Below are positions 1-56,871 of a stretch of DNA of 56,871 nt, one piece after another. The position numbers and the translations under genes were made by a program. Position 1 is the stretch's first letter; every line of letters starts with the position of its first letter. Source of the stretch: an archaeon. Its GTDB lineage: Archaea > Iainarchaeota > Iainarchaeia > Iainarchaeales > Iainarchaeaceae. The notes below the pieces were generated by a model. That model saw only the letters and a program-made list of their open reading frames with translations. It was not told the DNA's origin and searched no databases. The stretch covers positions 1 through 56,871 of the forward strand of contig JANLGZ010000070.1 in the NCBI GenBank assembly GCA_024653905.1, in the 5' to 3' direction.

Positions 1-746
1 CCTGTTGGTTTTTCTTCAGGTTCTTCTAACTGCTGGCTTAAGGCAGCAAAGGCTTCTTCAATTTCTTTGGCTTCTTTTTCCATTCTTTTCATTTCAATTT
101 TAAAACCATATTTTTTAATCAGCAATTCCAAAACTATTTTCGCCGCACCTGGATCACCATAAACAAGTCTTGCGTTAGTTTCACCCATCAAGCAAACACC
201 TTCTATTCCTTCCATTTTACCAAGCCCTATTAGTAAACCAGCAGCTCCTGAAATCATTCCCACAGGCCGATCATTAATTGCACCTATTTTTTTCCATTCT
301 TCAAGGACTTTTTTATCAGTTGCTGCAACAACAACCCTTGGTTCAACATGCATTCTCTTTTCGCCAATATTTATCCCTGCTAAAGTACAAATTTCTTTCA
401 AACCGTTTTCCTTCAAAGAATTTATTATTGTTCTTGAAAATTCGTAATGTTCATTCATTGAACCTTTATTATCAAGCATAGGCTGCACAGGCCCTGCTAA
501 AAATAAATAATCTTCACCTTTATAAGAAAAGTAAAAAATTTCATCTTTAATTAAATCAACAATTCCTTTTGTTGTCTGAATACTTGGAGGAAAAAAATCA
601 GAATAAACATCAGCAATCTTTTCAGCTTTGAACTGTTTAAGCATATAATCAACACAGATTTTCCCAACCAAACCTATTCCTGGAAGGCCTGTGAAAAGCA
701 CCGCGTTCTTAAATTTCTTTTTTTTGATAAATATTACTGAAGTCAA
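1..746 (-). CDS. PAC2-family proteasome assembly chaperone-like protein (archaeal DUF75); 3' end cut by window edge
   Basis: Not in the ORF track because it has no ATG. The reverse frame is open from a TTG at 746-744, which overlaps the aIF2-alpha stop (TTGA), down to position 1. Translation MTSVIFIKKKKFKNAVLFTGLPGIGLVGKICVDYMLKQF...GMISGAAGLLIGLGKMEGIEGVCLMGETNARL fits the PAC2 pattern. This family usually follows aIF2-alpha in archaea. Confidence 0.6.
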   Translation of the reverse strand, partial: MTSVIFIKKKKFKNAVLFTGLPGIGLVGKICVDYMLKQFKAEKIADVYSDFFPPSIQTTKGIVDLIKDEIFYFSYKGEDYLFLAGPVQPMLDNKGSMNEHYEFSRTIINSLKENGLKEICTLAGINIGEKRMHVEPRVVVAATDKKVLEEWKKIGAINDRPVGMISGAAGLLIGLGKMEGIEGVCLMGETNARLVYGDPGAAKIVLELLIKKYGFKIEMKRMEKEAKEIEEAFAALSQQLEEPEEKPT

Positions 747-1516
747 TTAGCTCCCGCCTTAACAAACTCTGCATTCCCGCCAAAAGATTTGGTTGATGAA
801 ACTATTTCGTCAGAAACATCTTTCAGAATTTTTTCAGCGGACTTGTAATCAACAGAAGTTGCCTTTACGGAATAGTTTCCGGAACCGAGATAAAATATTT
901 CAACTTTTTTTCCGCCTTTTTTCTGACCCTGCAAAAGCACTTTTTTTACTGATTCAATTCCTTCATAACCAGGAATTGAAAGAATAACTTTTCCGCGGAC
1001 AGTTTTTGTGGGCAGTTCAAAGTTTTTCTCAATCATTTCTAATAAAGGTTTTGCCCATTTTTTTGGGACTTTTTCCAGAATAGAATCCCCATTAGCAAGA
1101 ATTGCCTGAAACGCATCATACAAAGTGTCATATTTTTCAAGCAAAGGTTCAGCTATTTCATTCCATGCAACTTGGCTATCTACTTTCGCATCTTTTGCCA
1201 ATAACTCTAAAAGTTTCTGTGTTCTTTTTCCCTGTTTGTATTCTTCTATTTTTACTCTTTGCTGACTTGCTGAAACTTTTGTAAGCGCCAAATCAATTTG
1301 ATTTTTACTCGGATCAACACCGGTAACTTTTCCAGCCCTTATCTGACCCTCCTTTACAAAAGCCCTGATGTTTTTTATCCAGCTGGAACTTACATTAGAA
1401 ATATGCACAAAGCCCTGCATACCTTCATACTCCAAAAGTTCCATGAATACACCGTAATTAAGAACTTTTGTTATACGCCCAATGACTATTTCCCCATGTT
1501 CCGGATAATCTTCCAC
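743..1516 (-). CDS. eif2a: translation initiation factor aIF-2 alpha subunit
   Basis: 257-aa ORF. N-terminal S1 fold GEIVIGRITKVLNYGVFMELLEYEGMQGFVHISNVSSSWIKNIR, then helical and alpha/beta domains. It follows S27e as in the conserved archaeal operon. Confidence 0.9.
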   Translation of the reverse strand: MEDYPEHGEIVIGRITKVLNYGVFMELLEYEGMQGFVHISNVSSSWIKNIRAFVKEGQIRAGKVTGVDPSKNQIDLALTKVSASQQRVKIEEYKQGKRTQKLLELLAKDAKVDSQVAWNEIAEPLLEKYDTLYDAFQAILANGDSILEKVPKKWAKPLLEMIEKNFELPTKTVRGKVILSIPGYEGIESVKKVLLQGQKKGGKKVEIFYLGSGNYSVKATSVDYKSAEKILKDVSDEIVSSTKSFGGNAEFVKAGAN

Positions 1517-1524
1517 TCAATCAC

Positions 1525-1713
1525 CTAATCATGTTCTTTCAGAATTTTTGTTTTAAGTTTAATTTTTGAGGCAGATGTTGCTGCTAATTCAGTGTTGCAC
1601 ACTAAACATCTTACTTTTGATGAAGCTGCACTGAAAACATTCTGTTCATTGCCACAACCAGGGCATTTTAATCTATAAAATTTGGTTTTTGGTTTTGGAA
1701 TTAATTCACTCAT
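1525..1713 (-). CDS. rps27e: 30S ribosomal protein S27e (eS27)
   Basis: 62 aa with a C-x2-C-x15-C-x2-C zinc ribbon (CPGC...CLVC). Size and operon position are typical of S27e. Confidence 0.85.
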   Translation of the reverse strand: MSELIPKPKTKFYRLKCPGCGNEQNVFSAASSKVRCLVCNTELAATSASKIKLKTKILKEHD

Positions 1714-2264
1714 TGTTTTACCTCTGCAAGTTTTCTTTCGGTTAAAAGTTTTGCGATTTTAACTGGGAGTTTTTCTACCGAACCTTTCTTGAAAGGCCCA
1801 TATTCTTTCATATCAGCCCCCACAAAACTCGGGATGTCTGAAAGAATCCCCACTGAAAGGTTATTTAAATCCTTCTTATTTTGAGGCGTAGAGCCATTAT
1901 CTGAGAAAAGATCACCTAAAATTTCGTTGTGTTTTTTTAGTGCTCGTAAAATTTCGTTAAAAAGTTTCTTTTCCTGTGTAGCCATATTATCCTCATCACT
2001 AACATTGGTTCTTGAAGCAACAAGCGCCATGTTCAGAAGTTTTTTTTCTCTAAGCGCGAATATTTCCTCGATCATTTTTTTTAAATTGGAAAAGTCTCTG
2101 GATTTTGTGGAAGAAAAATCTTTCAGAGAATCCAAGTATTCTTTTTTTTCTTTGAAAATAAACTCATTTAAAAAATTGAAAAATTCCTGTTCAACCTGAA
2201 CAAGTTTTGCTGAATTTTTTTCTAATCTGTGAATTCTTCTGATTTCATCATATGATAATTCCAT
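1710..2264 (-). CDS. GINS complex subunit (Gins51/Gins15-like)
   Basis: The ORF track extends to 2354, but that overlaps priS. The ATG at 2264 (MELSYDEIRRIHRLEKNS...) lies 1 nt after the priS stop. The helical N-terminal domain (EQEFFNFLNEFI) and the C-terminal B-domain VGILSDIPSFVGADMKEYGPFKKGSVEKLPVKIAKLL match the archaeal GINS pattern. GINS-PriS linkage is well known in archaea. Confidence 0.6.
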   Translation of the reverse strand: MELSYDEIRRIHRLEKNSAKLVQVEQEFFNFLNEFIFKEKKEYLDSLKDFSSTKSRDFSNLKKMIEEIFALREKKLLNMALVASRTNVSDEDNMATQEKKLFNEILRALKKHNEILGDLFSDNGSTPQNKKDLNNLSVGILSDIPSFVGADMKEYGPFKKGSVEKLPVKIAKLLTERKLAEVKQ

Positions 2265-2265
2265 T

Positions 2266-3501
2266 CTAAACACCCAATTCCGCATTGCCTCTTGATAAGA
2301 GATAAAATGCAACATATTTTGGCAGAGAAACCTCTTCTTTTGTGAAAGGTCCAAACCAGTTTCCTTTGATATAAAACTTTGGGGTGGTTACATTCATAAG
2401 TCTTACCTCTTCACCAGAAAACACAACTGTTTCTTTCAAAGCATCAAAACTAGGAAGTTCTTCTCTTGATAATTCCATTGCGTTCATCCCTGTTGAACCA
2501 TGAATAGTATTAGGCACCCTAATTATTTTGTTTATATCAATTGAGGTCTGCCTGTCAACCCCAAGCATTTTTTCTTCAGCAATATACTTTAAGACTGATT
2601 CCCAAAAACGATCTGCTTTAAAACCAGGTAAAGATAATAAAAAACCACGTTCCATGCCACTCATAATGTTCTGTTTTTCTTTTAATAATTTTTTAACCGT
2701 GCCTTCAGTAACATTGTGTTTATTCCTTGAAGCCATTGCAGAAATTTTAGAAACATCCCCTTCATCAAGAAGATTTTCAATTCCATCTAATAATTTTTTT
2801 GACCAGCCCATCGCCACATTTTTTTTCGGGCAATGAAAAACTTTCTTTGAAGAATAAACAAAACCAAGAGATTTCAAATCTAAATTTGTTGCAGTAATAT
2901 AATCTAATAATTCAAGCCTTGCTGCTTTTGATAATGACTGAATATTGTCACCCCTTATATGAGTGTGAAATCCTTTTGAACCTGAAAAATTAATTGAAAT
3001 TCCATCATTAAAAGAAAAATCTTCTTCAAGAATTTTCAAAAGTGTTTGTGTTTGTTTTTTTGTTTCACCAACACATTCAGGACAAACCCATTCCTCAACC
3101 TTAACCCCAAAACCGCATTCAGGACATCTTTCAAGGTTACCTTTTCCTTTTGCATCACATGATTTGCACACCCAAGAATCATGCGAAAGTTTGCATTCTG
3201 TTTCAATATCATCAGCATCAAATTCATAAATGATATCAGCACCTAAAAGGATTTTTTTCTCCATTGGCCGGCGATCAGGAAACTCATAATGTGCATTTGA
3301 ATATGAAATGTAAAAAGGAGTTCTTTCTCTTAGAAAAAAATTGAGCTGTTTGTTGTCTGAAAAAGTCAAGTGCCTTGAGGAAATTTTTTTTCCAAATTCC
3401 CCGAATCCAAATTCTCGAGAGCGGATATCAGGAACGGTGGTTACCTCTACAGAGTTATAATAATCCTTTAGAATACTGCGTAAGTAAGTTTCAGCCCCCA
3501 T
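2266..3501 (-). CDS. priS: DNA primase small (catalytic) subunit PriS
   Basis: 411 aa. Catalytic acidic motif IIYEFDADD, SGSKGFHTHI and RVPNTIHGSTGM motifs. Zn-binding insert CKSC...CPEC...CPEC. Confidence 0.9.
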   Translation of the reverse strand: MGAETYLRSILKDYYNSVEVTTVPDIRSREFGFGEFGKKISSRHLTFSDNKQLNFFLRERTPFYISYSNAHYEFPDRRPMEKKILLGADIIYEFDADDIETECKLSHDSWVCKSCDAKGKGNLERCPECGFGVKVEEWVCPECVGETKKQTQTLLKILEEDFSFNDGISINFSGSKGFHTHIRGDNIQSLSKAARLELLDYITATNLDLKSLGFVYSSKKVFHCPKKNVAMGWSKKLLDGIENLLDEGDVSKISAMASRNKHNVTEGTVKKLLKEKQNIMSGMERGFLLSLPGFKADRFWESVLKYIAEEKMLGVDRQTSIDINKIIRVPNTIHGSTGMNAMELSREELPSFDALKETVVFSGEEVRLMNVTTPKFYIKGNWFGPFTKEEVSLPKYVAFYLLSRGNAELGV

Positions 3502-3555
3502 TAAAGAGATGGGCTGAAAACAATTAATAAAGATATAAGAAAAAGAAAAGAGGTA

Positions 3556-3581
3556 AAGGAATCACACAAAAACAATTCCTT
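3556..3581 (-). terminator. hairpin plus T-run downstream of the small basic-protein gene
   Basis: AAGGAAT (3556-3562) pairs with ATTCCTT (3575-3581). On the minus strand it is followed by a T-rich run (tacctcttttctttttc). Confidence 0.3.
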
Positions 3582-3597
3582 TATCTATCAAAAAAAT

Positions 3598-3777
3598 TTA
3601 CCTCTTTTTTCTCTTTGCTGGAGCTTTCTTAGCTACAGTTTTCTTTGCTGCTTTTCTTTTAGCAGGTTTTTTCTTTGCTGGAGCTTTCTTAGCTACAGTT
3701 TTCTTTGCTGCTTTTCTTTTAGCAGGTTTTCTTTTTGCTACAGTTTTCTTTGCTGCTGTTTTTTTTCTTGCTGCCAT
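3598..3777 (-). CDS. 59-aa Lys/Ala-rich basic protein (histone H1 tail-like / nucleoid-associated candidate)
   Basis: Absent from the ORF track (under 60 aa). ATG at 3777-3775 is preceded by GGAGGT 8 nt upstream; TAA at 3600-3598. Translation: MAARKKTAAKKTVAKRKPAKRKAAKKTVAKKAPAKKKPAKRKAAKKTVAKKAPAKRKKR. The 180 nt are in frame. Confidence 0.6.
   Translation of the reverse strand: MAARKKTAAKKTVAKRKPAKRKAAKKTVAKKAPAKKKPAKRKAAKKTVAKKAPAKRKKR
3611..3730. repeat. 60-bp tandem direct repeat, 2 copies, inside the basic-protein CDS
   Basis: 3612-3670 is identical to 3672-3730, with one mismatch at 3611/3671. Each unit encodes a 20-aa KA-rich repeat. A degenerate partial third unit follows at 3731-3760. 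Confidence 0.9.
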
Positions 3778-3943
3778 AATCCTTACCTCCTTTTTTTGTA
3801 ATTAAATAATTTTTACAGAAATTTTTTGCAAAATTCTGTCTTAAATTTGTTTATTAAATACTTTTTAACATATAAAAAAGTATTGTTGCACAAAAAATTC
3901 AATGTTTTTGACAAAAAAAAATGCAATTCACAAAAAAAATATA

Positions 3944-4028
3944 AAAATAATTTTTAATTTTGTGAAAGTGTGAAAATAATTTTTAATTTTGTGAAAAAAA
4001 ACTTCCAGGAATAATTTTTGTGAGAAAA
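3944..4028. repeat. AT-rich direct repeats AAAATAATTTTTAATTTTGTGAAA (x2 exact, plus one shortened copy)
   Basis: Exact 24-mers at 3944-3967 and 3973-3996 (period 29). A shortened copy aataatttttgtgagaaaa lies at about 4010-4028. They sit in a roughly 250-bp intergenic region between priL and the basic-protein gene. Confidence 0.8.
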
Positions 4029-5072
4029 TTATGCATTTGTTTCAGCACTATTAAAATTTTCTTCAGAGTTTATTTTAGAATTGGTTTTTGAAATTTCTTT
4101 TGAATAGAAAATTATCGGGTGTGAAACTGGACAGTTTGAAACGCACAAATTATAAGACCTCATTTTATCACAACTCGGAGAACTGTAGCCTTTGCCTTTA
4201 ACCCCTGCAATTCGCTCAACCTGATATCTTGTTGTACTTTCGTTAAAATTAGGCGCGTTTCTAAAAACATCAGTTATTTTGCCTGCTTCCATCCCAACAG
4301 AAGCAAGGAAAGTTGCAATTGCAAATCTTCCTGAATGATTCACATTAACCCCTTGAACCAAATCTGAATAAAGTTTTGACATACAAGGCGGAAAAGATTC
4401 AGGAGACACTTTTCCAAAATCTGTTTTGGAAAATTTCTTTCTTACACTTTGCGAAAATTCTGTTTCGATGCTTTCAGCAGCAGATTTGAAAAAGTTAGGA
4501 ATTCCTTTGAGCGGAACTGGAAGAGAATCTCTTATTCCCTGACCAACAACGATTGAAATTAATCTTGCAAAATCGTTCCTTGTTAGAAACACTTTACCCA
4601 TCTTTAATTCACGATTAACAAGTTTCATGAACGTTTCCTCTAAATTAGGCCTTAGATAATCTATAAGATTGAGCTCCACAAAAAAATCCTGCGAATCAGA
4701 AAGAGAAAACCTCAAATTGAGTTCTGATGCAAGATCAATTAAAACACCGTCTTTTTCCTCTTCCAAGTTTCGAAAAATCGAATTTGAAAACAATTCAGAA
4801 AATTTTCTGTAAAGTTCATACCTGCCTATAATTGAAACCAGTATTTTTGATGCAGGAAATGCAAGTATTTCATTTTTCAAAAGCTCAGGCGAAGTTTGTA
4901 TATTAGGCCTGTATTCCTGATCTGTAAAAGCAGCGTGCACCATTGCTTTGGCTCTGTTCAGAACTGATTCAGGAACATTTTCAAGAGTAAAATCTGATTG
5001 CGCAATAACATTTTTTGCAGCAACAGAAAAAGGGTATTTTTGAGAAAACCTTAATTCTGGAATAGAAAACAT
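4029..5072 (-). CDS. priL: DNA primase large subunit PriL
   Basis: 347 aa. C-terminal Fe-S cluster cysteines (PPCM ... SPSCDKMRSYNLCVSNCP). Conserved HSGRFAIATFL segment. Confidence 0.85.
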   Translation of the reverse strand: MFSIPELRFSQKYPFSVAAKNVIAQSDFTLENVPESVLNRAKAMVHAAFTDQEYRPNIQTSPELLKNEILAFPASKILVSIIGRYELYRKFSELFSNSIFRNLEEEKDGVLIDLASELNLRFSLSDSQDFFVELNLIDYLRPNLEETFMKLVNRELKMGKVFLTRNDFARLISIVVGQGIRDSLPVPLKGIPNFFKSAAESIETEFSQSVRKKFSKTDFGKVSPESFPPCMSKLYSDLVQGVNVNHSGRFAIATFLASVGMEAGKITDVFRNAPNFNESTTRYQVERIAGVKGKGYSSPSCDKMRSYNLCVSNCPVSHPIIFYSKEISKTNSKINSEENFNSAETNA

Positions 5073-5076
5073 TCAA

Positions 5077-5799
5077 TCACAACAACATGTGAGCTAAGTA
5101 AAATTTAATCTCACTTTTCCCGATGCTGAAACTTACTTTCATTGCTGAATCGCTTTTAAGCTCCAGTTTTATTATTGATTCGGGATCTGCTTCCTTAACA
5201 ATGTTCTGTAAATAAGTCAGAGAATATTTTGATGTTACTTTTGCAGATGATTTTACTTTTACTTTTTTTGCATGTGCAGAATCAGCCCTTACCTTTCCTG
5301 CGGTTCCTTGCGATTCCAAAAAAAACTTTCCATTATCTACTTTAAGCACAATACTTGAACTGAATAAGGATGTATCTTTCAGGGCTTCTTTCAAAATTTT
5401 TGCGTTGATTTCAACAACCGCATCATATTCTGATTCAGGAAGTTTCAAATCTTCCTCAGAAACATCAATCAAAGGAAGAGTAAACGAACGATCTAATTCT
5501 CCTTTGAAATCTATTTTGAATTCTGAATCATTCAAATCAATAATTATTTTATCAGTCTGCATTGCCCTTGAAATAATTTTATTTAACTCTGTAAGGTTTA
5601 TACCCACAAAAGAAGGTTCTATTGAAAACGAATCAAAAACACTCTTGTCAATTGAATAATCAACCAAAACTATCTGACTTGGATCAATGGCCCTTAAATG
5701 AATCCCTTTATCATTAAACCTGAAATTACCCTCAGGAATAAACGAAGCAATAGCCTCTATACCAGATTTTAGAAAATCAACCTTGTTTAATTCAATCAT
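5077..5799 (-). CDS. pcn: DNA polymerase sliding clamp PCNA (paralog 1)
   Basis: 240 aa. FNDKGIHLRAIDPSQIVLVDYSI and VGINLTELNKIISRA follow the PCNA pattern. The two-domain length is typical. Confidence 0.9.
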   Translation of the reverse strand: MIELNKVDFLKSGIEAIASFIPEGNFRFNDKGIHLRAIDPSQIVLVDYSIDKSVFDSFSIEPSFVGINLTELNKIISRAMQTDKIIIDLNDSEFKIDFKGELDRSFTLPLIDVSEEDLKLPESEYDAVVEINAKILKEALKDTSLFSSSIVLKVDNGKFFLESQGTAGKVRADSAHAKKVKVKSSAKVTSKYSLTYLQNIVKEADPESIIKLELKSDSAMKVSFSIGKSEIKFYLAHMLL

Positions 5800-5865
5800 T
5801 TTAAGCCCCTAAAATGTATTGATGCACTATATTGGTTTAAATCTTTTTGGCATCTAAACCAAAGT

Positions 5866-6318
5866 ATGATAAAGAAAATATATATAGGTTCAGACCATGC
5901 AGGCTATGAAACCAAAGAAGCACTGCAGAAATACCTAGCTAAAAAAGGTATTGAAACTATAGATCTTGGCACTCATGATAAGAAAAGAGTTGATTATCCT
6001 GATATTGCTGAGAAAGTTTCCCGAAAAGTTGCTAAGGATAAGGGCTCTTTTGGTTTGCTTGTTTGTGGAACTGGAATCGGCATGAATATTAGCGCAAACA
6101 AAATAAAGGGAATTAGAGCTGCAAACCCATATGATAATTACACCGCAAAAATGGCAAGACAACACAATGATGCTAATGTGATTTGTGTAGGCGGAAGAAC
6201 TTATGATTTGGTTAAAGCCAAAAAAATTCTCGGCGCTTTTTTGAAAGCAAAACCAAGCAAAGAAAAAAGGCACATTAATAGAATTAAGAAGATTTCTAAG
6301 ATTGAGAAAAAGAACTAA
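5866..6318 (+). CDS. rpiB: ribose-5-phosphate isomerase B (RpiB/LacAB family)
   Basis: 150 aa. IGSDHAGYETKEAL and LVCGTGIGMNISANKIKGIRAA motifs. Confidence 0.9.
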   Translation: MIKKIYIGSDHAGYETKEALQKYLAKKGIETIDLGTHDKKRVDYPDIAEKVSRKVAKDKGSFGLLVCGTGIGMNISANKIKGIRAANPYDNYTAKMARQHNDANVICVGGRTYDLVKAKKILGAFLKAKPSKEKRHINRIKKISKIEKKN

Positions 6319-6327
6319 CTAATGTAC

Positions 6328-6774
6328 TTATACTATGTTGAAGTACAGCAATAACAATCTAATGTCAATAAAGAAAACCAGGAATGTGACTGTTAAGTAA
6401 ACCTGATCAAGAACACTAATTCTGCGCAAAGAGGAACTCATTTTTTTAGTGAGAACCTGTGAATCATTTTGTGTCTTAATGTATTCAGATAAATTATACA
6501 TCCAAAAAATCACCCCCAACAACAAAAGATTTAAAATAATAAAAATAATCTGATAACTCAAATTAAATCCTAATTCAAAAGAGTTGCTTTGAAGAAACCC
6601 ACCTACATCAACAACCGAAAAAACAAGATTCATGAAAACAAAATATATTCCTTTTTTCGGAGAATACAATATTTCAACAGCATCTTTTTGTTTTTTAGTT
6701 AAAACGATTTGAATAAATATCAAAGCAACGAAAAGACTCAATCCAAAAAGAAAAATAAATATGTCTAAATCCAT
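6328..6774 (-). CDS. hypothetical integral membrane protein
   Basis: 148-aa ORF with about four hydrophobic helices. No recognisable family. Confidence 0.4.
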   Translation of the reverse strand: MDLDIFIFLFGLSLFVALIFIQIVLTKKQKDAVEILYSPKKGIYFVFMNLVFSVVDVGGFLQSNSFELGFNLSYQIIFIILNLLLLGVIFWMYNLSEYIKTQNDSQVLTKKMSSSLRRISVLDQVYLTVTFLVFFIDIRLLLLYFNIV

Positions 6775-6851
6775 ACAATAAGATAAAGCTCAATTTAATA
6801 AAATACCAACCGATTTTAAAATTTGGGCTAAACAGCAGATAAAAGAACTAA

Positions 6852-7598
6852 CTACTCAGATTCAATTCTTGGAGCAAGGAAATAAACTAACTTTCCTTCT
6901 CCAACTGAATAAGAAATTTCTACTGGTGCATTTGTTTTGAGTTTTACTGTTACCTCAGTATCAGCTGATGCTGCTTTGGTTACGCTAACTAAATAATCTA
7001 AAGGAAACATTGCTCTTGTTTCATCACTTGCTTTTAATGAAATAACTGCCTCATCCTTATTACTATAAATGTTTTCTAAATTTCCTTTGCTTGAATTAGC
7101 TCTAACAATAAAAGAATCATTTTCAACAAGCAATAAAATATGAGTAGAAATTAAATTAGCGTCTTTAAAAGAATCCACCAAAGCATCTGCCCTGATTTTT
7201 ATTTCTGCATCAAAATCTATTTTTGGCAGAGGCAAATCAGCTATTGAAATATCCAAAAGCGGAATTGAAAAACTTCTTTTTGATTTTCCCAAAAAAACAA
7301 CAGTTAATTTTGACTTATCTCCTGAAATTGAAAGTTCTAAAGAATCAGTGCTTTTAGCTCTTGACATAACCTGATTCAAATAATTAAGGTCAACACCAAT
7401 ACTTGTTGGTTCTTTTACTTCAAGTTTTTTGAAAGCTTTTTTAGGTAACTGAAAATCAACAAGAGAAATCTGAGAAGGATCAGTAGCTTTCAAGCTTAAC
7501 CCATTTTCATCAATCTTGAACTCTGCCTCATCCACAAGCACAGCTATCCCATCAACAAATTTCTTGAAAACCGCTGCATTATCGAATATCAATTCCAT
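6852..7598 (-). CDS. pcn: DNA polymerase sliding clamp PCNA (paralog 2)
   Basis: The ORF track starts at a GTG (7643). The first ATG, at 7598, gives MELIFDNAAVFKKFVDGIAVLVDEAEFKIDENGLSLKATDPSQISLVDF..., a typical PCNA N-terminus. VGVDLNYLNQVMSRA is also present. It is clearly diverged from paralog 1. Confidence 0.85.
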   Translation of the reverse strand: MELIFDNAAVFKKFVDGIAVLVDEAEFKIDENGLSLKATDPSQISLVDFQLPKKAFKKLEVKEPTSIGVDLNYLNQVMSRAKSTDSLELSISGDKSKLTVVFLGKSKRSFSIPLLDISIADLPLPKIDFDAEIKIRADALVDSFKDANLISTHILLLVENDSFIVRANSSKGNLENIYSNKDEAVISLKASDETRAMFPLDYLVSVTKAASADTEVTVKLKTNAPVEISYSVGEGKLVYFLAPRIESE

Positions 7599-7639
7599 TT
7601 TATCACTTAGTAATTGCCTTGGCAAAGGGTTAAAAGCAT

Positions 7640-8560
7640 TCACACAAAGCCAGCAAGCATAGCTCTTTCAGAGGGTTCAAATGTGGTTATGCACTTATCA
7701 AGCGAAACATTACCTCTTTGGGATAAGCCTATACAGTTGAAAACCCATGGAAGGTCATCAAAAATAATGAGTTTTATATGCCCTATTAAAGGCAGGTGGA
7801 ATAAGTATTTTCCTCTGAGGTTTTCCACAGGAATAGGAGCAAGTACAATACAATCATTCCCACTAGAACTACAATCCTGATCCATCCGGTTATTGTTATC
7901 TCCCATGGTTAAAAGAAATTGCCCATCAGGGGCATTGATTTTCAAAACAGCCCTGTGAATTATATCTTGTTTTCTTAATGGAGAAAAGTAAACCACTATT
8001 GGTCCTTTTTCATCAAACTCAAATTCATCAGAACCAATTTTTATTGAAGCGTCTCTTTTAACCCCTGAACTATTAACGCGCTTTCCAATAACAGCATATT
8101 CACGGAGCAGTTTATCTTTTATTGGAAAATCCACATTTGCTTCAGTCAATCGCATTGAACCAGCACCGGTAAGAATTACTATATCTCCTCTGTAAAGAAT
8201 CGGCTCCATGGACCCGGAAAAAACAATTACTAATGGAGCGTTGGTGCCTAGCAAAAATGACAAAACAAAATTGTAAAGAACAAATGCAAATATGAAAGCA
8301 GAAACAAGGTACACTGAAAGAGTAATTGCTTCTTCTTTTTCAAAAAAGAAAAGATAAATGTAAACTATCCCAAGAAGACCTACAATGGTAATTGAGAAAC
8401 CAAATACAATTGAAATCAATAAAGAAAGAATCAGGTAACTTGAAATGAAAACCCCCCATTGGAGTTTCTGATCAAGTGCGTTTATTTTTGGAAGCAGAAA
8501 AAAATCAATATAAGTAAATGGATCTAACCATTTTAGTTTTTCTTTTATTTTCTTAAACAT
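7640..8560 (-). CDS. signal peptidase I, archaeal/Sec11 type (S26B), with long N-terminal membrane extension
   Basis: VFSGSMEPILYRGDIVIL (catalytic Ser box), IIHRAV and TMGDNN boxes. About 100 aa of extra transmembrane helices lie at the N-terminus. Confidence 0.8.
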   Translation of the reverse strand: MFKKIKEKLKWLDPFTYIDFFLLPKINALDQKLQWGVFISSYLILSLLISIVFGFSITIVGLLGIVYIYLFFFEKEEAITLSVYLVSAFIFAFVLYNFVLSFLLGTNAPLVIVFSGSMEPILYRGDIVILTGAGSMRLTEANVDFPIKDKLLREYAVIGKRVNSSGVKRDASIKIGSDEFEFDEKGPIVVYFSPLRKQDIIHRAVLKINAPDGQFLLTMGDNNNRMDQDCSSSGNDCIVLAPIPVENLRGKYLFHLPLIGHIKLIIFDDLPWVFNCIGLSQRGNVSLDKCITTFEPSERAMLAGFV

Positions 8561-8599
8561 AGAGAAAAATCAATGTGAAACTATTTAAGTTGTTTCCCT

Positions 8600-8884
8600 T
8601 TACTTTACTGTTTTTTTAATGTTTTTTTCAAACTCATCAAGGTCTTTCTCTACTTCTTTTGAAGCATCTTCCAAAACTTTCTTTGGAGTTTTCCCTTTTG
8701 TTTTCAAAACAAATTTTGCTTTTTTGTCATTTGGATGTTCAACAAGATATGAAACAAACTCAACTGCAGAGTTATCCAAAAGTTTTTGTTTCAAAAGATT
8801 AGGAAAACTGTGCTTTTCTCCTTCCAAAATAAACTCGGCATAATCTTTTTCGTTTTTTATTACATCTATTTTCATCAATCTCAC
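8600..8884 (-). CDS. rpoL: DNA-directed RNA polymerase subunit L (Rpo11)
   Basis: 94 aa. AEFILEGEKHSFPNLLKQKLLDNSAVEFVSYLVEHPNDKKAKFVLKT matches the Rpo11/RpoL pattern. It is adjacent to csl4, as in most archaea. Confidence 0.8.
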   Translation of the reverse strand: MRLMKIDVIKNEKDYAEFILEGEKHSFPNLLKQKLLDNSAVEFVSYLVEHPNDKKAKFVLKTKGKTPKKVLEDASKEVEKDLDEFEKNIKKTVK

Positions 8885-9459
8885 CTCAAAGCATACAAAC
8901 TTGAAATTTTTCTTTCCTCAGAGTCTCCGGTTACTGTATCTCTTAATTTATTATCAATCAAAACCAAAGGTTTTCTTGACCTGACTCCATAAGCTTTCAC
9001 AACACCAAATTCAGGTTCTTTGGAACCAAGTTCTATGTTGTAAGAAGTTACATCTAAAACTCTTGCCCTTATGATGTCTCCTGCCCTATACATCGTGTCA
9101 ATGGAATCAACATAAGCATCAGCAATATTTGAAATTGCAAGAGAAGCATTTCTGTTATGAACAGTTCTGTTTTCACCGTCTTTTTCAGCAGAAATTACTT
9201 CTACTAAAACAGCATTTGTTTTTACAGAAGAAACCCTTCCATAAACAATACTTCCTTTTTCAATAAGTTTAACACTTCTTGAAAACTTTTCAACACTAGC
9301 TTCATGATTATCAGAATCGAGTTTTTTTACTCCGACTGAATCAGCATAAACGCTTCCTTCATCGTCCTCAAATGCATGGTTCCCTGCCATGAATTCTTCT
9401 TCATATGCAAGAAATTCGCCTGGTATAACTAAATCATCTTTTTTCAAAAAATCCCTCAA
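8881..9459 (-). CDS. csl4: exosome complex RNA-binding protein Csl4
   Basis: 192 aa. N-terminal VIPGEFLAYEEEF, central S1 domain (GSIVYGRVSSVKTNAVLVEV). Conserved csl4-rpoL gene pair. The C-terminal domain has no cysteines. Confidence 0.7.
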   Translation of the reverse strand: MRDFLKKDDLVIPGEFLAYEEEFMAGNHAFEDDEGSVYADSVGVKKLDSDNHEASVEKFSRSVKLIEKGSIVYGRVSSVKTNAVLVEVISAEKDGENRTVHNRNASLAISNIADAYVDSIDTMYRAGDIIRARVLDVTSYNIELGSKEPEFGVVKAYGVRSRKPLVLIDNKLRDTVTGDSEERKISSLYALR

Positions 9460-9531
9460 AAAATAGGCTCTTTCTAAGAATAACTTCCTTCTAGAAATGT
9501 ATATAAATTACTATGATTTAATTGAAGTGGC

Positions 9532-10500
9532 ATGGTACTTGAATCTATCACTAGTTTAAATCTCGCTGAAAAACACCCAATAGCCCTGTTTTTTACTGCT
9601 TTCATAATGACCACAATAGCCATGTTTGTCAGCTATAAGCTATTTCCCTCCAGTAGCGCTGTACTCACAATAGCCTTTGTAACGATTGTTTTTATGCCAC
9701 TGATGCATAATATGTTCAAAAAAGAGGAAATCAAAGAAGTTGATGAAAAAGACATTCCTTTTGCATTTATAGCAACCCATTTTAATGTCATTCATATTTA
9801 CAGCTGGATTTTCATAGGAATGATTGTAGCATACACTTTCTGGGGCGTAGCTCTTCCCGATAATAATGAAAATTGCACGAGTTTTGGGTGTTTTCTGCCC
9901 GCAAAACAAGACGTATTTTTAGAGCAATATAGAGTCCATGGAAAAATAACCGGTAAAATAGTCGGAGAAACTGAATGCTTTAATGAAAAGAGCAAAAGTT
10001 TTGGCTCATGTTTTGAATTAATATTTGTAAACAATTCGTGGGTCATGGTGCTGGCAATAATATTCTCTTTAATATGGGGAGCAGGAGCAATATTTCTTCT
10101 TGGCTGGAACGCATCAGTAATAGGATTATTTTTGGCAATGGAAATAACTGCAAAAAGCCTTGATGCGGGAATCGTACGAGCCTTGGGTTATCTGCCTCAT
10201 GGAATTCCTGAAATAATGGCTTATTTTATTGCTGCAATAATAGGCGGAATTATTTCTGCTGCAATTTCCAAAAAAACATTCCAACCACACGAACTAAGAA
10301 TAGTTGCAATTGATACCTGTCTTTTACTATTATTAGCAACAATAACTCTGTTCATAGGCGCATTCATTGAGACAGCGAGTATATTCAACTACTTTGATGC
10401 CGCCCTCGGAGGAATAATAGCATTCGCAGCACTCTTCTTCATACTTTATATTCCTGGGGTTAGATACAAGATTAATAAAATCAGGAAAGAGAAAATTTAG
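9532..10500 (+). CDS. SpoIIM-family (DUF95) membrane protein with Cys-rich extracytoplasmic insert
   Basis: 322 aa, multi-pass. The signature LGYLPHGIPEIMAYFIAAIIGGII is typical of stage II sporulation protein M homologs. Confidence 0.55.
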   Translation: MVLESITSLNLAEKHPIALFFTAFIMTTIAMFVSYKLFPSSSAVLTIAFVTIVFMPLMHNMFKKEEIKEVDEKDIPFAFIATHFNVIHIYSWIFIGMIVAYTFWGVALPDNNENCTSFGCFLPAKQDVFLEQYRVHGKITGKIVGETECFNEKSKSFGSCFELIFVNNSWVMVLAIIFSLIWGAGAIFLLGWNASVIGLFLAMEITAKSLDAGIVRALGYLPHGIPEIMAYFIAAIIGGIISAAISKKTFQPHELRIVAIDTCLLLLLATITLFIGAFIETASIFNYFDAALGGIIAFAALFFILYIPGVRYKINKIRKEKI

Positions 10501-11429
10501 TTCTTCTTTTTCAAAAATGCTTTTATTGCAGGCGCATATTGTTTCATTAGAGCTTCAAGTTCTTCAGGCGACATGTTTTTTGATGAAAGTGAACTCGCGA
10601 GTTTTGTAAGCTCCATTGGAAAAATGAATTTTGTTGATTTGCCTTCTCCTAATTTTTCAAGAGCCTGAATATAATAATAAGCAAGAGACTTATCATTCAG
10701 TTCCATTGTTGCTGCTTTTACAGCTTCAATTTCTGCTTGTTTAGCTTTTGCTCCTTCCATTCTAGCAAGTTTTTTTTGCACAGCTGCTTTTTGTTCGTGC
10801 ATTGCACTAATAACTGTTTTTGGAATCTGGATATCTTTTATTGCAACCTCTTCAATTTGAATACCCCACTTTTGAGCAAGCCTTTCAAGCTCAACTCTTA
10901 AATCCTTATTCAATTCTTCAATACTTGAAATTAATTCCGCAAGTGTCAAAGAACCGGCTTTATCCCTGATTAAACCAATAACAAAGTGTTCAGAAGCCTC
11001 GATATAATCCACAACCTCAATAACACTGTTTATCACAGATGCATTGTCCTTTCTGACCCTAAGATAAACAACCGCATCAATAGTAACCTCTACATTATCC
11101 TCGGTTACAATGTCCTGTTTTGGAATATCTATTGTTCTTGTTCTGGTATCCACAATAACCGCACTTTCAAGAGGAGGGATAATTACTGCCCAGCCAGGCC
11201 CAGCAACTCTTTTGACTTTTCCAAACCTAAATACAACAGCTCTTTCATAATCTTTCAGAGTAAGCAGGTAATCAAACCTTGCGAACAAAAAAAGTATTAT
11301 AAGTATAGGAATTATCCACAAAGCATTATCCGCAATAAACTGGAAATTATTAATAAGTACAAAAAGCACTGTTACAGCAAAAATGAACAATATTATGAAA
11401 ACAAAGAATTTCACGTTGTCTGACGGCAA
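10497..11429 (-). CDS. SPFH/band-7 (stomatin/prohibitin) domain protein
   Basis: 310 aa. N-terminal transmembrane segment, then YERAVVFRFGKVKRVAGPGWAVIIPPLESAVIVDTRTRTIDIPKQDIVTEDNVEVTIDAVVYLRV and a coiled-coil tail. Confidence 0.85.
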   Translation of the reverse strand: MPSDNVKFFVFIILFIFAVTVLFVLINNFQFIADNALWIIPILIILFLFARFDYLLTLKDYERAVVFRFGKVKRVAGPGWAVIIPPLESAVIVDTRTRTIDIPKQDIVTEDNVEVTIDAVVYLRVRKDNASVINSVIEVVDYIEASEHFVIGLIRDKAGSLTLAELISSIEELNKDLRVELERLAQKWGIQIEEVAIKDIQIPKTVISAMHEQKAAVQKKLARMEGAKAKQAEIEAVKAATMELNDKSLAYYYIQALEKLGEGKSTKFIFPMELTKLASSLSSKNMSPEELEALMKQYAPAIKAFLKKKN

Positions 11430-11514
11430 TTATGATCACTAAACCCTATTTAATTCTCTTTTATATATAAGGTTATATACAATTAATTCATTTAAATACA
11501 TAAGTGATGATCAA

Positions 11515-12750
11515 ATGATAAAAAACGAGAGTTTATTGGTATTATGCGTTGACCGAGACAACGATCTTGGAAAAAAAGTAGGCATAAATGGACCAATATT
11601 AGGCAGATCTGATTGTATAAAAGCAGCAGCAAAACTCGCGCTTAATGATCCTACAGATTCTGATTCAAACAGTATTTTTGGGGCTGTGAAAAAATTTGAT
11701 GAAGTAAAAAACCATTCAAATGCACAAGTTGCTATACTAACAGGATATGGAAAAACAGGTTTTGAATCAGACCACAAAATTGTTCAACAGCTTGATGAGG
11801 TACTTGATAAGTTTCCCGCAACAGGTGTTGTTCTTGTTACTGATGGTGCTGAAGATGATCAGGTTATTCCAATCATTCAGGGAAGAGTTCCGATAGTTTC
11901 AAAAGAAACAATTATTGTAAAGCAGGCATCAGAGGTTGAATCAACTTATTACACAATAAAACAGGTTTTGAAAGACCCTGATTTTACAAGAGCTTTCATT
12001 TTAGTTCCTGGAATTGTTGTACTGCTTTGGGGAATTTTAGCGTTTGCAGGGGCTGAAAAATTATTTTTCCAAAGTATGCTGATTGTTGTTGGTTCTTATT
12101 TAATTTTGAAAGGAACTGGATTAGAAGACAAAATTGCAGGAGCAATTTACACAGTAACCAAAAGCATGTCATTACAAAGAGTAAGTTTTCCTTTTTACTT
12201 GATGACGATTTTGTTATTCATAATTGGTTCATGGGCAGCATTTACAGAATTCAATACTCTAGGAAGTAATGTTTTCACAAGAGCTTCGGGAGCGGTTGGG
12301 CAAATACTTTTATTTTTAGTTTTAAGTTCGATTTCATTTGTAGTTGGAAAAAGTGTTGATGCAATACAACTCAAAAAAGCATACCTCATCAGAAAATACT
12401 TTGTAACAGGAGCTGCAGTATTCATACTTTGGTTTATTATGGATGCAACAAGACAAGTAATAGTTGGAGCACCATACGCTGATCTTGCATGGTTCAGTTC
12501 AAATGTATTAGCAAGCTTTGTATTCGGCGTAATAACTTACAAAATATCACAAGTGCTTGATTTAAGGAAAAAAATAACCGAACTATTAATTGGTCTGCCA
12601 GTATATAGCAAAGATGAAAAGTGGATTGGGGCTGTTGAATCAATCAAAAGAAAAGACAGCATTACTTTTACCAATAAGAAAACAAACAAAACAATGAATA
12701 TAAAAGAAGGACAATTTATTTTAAGCGAAGGAAGAGTAATACTGAACTAA
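11515..12750 (+). CDS. DUF373-family archaeal membrane protein
   Basis: 411 aa. N-terminal soluble domain LVLCVDRDNDLGKKVGINGPILGRSDCIKAAAKLALNDPTDSDSNSIFGAVKKFDE, followed by several transmembrane helices. Confidence 0.6.
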   Translation: MIKNESLLVLCVDRDNDLGKKVGINGPILGRSDCIKAAAKLALNDPTDSDSNSIFGAVKKFDEVKNHSNAQVAILTGYGKTGFESDHKIVQQLDEVLDKFPATGVVLVTDGAEDDQVIPIIQGRVPIVSKETIIVKQASEVESTYYTIKQVLKDPDFTRAFILVPGIVVLLWGILAFAGAEKLFFQSMLIVVGSYLILKGTGLEDKIAGAIYTVTKSMSLQRVSFPFYLMTILLFIIGSWAAFTEFNTLGSNVFTRASGAVGQILLFLVLSSISFVVGKSVDAIQLKKAYLIRKYFVTGAAVFILWFIMDATRQVIVGAPYADLAWFSSNVLASFVFGVITYKISQVLDLRKKITELLIGLPVYSKDEKWIGAVESIKRKDSITFTNKKTNKTMNIKEGQFILSEGRVILN

Positions 12751-12768
12751 TTTTTTAAATAAAAAAAC

Positions 12769-14676
12769 TTAATTAGCAGTTTTTGTTTCTTTCAAAACTT
12801 TGGTTAAATTCAATTTCATTAATTTTTTCAAACTTGTTAGTAACTTGGTTTTTTCTGCACCTTTAACAAATGCATGCTCAAGAACTTCTGAAAGATTTTT
12901 CACGGGAATAATTTTAACTTTTTTCAATCGTTCCTCTGACAAAACAACATCAGCAAGGTTCGAATAAGGAATTATTACTTCCTTAAAACCAGCATCAACC
13001 GCAGCAGTAATTTTAGAAGTAATACCCCCAACAGGCATGACTTCACCTCTTACACTTAATGAACCTGTCATTGCAAGATTTTGCTTTATTGGAATTCTTT
13101 CCAAAGCAGAAACAACAGCAGTAGCAACACTCACAGATGCTGAATCCCCTTCAACCCCACTATAAGACTGCAAAAACTGAATGTGTAAATCGTGCTTGAA
13201 AATATCCTTTCCTGAAAGTTTCTTTATTATAGCTGAAACATTCTGCACAGCTTCTCTTGCAATTTCTCCAAGTTTTCCAGTTGCAATAATTTTTCCCTCA
13301 GCACTTGATTGTGCAGGCGCAATTTCTGCTTCAATAGGCATAATCAAACCTGCATCCCCATCAGCCATAACAGCTAAACCATTAACCCTGCCAATAGCAC
13401 TTCCTTCAAAATGATAAACATCATAATCTTTTTTATCCTCAATTATCTTTTGAACCATTTGTTGTTCAAGAGTTCTTGCTGATACTTTCGCTTCAATAAC
13501 ATCCTGAGCAGTAACAAGAGCATGATTTTTTTCAATAGAAAGATCTCCCGCAGCTCTTATCAACCCGCCAAGATCACGAAGTTTAAGAGTTAACTTATTC
13601 TTTTTTCCAGCACGTCTTCTTGCCTCAAAAATAATTTCATTAACCGCATCCATTGCAAAGTGCGGAATCTTGCGATCATTAATAACTTCCTGCGCAATAA
13701 ACTGCACAATTTTATTCCTATTATCCTCAGTATCATTCATTTCAATATTCATATAAGCTTCATAACCATAACCTCTAATTCTGCTTCTCAATGCAGGATG
13801 AACTTTTTCTAAATCCTTATAATTTCCTGCTGCAACTAAAACAAAATCACAAGGAATTGGATCTGTTCGAGTCATAGCACCAGAAGACATTTCAGACTGA
13901 CCAGTAATAGAATATTTTTTTTCCTGCATTGCTGTTAAGAGTTCCTGCTGGGATTTCATTGAAAGAGTTGCAATTTCATCCACAAACAAAACACCGCCAG
14001 AAGCCTTGTGAATCATTCCAGGTTCAACCCTTAAATGCGCAGGAGTTCCAAGGCCGCCGCTTTGCAATGGGTCGTGGCGAACATCACCTAAAAGAGCACC
14101 AGCTCTTGCACCTGTTGCTTCAAAAAAAGGAGCAATCTTTTTTGTAGCATTATTAATCAAAAGTTTTGGAGTAATTGCCCCAGATTTCATTTTAACCTGT
14201 GCACCCAAAGCAAAACCAATCATCAAAAATCCACCAAGAATTAATGTTGCAGCATAAACAACATCAGGCATAAAACCTAAAGTCCAAACAACATAACTCA
14301 AAATAAACCAGCCCAAAGGAAGAATCATTCCAAGCAAACGCATGTTGTCTTCCTGTGCTTTATTTTCAAGTCTTGATTGTTCCAAAACTTTTTTTCCATG
14401 ACCTGCTTTTACAACTCTTACTTTTGGATTATTTTGGTCTTCTTCATTAGGATAAATAAGAACATCAACAAGTCTTTGCAAAGGCATTATTTCTGACATT
14501 GCTTTTGCAAGCATTGACTTTCCAGTCCCAGGAATTCCAATAAGCAAAACATTTCTCTTCTGAACTGCCGCTTTTCTGATTAATTCAACTGTTTTTTCCT
14601 GGCCTATAATCTGATCTAACAATAATTTAGGAACTTGAACTTCTTTTGTTGATTTTAGTTTAAGTAAGTCAGCCAT
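12769..14676 (-). CDS. lonB: archaeal membrane-bound Lon protease (LonB)
   Basis: 635 aa. Walker [15 protein letters not shown]. Two transmembrane helices inserted in the AAA module. Protease Ser box [15 protein letters not shown] and Lys box [12 protein letters not shown]. Confidence 0.9.
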
Positions 14677-14740
14677 ATTATAGTATATATAAAAGAGAAT
14701 GAATTAAATAGTTTGCTAGAACAATCTAAACTGATTAACC

Positions 14741-15655
14741 ATGAGTGATAAAGCAAAAATAGTTTTTTTAGGTACTAGTGCCTCAACACCCACAAAGAAC
14801 CGCGGATTAAACAGCGTAGTGATACGCTTTGAAGGAGAATGGCTGCTTTTTGATATTCCTGAAGGAACACAAAGGCAAATGATGAAATCAAAAGTAAGTT
14901 ATTTGAAAATAAACCATGTTTTTATTTCACATTTCCACGCAGACCACATTCTTGGTTTAAGCGGTTTACTTGCAACAATGAACATTCACGGAAGAGACTG
15001 GCCAATAACAATTTATGGTCCTAAAGGGATAGAGGAAAAGGTTGATTCAATGCTGAAAATTGCAATGCTGACCCCTGGATTTGATGTTAAAACTGTAGAG
15101 GTTAAGAAAGGAATAATTCTGAAAGAAGAAAAGTTTTCGATTACAGCAACACCACTTAATCATGAAATTGAATGCTTTGGTTACATATTTAAAGAAAAAG
15201 ATAAGGAAGGAGAATTTAACAGGCAAAAAGCAATTAAGCTTGGAGTTCCAATTGGGCCTTTGTTTAGTGATTTGCAGAAAGGAAAAAAAGTGAAAGTTGA
15301 TGGAAAAACAATTAACCCGGAAGATGTTCTGGATGTAAGTAAGGCAAAGCCTGGAAGGAAAATTTCACTGATTTTTGATACACTTCCTTCAAAAAATTAT
15401 TACAAAGCAATAGAGAATTCTGATATTTTAATTCACGAATCTTCATTTTTGGATCAAATGAAAGAACGCGCCAAAGAAACAATGCATTCAACCGCTCTGC
15501 AAGCTGGAGAAGTTGCTAAAGAAACAAATGCAAAAAAACTAATTTTATTCCATTTGAGTGCAAGGCATAAAGAAAACGAAAAATTTGAACACGAAGCAAG
15601 AACAGCTTTTCCGAATGTAGAAGTAGCAAAAGATTTAATGGAAATCGAACTTTGA
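14741..15655 (+). CDS. rnz: ribonuclease Z (tRNA 3' endonuclease)
   Basis: 304 aa. MBL fold with ISHFHADHILGL, and FHLSARH near the C-terminus. Confidence 0.9.
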   Translation: MSDKAKIVFLGTSASTPTKNRGLNSVVIRFEGEWLLFDIPEGTQRQMMKSKVSYLKINHVFISHFHADHILGLSGLLATMNIHGRDWPITIYGPKGIEEKVDSMLKIAMLTPGFDVKTVEVKKGIILKEEKFSITATPLNHEIECFGYIFKEKDKEGEFNRQKAIKLGVPIGPLFSDLQKGKKVKVDGKTINPEDVLDVSKAKPGRKISLIFDTLPSKNYYKAIENSDILIHESSFLDQMKERAKETMHSTALQAGEVAKETNAKKLILFHLSARHKENEKFEHEARTAFPNVEVAKDLMEIEL

Positions 15656-15784
15656 AATTAAATTATTTCAAAGCTAAAGCAGATATTCAAAGAACACGTT
15701 GAAGACAGACGATTTTAGAATAATTCTGCCGGAAAGAAAAGCATAAAAATAGTTTACTTATATTACTTAAATAAGGTGATTTTA

Positions 15785-15988
15785 ATGGTTAATATGACGC
15801 TGGCGGTTAAGGAAAAAACCCATGCAGTAATAAAAAGGCACCCTGAAATAAAGTGGACTGAAGTCGCAAGGCAGGCTATCGAAAAGAAAGCGGCTTTGCT
15901 AGAATCGGAAAAGGACGAGTGGAGAAAATATGCTTTAAAGCATGCACTGGAAGACTGGGATGATGCTGATGAACTCATCGATTATTGA
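15785..15988 (+). CDS. putative antitoxin (small acidic-tailed protein upstream of MazF-like gene)
   Basis: About 67 aa from the ATG at 15785; the track starts at GTG 15776. It overlaps the downstream toxin-like ORF. Acidic C-terminus EDWDDADELIDY. Confidence 0.45.
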   Translation: MVNMTLAVKEKTHAVIKRHPEIKWTEVARQAIEKKAALLESEKDEWRKYALKHALEDWDDADELIDY

Positions 15989-16319
15989 ACAGGGTGAACT
16001 TGTAGTGGCGGACATAATGTTTGCCGAACAGGATGAAAAGAAAAGAAGGCTAGCACTTATCATCAGCAACACTGCTTATAACAAAGCATCAAATGATGTT
16101 GTAGTGCTCAAAGTCACGTCCAAAGCAAAGTCTTTGCAATACACTGTCAATCTCACAAACGAATCCACTATAAAAAAAGCACTCAGAAAGGACAGTACAA
16201 TAAGAGTTGATTTTCCGATTACTATTTCAAAGCAAAAAATTCTTGCGCGACCGGATAAGGTAAACATGGAAAAGCTCCGTGAAACAAAAGAAAGACTAAA
16301 AAATTTCTACGAGCTGTGA
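15969..16319 (+). CDS. MazF/PemK-family toxin-like protein
   Basis: MNSSIIEQGELVVADIMFAEQDEKKRRLALIISNTAYNKASNDVVVLKVTSKAK... matches the PemK/MazF SH3-like barrel pattern (G-x-[IV]-x..F.....K.RPalV[IL]S....d[VI]i...[IV]TS). The start is uncertain (15942-15969). Confidence 0.6.
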   Translation: MNSSIIEQGELVVADIMFAEQDEKKRRLALIISNTAYNKASNDVVVLKVTSKAKSLQYTVNLTNESTIKKALRKDSTIRVDFPITISKQKILARPDKVNMEKLRETKERLKNFYEL

Positions 16320-16538
16320 CAACTTTAAAAGAAGCCAACCCAGAAGCCACAGCCACACTACAAATAACCGACAAACAAGCAGAAAAACACTGCACACAAG
16401 CACTAATCAAACTAGCACAAAACAAAAAACTCAAAGAACTACAATAAAAACCAGTAAAAAAAAGAACTCCAACACCATTCTAATTCCATCTCCCTTCCAC
16501 AGCAACAAATATATTCTTTAATTACTTATTTAGAGTGC

Positions 16539-17261
16539 ATGAAAGCGGTTATTATTGCTGCAGGCAAAGGGGTTAGGTTAAGACCTATTACTGATGAGAT
16601 ACCTAAGTGCATGGCTGAACTGAAAGGAAAGCCAATGATGGAACATGTTCTTGTTAATTTGAAAAAAGCAGGAATTGAAGAATGTCATTTGGTTGTTGGT
16701 TATAAAAAAGATGTTATCGAAGAACACTTTGGACCTGAATTTGAAGGAATGAAATTGAATTATTTTGTTCAAGAAGAACCAAAAGGAACAGCACATGCGG
16801 TTAGTCTTGTAGAAGAATATATTGATGGGAAATTTTTGATTACTAATGCGGATGTGATTGTTGGTTCGCAAAATTACCAAGCTTTGATTAAGACGGATGA
16901 ATTTGATAAAGCAGACGGAGTTCTTTTAGCAAGAAAAGTCAAAGACCCATGGAGATACGGTGTTCTGAAAACTGAAGGTCAAAAAATAATTGATATTATT
17001 GAAAAACCAGCACCAGGAAAAGAACCAAGTAATCTTATCAATGCGGGAGTTTATCGTTTTTCGAAAGATTTTTTTGAAGCAATAAGAGAAACACAATTAT
17101 CAGAAAGGAATGAATATGAATTAGTGGATTCTATTAAAATTTATATGAAAAAAGGAAAAAATATGGAATTCCGAAATTGTATTGGGATGTGTGTGGATGT
17201 TGCCACAAAAGCTGATTTAGAAGAAGCAGATTCTATTCTTGATGAATTGTTTCCAATGTAA
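16539..17261 (+). CDS. sugar-phosphate nucleotidyltransferase (NDP-sugar pyrophosphorylase family)
   Basis: 240 aa. MKAVIIAAGKGVRLRPITDEIPK (G-x-G-x-R-L-x-P loop), and EPKGTAHAV. Confidence 0.8.
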   Translation: MKAVIIAAGKGVRLRPITDEIPKCMAELKGKPMMEHVLVNLKKAGIEECHLVVGYKKDVIEEHFGPEFEGMKLNYFVQEEPKGTAHAVSLVEEYIDGKFLITNADVIVGSQNYQALIKTDEFDKADGVLLARKVKDPWRYGVLKTEGQKIIDIIEKPAPGKEPSNLINAGVYRFSKDFFEAIRETQLSERNEYELVDSIKIYMKKGKNMEFRNCIGMCVDVATKADLEEADSILDELFPM

Positions 17262-17307
17262 TTTCTGAAACAATTTCCAATTTGAATTAAGTAGAATACT
17301 TTGTTTG

Positions 17308-17991
17308 TCAAGGGGTTTTGAAACTTTGACCCGGTTTTAAAATAACAGGAATTGTTTTCAGAATGCTTTTATCAATTCTTGCTTTGAATTCCTGCGGATC
17401 CGCTATTATTGAATCAAAAGAATTGTAATGCATCGGAATAGCATATTTGGGTTTCATTGTTTTCGCAGCACGAACCGCATCAATAACATCCATTGTGGAA
17501 CTTCCTCCAATAGGAAGAATTGCAACATCACAATCAATGTCATTAAATGAATCAGTTAATGATGTGTTTCCTGCAAAGAAAATTTTTTCCTTATCTTTTG
17601 TAAAACAAAAACTCAAAGGATAAAATGCATTAGGGTAATGGGCGCTCCTAACCTCAATATCAACCCCGCGTAAACTTAATTTGTCTCCAATCTTCACATT
17701 ATTTTTCAGACTAGGCGGAATATTCAAATCACTCAATATTGATTCATGACCAATAACCGAAGCATGATCTCTGGTTGCAATTAATTCAACAACTTTTTTA
17801 TCAAAATGATCAAAATGTTCATTGCTTATAAAAATTAATCCGATATTTTTCAGCTGGTCAACATTAACGGGGCATTTCATATTCATTTTAAAAGTTCCTT
17901 CATCAGGTGCGTTGATGAACGGGTCAACAAGAATGTTAACTCCTGTAAAAGAAATTTTAAAAAAAGAATGCCAGAGGTATTGAATTTTCAT
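17308..17991 (-). CDS. metallo-beta-lactamase-fold hydrolase (UPF0173-like)
   Basis: The ATG at 17991 gives MKIQYLWHSFFKISFTGVNILVDPF. ISNEHFDHFD is a His motif variant. The track's 5' extension to 18048 looks spurious. Confidence 0.7.
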   Translation of the reverse strand: MKIQYLWHSFFKISFTGVNILVDPFINAPDEGTFKMNMKCPVNVDQLKNIGLIFISNEHFDHFDKKVVELIATRDHASVIGHESILSDLNIPPSLKNNVKIGDKLSLRGVDIEVRSAHYPNAFYPLSFCFTKDKEKIFFAGNTSLTDSFNDIDCDVAILPIGGSSTMDVIDAVRAAKTMKPKYAIPMHYNSFDSIIADPQEFKARIDKSILKTIPVILKPGQSFKTP

Positions 17992-18140
17992 TTGATCACT
18001 ATAAAAGAAAAGCGAGCGGAGTATATTAAACCACCATCTTAATTTCACTTATTAACACAATTAAAGTAAAAATCTGCAATTAGGCAAAAAACTTACAAAT
18101 GAAAAAGTTTATTTAATAATTAAACAATAGTATATGAATC

Positions 18141-18926
18141 ATGAAAAGAATTATTTTAATCCTGGCTTTGCTTTTTCTTTCACTTAGCGTTAATGCGGTT
18201 GAAATAAATCAGTTAACAATCAATATTGCAGTTGATAATCAAGGATTTGCAAACATAGTGGAAAACTATGATTTACAGTTCATCAGCCCTTTTGAAGAAG
18301 CGGATTTTGCCAATAAAACAATTGAAAACTCATCAAGCCTGCAGGCATGGCAGGCAGACTACGATTTTTTTTACCCAAGGTTTGCACAAAACATTACTGA
18401 AATAAGCCCTACACCCCCGATAAAAATCAGTTTTAATAATGAGGCAAACAGGCTAACATTCGAATATAGTTTGCGCGAAAGATTTGCAACTTTAACATCA
18501 GAAGAACAAAGATCTGATTTTTTTATAATAAACAATAAACAATTGGCAATCTTTTTGGACACAAGCATAATAGTTATTCCTGAAAATAATACCGTCAGAA
18601 TAAACATACCTCAAAATTCTGAAATTGACACTTCAAAACTTCCTGAAAAAGCAGTGGTTTCAGGAAACACAATTATTCTAAGCGGAATTCGGAGTAATTC
18701 AATTTCCATTGAATACAGAGTCATGAAACCGATAGCCCCAACAAGCGGAGAACTCATACAGGGACTTTCTGGAATTTATGTAATACTTGCACCGATATTG
18801 ATTGTGCTTCTTGTATTTGCTTACATTAAAAGAAATGAGCTAGAAGAAAAAATTGAAACATATTTGGTTAAACATTCAGAAATGAAAACAAGAAAAGAAG
18901 AAGAAATCGATGTTGAACTGGATTAA
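18141..18926 (+). CDS. secreted, C-terminally anchored hypothetical protein
   Basis: Signal peptide MKRIILILALLFLSLSVNA. Transmembrane helix IYVILAPILIVLLVFAYI near the C-terminus, with a charged tail. Confidence 0.4.
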   Translation: MKRIILILALLFLSLSVNAVEINQLTINIAVDNQGFANIVENYDLQFISPFEEADFANKTIENSSSLQAWQADYDFFYPRFAQNITEISPTPPIKISFNNEANRLTFEYSLRERFATLTSEEQRSDFFIINNKQLAIFLDTSIIVIPENNTVRINIPQNSEIDTSKLPEKAVVSGNTIILSGIRSNSISIEYRVMKPIAPTSGELIQGLSGIYVILAPILIVLLVFAYIKRNELEEKIETYLVKHSEMKTRKEEEIDVELD

Positions 18927-19324
18927 TTCTTAAAAGAGCGGTGCTTTTTTATTTCTCCTTGAATAACTCCGCGGAAATTTATTTTAAGTTTTTTCAGAAT
19001 GTTTTGTATACTATAATCATCAGTAATGACAACAAACTTTGTTTTCCTTTCCCGAAACTCAATTGCAAGGGCAATAACAGAAATATCTGTGTCACTTATT
19101 TTTGTTCCTGATTCTGCACATTTCTGATTGGTAATCTGAACAGATAAAGGACAAGGATCCTGAATTGTTAATAATCCTTGATTTTCGGCATTTTCCGCAA
19201 GGGATTTGCTTCTGAAATCTTTTAATTCATTAAAAACATTAGAAGTAATGAAATATTTGTTTCCATTTTCAAAAGAGAAATTTTCATCGTTAAGAAGTGC
19301 GGGAGAATCAAGAATATAAATCAT
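18923..19324 (-). CDS. PIN-domain protein, Nob1-like
   Basis: 133 aa. MIYILDSPALL (first acidic residue), ISDTDISVIALAIEF and VVITDDYSIQNILKKLKI resemble the archaeal Nob1 PIN domain. No zinc ribbon is present. Confidence 0.55.
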   Translation of the reverse strand: MIYILDSPALLNDENFSFENGNKYFITSNVFNELKDFRSKSLAENAENQGLLTIQDPCPLSVQITNQKCAESGTKISDTDISVIALAIEFRERKTKFVVITDDYSIQNILKKLKINFRGVIQGEIKKHRSFKN

Positions 19325-19398
19325 GCCAAAAACAACCTCTAAATAGGTTACTATCCAATACTTTTAATACTAATGATATATTATAGTGCTGTGGTACA

Positions 19399-20844
19399 AT
19401 GGATCTAAAAGCCAAAATAAGGTCATTAAGCGAGATTGAAAAGAAAACCCTTAAAGTCCTCTCAAATGAGGAAAAGGAAATTTCTGAAATAAGCAAAGAA
19501 TCAGGCATTAATATTGATTCTGCAAGAAGGGCAGTTAACTGGTTAGAACAAAAAGAACTCGCAAAAATAACCCCTGTGAAAACAATCAAAGCAGGTTTAA
19601 CCAAGGAAGGAAAAAATGCTTTAGAAAATGGTCTGCCTGAACAGAGAATGTTAGATGTTCTTTCAGAGGAAGAAGAAACAAGTTTTGATGACACAATACA
19701 AAAGGCAAAATTATCCCAACAGGAATTTAATGTTGCTTTGGGTTTGAACAAAAGAAAAAATTTCGTTATTATTTCTAAAAAAGAAAAACCAATGCTTGAA
19801 TTAACAGGAATAAGCAAGGGTTTTGAAAGTGAAGAAAAAAAAGAACTCGAAAAAATTTCACAAGGCAAAAAAGCAGATTCACAAATAAGCAAAGAATTGG
19901 CTTCACGCGGGTTGGTTGAGGAAAAGGAAGAAATAACCCGAAAAGTTTCAATTACAAAAGAAGGAAGCACTGCACTTAACTCAAAAGAATTCTCAGAAGA
20001 AAGAAGCTACAATATTCATGAAAAAGTCCCTGAATTATTTATTGGAAAAAAACAACCATACATTCAGTTTCTGAATAACATCAGAAAAAAACTGGTTACT
20101 TTGGGTTTCAAAGAAATGCCTGAACGATTAGTTAATCAGGAATTTTACAATTTTGATGTTTTGTTCCAGCCACAGAATCATCCTGCCAGAACATGGACTG
20201 ATACTTATCAGTTAAAAAATCCTAAAATCGGAAAGCTCCCTAATCAGGAAAAAGTAAATGCGATAAAAAATGCGCATGAGCACGGCGGAAAAACAATTTC
20301 AAAAGGATGGGGTTACAGCTGGAATCCGGAAATCGCATCCAAATTAATGCCAACCGCCCATGGAACCGCGGCTGATGCAAGACAGATGATTGAAGGAGTT
20401 GAATTTCCGCGAAAATATTTTGTGATTAATAGGTGCTTCAGGCCTGATGTTTTGGACGCAACTCACTTAATTGAATTTAATCAATTAGATGGTTTTATTG
20501 TTGGGGAAGGATTGAGTTTCAGAAACCTCCTTGGGATTTTGAAAGATTTTGCAGTTGAAATTGCAGGAGCAACAGATGTAAGGTTTTTCCCGGATTATTA
20601 TCCTTTTACAGAACCAAGCGTACAACTATCTGCAAAGCATCCTGATTTAGGGTGGGTTGAATTTGCAGGGGCAGGAATTTTCAGACCAGAAATAACAGAA
20701 TCACTTGGAATCAAAGAACCAGTATTAGCCTGGGGAATGGGTGTTGATAGGCTTGCAATGTTCAAACTCGGAATCAAGGACATAAGGCACTTATTTTCTG
20801 ATGATTTAACTTGGTTAAGAAAATCAAAAATGGTGATTGACTAA
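19399..20844 (+). CDS. pheS: phenylalanine--tRNA ligase alpha subunit
   Basis: 481 aa. Class II core: FQPQNHPAR, RCFRPDVLDATHLIEFNQLDG, FAGAGIFRPE, AWGMGVDRLAM. Confidence 0.9.
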   Translation: MDLKAKIRSLSEIEKKTLKVLSNEEKEISEISKESGINIDSARRAVNWLEQKELAKITPVKTIKAGLTKEGKNALENGLPEQRMLDVLSEEEETSFDDTIQKAKLSQQEFNVALGLNKRKNFVIISKKEKPMLELTGISKGFESEEKKELEKISQGKKADSQISKELASRGLVEEKEEITRKVSITKEGSTALNSKEFSEERSYNIHEKVPELFIGKKQPYIQFLNNIRKKLVTLGFKEMPERLVNQEFYNFDVLFQPQNHPARTWTDTYQLKNPKIGKLPNQEKVNAIKNAHEHGGKTISKGWGYSWNPEIASKLMPTAHGTAADARQMIEGVEFPRKYFVINRCFRPDVLDATHLIEFNQLDGFIVGEGLSFRNLLGILKDFAVEIAGATDVRFFPDYYPFTEPSVQLSAKHPDLGWVEFAGAGIFRPEITESLGIKEPVLAWGMGVDRLAMFKLGIKDIRHLFSDDLTWLRKSKMVID

Positions 20845-21131
20845 TGCATAGAGAACCAACTACTTCTAAAAAGATAAACTATCGTTTGCCACGCACGCTT
20901 CAGGAAACACAAAGGAGACTCGGAATAGTAAATGCTCAAATAACAGAAAGTAATCAGCAAAGAACAGAAGAATATAGACAACTACAAGCCGCAAAGGATG
21001 AACCGGCAAAAACAAGAAAAATACAGCATAAGCTTGAAGTTATTTCCCGCAATATCAAAAGATGGATAGAAATAAAAGAAAATCTTTTAGCACATCTAAA
21101 AAAAGGGTTTCCTAGAGAGGGTGAAAAATAA
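20844..21131 (+). CDS. hypothetical basic coiled-coil protein (orfA of pheS-pheT insert)
   Basis: 95 aa, Q/R/K/E-rich and predicted helical. The start overlaps the pheS stop (TAATG). Codon and base composition differ from the neighbours. Confidence 0.5.
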   Translation: MHREPTTSKKINYRLPRTLQETQRRLGIVNAQITESNQQRTEEYRQLQAAKDEPAKTRKIQHKLEVISRNIKRWIEIKENLLAHLKKGFPREGEK

Positions 21132-21155
21132 TGCCAACAATTACCCCAAGCAAAA
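21114..21155 (+). repeat. imperfect direct repeat, copy 1 (orfA end / orfB start)
   Basis: agagagg-N10-ATGCCAACAATtaccCCAAGCAAAA. Compare with copy 2. Confidence 0.6.
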
Positions 21156-21505
21156 TGATAGATGCTTTAAACAACGTAGTCACTTCCTACGAAGAAAACA
21201 TTACTAGGGTCAACATAAAAATGGCGCCTATTCACGAAGAAATGCAAAGGTATAGAGCGAGACTACAACAGCTCAGACGTAAACTCAGACGCAAAGGACT
21301 TGGAGATGAAGGAGAGGAAATTGCGCTGCAGGAAGAACTGAAACAATTCAGAGAAAAACTGGCACAATCCAGAAAAAAATTTATAACACTCAAAAGAGAA
21401 GCAATAGCTCTTGAGAAACAATTCGAAAATGCAAGAATAATTTTACAGCAACACCACACAGCAATGAGGCGAATACAGCCACACAACACAGAGAGGCGAA
21501 AGTAA
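21131..21505 (+). CDS. hypothetical basic coiled-coil protein (orfB of pheS-pheT insert)
   Basis: 124 aa with heptad-like R/Q/K/E/L repeats. TAATG overlap with orfA, and its stop abuts the pheT ATG. The first 8 codons (MPTITPSK) mimic the pheT start (MPTIETSK). Confidence 0.5.
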   Translation: MPTITPSKMIDALNNVVTSYEENITRVNIKMAPIHEEMQRYRARLQQLRRKLRRKGLGDEGEEIALQEELKQFREKLAQSRKKFITLKREAIALEKQFENARIILQQHHTAMRRIQPHNTERRK

Positions 21506-21530
21506 ATGCCAACAATAGAAACAAGCAAAA
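21490..21530 (+). repeat. imperfect direct repeat, copy 2 (orfB end / pheT start)
   Basis: agagagg-N9-ATGCCAACAATagaaaCAAGCAAAA. From the ATG, 20 of 25 nt are identical to copy 1, and both share the upstream AGAGAGG heptamer. Confidence 0.6.
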
Positions 21531-23152
21531 AAGATTTAGAAAACCTTATCGGAAAAAAGTTCAGTGCTAAAGAACTTGATGAAGCATTAATGTTCATTAA
21601 AGGAGAAATTGATAAAATTGAAGGAGATGTACTTACAATTGATGTTAAAGAAACCAACAGACCGGATTTATGGAGCGCTGAAGGAATCGCACGCGAAATA
21701 CGGGCAAGGCTTGGCCTGGAAAAAGGAATTCTGAAATATAAAATCGGAAAATCAAATCTTATTGTTTCTATAGAAAAAAGTGTGAAAGAAACAAGACCTT
21801 ATACTGTTGCTGCAGTTGTTAAAGGAATAAAAATAACAGGTGAATTAATCAAACAGTTAGTGCAGTTGCAGGAAAAGGTCGACGGAACCCATGGAAGAAA
21901 AAGAAAAGAATCAGCAACAGGAATTTATGATTATGATAAAATAAAGGGAAATATAAGGTATTACGGCGCGGATCCAAAAAAGAAAAAATTCACCCCCCTT
22001 GAATACAAAGCAGAAATGGATTTGGAGGAAATATTAGAAACACACCCAAAAGGAAAAGAATATGCACATTTATTGAAAGGAAAAAAACTTTACCCTATAT
22101 TTGAGGACTCTGAAGGAAACGTTCTCTCAATGCCTCCTGTGATTAACTCAAATTATTCCGGAAAAGTAACAGAAGCAACAAAAAACTTATTCATAGAAGT
22201 CAGTGGTTTTCAGATTGAAACAATACTCACAGGATTACATGTAATGGTAATGGCTCTTGCGGATAGGGGCGGAAAAATTGAAAGCGTAACTATACTGGAT
22301 TCGAACGGTAAAAAAATTGTCACTCCTGATTTTAGTACAGAGAAAATTATTCTTGACCCTGCTTATGTGAGGAAAATCTCGGATTTGAATTTAACAGATA
22401 AACAAATAATTTTACTTCTGGAAAAAGCAAGGTATAATGTAAAAGCAAAAGGAAAGAAACTTGAGGTTGAATATCCTTCTTACAGGAAAGATATTCTTCA
22501 CCCGATTGATGTAGTGGAAGATATCATTATTGGTTATGGTTACAATAATATTGAACCTAAAAAAATCGAGATGAATGTTACAGGAGAAGAACTTCCGCAA
22601 AGAATTTATCTTGATAAAGCAAGGGATGTTTGTGCAGGATTAGGTTTACAGGAAGTACTTACATTCAATTTAACCTCAAAAGAAAAACAAACCAGCAGAA
22701 TTCTTTCAAAAGAAGATTTGGTGGAAATATCCAATCCAGTTTCCAGCAATTGGGAAGTAATGAGGAAAAAACTTATGCCTGAACTGCTTGACTTTTTATC
22801 AAAAAATAAACACGCTGAATATCCGCAAAGGATTTTTGAAATCGGAACTGTTCTTTCAATTGATGCAAAAAAAGAAGAAGGAGTTGACCAGAGTTATAAT
22901 TTAGGAATAGTTATTTCTGATTCGCGTGCAAATTTTACGCTTGCAAAATCAATACTGAATGCGATCTGCAACAACTTAGGCATTGAGTATTCTCTGAAAG
23001 AAACAAAATTAGGTTTTCTTGAAAACGGAAAATCCGGAGAAATAAAAACACCCAAAGGAAAAGGTTTCATTGGGGAAATACACAAGCAGGTATTGAGTAA
23101 CTTTGGACTGGATACTAAAACAATAGTAATAGAATTAGAGTTAATTCGTTAG
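21506..23152 (+). CDS. pheT: phenylalanine--tRNA ligase beta subunit
   Basis: 548 aa. Archaeal-type PheT architecture (B1, B3/4, B5 and a catalytic-like domain). NRPDLWSAEGIAREIR motif. Confidence 0.9.
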   Translation: MPTIETSKKDLENLIGKKFSAKELDEALMFIKGEIDKIEGDVLTIDVKETNRPDLWSAEGIAREIRARLGLEKGILKYKIGKSNLIVSIEKSVKETRPYTVAAVVKGIKITGELIKQLVQLQEKVDGTHGRKRKESATGIYDYDKIKGNIRYYGADPKKKKFTPLEYKAEMDLEEILETHPKGKEYAHLLKGKKLYPIFEDSEGNVLSMPPVINSNYSGKVTEATKNLFIEVSGFQIETILTGLHVMVMALADRGGKIESVTILDSNGKKIVTPDFSTEKIILDPAYVRKISDLNLTDKQIILLLEKARYNVKAKGKKLEVEYPSYRKDILHPIDVVEDIIIGYGYNNIEPKKIEMNVTGEELPQRIYLDKARDVCAGLGLQEVLTFNLTSKEKQTSRILSKEDLVEISNPVSSNWEVMRKKLMPELLDFLSKNKHAEYPQRIFEIGTVLSIDAKKEEGVDQSYNLGIVISDSRANFTLAKSILNAICNNLGIEYSLKETKLGFLENGKSGEIKTPKGKGFIGEIHKQVLSNFGLDTKTIVIELELIR

Positions 23153-24558
23153 AATAAAGTTGTTTGTTTTGCACCGTGTTCTTCTTCAGGTTCTTCTTTT
23201 AACTCAAGTTTTGAATCTATTTCTGAATCTAAATCTGGAATTTGTGTTTCGAGAACCGGCTGATTAAAAAATCTTTTAGGTTTGGCTGATTCTTCTCTAA
23301 TTTCCTGAGCGTCACTTATGATAGTTTTCACTTTTTTTGTATCGGATTTTGTGTTTAACAAAAACGCAACTTCCTTTTCATCCAATTCAAACAAAGCAGT
23401 TAAGCTTACAGCTTTTTCTCTGTTCTGGAAAATCATTTGCAAAAAAGGAAGATCTTTTGAAATAACAGCTCTGGAAGAAGAATGCATCTTAGAACCAATT
23501 TTTTTCCCCATGCTTTTTTTCATGGCTCTTATTCCTGATGTTCGAGAAAGCATTGAAAGCAAACCAGGAAACTGATAGGCAACAAAATCATGAGAAACTT
23601 CTTTCTTTGCAAGGCCAACTCCTTCAGAAGCAAGAGCAGAACTATACCTCAAAAAACCCCAATGTTGCCTGTTAAATATTCTGCCGTTAAAAACATCCGC
23701 TCTTGAAAGGCGATTGAAAGCAAGTGCGATTGTGTCTTTATCTTTATACTGCCTTGGAATGTTTTCTTCCACCCAACGAAAAAGCATATCATTGCTCAAA
23801 TCAGTTTTTGTTCTAGCATTTCTTATTTCAGAAAAATCAGTTCCTTTGAAAATAGCTTTCATAACAGTAAATATTTTTTGCTGTCTATCCCTTGAACCTA
23901 AAGAGTCAACATCTTCCATTGAAATGTTTTTATCCAAAGCGAGAATCTGAATATCAAGCAAAGCAGACCTCATGTCTCCGTTGGCATTTTTTGCAAGTTC
24001 TTTAATTGCTTCCTCATCAAAAGAAATTTTCTCCTCATCAAGAATTTCCCTTAATCTTTTTGCCATTGAAAGATAATTTATTTTTTTAAACTCAAATGCT
24101 TTGCAGATAAATCTTAAAGCAGAAATGTTTTTGTTGGAAAAAATATCATTGGCAGTTAATATTACAGGATTTTTAGCGGTTTTAATTATTGATGCAATTG
24201 CCGCAGCTCCGCCCCTGTCGGTTCTTGTTAAAGCATCAACCTCATCAATCAAAATCATTCTTCTTGAGCCAAAAAAAGAAGCATTTTGAGTAGCCGCGCC
24301 CACAACCCTTTCAATAACATCCTTAGAACGAAGATCAGAATTATTTAATTCAACAACATTCCAATTGAATTGTTTAGCCAATAAATAAGCAAGAGATGTT
24401 TTTCCTGAACCTGTCTGTCCCCATAAAAGTAAAGGAGGCTGGTTTTCGTTATTCTGCCACTTTTTGACCCAATCAACAGAACTTGTAACAATATCAGAAT
24501 TACCTATAAAAGTATCTGTTGTTTTTGGATTAAATTTTTCAGTCCAGAGTTCTGACAT
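23149..24558 (-). CDS. rfcL: replication factor C large subunit
   Basis: 469 aa. LWTEKFNP, Walker A LLLWGQTGSGKTSLA, Walker B ILIDEVDAL. The C-terminal tail ends KQTTLF (PIP-like). Confidence 0.85.
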   Translation of the reverse strand: MSELWTEKFNPKTTDTFIGNSDIVTSSVDWVKKWQNNENQPPLLLWGQTGSGKTSLAYLLAKQFNWNVVELNNSDLRSKDVIERVVGAATQNASFFGSRRMILIDEVDALTRTDRGGAAAIASIIKTAKNPVILTANDIFSNKNISALRFICKAFEFKKINYLSMAKRLREILDEEKISFDEEAIKELAKNANGDMRSALLDIQILALDKNISMEDVDSLGSRDRQQKIFTVMKAIFKGTDFSEIRNARTKTDLSNDMLFRWVEENIPRQYKDKDTIALAFNRLSRADVFNGRIFNRQHWGFLRYSSALASEGVGLAKKEVSHDFVAYQFPGLLSMLSRTSGIRAMKKSMGKKIGSKMHSSSRAVISKDLPFLQMIFQNREKAVSLTALFELDEKEVAFLLNTKSDTKKVKTIISDAQEIREESAKPKRFFNQPVLETQIPDLDSEIDSKLELKEEPEEEHGAKQTTLF

Positions 24559-24599
24559 AGAATAAAGAAAAGTAGGAAATGAATATAATAATAAGCAAA

Positions 24600-25718
24600 T
24601 TAACCCTGCAAAAACTGCTGCGGAATACTTGAAGAATATTCCTTTGTAATGCCTTTATTGCCTAGTTTTAGTTGTTTTGAGGAAATGAAATTCTTTTTCT
24701 CCAAATTTGAAAGAGTGTCTCTTAACCTTCGCTCCTTCAAAACAGCATCTTTGTTTTTTGAATAAATTTCGTAAATTTTTCCTGAATTAATGGGTTGATT
24801 TTCAGAGATTATTTTCACCAAAGCCAGTTCATCAGAATTCAGATGCGGAACCCCTTTAATCAGCGAAGCAGCATCAACAGATCCAAAAGCCTGCTGTAAA
24901 TTATCAAGAGAAACCTTTCCAGAATTTTCTCTCTCAGCAATTCTGCCCGCTTTCAATAATGATTCTATTGCAACTCTGCAGTCGCCTCCAAGTTTTGCTG
25001 CATGGGCAGCAGCAACATTAACAACATCCTTGTCATAAGCCCCGCCCAAAAAAGCAAGAGCCGCTCTTTCAGAAAGAATTGCTTTTAACTGTTCAGGAGT
25101 ATAAGGATTAAAAATAATTGTTTGTTCGGCTAATGAACTTTTTATTCGAGAATCAAGTTTTGAAGTTAAAGAAACATCATTGGAAATCATTACAACGCCG
25201 ATACTTTGTTTACCATATTCTACAATTCTAAGTAAATCATAAAGCAGTTTTGAATTTATTTCAGAAATAAGAAGCTGGTCAACCTCATCCAGAATTATTA
25301 TTGGAACGAAACCGCACTTTTTCAATGACTCGAGCATTTTTGTAAAAATTTCATCCGTAGCCAAACCCCTTCGCGGCAGAGCCGCACCTGCAAAATTCGC
25401 AATCGCGTTTAAAATAGCAGCCCTAGAACTAAATTCAAAACAATTCAAATACAAACTTTTTGATCTGTCAAAATTTTCTTCTAATTGTTTTAACACAAAT
25501 TTTGCAGAAACGGTTTTCCCAACACCCGTTGGACCTGCAAGAAAAACATTCAGAGGTTTCTTTCCTTTTAATATCGGATCAAAACAATAAACAAGAGAAT
25601 CTATTTCTTTGTCTCTATAATGAAGTGTATCAGGCAAGTGTTCAGGATAAAGGTAGCGCTCATCTAGAAAAACGCTTTTTTCCTTTGAAGATTGCCTGAA
25701 AAGATTTTTCCTAACCAT
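24600..25718 (-). CDS. orc1: Orc1/Cdc6 replication initiator
   Basis: The ATG at 25718 gives MVRKNLFRQS.... LPDTLHYRDKEIDSL, Walker A LAGPTGVGKT, Walker B IILDEVDQL. C-terminal winged helix. The hydrophobic 16-aa extension to 25766 in the track is unlikely. Confidence 0.9.
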   Translation of the reverse strand: MVRKNLFRQSSKEKSVFLDERYLYPEHLPDTLHYRDKEIDSLVYCFDPILKGKKPLNVFLAGPTGVGKTVSAKFVLKQLEENFDRSKSLYLNCFEFSSRAAILNAIANFAGAALPRRGLATDEIFTKMLESLKKCGFVPIIILDEVDQLLISEINSKLLYDLLRIVEYGKQSIGVVMISNDVSLTSKLDSRIKSSLAEQTIIFNPYTPEQLKAILSERAALAFLGGAYDKDVVNVAAAHAAKLGGDCRVAIESLLKAGRIAERENSGKVSLDNLQQAFGSVDAASLIKGVPHLNSDELALVKIISENQPINSGKIYEIYSKNKDAVLKERRLRDTLSNLEKKNFISSKQLKLGNKGITKEYSSSIPQQFLQG

Positions 25719-25769
25719 AAATAAGAATAGAATTAAGTGTATTAAAAACAGTATGCGAACTTCCACAGT

Positions 25770-26040
25770 AACTAACCAGTACTATCAAGTCTGACTGAAA
25801 GTCAGACGAAGATGGTGTGCCCTACCCTCTAAAGAGGGTTCAGTCCAAAGGACCGAACAACCGCGAGCAAGTCCTAGCGGAGCTGGATGCTCCCCCCCCC
25901 GAGGAGCATGCTCGGGCGCACCGGCAATGTACCCCTTCCAAAGTGATTTATAAACCAAAATCACAATTAGTTCGGCTCATTGGGATTATGGATGTTAAGG
26001 GAACTTGACTACTTCTTGCCTCCCCCTTAACTCCCAAATA
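25770..26040 (+). ncRNA. GC-rich structured RNA; candidate reduced RNase P RNA (identity uncertain)
   Basis: Sharp GC island in an AT-rich intergenic region. Hairpins: 25789-25807 (7 bp, UGAAA loop), 25825-25838 (CCCUC-UAAA-GAGGG), 25880-25913 (11 bp with a bulge, C9 loop), 25943-25964 and 25994-26031. AAAGGACCGAAC (25847-25858) can pair with GUUCGG in ACAAUUAGUUCGGCUCAU (25963-25980). These resemble the RNase P P4 strands GAAAGUCCGGGC / ACAGAAnnCGGCUUA. The ends are approximate. Confidence 0.45.
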
Positions 26041-26089
26041 CCCCTTCAAAAAAATTCAAAAAAAAGACAAGAGACGTTACGCTGCAGTC

Positions 26090-26278
26090 ATGAGCAAAAT
26101 TGAGGAAATTATTTCAAGCCCTGAAATTGAACACTACAAAAATCTGTCAAACTTGATGAAAGAATTCAAACGGGTTCACATCGACTCATATTTTGTGATG
26201 TTATTCAAATTTGAAAAAAATTCAGAAAAAATAAAATTTGAAGACTTACAGCACCACGACATTATTTACCGAAATTAA
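26090..26278 (+). CDS. hypothetical small protein
   Basis: 62-aa ORF only. No recognisable motif. Confidence 0.25.
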   Translation: MSKIEEIISSPEIEHYKNLSNLMKEFKRVHIDSYFVMLFKFEKNSEKIKFEDLQHHDIIYRN

Positions 26279-26353
26279 TTCTTCAGCAATCATAATGACT
26301 GAAGAACCAGATTACAATGATTTTTGCCCTAAGATTTATGAAATAACAAAACC

Positions 26354-27190
26354 TTAGTTTCTGGTTCCCATCAAAAGTGAAACCGCAATTCCAGTTATGA
26401 ATGCCACCATTGCATCGGTTGCAAAGTAACCTGTGGAAAGCATTATACTCATTGGAATTTCTGCCCAATATATTCCAAGAGCCATTGAAAGAATTATTCC
26501 GAAAACAGAAGCTATAATGAAATGAGTTATACCTTTCAAATAAGAATGATAAGTTGTCTTAATGAAAATCAATGCACCAACAATAAAAATTCCAAAGAAA
26601 ATCATTCCAACCTCAGGATTAGGAGCACTTATTGTTTTGCTGGAAAAAACACCGAACTGTGCAATAATCACATAACTCAAAACAGCCAATAAAGAACGAT
26701 CGTCCTTCAGAGAATTCATGATGTTTCCAGGCGTAAGAGCCTGAGTAGTATAAGCCATGGGTTGCTGTAATTGAGTCGGGGTAAAATTTGGCGCAGCAGA
26801 TTTCGTTTCTTTAAAAAACTCCTCTCTGGGTTCATCTCTTTTTTTTACCTGTCTATTAAAAGCACCAAATGCAATAACCAATGCGGCAATTGCACCAAGA
26901 ATTCCTATAACTCCAAAAAGAATTATCTGCCCTGTGAAACCTTCAGCAGCAAGTTTTGCACCAAAAGTAGTTAGGAAAAAAAACGCGCTTAAACCAATAA
27001 CAATAAGCAAAAAGAAACGCTTAATCAAGCCAAAAATAAAGGCACTGACCTCGAAAAATAAAATCAAAAGAACAATCAATAAAGCGCCTATTATCAAAAT
27101 AGACAATAAATCCCCCGAAAGCACATTCTTCGGCAACGACTCCGCATAAGTGATTGAAGAACTAATATCAAAGAAAGAAAAATCCACCAT
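26354..27190 (-). CDS. hypothetical multi-pass membrane protein
   Basis: 278 aa. Two blocks of transmembrane helices separated by a polar linker. Confidence 0.5.
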   Translation of the reverse strand: MVDFSFFDISSSITYAESLPKNVLSGDLLSILIIGALLIVLLILFFEVSAFIFGLIKRFFLLIVIGLSAFFFLTTFGAKLAAEGFTGQIILFGVIGILGAIAALVIAFGAFNRQVKKRDEPREEFFKETKSAAPNFTPTQLQQPMAYTTQALTPGNIMNSLKDDRSLLAVLSYVIIAQFGVFSSKTISAPNPEVGMIFFGIFIVGALIFIKTTYHSYLKGITHFIIASVFGIILSMALGIYWAEIPMSIMLSTGYFATDAMVAFITGIAVSLLMGTRN

Positions 27191-27250
27191 GCTAAAACAT
27201 ATGTGATTCTAATATTAAAGTTTTTACTAACCAAAATGAAAGGGTTAAAA

Positions 27251-27264
27251 AGCCCTAAAGGGCT
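27251..27264. promoter_or_regulatory. perfect palindrome AGCCCTAAAGGGCT upstream of the ArsR-containing operon
   Basis: 6-bp arms with a 2-bp spacer, 12 nt upstream of the ATG at 27276. It is GC-rich within an AT-rich spacer. Confidence 0.35.
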
Positions 27265-27275
27265 CATATTTAAGT

Positions 27276-27539
27276 ATGGAAGGAAAAAGAGAAAACTCTA
27301 CCTGGGATAATTTCTTTGAGAAAATAGAAGACTATATCGGAAACAGCGTAGAAAGGTTTGTCGCATTCATTTTTTTTATAGTCACAATAGGAAGCGTTAT
27401 GGGGTATTTTGTCGGAACACGCGGAGAATCCGAATTGTTGCTTGTGATAATGCCAATCGCAGGACTATTGGCTTACAATAACAGAGCCTTTGCAATAGCA
27501 GGTTTTGTTCTTTTTCTTATATTAATAATTTTATTATGA
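27276..27539 (+). CDS. small membrane protein (2 TM)
   Basis: 87-aa ORF with two hydrophobic helices. It is the first gene of the operon. Confidence 0.4.
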   Translation: MEGKRENSTWDNFFEKIEDYIGNSVERFVAFIFFIVTIGSVMGYFVGTRGESELLLVIMPIAGLLAYNNRAFAIAGFVLFLILIILL

Positions 27540-27548
27540 GGCGATATT

Positions 27549-28145
27549 ATGGATGAAGTGTCTCTTACTAATAACGAATTCAAAGCATTATCTTCCAAAA
27601 CAAGAACTAATTTACTGAAAATGCTTCACGAAAGAAATTATACTCTTTCAGAATTAGCATCAAAATCAGGAATGGCAGCACCAACAGTAAAACAACACAC
27701 CACTGTTTTAGTGGAATCTGGTTTAATCGAACTTAAAGATGAAGGAAGAAAATGGAAATATTATGCTTTAACTGGAAAAGGGAAAAAAATTATTGAGTCA
27801 GAACAAAAACACACAAATATCCTCATTATACTTTCATCCACAATTTTTGTTGTATTAATTGGATTTGCTGCAATGTTTTCATTAATCGGAATACAAAATG
27901 TTCCAATAATGGCAGGCACAGAATACAAGCAGACAAGCATTGAACCAATAGAAGCAATGGAAAATACAATGGCAGAAATAACCGCAGGAAGCGGATTAGA
28001 TTCGCAGAAAATTATTCAATGCTTTTCAAAAATCGAAAATATAAGAACCCTAGAAGAAGCATGTGCAGAATTAAATGACCAAGAGAGCTGTGAATCATAT
28101 GATTTGCAAAAAGACGGGTTTAAAGACTGCAAATGGCAACAATAA
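27549..28145 (+). CDS. ArsR-family winged-helix regulator with TM anchor and Cys-rich C-terminal ectodomain
   Basis: FKALSSKTRTNLLKMLHERNYTLSELASKSGMAAPTVKQHTTVLVESGLIELKDEGRKWKYYALTGKG is an ArsR/SmtB-type wHTH. It is followed by a transmembrane helix (ILIILSSTIFVVLIGFAAMFSLIG) and a tail with 4 Cys. Confidence 0.7.
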   Translation: MDEVSLTNNEFKALSSKTRTNLLKMLHERNYTLSELASKSGMAAPTVKQHTTVLVESGLIELKDEGRKWKYYALTGKGKKIIESEQKHTNILIILSSTIFVVLIGFAAMFSLIGIQNVPIMAGTEYKQTSIEPIEAMENTMAEITAGSGLDSQKIIQCFSKIENIRTLEEACAELNDQESCESYDLQKDGFKDCKWQQ

Positions 28146-28198
28146 AGATATCGGCAATCAACGTAATATTTATAGTAGTTTTATAGCTTAATATTCTA

Positions 28199-28732
28199 AT
28201 GAATTCAAATGGTTTTTTTGGCGCAATAGTGTTACTTCTGGCAATAGAAGCATTACTCCTGATTAACAGCACAGAAAACGAGCTATTCCTCCAACAAGAA
28301 AATATGGAAAACAAAATCTCTGCAATAGAAAAAACAGGGTTTGAAAGAACAGAAGCGGAACTATTTTTGGATAAAGTAATAGAACACCAGTTTGAAACAA
28401 ATGTCTCAAAACCTGTTGTTGCTGAAGAAATAAAATTCAGAATAAATTCAGAAATAATAAAAGCATTCCAAGAACTTGATTTGAAAAACACCGGTATTTG
28501 TAAAGAAAATTTTTCGGGAAAAGAAATCAAAGTCAAAGAATTAAACCTTGAAAACTTAACAACGATTACTTCTCTTTCAGTGATTCCACAAGGAGAATTT
28601 ACAATACTCCAATACACAATCAGCGGAGGAATAAATTATAATCTTTTCCCGTGCGCAGAAATCTCCAATGAAAATTTTTCAAATTATTTCAGAATTCCTA
28701 TTAATTATTCAATAATGCGAGTGATTATATGA
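28199..28732 (+). CDS. pilin-like protein (class III signal peptide-like N-terminus)
   Basis: MNSNG/FFGAIVLLLAIEALLL: a short polar leader ending in Gly, then a hydrophobic helix. It is coupled to the following genes. Confidence 0.45.
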   Translation: MNSNGFFGAIVLLLAIEALLLINSTENELFLQQENMENKISAIEKTGFERTEAELFLDKVIEHQFETNVSKPVVAEEIKFRINSEIIKAFQELDLKNTGICKENFSGKEIKVKELNLENLTTITSLSVIPQGEFTILQYTISGGINYNLFPCAEISNENFSNYFRIPINYSIMRVII

Positions 28733-29028
28733 ACTCGACTGAAATAATTCTTGCTATTTTACTTTTGCTTAGTTTTAGCATTTTTATCACAGGAATGGAA
28801 AACAAAATAATAGAAAACACCCACTTATTGAAAAATAAATTTATTGAAAAATCTTCTTTTTCAGAATGCACAGCACTATCAAATATGTATTACGCTCATT
28901 CAGGAGGAAACCTGAATGAAAAATTAAAATGCGCTGAAAGAAACATTATTCCAAGTGAAATACAAATTCTGCAAAATGGAATTATAATAGGAGTTGAAAA
29001 CCATTATGGAAAAAGGCATGATTTTTAG
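28729..29028 (+). CDS. pilin-like small protein
   Basis: 99 aa, MNSTEIILAILLLLSFSIFITG. ATGA overlap with the upstream gene. Confidence 0.4.
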   Translation: MNSTEIILAILLLLSFSIFITGMENKIIENTHLLKNKFIEKSSFSECTALSNMYYAHSGGNLNEKLKCAERNIIPSEIQILQNGIIIGVENHYGKRHDF

Positions 29029-29458
29029 CCTAGACGCCATGATTGCAACAGCAATATTATTATTATCGCTGATGCTAATTTTTCTTTCGTTTAATTCTTT
29101 TGCCCAGAACCAGATACAAAACACAAAAGAAAGTGACAAAGAACTGTTTGCTCTGGCGCTCTCCGAAGCAATTGTAAAAAATAGAAACGAAAAAGAACCG
29201 TGGAAAGGGGCGATTTATTTCGATTCCGAAAAGCAAAGAACAGAGCAGAATGTTATCGATGCTGTTCTTTTAAGCAAAATTTCAGAAACTGATTTTGGAG
29301 ATTATTTACTTTCCGGGATTTACGAACGGAGCAGTAATGAAATACAATATTTTTTCAATAAACAAAAAAATAATTGTTTGGTTGTTGAAAGATTTGTTGT
29401 TGTGAAGGAAATTTTGGAAAGAAAAACAATTTTAGGGGTTGTTGTCTGTGAAGAATAA
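29006..29458 (+). CDS. pilin-like protein (class III signal peptide)
   Basis: The ATG at 29006 follows AGGAG (28989-28993). MEKG/MIFSLDAMIATAILLLSLMLIFL. The track's TTG start at 28994 is less likely. Confidence 0.5.
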   Translation: MEKGMIFSLDAMIATAILLLSLMLIFLSFNSFAQNQIQNTKESDKELFALALSEAIVKNRNEKEPWKGAIYFDSEKQRTEQNVIDAVLLSKISETDFGDYLLSGIYERSSNEIQYFFNKQKNNCLVVERFVVVKEILERKTILGVVVCEE

Positions 29459-29792
29459 CGGATTTTTTTCATTAGAAGCATTGCTGGCATTTTCAATAAT
29501 TGTTTTGCTGATTGCAGTAACACCCATTAATGAAAATTTTTCTGGAAAAGATTTGTTTGCTCAGCAAAAAGAGAACGATCTTCTTATTGTTTGGGCAAGA
29601 AACAATTCAGGAAAAGAAGAAATGCTGAAAGATGCTGAACTTTTTCTAAAAGGGAGTAAATTTGAAATTACAATAAACAATGAAAAATATTTACCTGAAT
29701 TAAATAAAGAGGGCAAAGACGTTATTTCAAGAGGAATAAAAAGATCCAATAAAGGAAAAATTGAAACAATAAGGATTTCAATTCAGAATTAA
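29439..29792 (+). CDS. pilin-like protein (class III signal peptide)
   Basis: ..VKNNG/FFSLEALLAFSIIVLLIAV. The start is non-ATG (TTG 29439/29442 or GTG 29448). Confidence 0.5.
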   Translation: MLSVKNNGFFSLEALLAFSIIVLLIAVTPINENFSGKDLFAQQKENDLLIVWARNNSGKEEMLKDAELFLKGSKFEITINNEKYLPELNKEGKDVISRGIKRSNKGKIETIRISIQN

Positions 29793-30173
29793 TTTCCCAT
29801 TCTCTTTTTTCAGAACAACAATTAAATTTTCTTTGAAGTTTTTTGATGATTCAAGCATAATATTTTCTGGGAGTTGAAGGGAAATGTTTTTTCCCGAATT
29901 TGAATGAACTATTAGTGCCACGGGGGAATCTTTTAGTTCCCATTCATTGATTATTTTGTAAGAAAATTGTTTTTGCGAACCTTCCCCCAATAAAGAAAGT
30001 GTTTTTGATGAATTGTTTAATTCATTCACAAAACGCTTGGCATTTTGAACATCTATTGCATATAAAGAAGATTCTTCCAGTTCAGAAAATGCTGATGTGA
30101 AAACAGAAAGGAAAGCAAGTATAGCTGTTAAAAGAAGAAGAAATTCAATACTTAACTGACCATTTGAATTCAT
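29778..30173 (-). CDS. pilin-like protein, DUF361-type (G/QxSxEF)
   Basis: MNSNG/QLSIEFLLLLTAILAFL. ATGA overlap with the upstream small pilin. Confidence 0.55.
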   Translation of the reverse strand: MNSNGQLSIEFLLLLTAILAFLSVFTSAFSELEESSLYAIDVQNAKRFVNELNNSSKTLSLLGEGSQKQFSYKIINEWELKDSPVALIVHSNSGKNISLQLPENIMLESSKNFKENLIVVLKKENGKLILN

Positions 30174-30337
30174 ATATCCTCTATTTCCTTGAAAATTGAA
30201 TCTGTTTTCTTATCAAAAACTTTTGTGCCCTGCTCAGCGGTTTTCTGCAATTGCGAAACCAAAAGAAGAACAATGGCAACCACAGCAGCAAGAACAATAA
30301 TGAGTTCGATTGAGATTTGTGCTTTTTCTCCAAACAT
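30170..30337 (-). CDS. small type IV pilin, DUF361-type (55 aa)
   Basis: Not in the ORF track. ATG at 30337-30335, TGA at 30172-30170. MFGEKA/QISIELIIVLAAVVAIVLLLVSQLQKTAEQGTKVFDKKTDSIFKEIEDI. Confidence 0.6.
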   Translation of the reverse strand: MFGEKAQISIELIIVLAAVVAIVLLLVSQLQKTAEQGTKVFDKKTDSIFKEIEDI

Positions 30338-30471
30338 TATGAAATAAAGGAAAAAACACTTTTTAAATATTACGTTAATTGACGAATATCTTATTTTGAG
30401 TTAAATTGTTTGAAAAATCGGCAAATTGCTCAAGCAATGCTTTTTATTGCTTTTGAAACAGAATCAATCTC

Positions 30472-31089
30472 ATGGCTGACAGAGAAAGAAATGATTTAAT
30501 TATTAGCTGGTTAACTGTAAGTTTTGCATTTGCATGGATAGGTTTAGGAATATTCTCAGTTAATGGAGTTAGTGATTTTATAACCCAATTAGCAGTAATG
30601 CTGGTTGCAGTAGGCACAGGATTTATACTTCATGAATTGGCACACAAATATGTTGCTATTCATTATGGCGCTAAGGCAGAATTTCGAGCATGGAGACAGG
30701 GATTATTGCTGGCAATAGGATTAGCAATTTTTACAAATGGGTCTTTTGTATTTGCAGCACCTGGAGCAGTTTATGTTTTTGGTAAAAGTATAACCGTAAA
30801 AGAAAACGGACACATATCAATAGCTGGGCCAATAACAAATTTGCTTGTTGTTCTTTTGTTTGGTTTATTGCTTGCACTAACTAATCCAACTGAATTTTTG
30901 GCACAGATAATTATCTCCGCAATGTATGTAAATTTCTTTTTAGCAGCATTCAACTTATTACCTATTTTTCCGCTTGATGGAAGCAAAGTTTTCATGTGGA
31001 ACAAAGGCGCATGGGTATTAACAATGCTTATTGCTGCATCAGGAGTTTTGTTTTTTAAATTTTATTTAGCAATTTTCTCTATCCTCTGA
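30472..31089 (+). CDS. site-2 protease family (M50) zinc metalloprotease
   Basis: 205 aa, multi-pass. HELAHKYVA (HExxH) and NLLPIFPLDGSKV (LDG motif). Confidence 0.8.
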   Translation: MADRERNDLIISWLTVSFAFAWIGLGIFSVNGVSDFITQLAVMLVAVGTGFILHELAHKYVAIHYGAKAEFRAWRQGLLLAIGLAIFTNGSFVFAAPGAVYVFGKSITVKENGHISIAGPITNLLVVLLFGLLLALTNPTEFLAQIIISAMYVNFFLAAFNLLPIFPLDGSKVFMWNKGAWVLTMLIAASGVLFFKFYLAIFSIL

Positions 31090-31120
31090 TTTAAAAAAAC
31101 CTTATTGTCAGATATAATTA

Positions 31121-31906
31121 ATGAACAAAATAATTCTGATTTTAATTGTTTTATTAATGACATTAGCAGGATGCACCCAGCAAACACCTGAAGGGCAAAC
31201 ATGCGTTCAAGTAATAACTCCTGCTATTTCTCCGGAAGGAAATTGCACTGAATTTCCAACACCTTGTGATGTTCCTAAAGGATTTACTTTAGTTGAATCT
31301 TGTGATGCTGACGAACAGGGAACTTCTGAAGAACCAATAATTGGTGGCGATGCTGACGAACACGGATGTATAGGTTCAGCAGGATATTCTTGGTGTGAAA
31401 TCAAAGACAAATGTTTACGCATATGGGAAGAAGCTTGTGAAAAAGAAACAGAAATAATCCCAAATTTAGATGATATTATTCCGCAAACACCATCAAAATT
31501 TAATTTTGAATCTGACCTTAAATACTGCGAATATGATGGCTTATTTGAAAAATACACTTGGTTTTACCAAATCAAAAATACAACGGATAACCTGCCAACC
31601 TACGGTGCAAAAGTCTGGATGAAACTTGATGAAATTGATAAAGCACAGGTTAAAACAATTCAGGGAAATTATAAAAAAGACCGAATCCTTTGGGAAGAAT
31701 TACAATATAGTCACATAACTTATGGCACGTTCAGAGGTCAAGTATGGGACATACGAAATGTGGACACGAATTTAACCGTTGATTATCAGCTTATTTATTG
31801 TGAACCAGAGTTTGACACAAAAGAAAGTTGCACTGCATCAACAGGAATTGTTATTGCAGAAGGAAATACTTCAGAAGACTGCAATATAGCAGGCGAAGTA
31901 AACTAA
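31121..31906 (+). CDS. Cys-rich secreted lipoprotein, hypothetical
   Basis: MNKIILILIVLLMTLAGC is a lipobox-like signal. Many paired cysteines are present, including GGDADEHGCIGSAGYSWCEIKDKCLRIWEEAC. Confidence 0.5.
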   Translation: MNKIILILIVLLMTLAGCTQQTPEGQTCVQVITPAISPEGNCTEFPTPCDVPKGFTLVESCDADEQGTSEEPIIGGDADEHGCIGSAGYSWCEIKDKCLRIWEEACEKETEIIPNLDDIIPQTPSKFNFESDLKYCEYDGLFEKYTWFYQIKNTTDNLPTYGAKVWMKLDEIDKAQVKTIQGNYKKDRILWEELQYSHITYGTFRGQVWDIRNVDTNLTVDYQLIYCEPEFDTKESCTASTGIVIAEGNTSEDCNIAGEVN

Positions 31907-34900
31907 TTATCTTACATAACTAGGTTTGAACGCTTGAGTAGCTTGGCTTTTAAAAGCTTTATAAGCTTCAATAGTTTCTTGAGTTATAGAAGGAGTTGTT
32001 TTATTCAGAGCTTCCTCCAAATGAGAAAGTTTAATTTCTTTGGATTTGAAATTTGATTCTTTCATAGAAAGTAATGCCGCCTCTCTTATCAGACCTTCAA
32101 TATCAGCACCACTATAACCTTCAGTTTTTTGAGCAATCTCATTCAAATCAATATTGCTTGCTAAAGGAGTGTCTTTTGTATGAATTTCTAAAATAACTTT
32201 TCTTGCACCAAGGTCAGGAGCAGGAATATGAATAATTTTATCTATTCTGCCTGGACGCATTAGAGCAGGATCTATTAAATCAGGCCTGTTAGTAGCCGCA
32301 ACAAAAACAACTCCTTTAAGTTCCTCAACACCATCAAGCTCGGTTAAAAGCTGATTAACCATTCTTTCACCAACACCAGAACCATCTCCAGAACCCCTTC
32401 TTGAGGAGATAGCATCAAACTCATCAAAGAAAATAATAACAGGAGAAACCTGCCTAGCTCTTTGGAAAATTTTTCTAATACCTTTTTCACTGTTATGTGC
32501 AAAAATTCCGCCAAATCCTGCAACAAAATTTTGACATGGATCTACAGAAATATCATAAACATCACCAGAATAATTAACTTCATTTATTTCCTTCACCTTA
32601 TCCCAATAAATGTCCGCCTCAACAAGTTTCCACAACGAAGAATATTTTTCTTTTTGTATATCAACTACACACAGTGCTTCTCTGAGCTTCCGCACACCAA
32701 CCGAATGATTCTTAGGATAAGATCCAAAAGCACTTTCAAGAACCTCAGTTATTTTATAGTTGACCGGAATGACATTGCTACGAGACCATGCTTTTTCTTC
32801 AATATAACTTCCCACAAGAATATTTCTACGTGAATCGATAAAACCAATAGCCATAAACTTCCTGAAATTTTCAACACCAAACACCTGCACACCATAACTC
32901 ATAGTGCCATTCCACTCAAGCTTTTCTCTGCAACCTGCAACAATCCCCATTTTAAGGAAAAGATAAAGCAAATCATTTGCCAGATTTTTACTGACAGTAG
33001 AGGCTTCAATAACATATCTTCTCTCTGACCTTGTTATCGACCCATCACCACTGAAATAGCCCTTAAGGAAATTCTGAACCTGGATATTTGATGCAGCAAA
33101 CAAAAAACCAGGAATCCTTTTATTGAAAGCACCTGTTTTCAGCCCGAAAACCTTGTCAAGAACATGTTTGAAAATACATGAATTTACAATAATATTTGTT
33201 TCTGTTTTAGTGACCCCCAATCCTAAAGTTTGAAGAATCGTTAAGGTATCCTGTCTTATTTCAGGATTTGCATTTGTAATCCTCACAATGTCCCCATTAA
33301 AATCCCCCTCAGCAACAAAAAGCCCCAATATTCTGCACAAATCAGCATCAACCTTAAAGAAAATCGGAAGGTGACTCCTTGCCCCCTTAACTCCAATAGT
33401 TATTTTTGAAAAGTCCGGTTTGAATCCTGTTTTATCAATAAGCTCACTGAATTTTCCGGCATCAACAGAAAGATTTTTGCAAATTATATCAGCTATATAT
33501 TTTTTACTTACCCCCAAAGCCAGAGACACTTTGTCCAACCCATACTGTTTTTTTGCCAACTTCAGGTTTCCCGCAACATTTGAAAGCATATACCCTTTCC
33601 TGTCCCTGAAATGCTCAAACAAATTGAGTTCAGAAAAAGCAGTTGAAACATTAGGAATTCTTGATGGAATTGCAATCACGCTTTCTCCAGCAACAAGATT
33701 TTTCGTCGCCACAGACTCTATTTCAGACCCAACAAGTGAAAAGAGCGAATGCTTATCAGTGACTTTTATTCTCCTTCCTGTCTTTGTTTTGACTTCAAGC
33801 ATTTTGCCATTAAGAGGATGTTTTATATGACCTGTAATTTTGGAAAAAATCACCCTGCCATCAGAATCAAATGTGACAACCTGAACTCCAAGTTTTTCCT
33901 CAACAATCCGCCCTATTTTTTCCCTGTAAATATATTTGCCGTCAAACACCAAAAGTTCTTCATCATAAGGAAGGCTCTCGCCCACCCCCATTGAAATTAA
34001 TTGCGGACCTTTAATGCTGATAAAATTTGCTTCTGATTCTGTGGCAACTGCTTTAGCAAGCAAAGTTTTTCCAGTACCAGGAGGACCATAAAATAAAATT
34101 CCCCTTGGAGGTTTAATTCCCATTTTTTGAAAAACATCAGCATGTTTCAATGGCCATTCAATAGCCTGTTTTAATTCTTCTTTAACTTGTTCAAGGCCGC
34201 CAATCTGATCCCATTTAACATTAGGGACTTCAATTGCAACCTCTCTTAATGCAGAGGGCTGAACATCTTTCAAGGCTTCTAAAAAATCATCCTTGTTAAC
34301 TTCTAAACTTTCCAAAACCTCTGTAGGAATTGTTTCATCCTCAAGATTAATTTTCGGCAGGTATCTTCTCAAAGCTTTCATAGCAGACTCTTTTGCCAAA
34401 GCTTCTAAATCAGCACCAACAAAACCATGGGTTATAGAAGCAAGCCTATTCAAAAAAACATCTAATAATTTATTTTCAATTTCTTCCCTTTCACGCAAAG
34501 AAAGACTAGAAAAAAACTTAGTTTTAAATTGACCCGTGAGTTCTTGGAGTTTTAATGGCTCATTAATCTCTTCGAATTTTCTGAAAATTTCTAATTTACG
34601 CTCTGCTGAGATGATTTCTTTTTTCACTAAACCCAAAACTTCGGTTAAATGGGCAGAATCAAGAGGCGGAGCAAGCGGCATTCCTCTTGTGTGAATCTGG
34701 AAAATTTCCAAACGATCTTTTTTGGAAGGAACACCGATTTCAATTTCTCTGTCAAATCTTCCCGGTCTTCTCAGAGCTTCATCAATACTGTTTATCCTAT
34801 TAGTAGCACCAATAACAATTACTTGACCTCTTGCTTCCATACCATCCATGGCACTTAAAATCTGAGCAACAACTCTTCTTTCAACTTCCCCAACAACTTC

Positions 34901-35782
34901 GTCTCTCTTTGGAGCAATAGCATCAATTTCATCAAAGAAAATAATAGAAGGAGCATTCTTCTCAGCTTCCTTAAAAACTTCCCTGATTCTTTCCTCAGCT
35001 TCACCAACAAACTTACTCATAATACTCGGAGAACTGATTGAAATGAAATGCGCCTGAGTTTCATTCGCAACTGCTTTAGCAAGCAAAGTTTTTCCAGTAC
35101 CAGGAGGACCATAAAGCAAAACTCCTTTTGGCGGACTAATACCTAACTTTCTGAAAATTTCAGGATGCTTCATCGGAAGCTCAATCATTTCCCTGACCTT
35201 TTGCACCTGTTCTCCTAAACCGCCAATATCCTCATAAGCAATTCTTGGAATCCCTGCAAGCGAATCCTTAACTGGTTCTTCTTTCAAAATAAACTGAGTA
35301 AAATCAGTTACTTTTACAACGCCGCGAGGATTAGTATCAATAACCTGATAAATAAAACCAGAACCAAAAACACTAATTAAAACTCTGTCGCCTTTATGCA
35401 AAGGTCTTCCAATAAAATTTTTCTTAAGAATCCGATCATATCCCGAAGCAATAATTCTAACTTCTTGAGTCGGAGCAAGAACAACTCTTTTTGCTTCTTC
35501 AAATTCAGCCTTTTTCACCACTACTTTTTCCCCAAGACCAACCCCTGCATTTCTCCTGATTAAATTATCCATTCTAATAAGACCTTTGCCCTCATCTTCC
35601 TGTCGGGCCGGCCATATAACCGCCGCAGTCTTCTGAGAACCATTAATCTCAACAATATCTCCAGAGGTTACCCCTAAATCTTCCTTGGTCTGTCTATCAA
35701 GAGTAATAATGTTCCTGCCAACATGACTAGGATCAGGATCTTCAACCCTTAGACTAATCTGTTTTTTTGATTTTTCAACCAT
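31907..35782 (-). CDS. cdc48: CDC48/VCP-like AAA+ ATPase, intein-containing precursor
   Basis: 1291 aa. N-domain, then D1 ([27 protein letters not shown]) and D2 ([27 protein letters not shown]). The D2 sequence VGE/SEK is interrupted by 495 aa. Confidence 0.9.
32492..33976 (-). mobile_element. intein with LAGLIDADG homing endonuclease domain, in CDC48 D2
   Basis: The N-extein ends ...[11 protein letters not shown]. The intein starts [13 protein letters not shown] (Ser1). Block B is [17 protein letters not shown] motifs are [10 protein letters not shown] and [12 protein letters not shown]. It ends [23 protein letters not shown], followed by +1 Ser (SEKGIRKIF). Removal restores the canonical [12 protein letters not shown]. 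Coordinates were hand-counted (aa 603-1097). Confidence 0.85.
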
Positions 35783-35825
35783 AAATGAACAACTCTTGAA
35801 AAGTAATAAGAATATAACTAATCAA

Positions 35826-36629
35826 TTAGGCTTTTCCCAAAGAAAGACCCCCGGAAGGAAGTAAAAATTCTATATCCTCAAGCCTAACCTCAAATTTATT
35901 ACCAGATTTATCAAGGAATTGTTTGCGGATTTTTTTCGCACATGCCCCTTTAGAATCCTTTCCAAAAAAAACCTTAACCAAATAATCCGAATTCTTCTTC
36001 ACAGCACTTTCAGGACCGGAAAATAAGTCAAGAGAATCCCCATATTTCTTAAAACCTATTGCAAACTGCAAAGGAGTTTTTTTGAACCATTCTCTTTTAC
36101 CATGAATCATAAAAGCACCAGTTCCAAGAGATTCACCGCTTGGAGCTTTTTTGCTTACTTGATCAGGATTAGCGGAATAAACATCTAACCCAGCTAATTG
36201 TTCACGCCATGCTTTGGAAAAACACGCTGCAAAAATTGCTGCTTCTTTTTTTGAAATTTCCCCCGGAATTTTTCCATCAGCTTTCAGAATTGTGTGCGGC
36301 GCCCCTTGAATATCAGCATGGAAATAAACATCTCCAGGAACCATTATTTTCTTTACAACCTGCTCATTGCTTTTTGCATCTCTTCCCCCCACAACAAGGA
36401 AACCTTCACTTGTAAAAAACCAGTGATATTTTTCATACCATTTCTTTTCCCTTTTTTTCACAAGCTTCTTCTGAACTCCTTTAGATTCCCCTTCCTCTGA
36501 AATCTTCTTATCAACTTCATGCATTCCTTTTGCTAAACCACCAAGTTTTTTCTTCGCCTTTTTTGAAAAATCATAATAAGAACCAGCATTTTCCTGGATT
36601 GATTTATTCAAATCTATTTCAATTTTCAT
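35826..36629 (-). CDS. NFACT-R (DUF814) RNA-binding domain protein, short stand-alone form
   Basis: 267 aa. KWYEKYHWFFTSEGFLVVGGRDAKSNEQVVKKIMVPGDVYFHADIQGAPHTILK is the NFACT-R/DUF814 signature. No NFACT-N domain is present. Confidence 0.7.
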   Translation of the reverse strand: MKIEIDLNKSIQENAGSYYDFSKKAKKKLGGLAKGMHEVDKKISEEGESKGVQKKLVKKREKKWYEKYHWFFTSEGFLVVGGRDAKSNEQVVKKIMVPGDVYFHADIQGAPHTILKADGKIPGEISKKEAAIFAACFSKAWREQLAGLDVYSANPDQVSKKAPSGESLGTGAFMIHGKREWFKKTPLQFAIGFKKYGDSLDLFSGPESAVKKNSDYLVKVFFGKDSKGACAKKIRKQFLDKSGNKFEVRLEDIEFLLPSGGLSLGKA

Positions 36630-37177
36630 TAATCATAACCTCTTGATTCTCTGAGAATTTTTATCATTGCACCTGTTCTTGATTCCATTTTGAAATAAGG
36701 TTCAGTAACATAAACAATATCTCTTCGTTTTATAAAATCATGAATGCCGTCAAGTTTTTCAAAATACTTTTTGTTTACTGCTTTATGGAATGTTTCAACA
36801 TCCTTGTAAATGTGCCTAGCAACAAGATTATAATTTCCTGAACCCGCAAGACTTGTTAATGAATAAAGATGAGGGTCTTTTTTTATTTCACTCAGAAAAG
36901 TTTTAAAGAATTCTTTTTTTGTTAAATCCGCCTGCATTAAAACAAGAACCTCAAGTTTGTAATCAAATTTTCTAAAATCAACCTTTGGCCCATACCCTGT
37001 TATCAGCCCCTCATTAACCAAAAAATCAAGAGAAGCTTTTATAGTGGCTTTATGATAACCCGTGTATTTTTGCAACTGTTTAATATTAGGAGAAACTGAA
37101 TTCTGTTTTAATAGCGCAGAAAGTATATTAAGACGAACCTCATCCCCTGCTTTCATTACACCAGCCATAATAATCAA
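36629..37177 (-). CDS. winged-helix transcriptional regulator, Lrp/AsnC-like architecture
   Basis: 182 aa. N-terminal HTH (RLNILSALLKQNSVSPNIKQLQKYTGYHKATIKASLDFLVNEGLI) and a C-terminal alpha/beta domain. Confidence 0.5.
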   Translation of the reverse strand: MIIMAGVMKAGDEVRLNILSALLKQNSVSPNIKQLQKYTGYHKATIKASLDFLVNEGLITGYGPKVDFRKFDYKLEVLVLMQADLTKKEFFKTFLSEIKKDPHLYSLTSLAGSGNYNLVARHIYKDVETFHKAVNKKYFEKLDGIHDFIKRRDIVYVTEPYFKMESRTGAMIKILRESRGYD

Positions 37178-37496
37178 TATACTTCTAGTACACCTAATTT
37201 ATTAATAGATGTAAAAAAAGTACATTAAAATACAGTTAATATATAATAACAAAAAAGCCCTCAATTGTATTGTAATAAAAAAATCGAGGGGATCCAATCC
37301 TAAAAAGTGAATCAAACCAAAAACAATTTGAAGGATGGGGTTAGGCTCACCAAGCTAATTGGTAAAACATTAGCTAATAACTCCACCCCTTCATCTTGCA
37401 ATTCCTAATGAGTGTTTTTTTAAGATTGCTATTATAACCCCATTAATTTTATTTACACTAATAACTTTTCTGAAAAACCAATACAATAGCGAATAA

Positions 37497-39572
37497 TCAG
37501 ATTTTCTTTGGAGTTATCTTTTCTGCTTTTGCCTTTAACTTAGCCTCATAGTTTGCTTTCCACTCTGTTTTAGTTTCACAATCAGGATTAATGCACATTT
37601 CAAATTTATACCTTGTACCGATAACTTTTATCACTGGTTTTTGACAGGTTTCGCAAATATTAGTTGTAAAAACTACTTTTCCTTTTTGAGGTAAAGGGTA
37701 AGTGTTTGTGCATTTTGGGTATTCTGTGCAACCTAAGAATCTTTTTTTATTACGACTCATTAATTGCCTAAGTTTACCGGAACATTTATCGCAATTCCCT
37801 GCAATAGAATCTTCTCTTCCAGCAGACCTTAAATCAGAACCTATTTCGTCTTTGCTCTTTAACATTCTATCCAAAATATCATGCAAAAATTTTCTTGAAT
37901 CTCCAACAACCTGTTCCTTTGTTTTTTTCCCAGCAGCAACTTTATCCATTTCCTTTTCAATACCCGCGGTCATTTCTGCTTTAACCGCATCAACCTGATG
38001 ATTGGCTAAAGAATCTATAACCGCAAATGCTAATTTACTTGGTTCAATAGCCTTTGCACCAGAAACATATTTTCGGTCATATAATTTTTGTATTGTTGTA
38101 TGCCTCGTGGATTTCGTGCCAATACCAAGGTCTTCCATTAATTTGATTAAAGTTGACTGGCTATACCTTGAAGGAGGTTGGGTTTGCTTTGCAAAAAAAT
38201 CAAGTTTTTCAAGATTTACTTTATCTCCTTCTTTCATAGGCGGGAGAATAACCTCTGAAATTGTCGAATAAGGATAAATCTCTTTCCAGCCAGGGTCAAC
38301 AATACGCTGACCGTTTGCAACAAAGGGTTCTTTTCCTAATAAAATTTCAACAGATTGGTTTTCAGTTTTTGCATCATCTCCTAATGTAGCCAAAAAACGC
38401 CTTACAATTAATTCATAAATTTTCCAGTGATTTTCACTAAGTTTTTCTTTAGAAGCAGCAGTTACAGGATGAATAGGCGGATGATCCTTAGTTTCTTTTT
38501 TGCCCCTAGAAGGATTAAGGGGGTATTTAGATAATATTTTTTCTGCATCTTTTTTGAAATCAGGAACCTTTGCAATTTCATTCAAGATTTTTTTCAAATC
38601 AAGAGTTGGAGAATAAACTGTGTTATCCGTTCTTGGATAAGAGGTTAATCCTTGTTGGTATAGCGATTCTGCATATTCCATGGCTTGGCCTGCACTAAAA
38701 CCAATAGATGTGGCCTGCCTCAAAAAATCAGTTGTGTTGAAAGGGGTTGGTTTTTTCAGGATTCTTTTTGTGCTTTTAATACTTTTAACAATTCCTTCCT
38801 TTGCATGTTCTTTATATATTTTTTCAGGCTCTTCTTTTTCCCAGAATTTTCCTTTTTTGTGCTCTGCCTCAAAAGTTTTTGAATCCTTGCTGAAAAGTGC
38901 TTTCAATTCCCAATAATTCTTGCTTACAAAAGCGTTTCTTTCCTTTTCACGCTGAACAATCAAAGCCAAAGCAGGAGTTTGAACTCTTCCAACACTCAAA
39001 TATTCTTTTCCGAGTTTTCCTGAAACAAGAGACATGAATCTGGTTAATACCGCACCCCAAATAAGATCAATTTCTCTTCTTGCATCGGCAGAATCTGCAA
39101 AATTATAATCAACATCAACAAGTTTTGAAAAAGATTCATCAATATCTGTTTTTGTAATAGCTGAAAAATAAGCCCTCTTGATTTTTACTTTAGGGTTTGA
39201 TGCTTTAACATAATTCAGCGCCTCAACTCCAATTGATTCACCTTCCCTATCAGCATCTGTTGCAATTATGACCTCATCAACTTCCTTTGCCGCGGATTTT
39301 AAAGCATAAATAATCTGTGTTTCTTTTCCCGCATATTCGATTTCCGCATCGATTAATTTTTTCAAATCAGTTCCGACCCAGTAACTGTATTTTTTCGGAA
39401 ATTCAACATCAACAATGTGGCCCCTTAAAGGAACAACAACATATTCATCATTTCCTTTATTGAATCTGAATGCCTGAGCAGAACCAATGCTTGATAACGG
39501 CACTTGTTTGCCCGCAAGAATATTAGCAATATTTCTTCCCGCAATTGCTTTTTCACTTATAATCAGTTTCAT
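37497..39572 (-). CDS. topA: type IA DNA topoisomerase
   Basis: 691 aa. Toprim (MKLIISEKAIAGRNIA, ATDADREGE), active-site Tyr box GLTSYPRTDN, and C-terminal Cys4 zinc ribbons (CDKC...C..C; C..C...C..C). Confidence 0.9.
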   Translation of the reverse strand: MKLIISEKAIAGRNIANILAGKQVPLSSIGSAQAFRFNKGNDEYVVVPLRGHIVDVEFPKKYSYWVGTDLKKLIDAEIEYAGKETQIIYALKSAAKEVDEVIIATDADREGESIGVEALNYVKASNPKVKIKRAYFSAITKTDIDESFSKLVDVDYNFADSADARREIDLIWGAVLTRFMSLVSGKLGKEYLSVGRVQTPALALIVQREKERNAFVSKNYWELKALFSKDSKTFEAEHKKGKFWEKEEPEKIYKEHAKEGIVKSIKSTKRILKKPTPFNTTDFLRQATSIGFSAGQAMEYAESLYQQGLTSYPRTDNTVYSPTLDLKKILNEIAKVPDFKKDAEKILSKYPLNPSRGKKETKDHPPIHPVTAASKEKLSENHWKIYELIVRRFLATLGDDAKTENQSVEILLGKEPFVANGQRIVDPGWKEIYPYSTISEVILPPMKEGDKVNLEKLDFFAKQTQPPSRYSQSTLIKLMEDLGIGTKSTRHTTIQKLYDRKYVSGAKAIEPSKLAFAVIDSLANHQVDAVKAEMTAGIEKEMDKVAAGKKTKEQVVGDSRKFLHDILDRMLKSKDEIGSDLRSAGREDSIAGNCDKCSGKLRQLMSRNKKRFLGCTEYPKCTNTYPLPQKGKVVFTTNICETCQKPVIKVIGTRYKFEMCINPDCETKTEWKANYEAKLKAKAEKITPKKI

Positions 39573-39650
39573 GATGACCGCTGAATAAGCTTCCCTTTGA
39601 AAAAGAATTTAAATAGCTGTGAAAAAGATTAAAAATCTGGGAAACGTTAA

Positions 39651-40862
39651 TTGTTCATGTTTGATGCATTAAGCCAATTAGCAATAATTCTGGTTGTTAG
39701 TTTTTTTCTTAAAGAACTTGCGGATAAGGCAAAAATACCTTTTATTGTATTGCTTATTTTAGGAGGCACTTCCCTTGCAACTTATGGAATAATCGATGTA
39801 AAAAGTTTAACTCCTCTTCCTGAAATGATTAGAACAATAGCATTAATACTGGTTGTTTTCAGTTCAGCATTTTACTTAAATATAGAGGAACTAAAAAAAC
39901 ACTCAAAATCATTAGTGATGCTTGCAACAATCGGAGTTTTACTTACTGCTTTAATGATTACAACAACAACACTCTATCTTCTCCCGATTCCGCTTATAAC
40001 TGCAGCTTTTTTAGGAGTTCTGCTTTCAGGAACTGATCCTGCTGCAATTTCACAGGCTCTTTCAAAAAAAGAAAGTAAGGTCGGTGAACTTTTAAGAGCA
40101 GAGAGTTTGTTTAATTCTCCAGTAACAGTAATACTTCCTTTGCTTTTGCTTGATTTTATTGCATTCCCTGAAGATGCATTGCTGAATGTTCCAAAATTAT
40201 TTTTATTAATAACAATTGGAATAATGATTGGCGCAGCAGGCGGAGTTATCGGAAAAAAACTTTTAAACCAAACAAAACTAGAACACAGCCAGACTTTAGG
40301 ATTAGCAATAGCAATAGCAACCTATGTTATTGCAGAACAATTATTAGGATCAGGAATAATGGCAGTTGCTGTATGCAGTATACTATTAAATTCCGGAAAT
40401 TTTCCAAGAAAAACATTTTTAGGAGAATTCAATTCTGAATTAGCATTTATTTCAACCTTATTTGTATTCATGCTTTTAGGTGCGCAATTCCAAGTGAGCG
40501 ATTTGATTTTCACAAGACAGGAAATAATAGCAGTGGTACTCGCACTTATACTTGCAAGAATGCTGACAACACTTGTTGTGCTTTTTAATTCAGAATTTAA
40601 TCTTTCAGAAAAAATCAAAATCGGTTTAATTGCTCCAAAAGGAGTTTCGCCCGCAGCTTTAGCGCCATTGGTTTTGATACCTGCTTACGGAATTATCGGG
40701 GCAGAAATAATTGTAAAAATAACTTACGTTGCAATAATACTCAGCATACTTATCTCTCTTATTATAACAAGAATTACGGTCCAGCCAAAAACAGAAGAAG
40801 AAAAATTACAGGAAGAACTAATAGAAAAAAAAGAACTTAGGGAAAAGAAGAAAATTTCATAA
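39651..40862 (+). CDS. cation:proton antiporter (Na+/H+ exchanger family)
   Basis: 403 aa, about 11-12 transmembrane helices. LSGTDPAAI motif. TTG start. Confidence 0.75.
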   Translation: MFMFDALSQLAIILVVSFFLKELADKAKIPFIVLLILGGTSLATYGIIDVKSLTPLPEMIRTIALILVVFSSAFYLNIEELKKHSKSLVMLATIGVLLTALMITTTTLYLLPIPLITAAFLGVLLSGTDPAAISQALSKKESKVGELLRAESLFNSPVTVILPLLLLDFIAFPEDALLNVPKLFLLITIGIMIGAAGGVIGKKLLNQTKLEHSQTLGLAIAIATYVIAEQLLGSGIMAVAVCSILLNSGNFPRKTFLGEFNSELAFISTLFVFMLLGAQFQVSDLIFTRQEIIAVVLALILARMLTTLVVLFNSEFNLSEKIKIGLIAPKGVSPAALAPLVLIPAYGIIGAEIIVKITYVAIILSILISLIITRITVQPKTEEEKLQEELIEKKELREKKKIS

Positions 40863-41330
40863 TCTTTTCTGCAAAGAAAAAGAAGGCAAAGCTTTGGATT
40901 TCTTTACCTCTGAAATAACAACAAGAGTTTTAATATCCAAAACACCATCCATTTTTGAGAGACTATCAACAAACTTTTCAGCAGAATCAAGGTCAGGAAC
41001 AACAAGCTTTGCAAGGATATTATACTCCCCTAAAACCTGATTGAGGTCAAGCACATAATCAAGTTCTTTGAGTTTTTTGATTACATCACGGTTTTTTGAA
41101 AGCTCAGAACGAATCTGAACAAAAATAGGATTTTCATAACCAAGAGTTCTCAGGTTCAAATCAGCAGAAATAGCATTAATAACGCCTTTTCGCTTTAAGC
41201 GTTCAAAACGCTTCTTAATGGCAACATCCGTCAGTTTGACTTCCGCTGCAATAGTGCTGAAAGAAGCCCTACCGTCCTCTAAAAGCATGCTGATTATTTT
41301 GTTATCAATTTTATCAAGCGATTCCAACAC
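40857..41330 (-). CDS. Lrp/AsnC family transcriptional regulator
   Basis: 157 aa. LDKIDNKIISMLLEDGRASFSTIAAEVKLTDVAIKKRFERLKRKGVI, plus a RAM/ACT-like C-terminal domain. Confidence 0.85.
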   Translation of the reverse strand: MLESLDKIDNKIISMLLEDGRASFSTIAAEVKLTDVAIKKRFERLKRKGVINAISADLNLRTLGYENPIFVQIRSELSKNRDVIKKLKELDYVLDLNQVLGEYNILAKLVVPDLDSAEKFVDSLSKMDGVLDIKTLVVISEVKKSKALPSFSLQKRL

Positions 41331-41430
41331 AAAACACCTTTTATTATTAAATAAACAAACACAAAAGCATTAAAAAGTTAATTTTCCAAAAACACGGCAG
41401 GGTTAAGAGTTTTTCTGGTTTAATATTTGC

Positions 41431-42975
41431 ATGCAAAACGCCATCAAAGAAACAATACAAAAACTAATTTTAGAGTGCCAGGAAAGCGGAGCTTCAAAAT
41501 GGGAAGTTATGAAAGTACTTAAAGAACTTGAGAATTTTTCCGGCACAGAACAACAATTGAGAAAAAATACTGCTGAAACATTAGAAAAACTAAATCCTGA
41601 TGCTGCAAAAACATTCAGATCATTTGAAAAACTGAAAGTTTTTACTTCAAAAGAAAAACGCGAAGCATTTGATAGGGGGAACATAATCAAATCTTTGTTA
41701 AAAGAAACAAATATCAGTAGAGGTGTGGCTGAAAAAATCGGAAGCGAAGTCGAAGACGAAATTAAAGATCTGAAAATAGAATATCTCAATACCCACTTAA
41801 TCAGAGAAATGGTTAATGTAAAACTTTTAGGTTACGGACACGAACCTATCCATACACAATACGCAAGACTTGGAATGCCCGTATTTGAAATTGAAAAAAA
41901 ACTTGAGGAAAACTCCGATAACAGCCCTGAGATTCTCAGAGAATATAACTGGCTGAAAATAATAGATCAAAAAGCAAGAAGCCTGCATTTTGATTCTTTA
42001 ATCCATATTTACGCCCCGGAAGATTTTTCAACAAAAATTTTCTGCTTTTCAGATTTTTTAGACGGAACAAAAGAAGAAATCGCAGTAAATGCAACTATTA
42101 TTGACAAGCAGTCAACAGTTCCTTTAACTATTAGAGCAATGAATTTTTCGATTTTTAATTCAACAAATTTAAAATCCAAAAATAAAATTGGAGAAGAAAT
42201 AAAAGCAATTGATTTGATTTTTTCCCTCACACAAAAAAGAACTATTGAACTTGCGCTTTTTAATGATTTTGAATGGCAGGGCCTTGCGGAATATAAAAAA
42301 AAAGCAACTCAGATTGCAAATTCTTTTTTATCAGCAAAAACCAATTCATTCAGCCCTGTTGTAACCCTTGACACCAAATACAAAATTAAACTTCTTGAAA
42401 GAAAAAATATCAAAGGAATCACTCTGGGAAATAATTCAAAAGAACGAACAACACATTTCGATTTCGGAGTTGTTCCCGGAAATACTAATGGTTTACTGCA
42501 ATTAACAGGGGTAAATCTGGAAAAGGTGTTTATTGCCTCTGCAGAAAATGAAACACTTTTTTATGAGAAACTTGAAAAAATATCAAAAACAATTGAGATT
42601 CTTTCTGAAGAAAAAAAAGAACTTTTAGGAAAAAGGAATTATATTGACAAAAAAATTCTAGAGACAATATCAACCGGAGTGAATCTGGCAGGATTATTTA
42701 GTGTAAGTACACAATTAAAAGAAAACAATCCAAGCAAAGCTGCTGAAAACATTATTTCATTTTTCCAGAAAAAAAAGTTTATTACTATGCAGATGAATGA
42801 AAAAGATTCACTGGAAAAATTTGGCATTACCGAGGATTTTGAAAAAACGCAGGGAATTTTAATGGAAATGAATTCGCGTCAGAGAAAAAGCTACGGGTTT
42901 AAATATAAAGTTTCAGGAATCAACGAGGCTGAAGAATTACTGAATGATGTTCCGAGTGTTAAAATTATTTATTAG
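41431..42975 (+). CDS. ATP-cone domain protein with NrdD-like N-terminal region, apparently non-catalytic
   Basis: 514 aa. The ATP-cone is KVFTSKEKREAFDRGNIIKSLLKETNISRGVAEKIGSEVEDEIKDL...IREMVNVKLLGYG. SLIHIYAPEDFSTKIFCFSDFLDG resembles the class III RNR G-x-IHIHD..yC segment. There is no glycyl-radical tail and only 2 Cys. Confidence 0.5.
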   Translation: MQNAIKETIQKLILECQESGASKWEVMKVLKELENFSGTEQQLRKNTAETLEKLNPDAAKTFRSFEKLKVFTSKEKREAFDRGNIIKSLLKETNISRGVAEKIGSEVEDEIKDLKIEYLNTHLIREMVNVKLLGYGHEPIHTQYARLGMPVFEIEKKLEENSDNSPEILREYNWLKIIDQKARSLHFDSLIHIYAPEDFSTKIFCFSDFLDGTKEEIAVNATIIDKQSTVPLTIRAMNFSIFNSTNLKSKNKIGEEIKAIDLIFSLTQKRTIELALFNDFEWQGLAEYKKKATQIANSFLSAKTNSFSPVVTLDTKYKIKLLERKNIKGITLGNNSKERTTHFDFGVVPGNTNGLLQLTGVNLEKVFIASAENETLFYEKLEKISKTIEILSEEKKELLGKRNYIDKKILETISTGVNLAGLFSVSTQLKENNPSKAAENIISFFQKKKFITMQMNEKDSLEKFGITEDFEKTQGILMEMNSRQRKSYGFKYKVSGINEAEELLNDVPSVKIIY

Positions 42976-43696
42976 AATGATAAATTTTTATAAGTTCAAA
43001 TCTTTCCATGTAAATCCTGGTTTTTAAAACTTCCAAAAAAGGAACCAAAAAAACCAGTGCTATTAAAAGCGAAAAGAAATTTCCAACAAGTAAAAAGTAA
43101 TCTATAATAAATTCAAATAATTGCAATAAAAAAATACTTACTAATCCTATTATTATTACTAAAATAAAATCTGAAAAATTCTTTGTTATAAAATCCCAAT
43201 TTGTGAGCACAGAACTACTCAGACTTTCCTCATCAACAACAATTGTCTGAGCTAAAAATAAAAAAGATGAAGAAATAATGAATAAAATTAAATTAATTGC
43301 TTCAATTGGAAAACCATAAGCTATAAGCAAAGAAGAAACCAATGCAGCAATTACAGTAAAGATTGCAAGGAACCTGAAATATTTGAAAGCAAGTTTGTGA
43401 ATTTTTTCATTCAGAAAATAATTTATTTTTACATTACTCAAATCCTTTCTTACTGAAAAAACCATTAAACAAACAAACAAAGAATAAAAATACAAAAAAA
43501 CCAGCAAAGTTATCAGAAGCAGAACTGCATCCAAAATAGGTTCTTTTATGAAACCGTAATCTATGAGTACTGTTCCTGAGGAAATGAATACATTTGAAAG
43601 CCATACAAACGGCAGTACAAAAACAAGCAGTAATGCAAAGCTGAATGCTGTTGACAGATTTTTTTTATAACTGATTATCGCACTAGCAAAACTCAT
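42965..43696 (-). CDS. hypothetical multi-pass membrane protein
   Basis: 243 aa, about 6 transmembrane helices. Coupled (ATGA overlap) to the upstream membrane ORF. Confidence 0.4.
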   Translation of the reverse strand: MSFASAIISYKKNLSTAFSFALLLVFVLPFVWLSNVFISSGTVLIDYGFIKEPILDAVLLLITLLVFLYFYSLFVCLMVFSVRKDLSNVKINYFLNEKIHKLAFKYFRFLAIFTVIAALVSSLLIAYGFPIEAINLILFIISSSFLFLAQTIVVDEESLSSSVLTNWDFITKNFSDFILVIIIGLVSIFLLQLFEFIIDYFLLVGNFFSLLIALVFLVPFLEVLKTRIYMERFELIKIYHSNK

Positions 43697-44154
43697 TGTG
43701 AAACCCCCTCAGGTTTTATTTCTTCATCAAAATTTTCAATTAAAACCCTTGCACCCCAGCCACCGATTCCGGCTAATACAAAGTAAATGAAACTGGATTG
43801 TATAAACTGATCAAAATAATCTATCTTGAAAAGAGAAACATCAACTCCTGATAATAAAGCCTGGTTCCCAAAATAATAAAATGCTGCAACATAAAAAGCA
43901 AGGTATGCCCCAATAGCAAAAATTATCGGGAAAATATAAACAAAAACATCTCCGAAACCCAGGTCTTCTCTTATCCAAGGGATTAGTAAGTAAATGAAGA
44001 AAAATCCAGGCATAGGAAGCAAAAATAGAGTATAATCAAGTTTGTCAAAGCCTGCTAAATTCCAGTCCTGCAGAGGAGTAAATAAGCTAATTGCATACAA
44101 TGCAATGTAAACCAATACAAAAACAAACAAAACTTTCGGGGTGTTAGAACTCAT
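43693..44154 (-). CDS. hypothetical membrane protein
   Basis: 153 aa, 4 transmembrane helices. Confidence 0.4.
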   Translation of the reverse strand: MSSNTPKVLFVFVLVYIALYAISLFTPLQDWNLAGFDKLDYTLFLLPMPGFFFIYLLIPWIREDLGFGDVFVYIFPIIFAIGAYLAFYVAAFYYFGNQALLSGVDVSLFKIDYFDQFIQSSFIYFVLAGIGGWGARVLIENFDEEIKPEGVSQ

Positions 44155-44213
44155 TTAAACCTACGTAAAATGGTCGCAATTGGTTTATAACTATTATGAT
44201 TTCAATCTTTTTC

Positions 44214-45182
44214 ATGGCAAATATTGCAGAATTGCCCTGGATTGAAAAATACAGACCGGACAAACTAAAGGATATTGTTGGGCAAAAAGAAATTACAAGA
44301 AGACTTGAAAATTACGTAAAAAATAATACAATGTCTAATTTATTGTTCACAGGGCAAGCAGGAATAGGAAAAACAAGCTGTTCTGTTGCACTTGCGAAGG
44401 AATTTTTCAAGGACAGCTTTTCTCAGAATTTTTTAGAATTAAATGCCTCTGATGAAAGGGGGATTGATGTTGTACGTGATACTATAAAGAATTTTGCGCG
44501 CACACTTGCTTTTGATTTTGGATTTAAAATAATTTTTCTGGATGAAAGTGATGCTTTAACAACGGATGCACAGCAGGCACTAAGAAGAACAATGGAAAAA
44601 TACGCAAGAACCTGTAGATTTATTCTTTCATGCAATTATTCCTCGAAAATAATTGAACCTATTCAATCAAGATGTGTTGTTTTCAGATTCAGCCAGCTTT
44701 CAGCAAAAGATATAAATGGAAAAATAAAAGAAATTGCAAAAGCAGAAAAGGTTGAAATTGATGACAAAGCAATAGAGGCAATAGTTTATGTTTGTGAAGG
44801 GGATTTAAGAAAAGCGATTAATATTTTACAGGCATCAGCGGTAACAGGAGAAAAAATTACAGATAAAGTAATTTACGAAGTTTCATCCAAAGCAAGGCCT
44901 GATGAAATAAAACAAATGATTAAGCAAGCATTGAGCGGAGATTTTATGGAAGCAAGAGCTTCACTTGACAAATTAATTTACGAATACGGTATGAGCGGAG
45001 AGGATGTTATTTTGCAATTACACAGGGAATTAATTGCAATGGATGAAAGTGAAGTTCCTTCAAACACAAAAATAGAACTCATTGATACTATTGGAGAATA
45101 CAATTTCAGAATGGTTGAAGGAGCAAATGAAAGGATTCAATTAGAGGCACTGCTTGCACAATTTTTGAAATATAAAAAATAA
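44214..45182 (+). CDS. rfcS: replication factor C small subunit
   Basis: The ATG at 44214 gives MANIAELPWIEKYRP. Walker A FTGQAGIGKTS, IFLDESDALT, SRC motif PIQSRCVVFRF. Confidence 0.9.
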   Translation: MANIAELPWIEKYRPDKLKDIVGQKEITRRLENYVKNNTMSNLLFTGQAGIGKTSCSVALAKEFFKDSFSQNFLELNASDERGIDVVRDTIKNFARTLAFDFGFKIIFLDESDALTTDAQQALRRTMEKYARTCRFILSCNYSSKIIEPIQSRCVVFRFSQLSAKDINGKIKEIAKAEKVEIDDKAIEAIVYVCEGDLRKAINILQASAVTGEKITDKVIYEVSSKARPDEIKQMIKQALSGDFMEARASLDKLIYEYGMSGEDVILQLHRELIAMDESEVPSNTKIELIDTIGEYNFRMVEGANERIQLEALLAQFLKYKK

Positions 45183-45210
45183 GCTAAATAAAAAAACTAT
45201 TTTTAATTAA

Positions 45211-46476
45211 TTAAAAAAAATCCGTGATTCTTTTCTGAGTTTTGATTTCATTAAGGAGAAAAGAATTTTTTTTCCAGAATTTCATTGGAATTGTCAATTT
45301 TTGTTCTGCATACTTTAAGGCTAAATCAAGAGAATCGAATGAAATAGGTTTTTTCTTCATAGCATCGCGTACGGTTTCTCTTACCTTCCATACCCCCAAA
45401 GACGGGGTTCCAGCATCGCCAATTTCGCGGAAAACAATAGCAGAAGCATGCTTCTTTTTTTCAAGCAAGTGTTCTGTTATTGCGATTCTTGTAGCATAAT
45501 AGCCCCCTGCTGTATTTTCAGCATAATTTTTTCTCCCTTTGTAAAGTTCATGATCGTGCATAAAAGTCGGTTCTTTGGAATCAAGATTCCATGAAGCTCC
45601 TGGTTTCCAAGCTTCCAATAATTCAAAACTCCAAGGTATTGGCAAAAGCAAAATCCAAAAATAATTTTCCAAATAATTGGAAGTGAAAAGCTGATAATCA
45701 GAAATTTCTGAAAAAAATTTTATTTTTTCATCAATAAAATGTTCAGAAAGCTGGGAATCAACAGCAGTAATCGACCATCTTGTTGGAACTAATTTTCTGT
45801 TCTTTTTTACTCCAAGCATTCCAGCGCTTAAAATTTTGTGCAATTGGTTAACCCCAACATCACTTTTGTAAAGTTCCAACATTGCATCTAAACTTTTTGC
45901 ATCAGTATCGCTGTATAAATAATCTATTTTTGGATTAATGCTTGGGTTTTCAGTCATTGAAAATTTTTTCAGTTCAGCCTGAGGTCCCATGGGTGCATGA
46001 AAATCCGAAAAAGAAGAACCCCTTATTCTCGGAGTTCCTTTTAATTTCATCTCAATATCGACAGGCTTTTTCGCCATGAGAGTTTCGTGAATCTCAGTTA
46101 AATCATAATCAGGATCTTTAGCCTGGTTTACCTCTATCTGCATATTTCCTCGCACCAAAGATTCCCTGAAATTAATTATTTCATCAGCAGGTTTTCCAAA
46201 CCAAAGATCAGTATCATCAGTAACCCACGCATCGTTGTTTTCGAGTTTGACTGCAGGCGCCATAGGAGAAAAATTTACTTTGGGATATCCATACCACGAA
46301 ACAAAAACCCCTGGAGGGCTTTTGGACTGGATTTCGTTCTGCTTAATGCTCTGCAAAGTGGTTTTCTTTCGCTCCAAACGCTCCAGAATAAAACATTTTG
46401 AACCGCACCATAATCTGCCTTTGCATTTCACGCATATTTCAGGAGAAGGAGTTACTGCATTCAATGGAACCAACAT
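45211..46476 (-). CDS. Nre-family DNA repair protein (DUF650/DUF651-like) with C-terminal PIP box
   Basis: 421 aa. N-terminal Cys cluster ICVKCKGRLWCGSKCFIL is typical of archaeal Nre proteins. The C-terminus QKRITDFF is a canonical Qxx[ILM]xxFF PCNA-interacting motif. Confidence 0.6.
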   Translation of the reverse strand: MLVPLNAVTPSPEICVKCKGRLWCGSKCFILERLERKKTTLQSIKQNEIQSKSPPGVFVSWYGYPKVNFSPMAPAVKLENNDAWVTDDTDLWFGKPADEIINFRESLVRGNMQIEVNQAKDPDYDLTEIHETLMAKKPVDIEMKLKGTPRIRGSSFSDFHAPMGPQAELKKFSMTENPSINPKIDYLYSDTDAKSLDAMLELYKSDVGVNQLHKILSAGMLGVKKNRKLVPTRWSITAVDSQLSEHFIDEKIKFFSEISDYQLFTSNYLENYFWILLLPIPWSFELLEAWKPGASWNLDSKEPTFMHDHELYKGRKNYAENTAGGYYATRIAITEHLLEKKKHASAIVFREIGDAGTPSLGVWKVRETVRDAMKKKPISFDSLDLALKYAEQKLTIPMKFWKKNSFLLNEIKTQKRITDFF

Positions 46477-46755
46477 ATATTATATACTCTAACAAGGTAT
46501 TTTGTTTTTATGCCAAAACTCAAAATTAATGAAAGACAAAATACGAGGCATACTGTCAGGGGCTTTGCACCTAAATTAACCAGTAATGGCTTTTTTTTGG
46601 AATTATAAATTTTTGATTTCCAAAAATTTGCTTTTGCAATTTATTTCGGGCATTTTAATCAGAATTCCAACCTCCCAATAATAAAAGAGCAAAGCAGCAG
46701 CCAATTATATACTTTAATATTAGTTTCTCAGCTCAATTCTTGGAGGGAATTAAAC

Positions 46756-48483
46756 ATGGCTATTGACTGGAACCTCAAAGAAGAAAAGGAAAAATTCTGG
46801 CATTCATCCGCACACATCATGGCTGCTGCTGTGATTCAGCTTTTTAAGGACGCAAAGCCGACAATCGGGCCCCCTATAGATGAAGGATTCTACTATGATT
46901 TCGACGTTAAAAAACCTTTTACCCCTGAAGATTTTGAAAAAATTGAAAAAAAAGTCGCAGAACTCGTGAAGAAAAACGACAAATTTGAAAGACAGGAAAT
47001 TTCAAAAAAAGAAGCGCTTGAGCTGTTCAAAAATAACAAGTATAAAACAGAAATTATTGAAGAGCTTCCGGAAGGAGAAAAAATAAGCGTTTACAGAAGC
47101 GGGGATTTTTTGGATTTGTGCAGAGGCCCGCACATTGGTTACACTTCCGCAATAAAAGCATTCAAAATTTTGAAAACATCCTCGGCTTACTGGAGAGGGG
47201 ATGCAAAAAAAGAAGCACTGCAGAGGATTTATGCAATAAGCTTTCCTAAAAAAGAAATGCTCGAGGAATTCGTGAAACAAAAGGAAGAAGCGGAAAAAAG
47301 AAACCACTTAAAACTCGGAAAGGAATTGGATTTGTTTTCAATGCAGGGAGAAGCCCCAGGCACTGTTTTCTTTCATGCAAAAGGAACAATACTCTGGAAT
47401 GAACTGACTGATTTCGCAAGAGAAGAACAAAGAAAAAGAAACTACAAAGAAGTGATAACCCCTATAATTCTGAAAAAAGAATTATGGTTAAAAAGCGGCC
47501 ATTGGGATCATTACAAGGAAAATATGTACTTCACAAAAATTGACGGTGAAGAATATGCAATAAAGCCAATGAACTGCCCAGGACACACACTTATTTACTC
47601 CAACAAAAGGCACTCTTACAGAGACCTCCCAATCAGAATGGGTGAATTCGGAATGGTTCACAGGCACGAACTAAGTGGTGTGCTTAATGGTTTATTCAGA
47701 GTTAGAAAGTTTACTCAGGATGATACTCATATTTTTTGTACACCTGAGCAAATTGAAAATGAAATAAAAGAATTATTGGAAATGATTGCACATTATTACA
47801 AAACTTTTGGTTTTGAATACAAAATTGAATTAAGCACAAAACCTGAGAAAGCAATGGGTTCACAAGAAGTGTGGGATAAGGCAGAGAAAGCTTTGAAGAA
47901 TGCTCTTGAAGCAACAAAAACAGAATACAAATTAAATGAAGGAGACGGTGCTTTTTATGGCCCTAAAATCGATTTTCATATAAAAGATTCTTTGGGAAGA
48001 AATTGGCAACTTGGAACAATACAATTAGATTTCCAGATGCCTGAGAAATTTGATCTTAAATATATTGACACTAAGGACAAAGAAGCAAGACCTGTTATGA
48101 TCCACAGGGCCATTTTTGGAAGCATGGAAAGATTCATTGGAATATTAATTGAACATTACGCAGGATTTTTTCCGCTTTGGTTAGCCCCTTTACAGGTTAA
48201 AATTGTTCCTGTGAGTGAGAAGTTTACAGATTATGCGAAAAAAGTTAATACTACTTTTATTGAAAATGGAATCAGGAGTGAAATTGATATACGAACAGAA
48301 ACTGTTTCTTACAGAGTAAGAGAAGCTCAGCTGGAAAAAGTTTTTTACATAATTAATGTAGGGGAAAATGAAGAAAAAGCAAAAACAATAGCTGTTAGAA
48401 ACAGAGAAGGAAAAGTAGAATTTGGAATTAAATTGGATAAATTTGTGGAAAAAATGAAAAAAGAAATTTTAGAGAAAAAATAA
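46756..48483 (+). CDS. thrS: threonine--tRNA ligase (bacterial-type editing domain, no TGS domain)
   Basis: 575 aa. HSSAHIM (HxxxH) and CRGPH editing motifs. Class II motifs HRHELSG, FTQDDTHIF, GPKIDF. Anticodon-binding C-terminus. GGAGGG lies 9 nt upstream. Confidence 0.9.
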   Translation: MAIDWNLKEEKEKFWHSSAHIMAAAVIQLFKDAKPTIGPPIDEGFYYDFDVKKPFTPEDFEKIEKKVAELVKKNDKFERQEISKKEALELFKNNKYKTEIIEELPEGEKISVYRSGDFLDLCRGPHIGYTSAIKAFKILKTSSAYWRGDAKKEALQRIYAISFPKKEMLEEFVKQKEEAEKRNHLKLGKELDLFSMQGEAPGTVFFHAKGTILWNELTDFAREEQRKRNYKEVITPIILKKELWLKSGHWDHYKENMYFTKIDGEEYAIKPMNCPGHTLIYSNKRHSYRDLPIRMGEFGMVHRHELSGVLNGLFRVRKFTQDDTHIFCTPEQIENEIKELLEMIAHYYKTFGFEYKIELSTKPEKAMGSQEVWDKAEKALKNALEATKTEYKLNEGDGAFYGPKIDFHIKDSLGRNWQLGTIQLDFQMPEKFDLKYIDTKDKEARPVMIHRAIFGSMERFIGILIEHYAGFFPLWLAPLQVKIVPVSEKFTDYAKKVNTTFIENGIRSEIDIRTETVSYRVREAQLEKVFYIINVGENEEKAKTIAVRNREGKVEFGIKLDKFVEKMKKEILEKK

Positions 48484-48512
48484 TTTATTTTCTTTCTTTT
48501 TGGTAAAGCTCC

Positions 48513-48588
48513 CTTGCAAAAATTTAAAAATTTTGCAAAGCCTCGTACCTTTTATGGTACAAGGTTTCTTTCTTTTCAAAGAAAGAAA
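48513..48588 (+). terminator. three consecutive hairpins after thrS
   Basis: TTGCAAAA/TTTTGCAA (48514-48521 with 48531-48538). CCTCGTACC/GGTACAAGG (48541-48549 with 48556-48564, one mismatch). TTTCTTTCTTT/AAAGAAAGAAA (48565-48575 with 48578-48588). Confidence 0.4.
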
Positions 48589-48592
48589 AAGG

Positions 48593-48600
48593 TTTATATT
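48593..48600 (+). promoter_or_regulatory. TATA-box candidate for the pilus operon
   Basis: TTTATATT preceded by an A-rich BRE-like aaaaagg. It ends 30 nt upstream of the ATG at 48630, which implies a near-leaderless transcript. Confidence 0.35.
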
Positions 48601-48629
48601 GTACAAAACCCTCAATTATTCCGACTTCT

Positions 48630-50558
48630 ATGGCAGACTATATGGATGACTTATTCAGTAAAATAAAGTCAAAAAAAGGCGGAAAAGGGAATGATTCCGG
48701 AATTCCTGAAAAAGAACCTACAAAATCTGAACCGATTCAACAGCAGTCCAAAAAACCTGTTTCTAATACAACCAAAAAATTAATGGAAGAGATAGAAAAA
48801 GCAGAACAGCAGATGAAAAGACCTGCAACAGAACCTGAATTCGAACCCGAAGTAAACTTAAAATATGATGAAGTTGCAGAAAACACCGAACCAATGCAAA
48901 AACAGGTTAATGTTAGCAGAGTAGAGATTCAGGCTGAACAAACTCAAGCTCAGATAATTGCAAAAGAAAATGATGAAGCAACACAAAAAGCAGAAGAAGC
49001 CAAGAAAAAAATCGAGGAAATGAAAAAAGAACTCCCTAAACAGGAAAAAGGTCTTCCTGATACAATTGAAGCAGTTCCAGATGAACAAAAATCACAAACT
49101 GAAAAACAATTAGCAAATTCAAACAAAAAATTATTAGAAGAATATGGAAATACAAAAATTTATGAGGTTCCTGGAGAACCACTTCTTTTTTACTGGACGC
49201 CTGTGCCAAGGCCTGTTGGAAGCGAAAAGGCAATTATTAATACTATTAAAGAAGCAGCAACAAGAATAGTCAGCATAACCCCTTACAAAATCAGAAATCA
49301 GGAGCAACGAAGGAATGTTTACACTCAAAAAATTCTCGAAATACTTAGAGATTCTCCGGAATTAAATATTCCTAAAACAAGATATGAGTTTTATGCAGAT
49401 GCTGTTGTAAGGGAAATGGTTGGTTATGGTCTGATAGATGATCTTATCAAGGATGATAAGCTGGAGGAAATAATGATTATAGGCCCGAAGCTTCCGGTTT
49501 ATGTTTTTCACAGAAAATATGAAATGATGCTTACCAATATTGAATTTTATTCAGATAATGAGATTCAGGATTTAATCAACAGGATTGCAAGGCAGATTGG
49601 AAGAAGAGTTGATTTAAGCAGTCCTCTTTTGGATGCAAGACTCCCTGATGGAAGCCGTGTTAATGCAACCGTGCCCCCATCATCGGTTCAGGGTTCGACT
49701 TTAACAATCAGAAAATTCAGAGATGATCCTTACACTATAATAGATATGATTAATTATGGAACAATCAGTGCAGATGCAGCGGCATTTCTCTGGGTGTGTG
49801 TTGAGGGACTTAATACAAGACCTGCAAATATTTTAATTGCCGGAGGAACAGGATCTGGAAAAACAACAACACTGAATGTTCTGGCAAGTTTTGTTCCTGA
49901 AACAGAAAGAATAATTTCAATAGAGGACACAGCTGAACTGAACCTTCCTTTGAAACACTGGATTAGAATGGAAGCAAGACCTCCGGGCCTTGAAGGGACA
50001 GGAGAATTGACACTTGATATTTTAACCAAAAATTCTTTGAGAATGAGGCCGGATAGGATTATTGTAGGAGAAATCAGGCATGATGAGGCATTCTCATTAT
50101 TCACTGCATTCAATACTGGACATGATGGTTCTTTGGGAACTGTACACGCAAACAGCCCTGATGAAACAATAATTAGGGTTACAAATCCGCCAATGAATGT
50201 GCCTGAGATTATGCTTTCAGGATTAAATTTTATTGTTGTACAGCACAGACTGCATGACAGAAAAACAGGAACAATAAGAAGAGTAACTGAAATTGCTGAA
50301 GTTGTTGATGTGCTTAAAGGAAAGGCTAAAACCGAGTTAATTTACTCTAGAGACGCCAAAACCGATTCCCTTAAAAAGACAAAAACACAAGTTAAGTACC
50401 TTCAATTACTGGCAAATATGAGCGGAATGACCGTAAATGAAATTGAAGCAGAAATCAAAAAAAGAGAAGAATTCCTCTTAAAATTGGCAAAACAAAAAAA
50501 ACATAAAATGAGTGAAGTTGCGCCGGAATTGAAACAATATTTGTTAAAAGGTCGATAA
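48630..50558 (+). CDS. type IV pilus/secretion ATPase (archaeal PilB/FlaI/TadA-like, VirB11 superfamily)
   Basis: 642 aa. Walker A LIAGGTGSGKTTTLN, Walker B RIIVGEIR, His box. About 190 aa of E/K/Q/P-rich low-complexity N-terminal extension. Confidence 0.85.
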   Translation: MADYMDDLFSKIKSKKGGKGNDSGIPEKEPTKSEPIQQQSKKPVSNTTKKLMEEIEKAEQQMKRPATEPEFEPEVNLKYDEVAENTEPMQKQVNVSRVEIQAEQTQAQIIAKENDEATQKAEEAKKKIEEMKKELPKQEKGLPDTIEAVPDEQKSQTEKQLANSNKKLLEEYGNTKIYEVPGEPLLFYWTPVPRPVGSEKAIINTIKEAATRIVSITPYKIRNQEQRRNVYTQKILEILRDSPELNIPKTRYEFYADAVVREMVGYGLIDDLIKDDKLEEIMIIGPKLPVYVFHRKYEMMLTNIEFYSDNEIQDLINRIARQIGRRVDLSSPLLDARLPDGSRVNATVPPSSVQGSTLTIRKFRDDPYTIIDMINYGTISADAAAFLWVCVEGLNTRPANILIAGGTGSGKTTTLNVLASFVPETERIISIEDTAELNLPLKHWIRMEARPPGLEGTGELTLDILTKNSLRMRPDRIIVGEIRHDEAFSLFTAFNTGHDGSLGTVHANSPDETIIRVTNPPMNVPEIMLSGLNFIVVQHRLHDRKTGTIRRVTEIAEVVDVLKGKAKTELIYSRDAKTDSLKKTKTQVKYLQLLANMSGMTVNEIEAEIKKREEFLLKLAKQKKHKMSEVAPELKQYLLKGR

Positions 50559-50561
50559 AAA

Positions 50562-51695
50562 ATGCCAAGCCTTGATAATCTGAAAAAAACAATCGAAGAA
50601 AAAGATAAGAAAAAAAAAGATTTCGATAAAAAACCTGAAACTGTTGATTATGACCAGGTTGAAAAAATTGTAGGCAGGATGAAAAAGAAATACCGTGAAC
50701 AAGGCGTTGAATTTGAACAAGTTGGCGGAAAATTAGGAGAATTAAGAGGAATTATTGCAGAGGGAGAACAGGCAAAAATTAATGTTCAAAAAGTTGAGGA
50801 CTTGCAGGAATTTCAATCCCCGGCAATTAAACAATTGGGTTCATTTTACTTATTATTCAAATTACCATTCCAACCAATTTCTAATTTACTGAAAAGATTA
50901 CCATTAGCAAGCGATATTAGATATTATCTTTACTCAGCAAATATGAAATATTCTTTGAACCAATGGCTGGCTATTGCAATTTCAACAGCAGCAATTGCGG
51001 GTTTGTTTGTTGGAGTTATAATCGCATCAATTAGTTTATTGCTGGAACTTCCTTATGTACTTTCAATAGTATTTGGAATAGCAGTTGGCTTTTTTACTTT
51101 GCTTATAATGTTAATGATTCCAAAAAGCAAAGCACAAAGAAGAGGAGAAGATGTGAGTGTGGAACTTCCTTTTGCATTAAGGCACATGTCTACAGAACTA
51201 AAAGCAGGAATTGGTTTGTACAAAACACTGCAAACAATTGCTACATCTGATTATGGTATTTTAAGCGAAGAATTTTCAAGAACAATCAGCGAAATTGAGG
51301 AAGGCACAGACACCAAAGATGCCTTGAGACACTTTGCACTCAGAACGCAATCCAAAGCACTCAGAAGCGCATTATTCCATATTATAAGAGCTCTGAAAAC
51401 AGGCGGAAACTTATCTGAAATAATGAACACAATTGCAGAGGATGTTAGTTTTGATATGAGAGTAAAAATCAGAGACTTTGCAGAAAAAATGAATTTCTTT
51501 GGAGTAATTTATATTTTCATTGCAATTGTAGCACCCGTATTTGTTGCGATTATAGGCGCGGTTACTAACGCACCAATAGCAATAGGCAGTTTTGCAATTC
51601 ATCCACTTGCAGTAGCCGGCTATCTTATTGTAATACAATCATTTATACTTGGTTTTTTAATATTTTATTTAAAAATATCACAACCGAGGGTTTAA
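50562..51695 (+). CDS. pilus platform membrane protein, T2SS-F domain (TadB-like)
   Basis: 377 aa. One T2SSF domain: LPFALRHMSTELKAGIGLYKTLQTIA...EIEEGTDTKDAL...GGNLSEIMNTIAEDV. Confidence 0.7.
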   Translation: MPSLDNLKKTIEEKDKKKKDFDKKPETVDYDQVEKIVGRMKKKYREQGVEFEQVGGKLGELRGIIAEGEQAKINVQKVEDLQEFQSPAIKQLGSFYLLFKLPFQPISNLLKRLPLASDIRYYLYSANMKYSLNQWLAIAISTAAIAGLFVGVIIASISLLLELPYVLSIVFGIAVGFFTLLIMLMIPKSKAQRRGEDVSVELPFALRHMSTELKAGIGLYKTLQTIATSDYGILSEEFSRTISEIEEGTDTKDALRHFALRTQSKALRSALFHIIRALKTGGNLSEIMNTIAEDVSFDMRVKIRDFAEKMNFFGVIYIFIAIVAPVFVAIIGAVTNAPIAIGSFAIHPLAVAGYLIVIQSFILGFLIFYLKISQPRV

Positions 51696-51696
51696 C

Positions 51697-52659
51697 ATGG
51701 CACTAAGAATAATTGAAAACACACCAATCCTGAGAAAATCTGCTATACTGCAAAAATATTCTTCTTACTTGAAAAGCAGTGAATTCAAAGTAGATGCATT
51801 CCTATGGATAATAATCTCTGTAATCTTTTCAATCATAATAGGATTAGCTGTTTTTGTTTTCACAGGAATAATATTCACTCCTTTTGCTGACAAAAGCATC
51901 CAACTCGGAGCACTGTTCTTTTTGGTTCTTATTGACTTGATGATTGGTTACCCTTACTTAAAAGCTCAGCAAAGAATTGATGAAATAGAAGAAGCTCTTC
52001 CTGATGCATTAAGGCAGATGTCTGATACTTTAAGAGCAGGCGGAACTTATGAATACGCCTTGAGGGAAATTGCAAACGCAGAATACGGTCCTTTGAAAAA
52101 AGAAATGAATGAAGTTTTAAGAAAACTTGAAGAAGGAGAAAACTTTGAAAACTCAATGAAAAGCCTTGCGGAAAATATTGATTCAAGACTTGTTCGAAGA
52201 ACAGTAACAATCATAATTGATTCAGTTTATGCAGGAGCAGGACTTGCAAATGTACTGGAAGAAATAGCAGAAGATGTAAGAGAATCTCACAGAATTAACA
52301 AAGACAGAAAAGCAAGAACCGTAATGCAAGTTATTTTCATGTTTGCTGCTGGCGGATTTATTGCACCAATGATTTTCGGTTTTGTATCAACTATTTCCAC
52401 ATTACTCATAACTGCAGCATCATCAGTTGCATCACAAGCGGAACAGGCATCAGCAAAAAGTGCTTTGGGAATTATTAACACTTCTATCCAAGCATACATT
52501 TTCATTGAAACTCTAGCCACTGCTTTAATGATGGCAATCATGAGAGATGGAAATCTCGGGAAAAGTATTATATACTTCCCAGTTCTCTTGTTTATAGCAT
52601 ATTTAGCTTATATAGCCGCAGAATTTGCCGCTTCAACATTAGTAGGTACGGTAGGATGA
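51697..52659 (+). CDS. pilus platform membrane protein, T2SS-F domain (TadC-like)
   Basis: 320 aa. One T2SSF domain: LPDALRQMSDTLRAGGTYEYALREIA...LEEGENFENSM...GAGLANVLEEIAEDV. Confidence 0.7.
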   Translation: MALRIIENTPILRKSAILQKYSSYLKSSEFKVDAFLWIIISVIFSIIIGLAVFVFTGIIFTPFADKSIQLGALFFLVLIDLMIGYPYLKAQQRIDEIEEALPDALRQMSDTLRAGGTYEYALREIANAEYGPLKKEMNEVLRKLEEGENFENSMKSLAENIDSRLVRRTVTIIIDSVYAGAGLANVLEEIAEDVRESHRINKDRKARTVMQVIFMFAAGGFIAPMIFGFVSTISTLLITAASSVASQAEQASAKSALGIINTSIQAYIFIETLATALMMAIMRDGNLGKSIIYFPVLLFIAYLAYIAAEFAASTLVGTVG

Positions 52660-52814
52660 ACTTATTAAAAGAAGAAAAAGGACAGACATCAATAGAAATA
52701 ATTATATTGCTAGGAGCAGTCATAGTTGTGGTTACTTTCGTTATGTTAGGAATAAAGAATAATATAGTTAACGAAGGTGGCCAGAGAATCGCAGATGTAA
52801 TAAATGATAGTTAA
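52656..52814 (+). CDS. small type IV pilin, DUF361-type (52 aa)
   Basis: Not in the ORF track. The ATG overlaps the upstream stop (ATGA). MNLLKEEKG/QTSIEIIILLGAVIVVVTFVMLGIKNNIVNEGGQRIADVINDS. Confidence 0.6.
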   Translation: MNLLKEEKGQTSIEIIILLGAVIVVVTFVMLGIKNNIVNEGGQRIADVINDS

Positions 52815-52860
52815 AATCATAAATTTAAAAAACAATAAACTAAAAAAGGAGGGAAATAAT

Positions 52861-53121
52861 TTGGATAAAAAAGGACAAGGAGCACTCGAGTATCTTCTAC
52901 TAATTGGTGGAGCAGTACTGGTTGCAGTAATAGTTATAACATTGCTGTTAAGCATTGCTGATACTGGACAAGATGAAACTAGCCAATCAACAGCAGCAGC
53001 ACTCTGTAGAACTAACGCAATTCAAGCTAATGCATCAACCCCAGTATGTGCAGGAACAACAACTGTTAATGGAACAACATACACATGCGGTGGAACATTC
53101 CCTAACTGTACAGCTACATAA
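52861..53121 (+). CDS. type IV pilin, DUF361-type, Cys/Thr-rich C-terminus
   Basis: The TTG at 52861 lies 7 nt after GGAGGG (52848-52853). (M)DKKG/QGALEYLLLIGGAVLVAVIVITLLL, then ...CRTNAIQANASTPVCAGTTTVNGTTYTCGGTFPNC. The track's ATG at 52804 would give an unusually long leader. Confidence 0.6.
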   Translation: MDKKGQGALEYLLLIGGAVLVAVIVITLLLSIADTGQDETSQSTAAALCRTNAIQANASTPVCAGTTTVNGTTYTCGGTFPNCTAT

Positions 53122-53136
53122 ATTGAGTGACATTAT

Positions 53137-53307
53137 ATGAATGAGAAGGCTCAGGTTTCGATTGAATATCTATTTACAGTGCTGTTTGCACTGTTGTTAG
53201 TTATCGCCGTAACCATAATAGCCTTCCAAATGGATATCGTGGCACAAAGAGCACAGAACCAAGTACTCATAAACAGGGATGAAACAATCCAAAGCCTTTC
53301 GGGATGA
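53137..53307 (+). CDS. small type IV pilin, DUF361-type (56 aa)
   Basis: Not in the ORF track. MNEKA/QVSIEYLFTVLFALLLVIAVTIIAFQ.... The stop overlaps the peptidase ATG (ATGA). Confidence 0.6.
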   Translation: MNEKAQVSIEYLFTVLFALLLVIAVTIIAFQMDIVAQRAQNQVLINRDETIQSLSG

Positions 53308-54437
53308 TCACTTTGATCATCCAACTCTATTTCTTTACAACCCTAATAGGATTACTTATAGCAACCTACACCGACCTCAAGGAAAGGATGGTGTACAACA
53401 AACTAACTTTCACTCTAATAGGCCTTGGAATTGGATTAAAAATTATTGAAGCAATAAAGGCAGAAAGTATTGAACCAATTTTAATAGCAGTAATAGGCGG
53501 AGTTATTGCATTTACGGCATCTTATTTAATGTGGCACCTCGGCATATGGGCTGGTGGAGATGTAAAGCTTGTAACAGCAATAGCAATAATCAACCCAATA
53601 AATTATGCATTCCTAGCGCCGTTCATTGGTTTGGCAGGATGGCCGTTCACAACACTTAATTTACCCATATTCTCAATCAGCATAATATTATACTCAGCAC
53701 TTGCGGTTTTTCCACTTGGAATAATGATGAGCTTTACAGCACTTGTGAAGCATCCAAAAGTATTAGGGAAAACTGTTCACCTAATGAAAGAAAAAATAAA
53801 ACAATTAATCGGGTTAAGCGTAATACTCGCAGGCCTGAATATTATATTAGAAATGTTTGCAATAACAAGCTTTGCAACAATAGTAATTCTTGCGATAATT
53901 GCTTTTTTCCCAAAAAAAATCAGAATAACACTAATAGGAATAATCGGTCTTGCAGGGTTATTGCTGAATGCACAGGGATTTTTTGTAAACGCCGTACTTG
54001 TTTTTATTCCATTATCCATAGGTTATTTTATTTGGAAACTTTATAATGAATCAAAAGAATATGCTTTCAAAGAAACAATAAAAATCGAAAAATTAGAGGA
54101 AGGAATGATTCCTGATAAATATGTTGTTGAAAAGAATAACAGGATAGAGTTGGTGGAAGGACCATCAATAAAAAGAGTTATAAAGAACTTAATGAATAAT
54201 AAAATAGAAACCTCTTTGGAAGACTTCAAAGTCAAGGGAAAAGTAATTGGAAGCCCTGCACAAGCAGGAGGATTCACAGAGAAGGAAGTTCAAAGATTAA
54301 AGGAAAAAGCAAAGAAAGGTTTTGGTCCGAAAGAAATTGTTGTAAGAAAAACAATGGCTTTTGTACCCGCTATACTAATAGCGTATCTTGTCTTGCAATT
54401 AAGTGGCGATGTGATATGGAATTTAATACTAATGTAA
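53304..54437 (+). CDS. prepilin peptidase (A24 family, EppA/PibD-like) with extra soluble insert
   Basis: 377 aa. First Asp box IATYTDLKERMVYNK, second Asp box IWAGGDVKLVTAIA. A soluble segment of about 100 aa precedes the last transmembrane helix. Confidence 0.8.
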   Translation: MITLIIQLYFFTTLIGLLIATYTDLKERMVYNKLTFTLIGLGIGLKIIEAIKAESIEPILIAVIGGVIAFTASYLMWHLGIWAGGDVKLVTAIAIINPINYAFLAPFIGLAGWPFTTLNLPIFSISIILYSALAVFPLGIMMSFTALVKHPKVLGKTVHLMKEKIKQLIGLSVILAGLNIILEMFAITSFATIVILAIIAFFPKKIRITLIGIIGLAGLLLNAQGFFVNAVLVFIPLSIGYFIWKLYNESKEYAFKETIKIEKLEEGMIPDKYVVEKNNRIELVEGPSIKRVIKNLMNNKIETSLEDFKVKGKVIGSPAQAGGFTEKEVQRLKEKAKKGFGPKEIVVRKTMAFVPAILIAYLVLQLSGDVIWNLILM

Positions 54438-54919
54438 AAGGACAGGCTTCTATAGAATTTTTATTCGTAATGCTGATTGCAATAGTGTTTATTGTTGCAA
54501 TTGTACAACCAAGTGCGGATTTGGCTTCAAACTCAACCAAGGATGTTGCAAATTTAACTCAATTAAAAATTTCAGCAGAAAAACTCGCAAGCACAATAGA
54601 ATTTGTTTCCTTATCAGGAACAGGCACAAGACAAACAATTACTATTACAGTACCAAAAGAAAGTACACTGAAGTGCGACCCAGCATCTAATTCTACTAAA
54701 ATTATTACAGAATATACTGCTCTTTCACATGCACAGCAACCAATAATTGGAGTAAATGGATGCGATAAAGATACTGGGATTTGTACAAATACTATAATTC
54801 TACAATCACAAATCATGTGTGAGGGAAACAAACCAGAAGTAGCAATACCAGAGGGACAAACACTTAATGTTAAAGTAGAAAATAATGGCACCCCCTCAAT
54901 TCAAGTTACATTTATTTAA
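54416..54919 (+). CDS. pilin-like protein, DUF361-type
   Basis: MEFNTNVKG/QASIEFLFVMLIAIVFIVAIV. 167 aa with 4 Cys in the globular part. Confidence 0.55.
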   Translation: MEFNTNVKGQASIEFLFVMLIAIVFIVAIVQPSADLASNSTKDVANLTQLKISAEKLASTIEFVSLSGTGTRQTITITVPKESTLKCDPASNSTKIITEYTALSHAQQPIIGVNGCDKDTGICTNTIILQSQIMCEGNKPEVAIPEGQTLNVKVENNGTPSIQVTFI

Positions 54920-54931
54920 AGGCGATGAAAA

Positions 54932-55282
54932 TTGAAAAAAGGTCAGCTGAGCGTAGAATTGGTTATAATTATTGGAGTGGTAATAATTCTCTCGCTCATG
55001 ATACTTACAAAATTTATTAGTGAAGAAGGCACCATATTTAATGATGCTACTGCAAGACAGATAGCAATCAGTGAAATTGGAAAGTTTGACAAACAATATA
55101 CTTTGGATAGGATTCAGACCGCAATATGTGAAGAAAACCTCAAAATAGTTGTATCTATATACCCTTCATTGGAGCTTAGTCCAAACAACAAAACTGATTT
55201 TGAACAAGAACTAAACAATGCTTTCCCGTCTTATGACTCCGTGAATATAATTTACTCCGCAGAAACCATCACCTGCCCATAA
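54932..55282 (+). CDS. pilin-like protein, DUF361-type
   Basis: TTG start. (M)KKG/QLSVELVIIIGVVIILSLMIL. 116 aa. Confidence 0.55.
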   Translation: MKKGQLSVELVIIIGVVIILSLMILTKFISEEGTIFNDATARQIAISEIGKFDKQYTLDRIQTAICEENLKIVVSIYPSLELSPNNKTDFEQELNNAFPSYDSVNIIYSAETITCP

Positions 55283-55327
55283 TCGTCAATCAACGAATTT
55301 TTATTCTTTTTCTATTATTGTAATAGT

Positions 55328-55681
55328 ATGCTAATTGATCTCCAAAAAACCAAAATAATAGGGTTAGGACTGGCTTTAGTAGGGTTAATGGTTCTGGCAA
55401 TGGTTCTTCCGGAAGAAAGAAATCTGAGAATTTCTGAAATAAAACAGGAATATATCGGAGAAACTATCATAGTTGTTGGAATTATTAAAGAATTAGAAAT
55501 CAGGAACGGGAATGTGTTCTTTTTCTTGGAAAACGAATCCGGAATAAAGGCAGTTTATTTTAGCCCCAAAACTGAGCAGATGCTTATTCTGAAAGAAAAT
55601 GAAACAATAAAAGCAACCGCACAAATCAGCAGTTACAAAAATGAATTAGAATTAATAATTGAAAAAGTTGAGAGGACTTGA
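55328..55681 (+). CDS. membrane-anchored OB-fold (tRNA_anti-like) protein
   Basis: 117 aa. Transmembrane helix IIGLGLALVGLMVLAMVL, then ISEIKQEYIGETIIVVGIIKELEIRNGNVFFFLENESGIKAVYF...IKATAQISSYKNELELII, which fits the nucleic-acid-binding OB-fold pattern. Confidence 0.45.
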   Translation: MLIDLQKTKIIGLGLALVGLMVLAMVLPEERNLRISEIKQEYIGETIIVVGIIKELEIRNGNVFFFLENESGIKAVYFSPKTEQMLILKENETIKATAQISSYKNELELIIEKVERT

Positions 55682-56847
55682 TAGAAGAAATAAATTTTTT
55701 ATTAATAGGAATTATTGCAGGAACAATAACCGGATTAATTCCGGGTTTGCACGCAAACACAATTGCACTAATAACAATTTATTCCCCATTAGAAAAAAAT
55801 ATTGGATTTGCTTTGTTTGTAATTTCAATGAGCATTACTCATTCATTTGTTGATGCAATCCCAACAATCTTATTGGGCGCACCATCAGAAGAAAGTTTTC
55901 TCAGTGTTCTTCCCGGACACAGAATGCTTCTGCAGGGAAAAGGATTTGAAGCAATTCAATTAACAATTTTTGGAGGATTATTTGCTTCAATCACAGCACT
56001 ACTTTTAATGCCGTTCTTTTTTTCTTTCACAAACAATTACAGCGAAACTTTACCCATTATAATTCCTGCAATTTTATTCGGAACACTGGTTTTATTATTA
56101 TTTAGTGAAAAAAATAAGCTCAATGCAATTATTGTAATATTGTTTTCATCAATACTTGGAATTATTGTACTGAACTCAGGAATAAAAAATCCTGTACTGG
56201 CATTAGTAATAGGTTTTTTTGCAATCCCTAGTTTATTACAATCTATTTTTTCAGATACAAAAATACCAGAACAAAAAAAGAGTTTTGGGAACGGGAGTTC
56301 AAAAACAGCAATGCTTGCAGGTTTTGTTTCAGGGTTGATTTCAATTTTTCCAGGAATAGGACCAAGTCAGGCTGCTTTTGTTTCGAAAAAAATTTTTAGA
56401 AATATGGGGAAAAGAGGTTACCTAACAATAATCGGCGGAATAAACACTGCCAATTTATTGTTTAGTTTACTGATGCTTTTGGTTATTGGAAAAACAAGAA
56501 CAGGAATGACAGTGGCATTAAATAATATTATTTCTGTTGATATGAAAATATTTCCAATATTGCTTGCAGGAGCTGTTGTTAGTGTGGGTTTAGCAACAAT
56601 TGTAAGCGAATTTGTTGCAGGGGAAGCAATTAAAATCACAAAAATGAACTATCAAAACATAAGCAAAGCAATCTTAATTTTTCTTGTTTTTATAGTGATT
56701 TATTTATCAGGAATAATGGGTTTAATTGTTGCTTTAAGCGCAACAGGGATTTCTTTGTTTGGTTTAGCAGGAAAGGTAAAAAGAAGCTTAGCAATGAGTT
56801 TTCTCATGGTTCCTACAATGCTTTTTTATCTCGGAATCGTTTTTTAA
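55678..56847 (+). CDS. TctA-like/DUF112 family multi-pass membrane protein
   Basis: 389 aa. TTG start overlapping the upstream stop. LLIGIIAGTITGLIPGLHANT N-terminal signature. Confidence 0.5.
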   Translation: MIEEINFLLIGIIAGTITGLIPGLHANTIALITIYSPLEKNIGFALFVISMSITHSFVDAIPTILLGAPSEESFLSVLPGHRMLLQGKGFEAIQLTIFGGLFASITALLLMPFFFSFTNNYSETLPIIIPAILFGTLVLLLFSEKNKLNAIIVILFSSILGIIVLNSGIKNPVLALVIGFFAIPSLLQSIFSDTKIPEQKKSFGNGSSKTAMLAGFVSGLISIFPGIGPSQAAFVSKKIFRNMGKRGYLTIIGGINTANLLFSLLMLLVIGKTRTGMTVALNNIISVDMKIFPILLAGAVVSVGLATIVSEFVAGEAIKITKMNYQNISKAILIFLVFIVIYLSGIMGLIVALSATGISLFGLAGKVKRSLAMSFLMVPTMLFYLGIVF

Positions 56848-56871
56848 ACAAAAAGAACACAGTTTGTATAA

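Follow-up and report, generated by a model that had tools for sequence, protein, structure and literature searches.

Within the window analysed here, a 56,871-nt contig (C50) of a 1.15-Mb archaeal genome that is 92% complete, genes for PCNA, the two primase subunits, GINS51 and aIF2-alpha lie on the minus strand (Table), and the spacer between priL and priS holds a micro-ORF for a Lys/Ala-rich polycationic protein. The host belongs to the Iainarchaeota, a DPANN lineage, and its PriL has relatives in Candidatus Iainarchaeum and 'Diapherotrites' MAGs. Two features of the neighbourhood are recorded in their own right. When read at its longest, from a TTG codon, the GINS51 frame shares 89 nt with the 3' end of priS; the true GINS51 start is probably an internal codon, with GINS51 and priS likely being tightly coupled and not overlapping. 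A second PCNA-like ORF lies at 6852-7643 (minus strand), about 1 kb from the PCNA gene of the Table, which is the one of the two that was checked with Pfam, and an RpiB-like gene and a membrane ORF sit between them.

Table. The micro-gene, its predicted signals and its neighbours in the window
Feature	Position	Strand	Basis and remarks
PCNA	5077-5799	minus	Pfam
PriL	4029-5072	minus	Pfam
TATA-like box TTTTTTATAT, predicted promoter of micro-gene	3870-3879	minus	about 95 nt before ATG; read from sequence
5'UTR hairpin CAGAAUUUU..AAAUUUCUG, upstream of Shine-Dalgarno	3815-3839	minus	folding; 48-nt segment z = -2.74
Shine-Dalgarno GGAGGT of micro-gene	3785-3790	minus	7 nt before ATG; read from sequence
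Coding sequence of Lys/Ala-rich polycationic protein	3598-3777	minus	59 codons + TAA; frame-preserving indels relative to L012; syntenic K-rich ORFs in relatives
Tandem array within coding sequence	3607-3766	minus	60-nt period (20 aa) x 2.7, on a 15-nt (5-aa) sub-period; Tandem Repeats Finder
Terminator-like hairpin AAAGGAAU..AUUCCUUU, then T-rich run	3538-3582	minus	16 nt after stop; centroid stem 10 pairs
Element TTTATTAAYTGTTTTC before priS	3516-3532	minus	same position in L001-L012
PriS	2266-3501	minus	Pfam
GINS51	1710-2354	minus	Pfam
aIF2-alpha	743-1516	minus	Pfam

The ATG, the TAA, the GGAGGT site and the 59-residue translation that an earlier note on this DNA had claimed were reproduced exactly, on the minus strand, which that note had left unstated; its estimate that roughly half of the residues are Lys or Arg is a counted 51%, and the two repeat units that it had called essentially identical (3612-3670 and 3672-3730) agree at 59/59 nt. 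The product, of 6.5 kDa and with a pI of ~12, contains 24 K, 17 A, 6 R, 4 T, 4 P and 3 V, with its 30 K+R being accompanied by no acidic residue. Its open frame has 67 codons and is closed by a stop 8 codons upstream of the ATG, so that a longer version is impossible. According to Tandem Repeats Finder the array shows 90% matches throughout its length, and we propose that the perfect 60-nt duplication is fresh and that slippage lengthens and shortens the coding repeat. A full GGAGG precedes 18 of the 867 long ORFs of the genome, and hence the Shine-Dalgarno sequence of the micro-ORF is no background feature; in the 1.15 Mb the micro-ORF is also the sole Shine-Dalgarno-preceded small ORF of real length in which K/R make up at least 45%.

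Signals of a separate transcription unit flank the ORF. On its upstream side TTTTTATAT, ~95 nt before the ATG, is conserved in the window and in two genus-level relatives, L012 and L182, and more distant members of the family have a near-consensus BRE/TATA, GCAAAACTTTAAATA or a close variant of it, ~75 nt before the ATG. On its downstream side the hairpin itself occupies 3555-3582, with the T-rich run after it; it is conserved in L012 with a G-U change, and in relatives T-runs, often with a hairpin, come after the micro-ORF stop. The adjoining priS has no Shine-Dalgarno sequence. A conserved TTTATTAAYTGTTTTC 15-30 nt before its ATG, kept whether or not a micro-gene occupies the spacer, resembles a promoter from which a leaderless priS mRNA would start. 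With a TATA box and terminator of its own, and a separate element for priS, the micro-gene would be monocistronic and thus not strictly part of a primase operon; we infer that it is independently transcribed from its own predicted promoter.

Between the putative promoter and the Shine-Dalgarno sequence lies the 5'UTR hairpin, formed by a U-run and an A-run. Across 13 loci its mean z is -1.76, with seven at or below -2.1, and among relatives it is found at 5187-5219 of L005, 3795-3821 of L008, 4452-4487 of L009 and before 576 of L193. The hairpin occurs in most relatives and its centre differs between them (CCACA/UGUG, CCC/GGG, CGCG, GC), which indicates that pairing has been kept and sequence has not; it may serve as an RNA element or, from its place shortly after the transcription start, as a palindromic operator. 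An Rfam scan of 3300-4200 gave chance-level matches only (E 0.14 and 0.58) and so no known RNA there. The AT-rich spacer farther upstream of the micro-gene, at 3940-4028, has two near-identical copies of TTCACAAAATTAAAAATTATTTT and a shortened third; L012, although of the same genus, does not conserve these repeats, which makes it unlikely that the micro-gene depends on them.

How general is this arrangement? The earlier note had advised a search of related genomes for such ORFs, and the comparison of priL-priS spacers from 13 genome contigs and 13 metagenome contigs, 17 of them distinct after duplicate removal, found a Shine-Dalgarno-preceded, Lys-rich micro-ORF in 13 of the 17 from family-level relatives; four family members are without one in that spacer. 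GGAGG stands 6-9 nt before the ATG in all 10 of the ORF-carrying genome-contig relatives and in metagenome copies also, the encoded N-terminus is MA(A/K/M/V)(K/R)K.. and the C-terminus is a K/R run. The lengths are 10, 11, 12, 12, 15, 27, 28, 29, 59, 64 and 72 aa, together with at least 43 and at least 58 aa for two ORFs at contig edges; Candidatus Iainarchaeum andersonii (L005) has a 12-residue version, MAAKKKKKAKRK. In three genus-level sequences, with PriL 87-88% identical, the ORF has 59, 72 and at least 58 aa and the repeats are laid out differently; one of these alleles, L182, comes from a metagenome contig. The window differs from L012 by indels of 3, 27 and 15 nt, every one of them in frame. 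Recent expansion of the repeat and variation in its number, both suspected earlier, are borne out by these alleles, and what would have spoken against coding function, namely the repeat lying in other frames in relatives or being disrupted by stops, was not seen, with the indels preserving the frame and the pooled ORFs considered next being free of stops.

Could the ORF even so be no gene at all, its one open frame being an accident of a purine-rich, non-coding tandem repeat? A-rich DNA of low complexity is a common component of AT-rich genomes, and GGAGGT+ATG pairs, of which 30 were counted in the host genome, would be expected ~16 times by chance on a base-composition estimate. Exact look-up of 10 family members in a collection of 15 billion proteins found none, from which it follows that no gene caller recorded them and that the gene has no independent support from that quarter; a word-indexed protein search with the micro-ORF product returned nothing at E<=1e-3. 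Against chance stands the recurrence of Shine-Dalgarno sequence, ATG and K frame in relatives spanning 24% to 53% GC, the in-frame nature of all indels, the predicted promoter and terminator that bracket the ORF, and the roughly ten-fold rarity of a reversed control pattern in the order-wide survey described below. Composition argues in the same direction. In 24 complete ORFs, pooled to 878 residues (K 441, A 161, V 103, R 59, T 55, P 43), there is not one D, E, N, L, F, W, Y or C and not one stop, a statistic that is somewhat inflated by the K/R threshold by which the ORFs were chosen and in which kin and internal repeats are non-independent. A single mutation can turn a Lys codon into one for Glu, Asn, Gln or Ile, or into a stop, and the absence of Glu, Asn and the others therefore points to selection on the protein. 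At the level of codons, AAG accounts for 33% of the Lys codons of the micro-gene and for 17% genome-wide (P ~0.04, weak), and there is no avoidance of long A-runs, the longest run of 8 being not unusual (P = 0.38). We thus regard a chance frame as a highly improbable explanation. As judged by sequence comparison the micro-ORF is a real, conserved and repeat-plastic gene outside known families, and the earlier view that an unannotated genuine gene is present gains from the syntenic, Shine-Dalgarno-preceded ORFs and from their in-frame indels.

Micro-ORFs of this kind extend through the order Iainarchaeales. A DNA pattern consisting of a Shine-Dalgarno sequence, ATGGY and then three purine-rich K/R-type codons (in protein terms MA..KKK) matches 103 of the 151 genomes of the order, with the reversed pattern, used as control, matching about a dozen. 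Composition-corrected HMMER with the 59-aa query, which under-detects relative to the DNA pattern, found just 6 other genomes among 81 of the order. When 30 loci were fetched from the order, 16 held small polybasic ORFs, of 10-88 aa. We define here an Iainarchaeales polylysine micro-ORF group by a Shine-Dalgarno sequence at 6-9 nt, a start MA(A/V/K)K/R-K, at least 44% K+R, no acidic residues, an end in a K/R run and a terminator of its own, all of which the window ORF displays. The context is constant within families and different between them. In family f2 the micro-ORF stands between a Dph5-like gene and a DUF63 gene, both on the opposite strand, and in family f3 between the genes for aEF-2 and a Dxr-like protein. 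The description 'embedded in the primase cluster', between priS and priL-PCNA, is accordingly apt for the window, where Pfam identifies the neighbours, and for family-level relatives; it does not carry over to the other families of the order, where the gene contexts are different.

This distribution bears on the idea that the product is a replisome or primase accessory, a basic peptide helping PriS/PriL or PCNA to hold the template. Such an activity would account for the position of the micro-ORF between priL and priS, and the order priL, ORF, priS, within the PCNA-priL-priS-GINS cluster, is indeed that of the 13 ORF-bearing spacers out of 17. It is an improbable reading, however, given that outside the family the micro-ORF was beside priS or priL at 0 of the 30 fetched loci (by tblastn), that the spacer ORF is missing from four members within the family, and that the micro-gene has its own predicted promoter and terminator while priS has its own upstream element. 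Moreover, one genome assigned to the same genus (G141) has no micro-ORF at priL-priS and has one elsewhere, a MAAKKKKKKK ORF with GGAGGT between tRNA-intron endonuclease and RimK-like genes. In locus L178 (G151:C1:19221-22255), likewise from a genome of that genus, the 10-residue ORF (1515-1547 of the reversed locus) is 63 nt upstream of the RimK-like ATP-grasp gene. RimK enzymes append poly-Glu tails to a ribosomal protein; the juxtaposition is a single observation and maybe a coincidence.

The variety of contexts also weighs on a regulatory interpretation, namely a leader ORF whose stall-prone poly-Lys translation controls read-through of the hairpin and T-run into priS. The layout within the family is attenuator-like, with promoter, short ORF, hairpin plus T-run and gene in succession. 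Yet an attenuator always has a same-strand regulated gene downstream, whereas in f2 the micro-ORF lies between two opposite-strand genes and has nothing downstream to regulate, and elsewhere the downstream genes vary between families. Within the primase cluster TTTATTAAYTGTTTTC precedes priS with or without the micro-ORF, versions of 59-88 codons with mixed A/V/T/P are unlike what a stalling leader needs, and the selection is on amino-acid composition. All of this leaves a leader function with very little to recommend it.

Outside the order, scanning of species genomes for a Shine-Dalgarno sequence followed by MA(x)KKKKK yielded, among the matches listed, all-basic ORFs of 8-28 aa in Woese-, Pace- and Aenigmatarchaeota and, also among the matches listed, ORFs of 8-28 aa in CPR bacteria (Microgenomates, Saccharimonadales, Patescibacteria). 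Pure Met-Ala-Lys(n) ORFs of 8-10 codons with GGAGG are represented among the matches listed by L063, L080, L082, L125 and L133 (Microgenomates, Saccharimonadales, Woesearchaeota, Aenigmatarchaeota, Pacearchaeota). Versions of 21-171 aa occur among the matches listed from Planctomycetota and Bdellovibrionia, and some of these, read by eye, are fused to a SWIB-like C-terminus. With sequence of such low complexity, homology between the micro-ORFs of different families or groups is undemonstrable, and those of different families could have arisen more than once.

What might such a product do? Its charge density, its freedom from acidic and bulky residues, its strong expression signals and its free length fit a disordered, non-specific binder of polyanions. 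We consider it probable that the product is a stand-alone disordered polycation which binds nucleic acids by charge and whose length is tuned by repeat slippage. It would bind DNA and/or RNA via charge alone, with no fold, and so act as a macromolecular counter-ion or condensing agent in the manner of the H1 C-terminal tail or chlamydial Hc2, which are established examples of non-specific polycations. If charge density is all that matters, selection would keep composition and would not keep sequence or length. The composition so kept would be one in which Ala, Val, Thr and Pro separate the Lys/Arg residues and from which acidic, amide and bulky hydrophobic residues are absent, and slippage of the coding repeat would then yield the versions of 10-88 residues across the order. 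Nucleic-acid binding and high expression we infer, and the target likewise. DNA or chromatin is rated the likeliest, because of the compositional match to H1 and Hc2, the single-gene unit that is typical of nucleoid proteins and, in the family, the replication-gene neighbourhood; rRNA or ribosome binding is placed second. A chromatin role may be conjectured on these grounds, with the evidence fitting DNA, RNA or ribosome binding alike.

Relevant to this is the complement of chromatin proteins in the host, about which the earlier note had wondered. There is one histone-fold gene (C69:3923-4108, 61 bits) and one Alba gene (C35:17684-17872, 70 bits), with a sub-threshold match only for HU, and since histone and Alba are already there the need for yet another chromatin protein is not obvious. 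A SET domain was looked for in the 92%-complete genome and not found. That a polycation might be substituting for missing polyamine synthesis was also considered and is unsupported, with an AdoMet decarboxylase gene (speD, 82.5 bits), a borderline aminopropyltransferase match (speE, 22.2 vs 22.9 bits) and deoxyhypusine synthase being present; pyruvoyl arginine decarboxylase was not found in the host genome.

The ribosome provides the other setting to consider. The product could be a very small protein that is bound to the ribosome or to rRNA and occupies an rRNA groove, as a lineage-specific counterpart of eL41, bS22 or bTHX. Like tiny ribosomal proteins it is very small and very basic and has strong translation signals, its versions of 10-15 residues are within the size range of ribosomal micro-proteins, and the micro-ORF comes after aEF-2 in f3 and beside a Dph5-like gene in f2. 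A length range of about nine-fold (10-88 aa), with repeat change inside a single genus, is nevertheless hard to fit to a fixed binding pocket, no examined locus is within a ribosomal-protein operon, and the micro-ORF has no Pfam eL41 match while a better eL41-like ORF is available at C57:313-381, so that we think a ribosomal protein unlikely. The specific proposal that the micro-ORF is eL41 (PF05162) is rejected, as a whole-genome search at E<=1 matched C57:313-381 only and not the micro-ORF. The C57 ORF (minus strand; locus L195) is small and ends ...KARQRWKWKKKKMRRKKRKKRYLRQRAKA (stop) / RWKWKKKKMRRKKRKKRYLRQRAKA; as the sole match to the eL41 model its E of 0.77 is not significant for so short a model, and it looks like the real eL41 of the genome, probably unannotated.

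To return to the charge-driven polycation, what gives it wider interest is that a stand-alone gene for an H1-tail-like polycation is conserved throughout an entire DPANN order, side by side with histones in the same genomes. Were it expressed as strongly as its signals suggest, it would supply positive charge, so far overlooked, to the nucleoid or ribosome of ultra-small cells. One may go further and envisage ultra-small archaea, and in parallel bacteria, making an encoded, length-tunable polylysine counter-ion that gene callers miss and that here acts on histone chromatin as an analogue of the linker-histone tail, with dose or charge being adjusted over short evolutionary time by slippage; to us this more sweeping version is conceivable and rather doubtful. 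On that version, and given abundance in vivo, DPANN chromatin would contain a major component that has gone unrecognised, and archaea would offer a precedent for compaction of the H1-tail type in the presence of histones. The length plasticity, from 10 to 88 aa, would be a clean natural case of selection on composition and not on sequence. Standard gene calling overlooks such ORFs and trypsin-based proteomics would do so too, as trypsin, which cleaves behind each Lys and Arg, reduces such proteins to di- and tri-peptides. The micro-gene should be useful to those working on archaeal chromatin and on small proteins, with its proposed mechanism being generic.

How does the product compare with known basic proteins? 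The resemblance to H1 tails and to proteins of the Hc2/AlgP type that had been remarked on earlier stands as regards composition, in that the only family matches are to Hc2 and H1-like proteins, and falls as regards membership, all scores being below cut-off. For Hc2/HctB these are 24.5 bits vs a cut-off of 40 (Pfam PF07382) and 23 vs 135 (NCBIfam NF038052), and for the Burkholderia-type histone H1-like protein (NF038053) 20.5 vs 80. Pfam at E<=0.1 returned HC2 only and thus no linker-histone globular domain (Linker_histone). Scores so far under the curated cut-offs make the likeness compositional and not one of family membership. A PDB sequence search matched only K/A-rich low-complexity segments of actinobacterial SigA/HrdB and is uninformative. 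The AF2 model has a pTM of 0.13 and no secondary structure, and this lack of a predicted fold, with the half-basic composition and high pI, agrees with the disordered Lys/Ala/Pro-rich tail of H1.

Hc2, the best-scoring family, works by charge-driven condensation of DNA and RNA. It and the window protein are both Lys/Ala-rich, have variable short tandem repeats and are without a globular domain; Hc2, however, is chlamydial and ~170-200 aa long, whereas the window protein is archaeal, has 59 aa (relatives going down to 10) and has no known developmental-cycle context. With eL41, bS22 and bTHX the shortest relatives (10-30 aa) have size, charge and strong translation signals in common, but the length and repeat number of the micro-ORF are not conserved. 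The H1 C-terminal domain offers the likeness of a disordered K/A/P/T-rich polycation encoded by indel-prone, low-complexity DNA, with a histone-fold protein in the same genome; the difference is that the window protein stands alone, is not a tail and lacks a winged-helix domain. According to Henneman et al. 2018 (PMC6136690), archaea have yielded no linker histone that is homologous to H1, a statement that the micro-ORF leaves unchanged because its product is at most an analogue of H1. Polyanionic granules and the nucleoid are both sites with which AlgP is associated (PMC9239181). The Pseudomonas AlgP/PhaF and the NF038053 proteins share AKP-type lysine repeats and the description 'histone H1-like' with the window protein, and differ in being longer and, in some cases, in having a structured N-terminal part. 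Lys-rich H1-like proteins are thus familiar from bacteria (Hc2, AlgP and others). What is new here, on the strength of the genome sequences, is an archaeal, stand-alone and extremely length-plastic type, unannotated yet widespread in its order.

Follow-up and report, generated by a model that had tools for sequence, protein, structure and literature searches.

The window, i.e. the whole stretch of archaeal DNA analysed here (56,871 nucleotides), harbours a gene for an AAA+ ATPase of the CDC48/VAT/p97 type (Table 1). The encoded protein scored 1021.7 bits with the CDC48 model TIGR01243, well above the cutoff of 802.65 bits. The Pfam domains detected in this protein were CDC48_N, CDC48_2, two AAA domains, the second of which (D2) is split, and two copies of AAA_lid_3. 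The double-ring layout of CDC48/VAT/p97, namely an N domain ahead of two lid-bearing AAA modules, was thus recognized with both Pfam and NCBIfam. The D2 module is interrupted by exactly 495 amino acids, corresponding to precursor residues 603–1097, which lie between Glu602 and Ser1098. This agrees to the base with the position and length reported in the first-pass annotation, which had interpreted the insert in the VGE/SEK segment of D2 as a full-length LAGLIDADG intein.

Table 1. Features of the interrupted CDC48/VAT gene. Coordinates are those of the window; residue numbers after the C-extein entry are intein positions; conservation refers to an alignment of 38 diverse homologues.
Feature	Coordinates	Strand	Remarks
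CDC48/VAT precursor gene	31907..35782	(-)	1291 codons plus stop; ORF list, TIGR01243, Pfam
N-extein, residues 1–602	33977..35782	(-)	N domain, D1, and D2 as far as pore loop 1
C-extein, SEKGIRKIF… to stop	31907..32491	(-)	Remaining part of D2: Walker B, sensor 1, Arg fingers, lid
Intein, 495 residues	32492..33976	(-)	Hint splicing domain interrupted by a LAGLIDADG endonuclease with two motifs; helical accessory regions in addition
Ser1 codon AGC, block A nucleophile	33974..33976	(-)	Invariant
Block B T-x-x-H, Thr73-Asp-Lys-His76	33749..33760	(-)	T73 and H76 invariant
LAGLIDADG motif 1, residues 217–226, catalytic acidic Glu223	33299..33328	(-)	G218, A222, and G224 invariant; E223 at least 90% conserved
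Block D Lys286 in NKRIP	33119..33121	(-)	K286 and P289 invariant; aligned to NKRIP of PI-PkoII
LAGLIDADG motif 2, residues 303–314, catalytic Asp311	33035..33070	(-)	G310, D311, and G312 invariant
Block F, residues 473–487, Asp475	32516..32560	(-)	D475, N483, and F484 invariant; aligned to VYDLSVEDNENFLVG of PI-PkoII
Block G Phe-Ala-His494-Asn495, penultimate His and cyclising terminal Asn	32492..32503	(-)	H494 and N495 invariant
Ser+1 codon AGT, first C-extein residue, transesterification nucleophile	32489..32491	(-)	Ser of the host GESE motif

The N-terminal junction reads ISMGVGE/SLPYDEELL and the C-terminal junction GFGGIFAHN/SEKGIRKIF (slashes mark the splice points). The insertion separates Glu from Ser in the (W)VGE/SEK motif, directly behind pore loop 1 of D2. 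This point corresponds roughly to E554/S555 of human p97 (MWFGESE). The N-extein aligned without interruption to intein-free relatives up to GE, and in these relatives the sequence of the C-extein runs straight on from that of the N-extein. Precise excision of the 495 residues gives back an uninterrupted host sequence, as anticipated in the first-pass annotation; the 12 intein-free orthologues from the same family read WVGE/SEKGIRK[VI]F at this place.

Related genomes, which had been suggested as a source of intein-free alleles, did indeed contain them. Among 23 species genomes of this family, 9 possess the intein at the D2 site (64–92% identity), while a continuous D2 sequence, …MWVGE SEKGIRKVFQRA, was present in 12, plus one more genome with a run of N just downstream. 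In a congeneric genome (G020), the 60-bp sequence around the empty site contains ATGTGGGTTGGGGAA/AGCGAAAAGGG.

Profile searches identified the insert as an intein. The match to Pfam Intein_splicing (E 7.8e-22) spans residues 20–495, LAGLIDADG_3 was matched in two stretches (E 8.4e-21), and the NCBIfam models TIGR01445 (intein_Nterm) and TIGR01443 (intein_Cterm) were both matched with scores above cutoff. Judged by these sequence scores, the matches are far beyond chance. The closest protein of solved structure, as found by sequence, was PI-PkoII (2cw7; E 8.6e-28), with three collinear stretches corresponding to Hint-N, the endonuclease, and Hint-C.

An AlphaFold2 model of the intein, built from the 38-sequence alignment, had a mean pLDDT of 93.3 and a pTM of 0.91. 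The best Foldseek matches of this model in the PDB were all endonuclease-bearing inteins: PI-PkoII (E 4e-31, TM 0.76), TliVMA, PI-PfuI, PhoVMA, and PI-SceI. Free-standing LAGLIDADG enzymes and mini-inteins followed at lower ranks; the Hint part of the model fits mini-inteins at an rmsd of about 2 Å. Model residues 211–365 display, by secondary structure, the alpha-beta-beta-alpha-beta-beta-alpha pseudo-dimeric fold, and the Foldseek matches to this fold were I-DmoI, I-Tsp061I, and the endonuclease domains of PI-PkoII, PI-PfuI, and PI-SceI. The profiles, the match to PI-PkoII, the high-confidence model, and the empty alleles concur in the original assignment of this element as a full-length Ser1/Ser+1 LAGLIDADG intein in D2 of CDC48.

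All residues expected of such an element were found in place, including the previously listed Ser1, VTDKH (intein positions 72–76), two LAGLIDADG motifs, the terminal His-Asn within FAHN (492–495), and Ser+1. Motif 1 pairs with LLGYYVSEG of PI-PkoII in the sequence alignment. Each of the two LAGLIDADG helices ends with an acidic residue followed by Gly (…VAE223-G and …SGD311-G). The combination of Ser1, the block F Asp, and the lack of a WCT-type signature assigns the intein to class 1. Block F carries Gln/Asn-Phe where many inteins have His-Asn-Phe. This is not a defect, because the closest solved inteins share it.

A non-splicing Hint/LAGLIDADG insertion that is kept in the mature ATPase has nothing in its favour except that the first-pass annotation raised it as a formal possibility, and that annotation had named the absence of blocks A, B, F, and G as the mark of such a domain. 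All of these blocks are present and conserved here, and every nucleophile and helper residue is invariant. Moreover, a retained insert would split the core beta-sheet region of D2 beside the pore loop. An artefact of assembly is hard to reconcile with an in-frame insert that was assembled independently in 9 genomes of the family and occurs in more than 200 database proteins, or with empty alleles that are exact. Both of these explanations, retention and artefact, are extremely improbable.

We consider instead that the D2 module of this ATPase contains a true class-1 intein, competent to splice and equipped with a LAGLIDADG homing endonuclease, a reading to which we assign a probability of roughly 0.9. 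From the conserved residues and the predicted fold we infer that the 495-residue protein may both splice and cleave DNA. Ser1, with Thr73 and His76 in block B assisting, would make an N-O acyl shift, and the resulting ester would be attacked by the hydroxyl of Ser+1 to form a branched intermediate. Cyclisation of Asn495, aided by His494 and Asp475, would then release the intein, and an O-N shift would create a normal Glu-Ser peptide bond within an intact D2 domain. The freed protein would cut intein-free CDC48 alleles across ...ATGTGGGTNGGNGAR/AGYGARAARGG..., using Glu223 and Asp311, the ends of the two LAGLIDADG helices in the proposed nuclease. Repair from an occupied allele would finally copy the intein into the cut one. 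A survey of the literature on CDC48, DPANN, and AAA ATPase inteins found no splicing or cleavage experiment for the family of inteins at the GE/SE site of CDC48.

The possibility that the interrupted gene is a dispensable copy backed by a second CDC48 received no support. A search of the same genome (1.15-Mb assembly, 116 contigs, 92% complete) revealed no second CDC48; the sole other match was a 398-aa single-AAA protein on another contig (C104). With a single CDC48 in a 92%-complete genome, the cell can therefore obtain this unfoldase only if the precursor splices. The finding bears mainly on annotation: the gene should be described as a single CDC48 precursor that contains an intein rather than as an atypical ATPase of 1291 amino acids.

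The intein has numerous relatives. A search limited to the intein part (E ≤ 1e-3) retrieved at least 215 database proteins, the best 120 of which were all AAA/CDC48 proteins. The named sources among these 120 were Diapherotrites, Woesearchaeota, Pacearchaeota, Aenigmarchaeota, Micrarchaeota, Nanoarchaeota, and Bathyarchaeota. In the 119 homologues that include both junctions, the first intein residue is always Ser, mostly within SLPY.E, and the intein ends with AHN or VHN; the +1 residue is Ser in 118 of them and Thr in one. The D2-type site is occupied in 97 of the 119, and a paralogous site in D1 (…YGE or YGQ, followed by SE.N…) in 22. One protein (P0011) carries members of this intein family in both D1 and D2. 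A scan of the phylum at E ≤ 1e-60 detected the intein in 22 of 215 species genomes and in 16 of 79 genera.

The first-pass annotation knew of no well-characterised CDC48 D2 allele; given at least 215 database proteins with the same intein family, the allele is neither rare nor new. The present intein is one more copy of a family that is widespread and annotated in databases but experimentally uncharacterised, and thus an ordinary case. It leaves the current understanding of inteins unchanged. In JGI, proteins of this kind carry the label 'AAA+-type ATPase/intein/homing endonuclease'.

Among the database entries, 'CDC48 family AAA ATPase [Candidatus Diapherotrites archaeon]' (P0002) shares the host gene, the insertion point, and the Ser1 ... 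His-Asn/Ser junctions, with 76% identity over the intein; the identity to the intein of the congeneric genome G021 is 92%. Other uncharacterised archaeal inteins at the GE/SE site of CDC48, from DPANN and other lineages, are of the same length (about 493–503 aa). The copy examined here differs from all of these only in its sequence and in a replacement of Trp by Gly at extein position -4.

PI-PkoII, the second DNA polymerase intein of Thermococcus kodakarensis (2cw7/2cw8), shares with our intein the Hint, two-motif LAGLIDADG, and accessory domains, as well as NKRIP in block D and xNF in block F. It differs in its host, a family B DNA polymerase, and in its length of 537 aa, and the identity is only about 22%. 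TliVMA and PhoVMA (7qss, 7qst; PMC8966425), which reside in subunit A of the archaeal V-type ATPase, are likewise endonuclease-associated and inserted in the catalytic domain of a P-loop ATPase (Foldseek against the model: E 3e-22, TM 0.67–0.76). However, the ATPase class and the site are different, and these inteins possess Cys1 (they were crystallised as C1A mutants) in place of Ser1. The inteins of haloarchaeal MCM (MCM-a to MCM-d; PMC10643990) and RFC (PMC4760082) are likewise clustered in the AAA+ core and occupy conserved motifs of ring ATPases, those for nucleotide binding and those of the pore, at several sites per gene. In contrast to these replication factors, the host in our case is a protein unfoldase, and only one CDC48 site is occupied in this genome. 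Relatives of this CDC48 contain further inteins at SIM/SKFVGE, sensor 1, and Walker B. The locus thus adds to the cases in which inteins aim at the functional core of ring ATPases, here at the pore loop of an unfoldase. Cdc48 does not occur in the main text of PMC4760082, and the mention of an intein in PMC5498576 is unrelated. The one relevant statement that the literature searches yielded is in PMC10710043, where a eukaryotic CDC48 intein is described as weakly similar to bacterial or archaeal inteins located at orthologous sites.

The chemistry of Ser1 and Ser+1, which had been called the rarer one, is indeed that of a minority of inteins, yet it is also a classic one. The Psp-GBD Pol intein has Ser1, a terminal His-Asn, and Ser+1, i.e. 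the same all-oxygen chemistry as our intein, and is reportedly the Ser1/Ser+1 intein on which the splicing mechanism was established. Its host and insertion site are different, and the likeness drawn here is one of chemistry. The present Ser1/Ser+1 intein could serve protein engineering as a cysteine-free splicing module.

The distribution of the intein within the family is patchy. On the tree of D2 exteins, its presence and absence required six changes, at least three of which are forced by well-supported branches. The sister pairs G009/G010 and G017/G012 differ in intein presence. In the genus of the window genome (G000), the site is occupied in G000 and G021 and empty in G019, G020, and G022.

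A replacement of the intein was recognized in the pair G007/G008. The exteins of these genomes share 96% nucleotide identity (dS 0.14), while the inteins share 72% (dS 2.45; all dS and dN/dS values are Nei-Gojobori estimates). In sliding windows, the identity was ~97% up to the N-terminal junction; the first ~48 nt of the C-extein were only 75–78% identical, and identity thereafter was 95–100%. As judged from this sequence profile, the low-identity stretch of ~50 nt is a co-conversion tract, which indicates that homing or gene conversion introduced one of the two inteins once the host lineages had separated. The codon for Ser+1 was AGY in all eight occupied alleles of the family and TCN in 5 of 13 empty ones, a pattern that fits co-conversion or target preference. 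With occupied and empty alleles within genera and one replacement accompanied by a co-conversion tract, this family offers a clean natural data set for the homing cycle, to which related inteins in the paralogous positions of D1 and D2 can be added.

Between G000 and G021, dS and dN/dS amounted to 0.48 and 0.084 for the intein (0.085 for the endonuclease core) and to 0.65 and 0.154 for the exteins. By these estimates, the whole intein, including the nuclease, is under purifying selection. The uniform divergence over intein and exteins and the lack of an anomaly in the flanks led us to reject a recent horizontal acquisition by G000. A foreign base composition of the intein was also rejected, as the GC content is 0.36–0.39 in intein and exteins alike.

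The intact homing endonuclease had initially been read as a sign of recent or ongoing mobility. For the intein family this view is upheld by the patchy presence, the dN/dS values, and the replacement in G007/G008; the copy in the window, however, fits vertical descent from an ancestor shared with G021. The same uniform divergence is what a fixed, vertically inherited passenger would display, that is, an intein that still splices, has an endonuclease which is no longer active, and persists since precise deletion is rare. Sequence alone cannot reveal nuclease activity. Nevertheless, a dead nuclease is expected to drift, whereas the dN/dS of the endonuclease core is as low as that of the splicing domain and below that of the exteins. 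The two catalytic acidic residues are intact and conserved, as is the lysine of block D, and in sister genera the mobility of the family is demonstrable. We regard loss of endonuclease activity as unlikely, and the intein is probably still mobile.

Selection over the entire element could also be viewed in another way. The host gene is essential and present as a single copy in a reduced genome, the insertion site lies immediately behind pore loop 1, and the intein might have been co-opted as a conditional splicing switch that gates maturation of the D2 pore loop in the only CDC48. Conditional splicing has been documented for other archaeal inteins (PMC5790916, PMC5238726). The redox-insensitive Ser1/Ser+1 pair would also be in line with a special role, whereas the other four inteins identified in this genome all have Cys1. 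Close relatives from the same genus and family, however, manage without an intein at the identical host site, and nothing that could sense conditions, such as a Cys pair, was evident. Selection on the endonuclease domain is predicted by a selfish homing cycle but would be superfluous for a switch. Co-option of this kind appears quite improbable, and a homing intein in the sole CDC48 gene is the preferred reading.

The replacement at extein position -4 would remove the aromatic residue of pore loop 1 of D2 in G000, which reads M-G-V-G (codon GGG, 33986–33988). All 20 family genomes have Trp (TGG) here, and all homologues with the D2-type site have W, F, or Y. If the intein did act as a switch, the change from Trp to Gly might tune splicing or D2 activity. 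The GGG codon sits in a run of G, and an assembly error may account for GGG in place of TGG. A general decay of D2 in G000 was rejected: only two unique changes, one of which is the -4 Gly, occur at otherwise invariant D2 columns, compared with 0–4 in the relatives.

The paralogous site in D1 reads GE/AEE in G000, as well as in the close relatives whose D1 was read (P0001, P0005, P0018, and P0022). With Ala at position +1, splicing of this intein out of D1 would not be possible. The other inteins of the genome, at least four in number, are located in IMPDH, a HerA-like ATPase (a mini-intein), a DHH/RecJ-like protein, and aRF1. Two open reading frames on the plus strand (32462–32833 and 33420–33830), listed inside the intein, are taken as antisense noise.

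The congeneric genomes G008 (L016) and G007 (L017) clearly illustrate the natural replacement of the GE|SE intein in D2 of CDC48, accompanied by co-conversion. Their exteins are 96% identical, their inteins 72% identical, and a C-extein tract of ~48 nt is divergent between the two. The codon of Ser+1, the first C-extein residue, was AGY in all eight occupied alleles of the D2 site (L001, L011-L017) and TCN in 5 of the 13 empty alleles of the family (L020-L032), namely those of G005, G010, G013, G001, and G022. The TCN versus AGY difference may represent a homing-site resistance polymorphism, or it may reflect phylogeny alone.

The D1 domain of the CDC48 of G000, the genome examined here, contains a paralogue of this insertion site, which reads SKFVGE|AEE, with Ala at +1. 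Ala also occupies this position in the close relatives P0001, P0005, P0018, and P0022, as far as D1 was read, while Ser is found there in lineages with D1-site inteins. Splicing of the GE|SE intein cannot be supported at the D1 paralogous site of G000. The D1 lid of this protein carries a helical insertion of ~60-70 aa in the small subdomain, adjoining RGMPLAPP. Even with the congeneric G021 the alignment of this insertion is poor, so the segment is fast-evolving.

Many related CDC48 genes harbor a second, Cys1 intein in D1 (SIM|C…HN|SKFVGE), which is unrelated to the GE|SE intein. In several of them, these two inteins bracket the pore loop and are separated by only 6 extein residues. Additional intein sites were located in sensor 1 (HN|TNRPD) and Walker B (HN|CILFFDE). 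The multi-intein observations are based on the four relatives named above, together with P0084, P0091, P0098, and P0099.

The D2 pore-loop-1 aromatic position of G000 is Gly (GGG), whose codon falls in the run ATGGGGGTGGGC. Trp (TGG) was present here in 20 of 20 family genomes, and W, F, or Y in every D2-site homologue. Either the substrate-gripping residue has truly been lost, or the assembly is wrong at a single base.

In two intein-free relatives (L031 and L032), the D2 match is broken by ~350-360 nt at position ~211 of the D2 fragment. These interruptions are below the typical intein length and may correspond to a lid insertion.

Besides that of CDC48, four inteins were found in G000, each of the Cys1 type, which brings the total for this 1.15-Mb genome to five or more.

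Features of CDC48 genes and other inteins of G000 (contigs, C; loci, L)
Feature	Genome	Position (strand)	Details
D2 pore-loop-1 aromatic position	G000	window 33986-33988 (-)	precursor residue 599
D1 lid insertion	G000	window ~34448-34672 (-)	
D1 paralogous site	G000	window 35000-35010 (-)	
D2-match interruption (L031)	G019	C13 ~11137-11489	
D2-match interruption (L032)	G001	C2 ~5563-5924	
IMP dehydrogenase intein	G000	C96 (L002)	LAGLIDADG; GPGAI|C…HN|CTTR
HerA/DUF87 ATPase intein	G000	C35 (L003)	mini-intein, in P-loop; GGGK|C…HN|S
DHH/RecJ-like protein intein	G000	C34 (L004/L005)	
aRF1 intein	G000	C71 (L006)	GGQ|C
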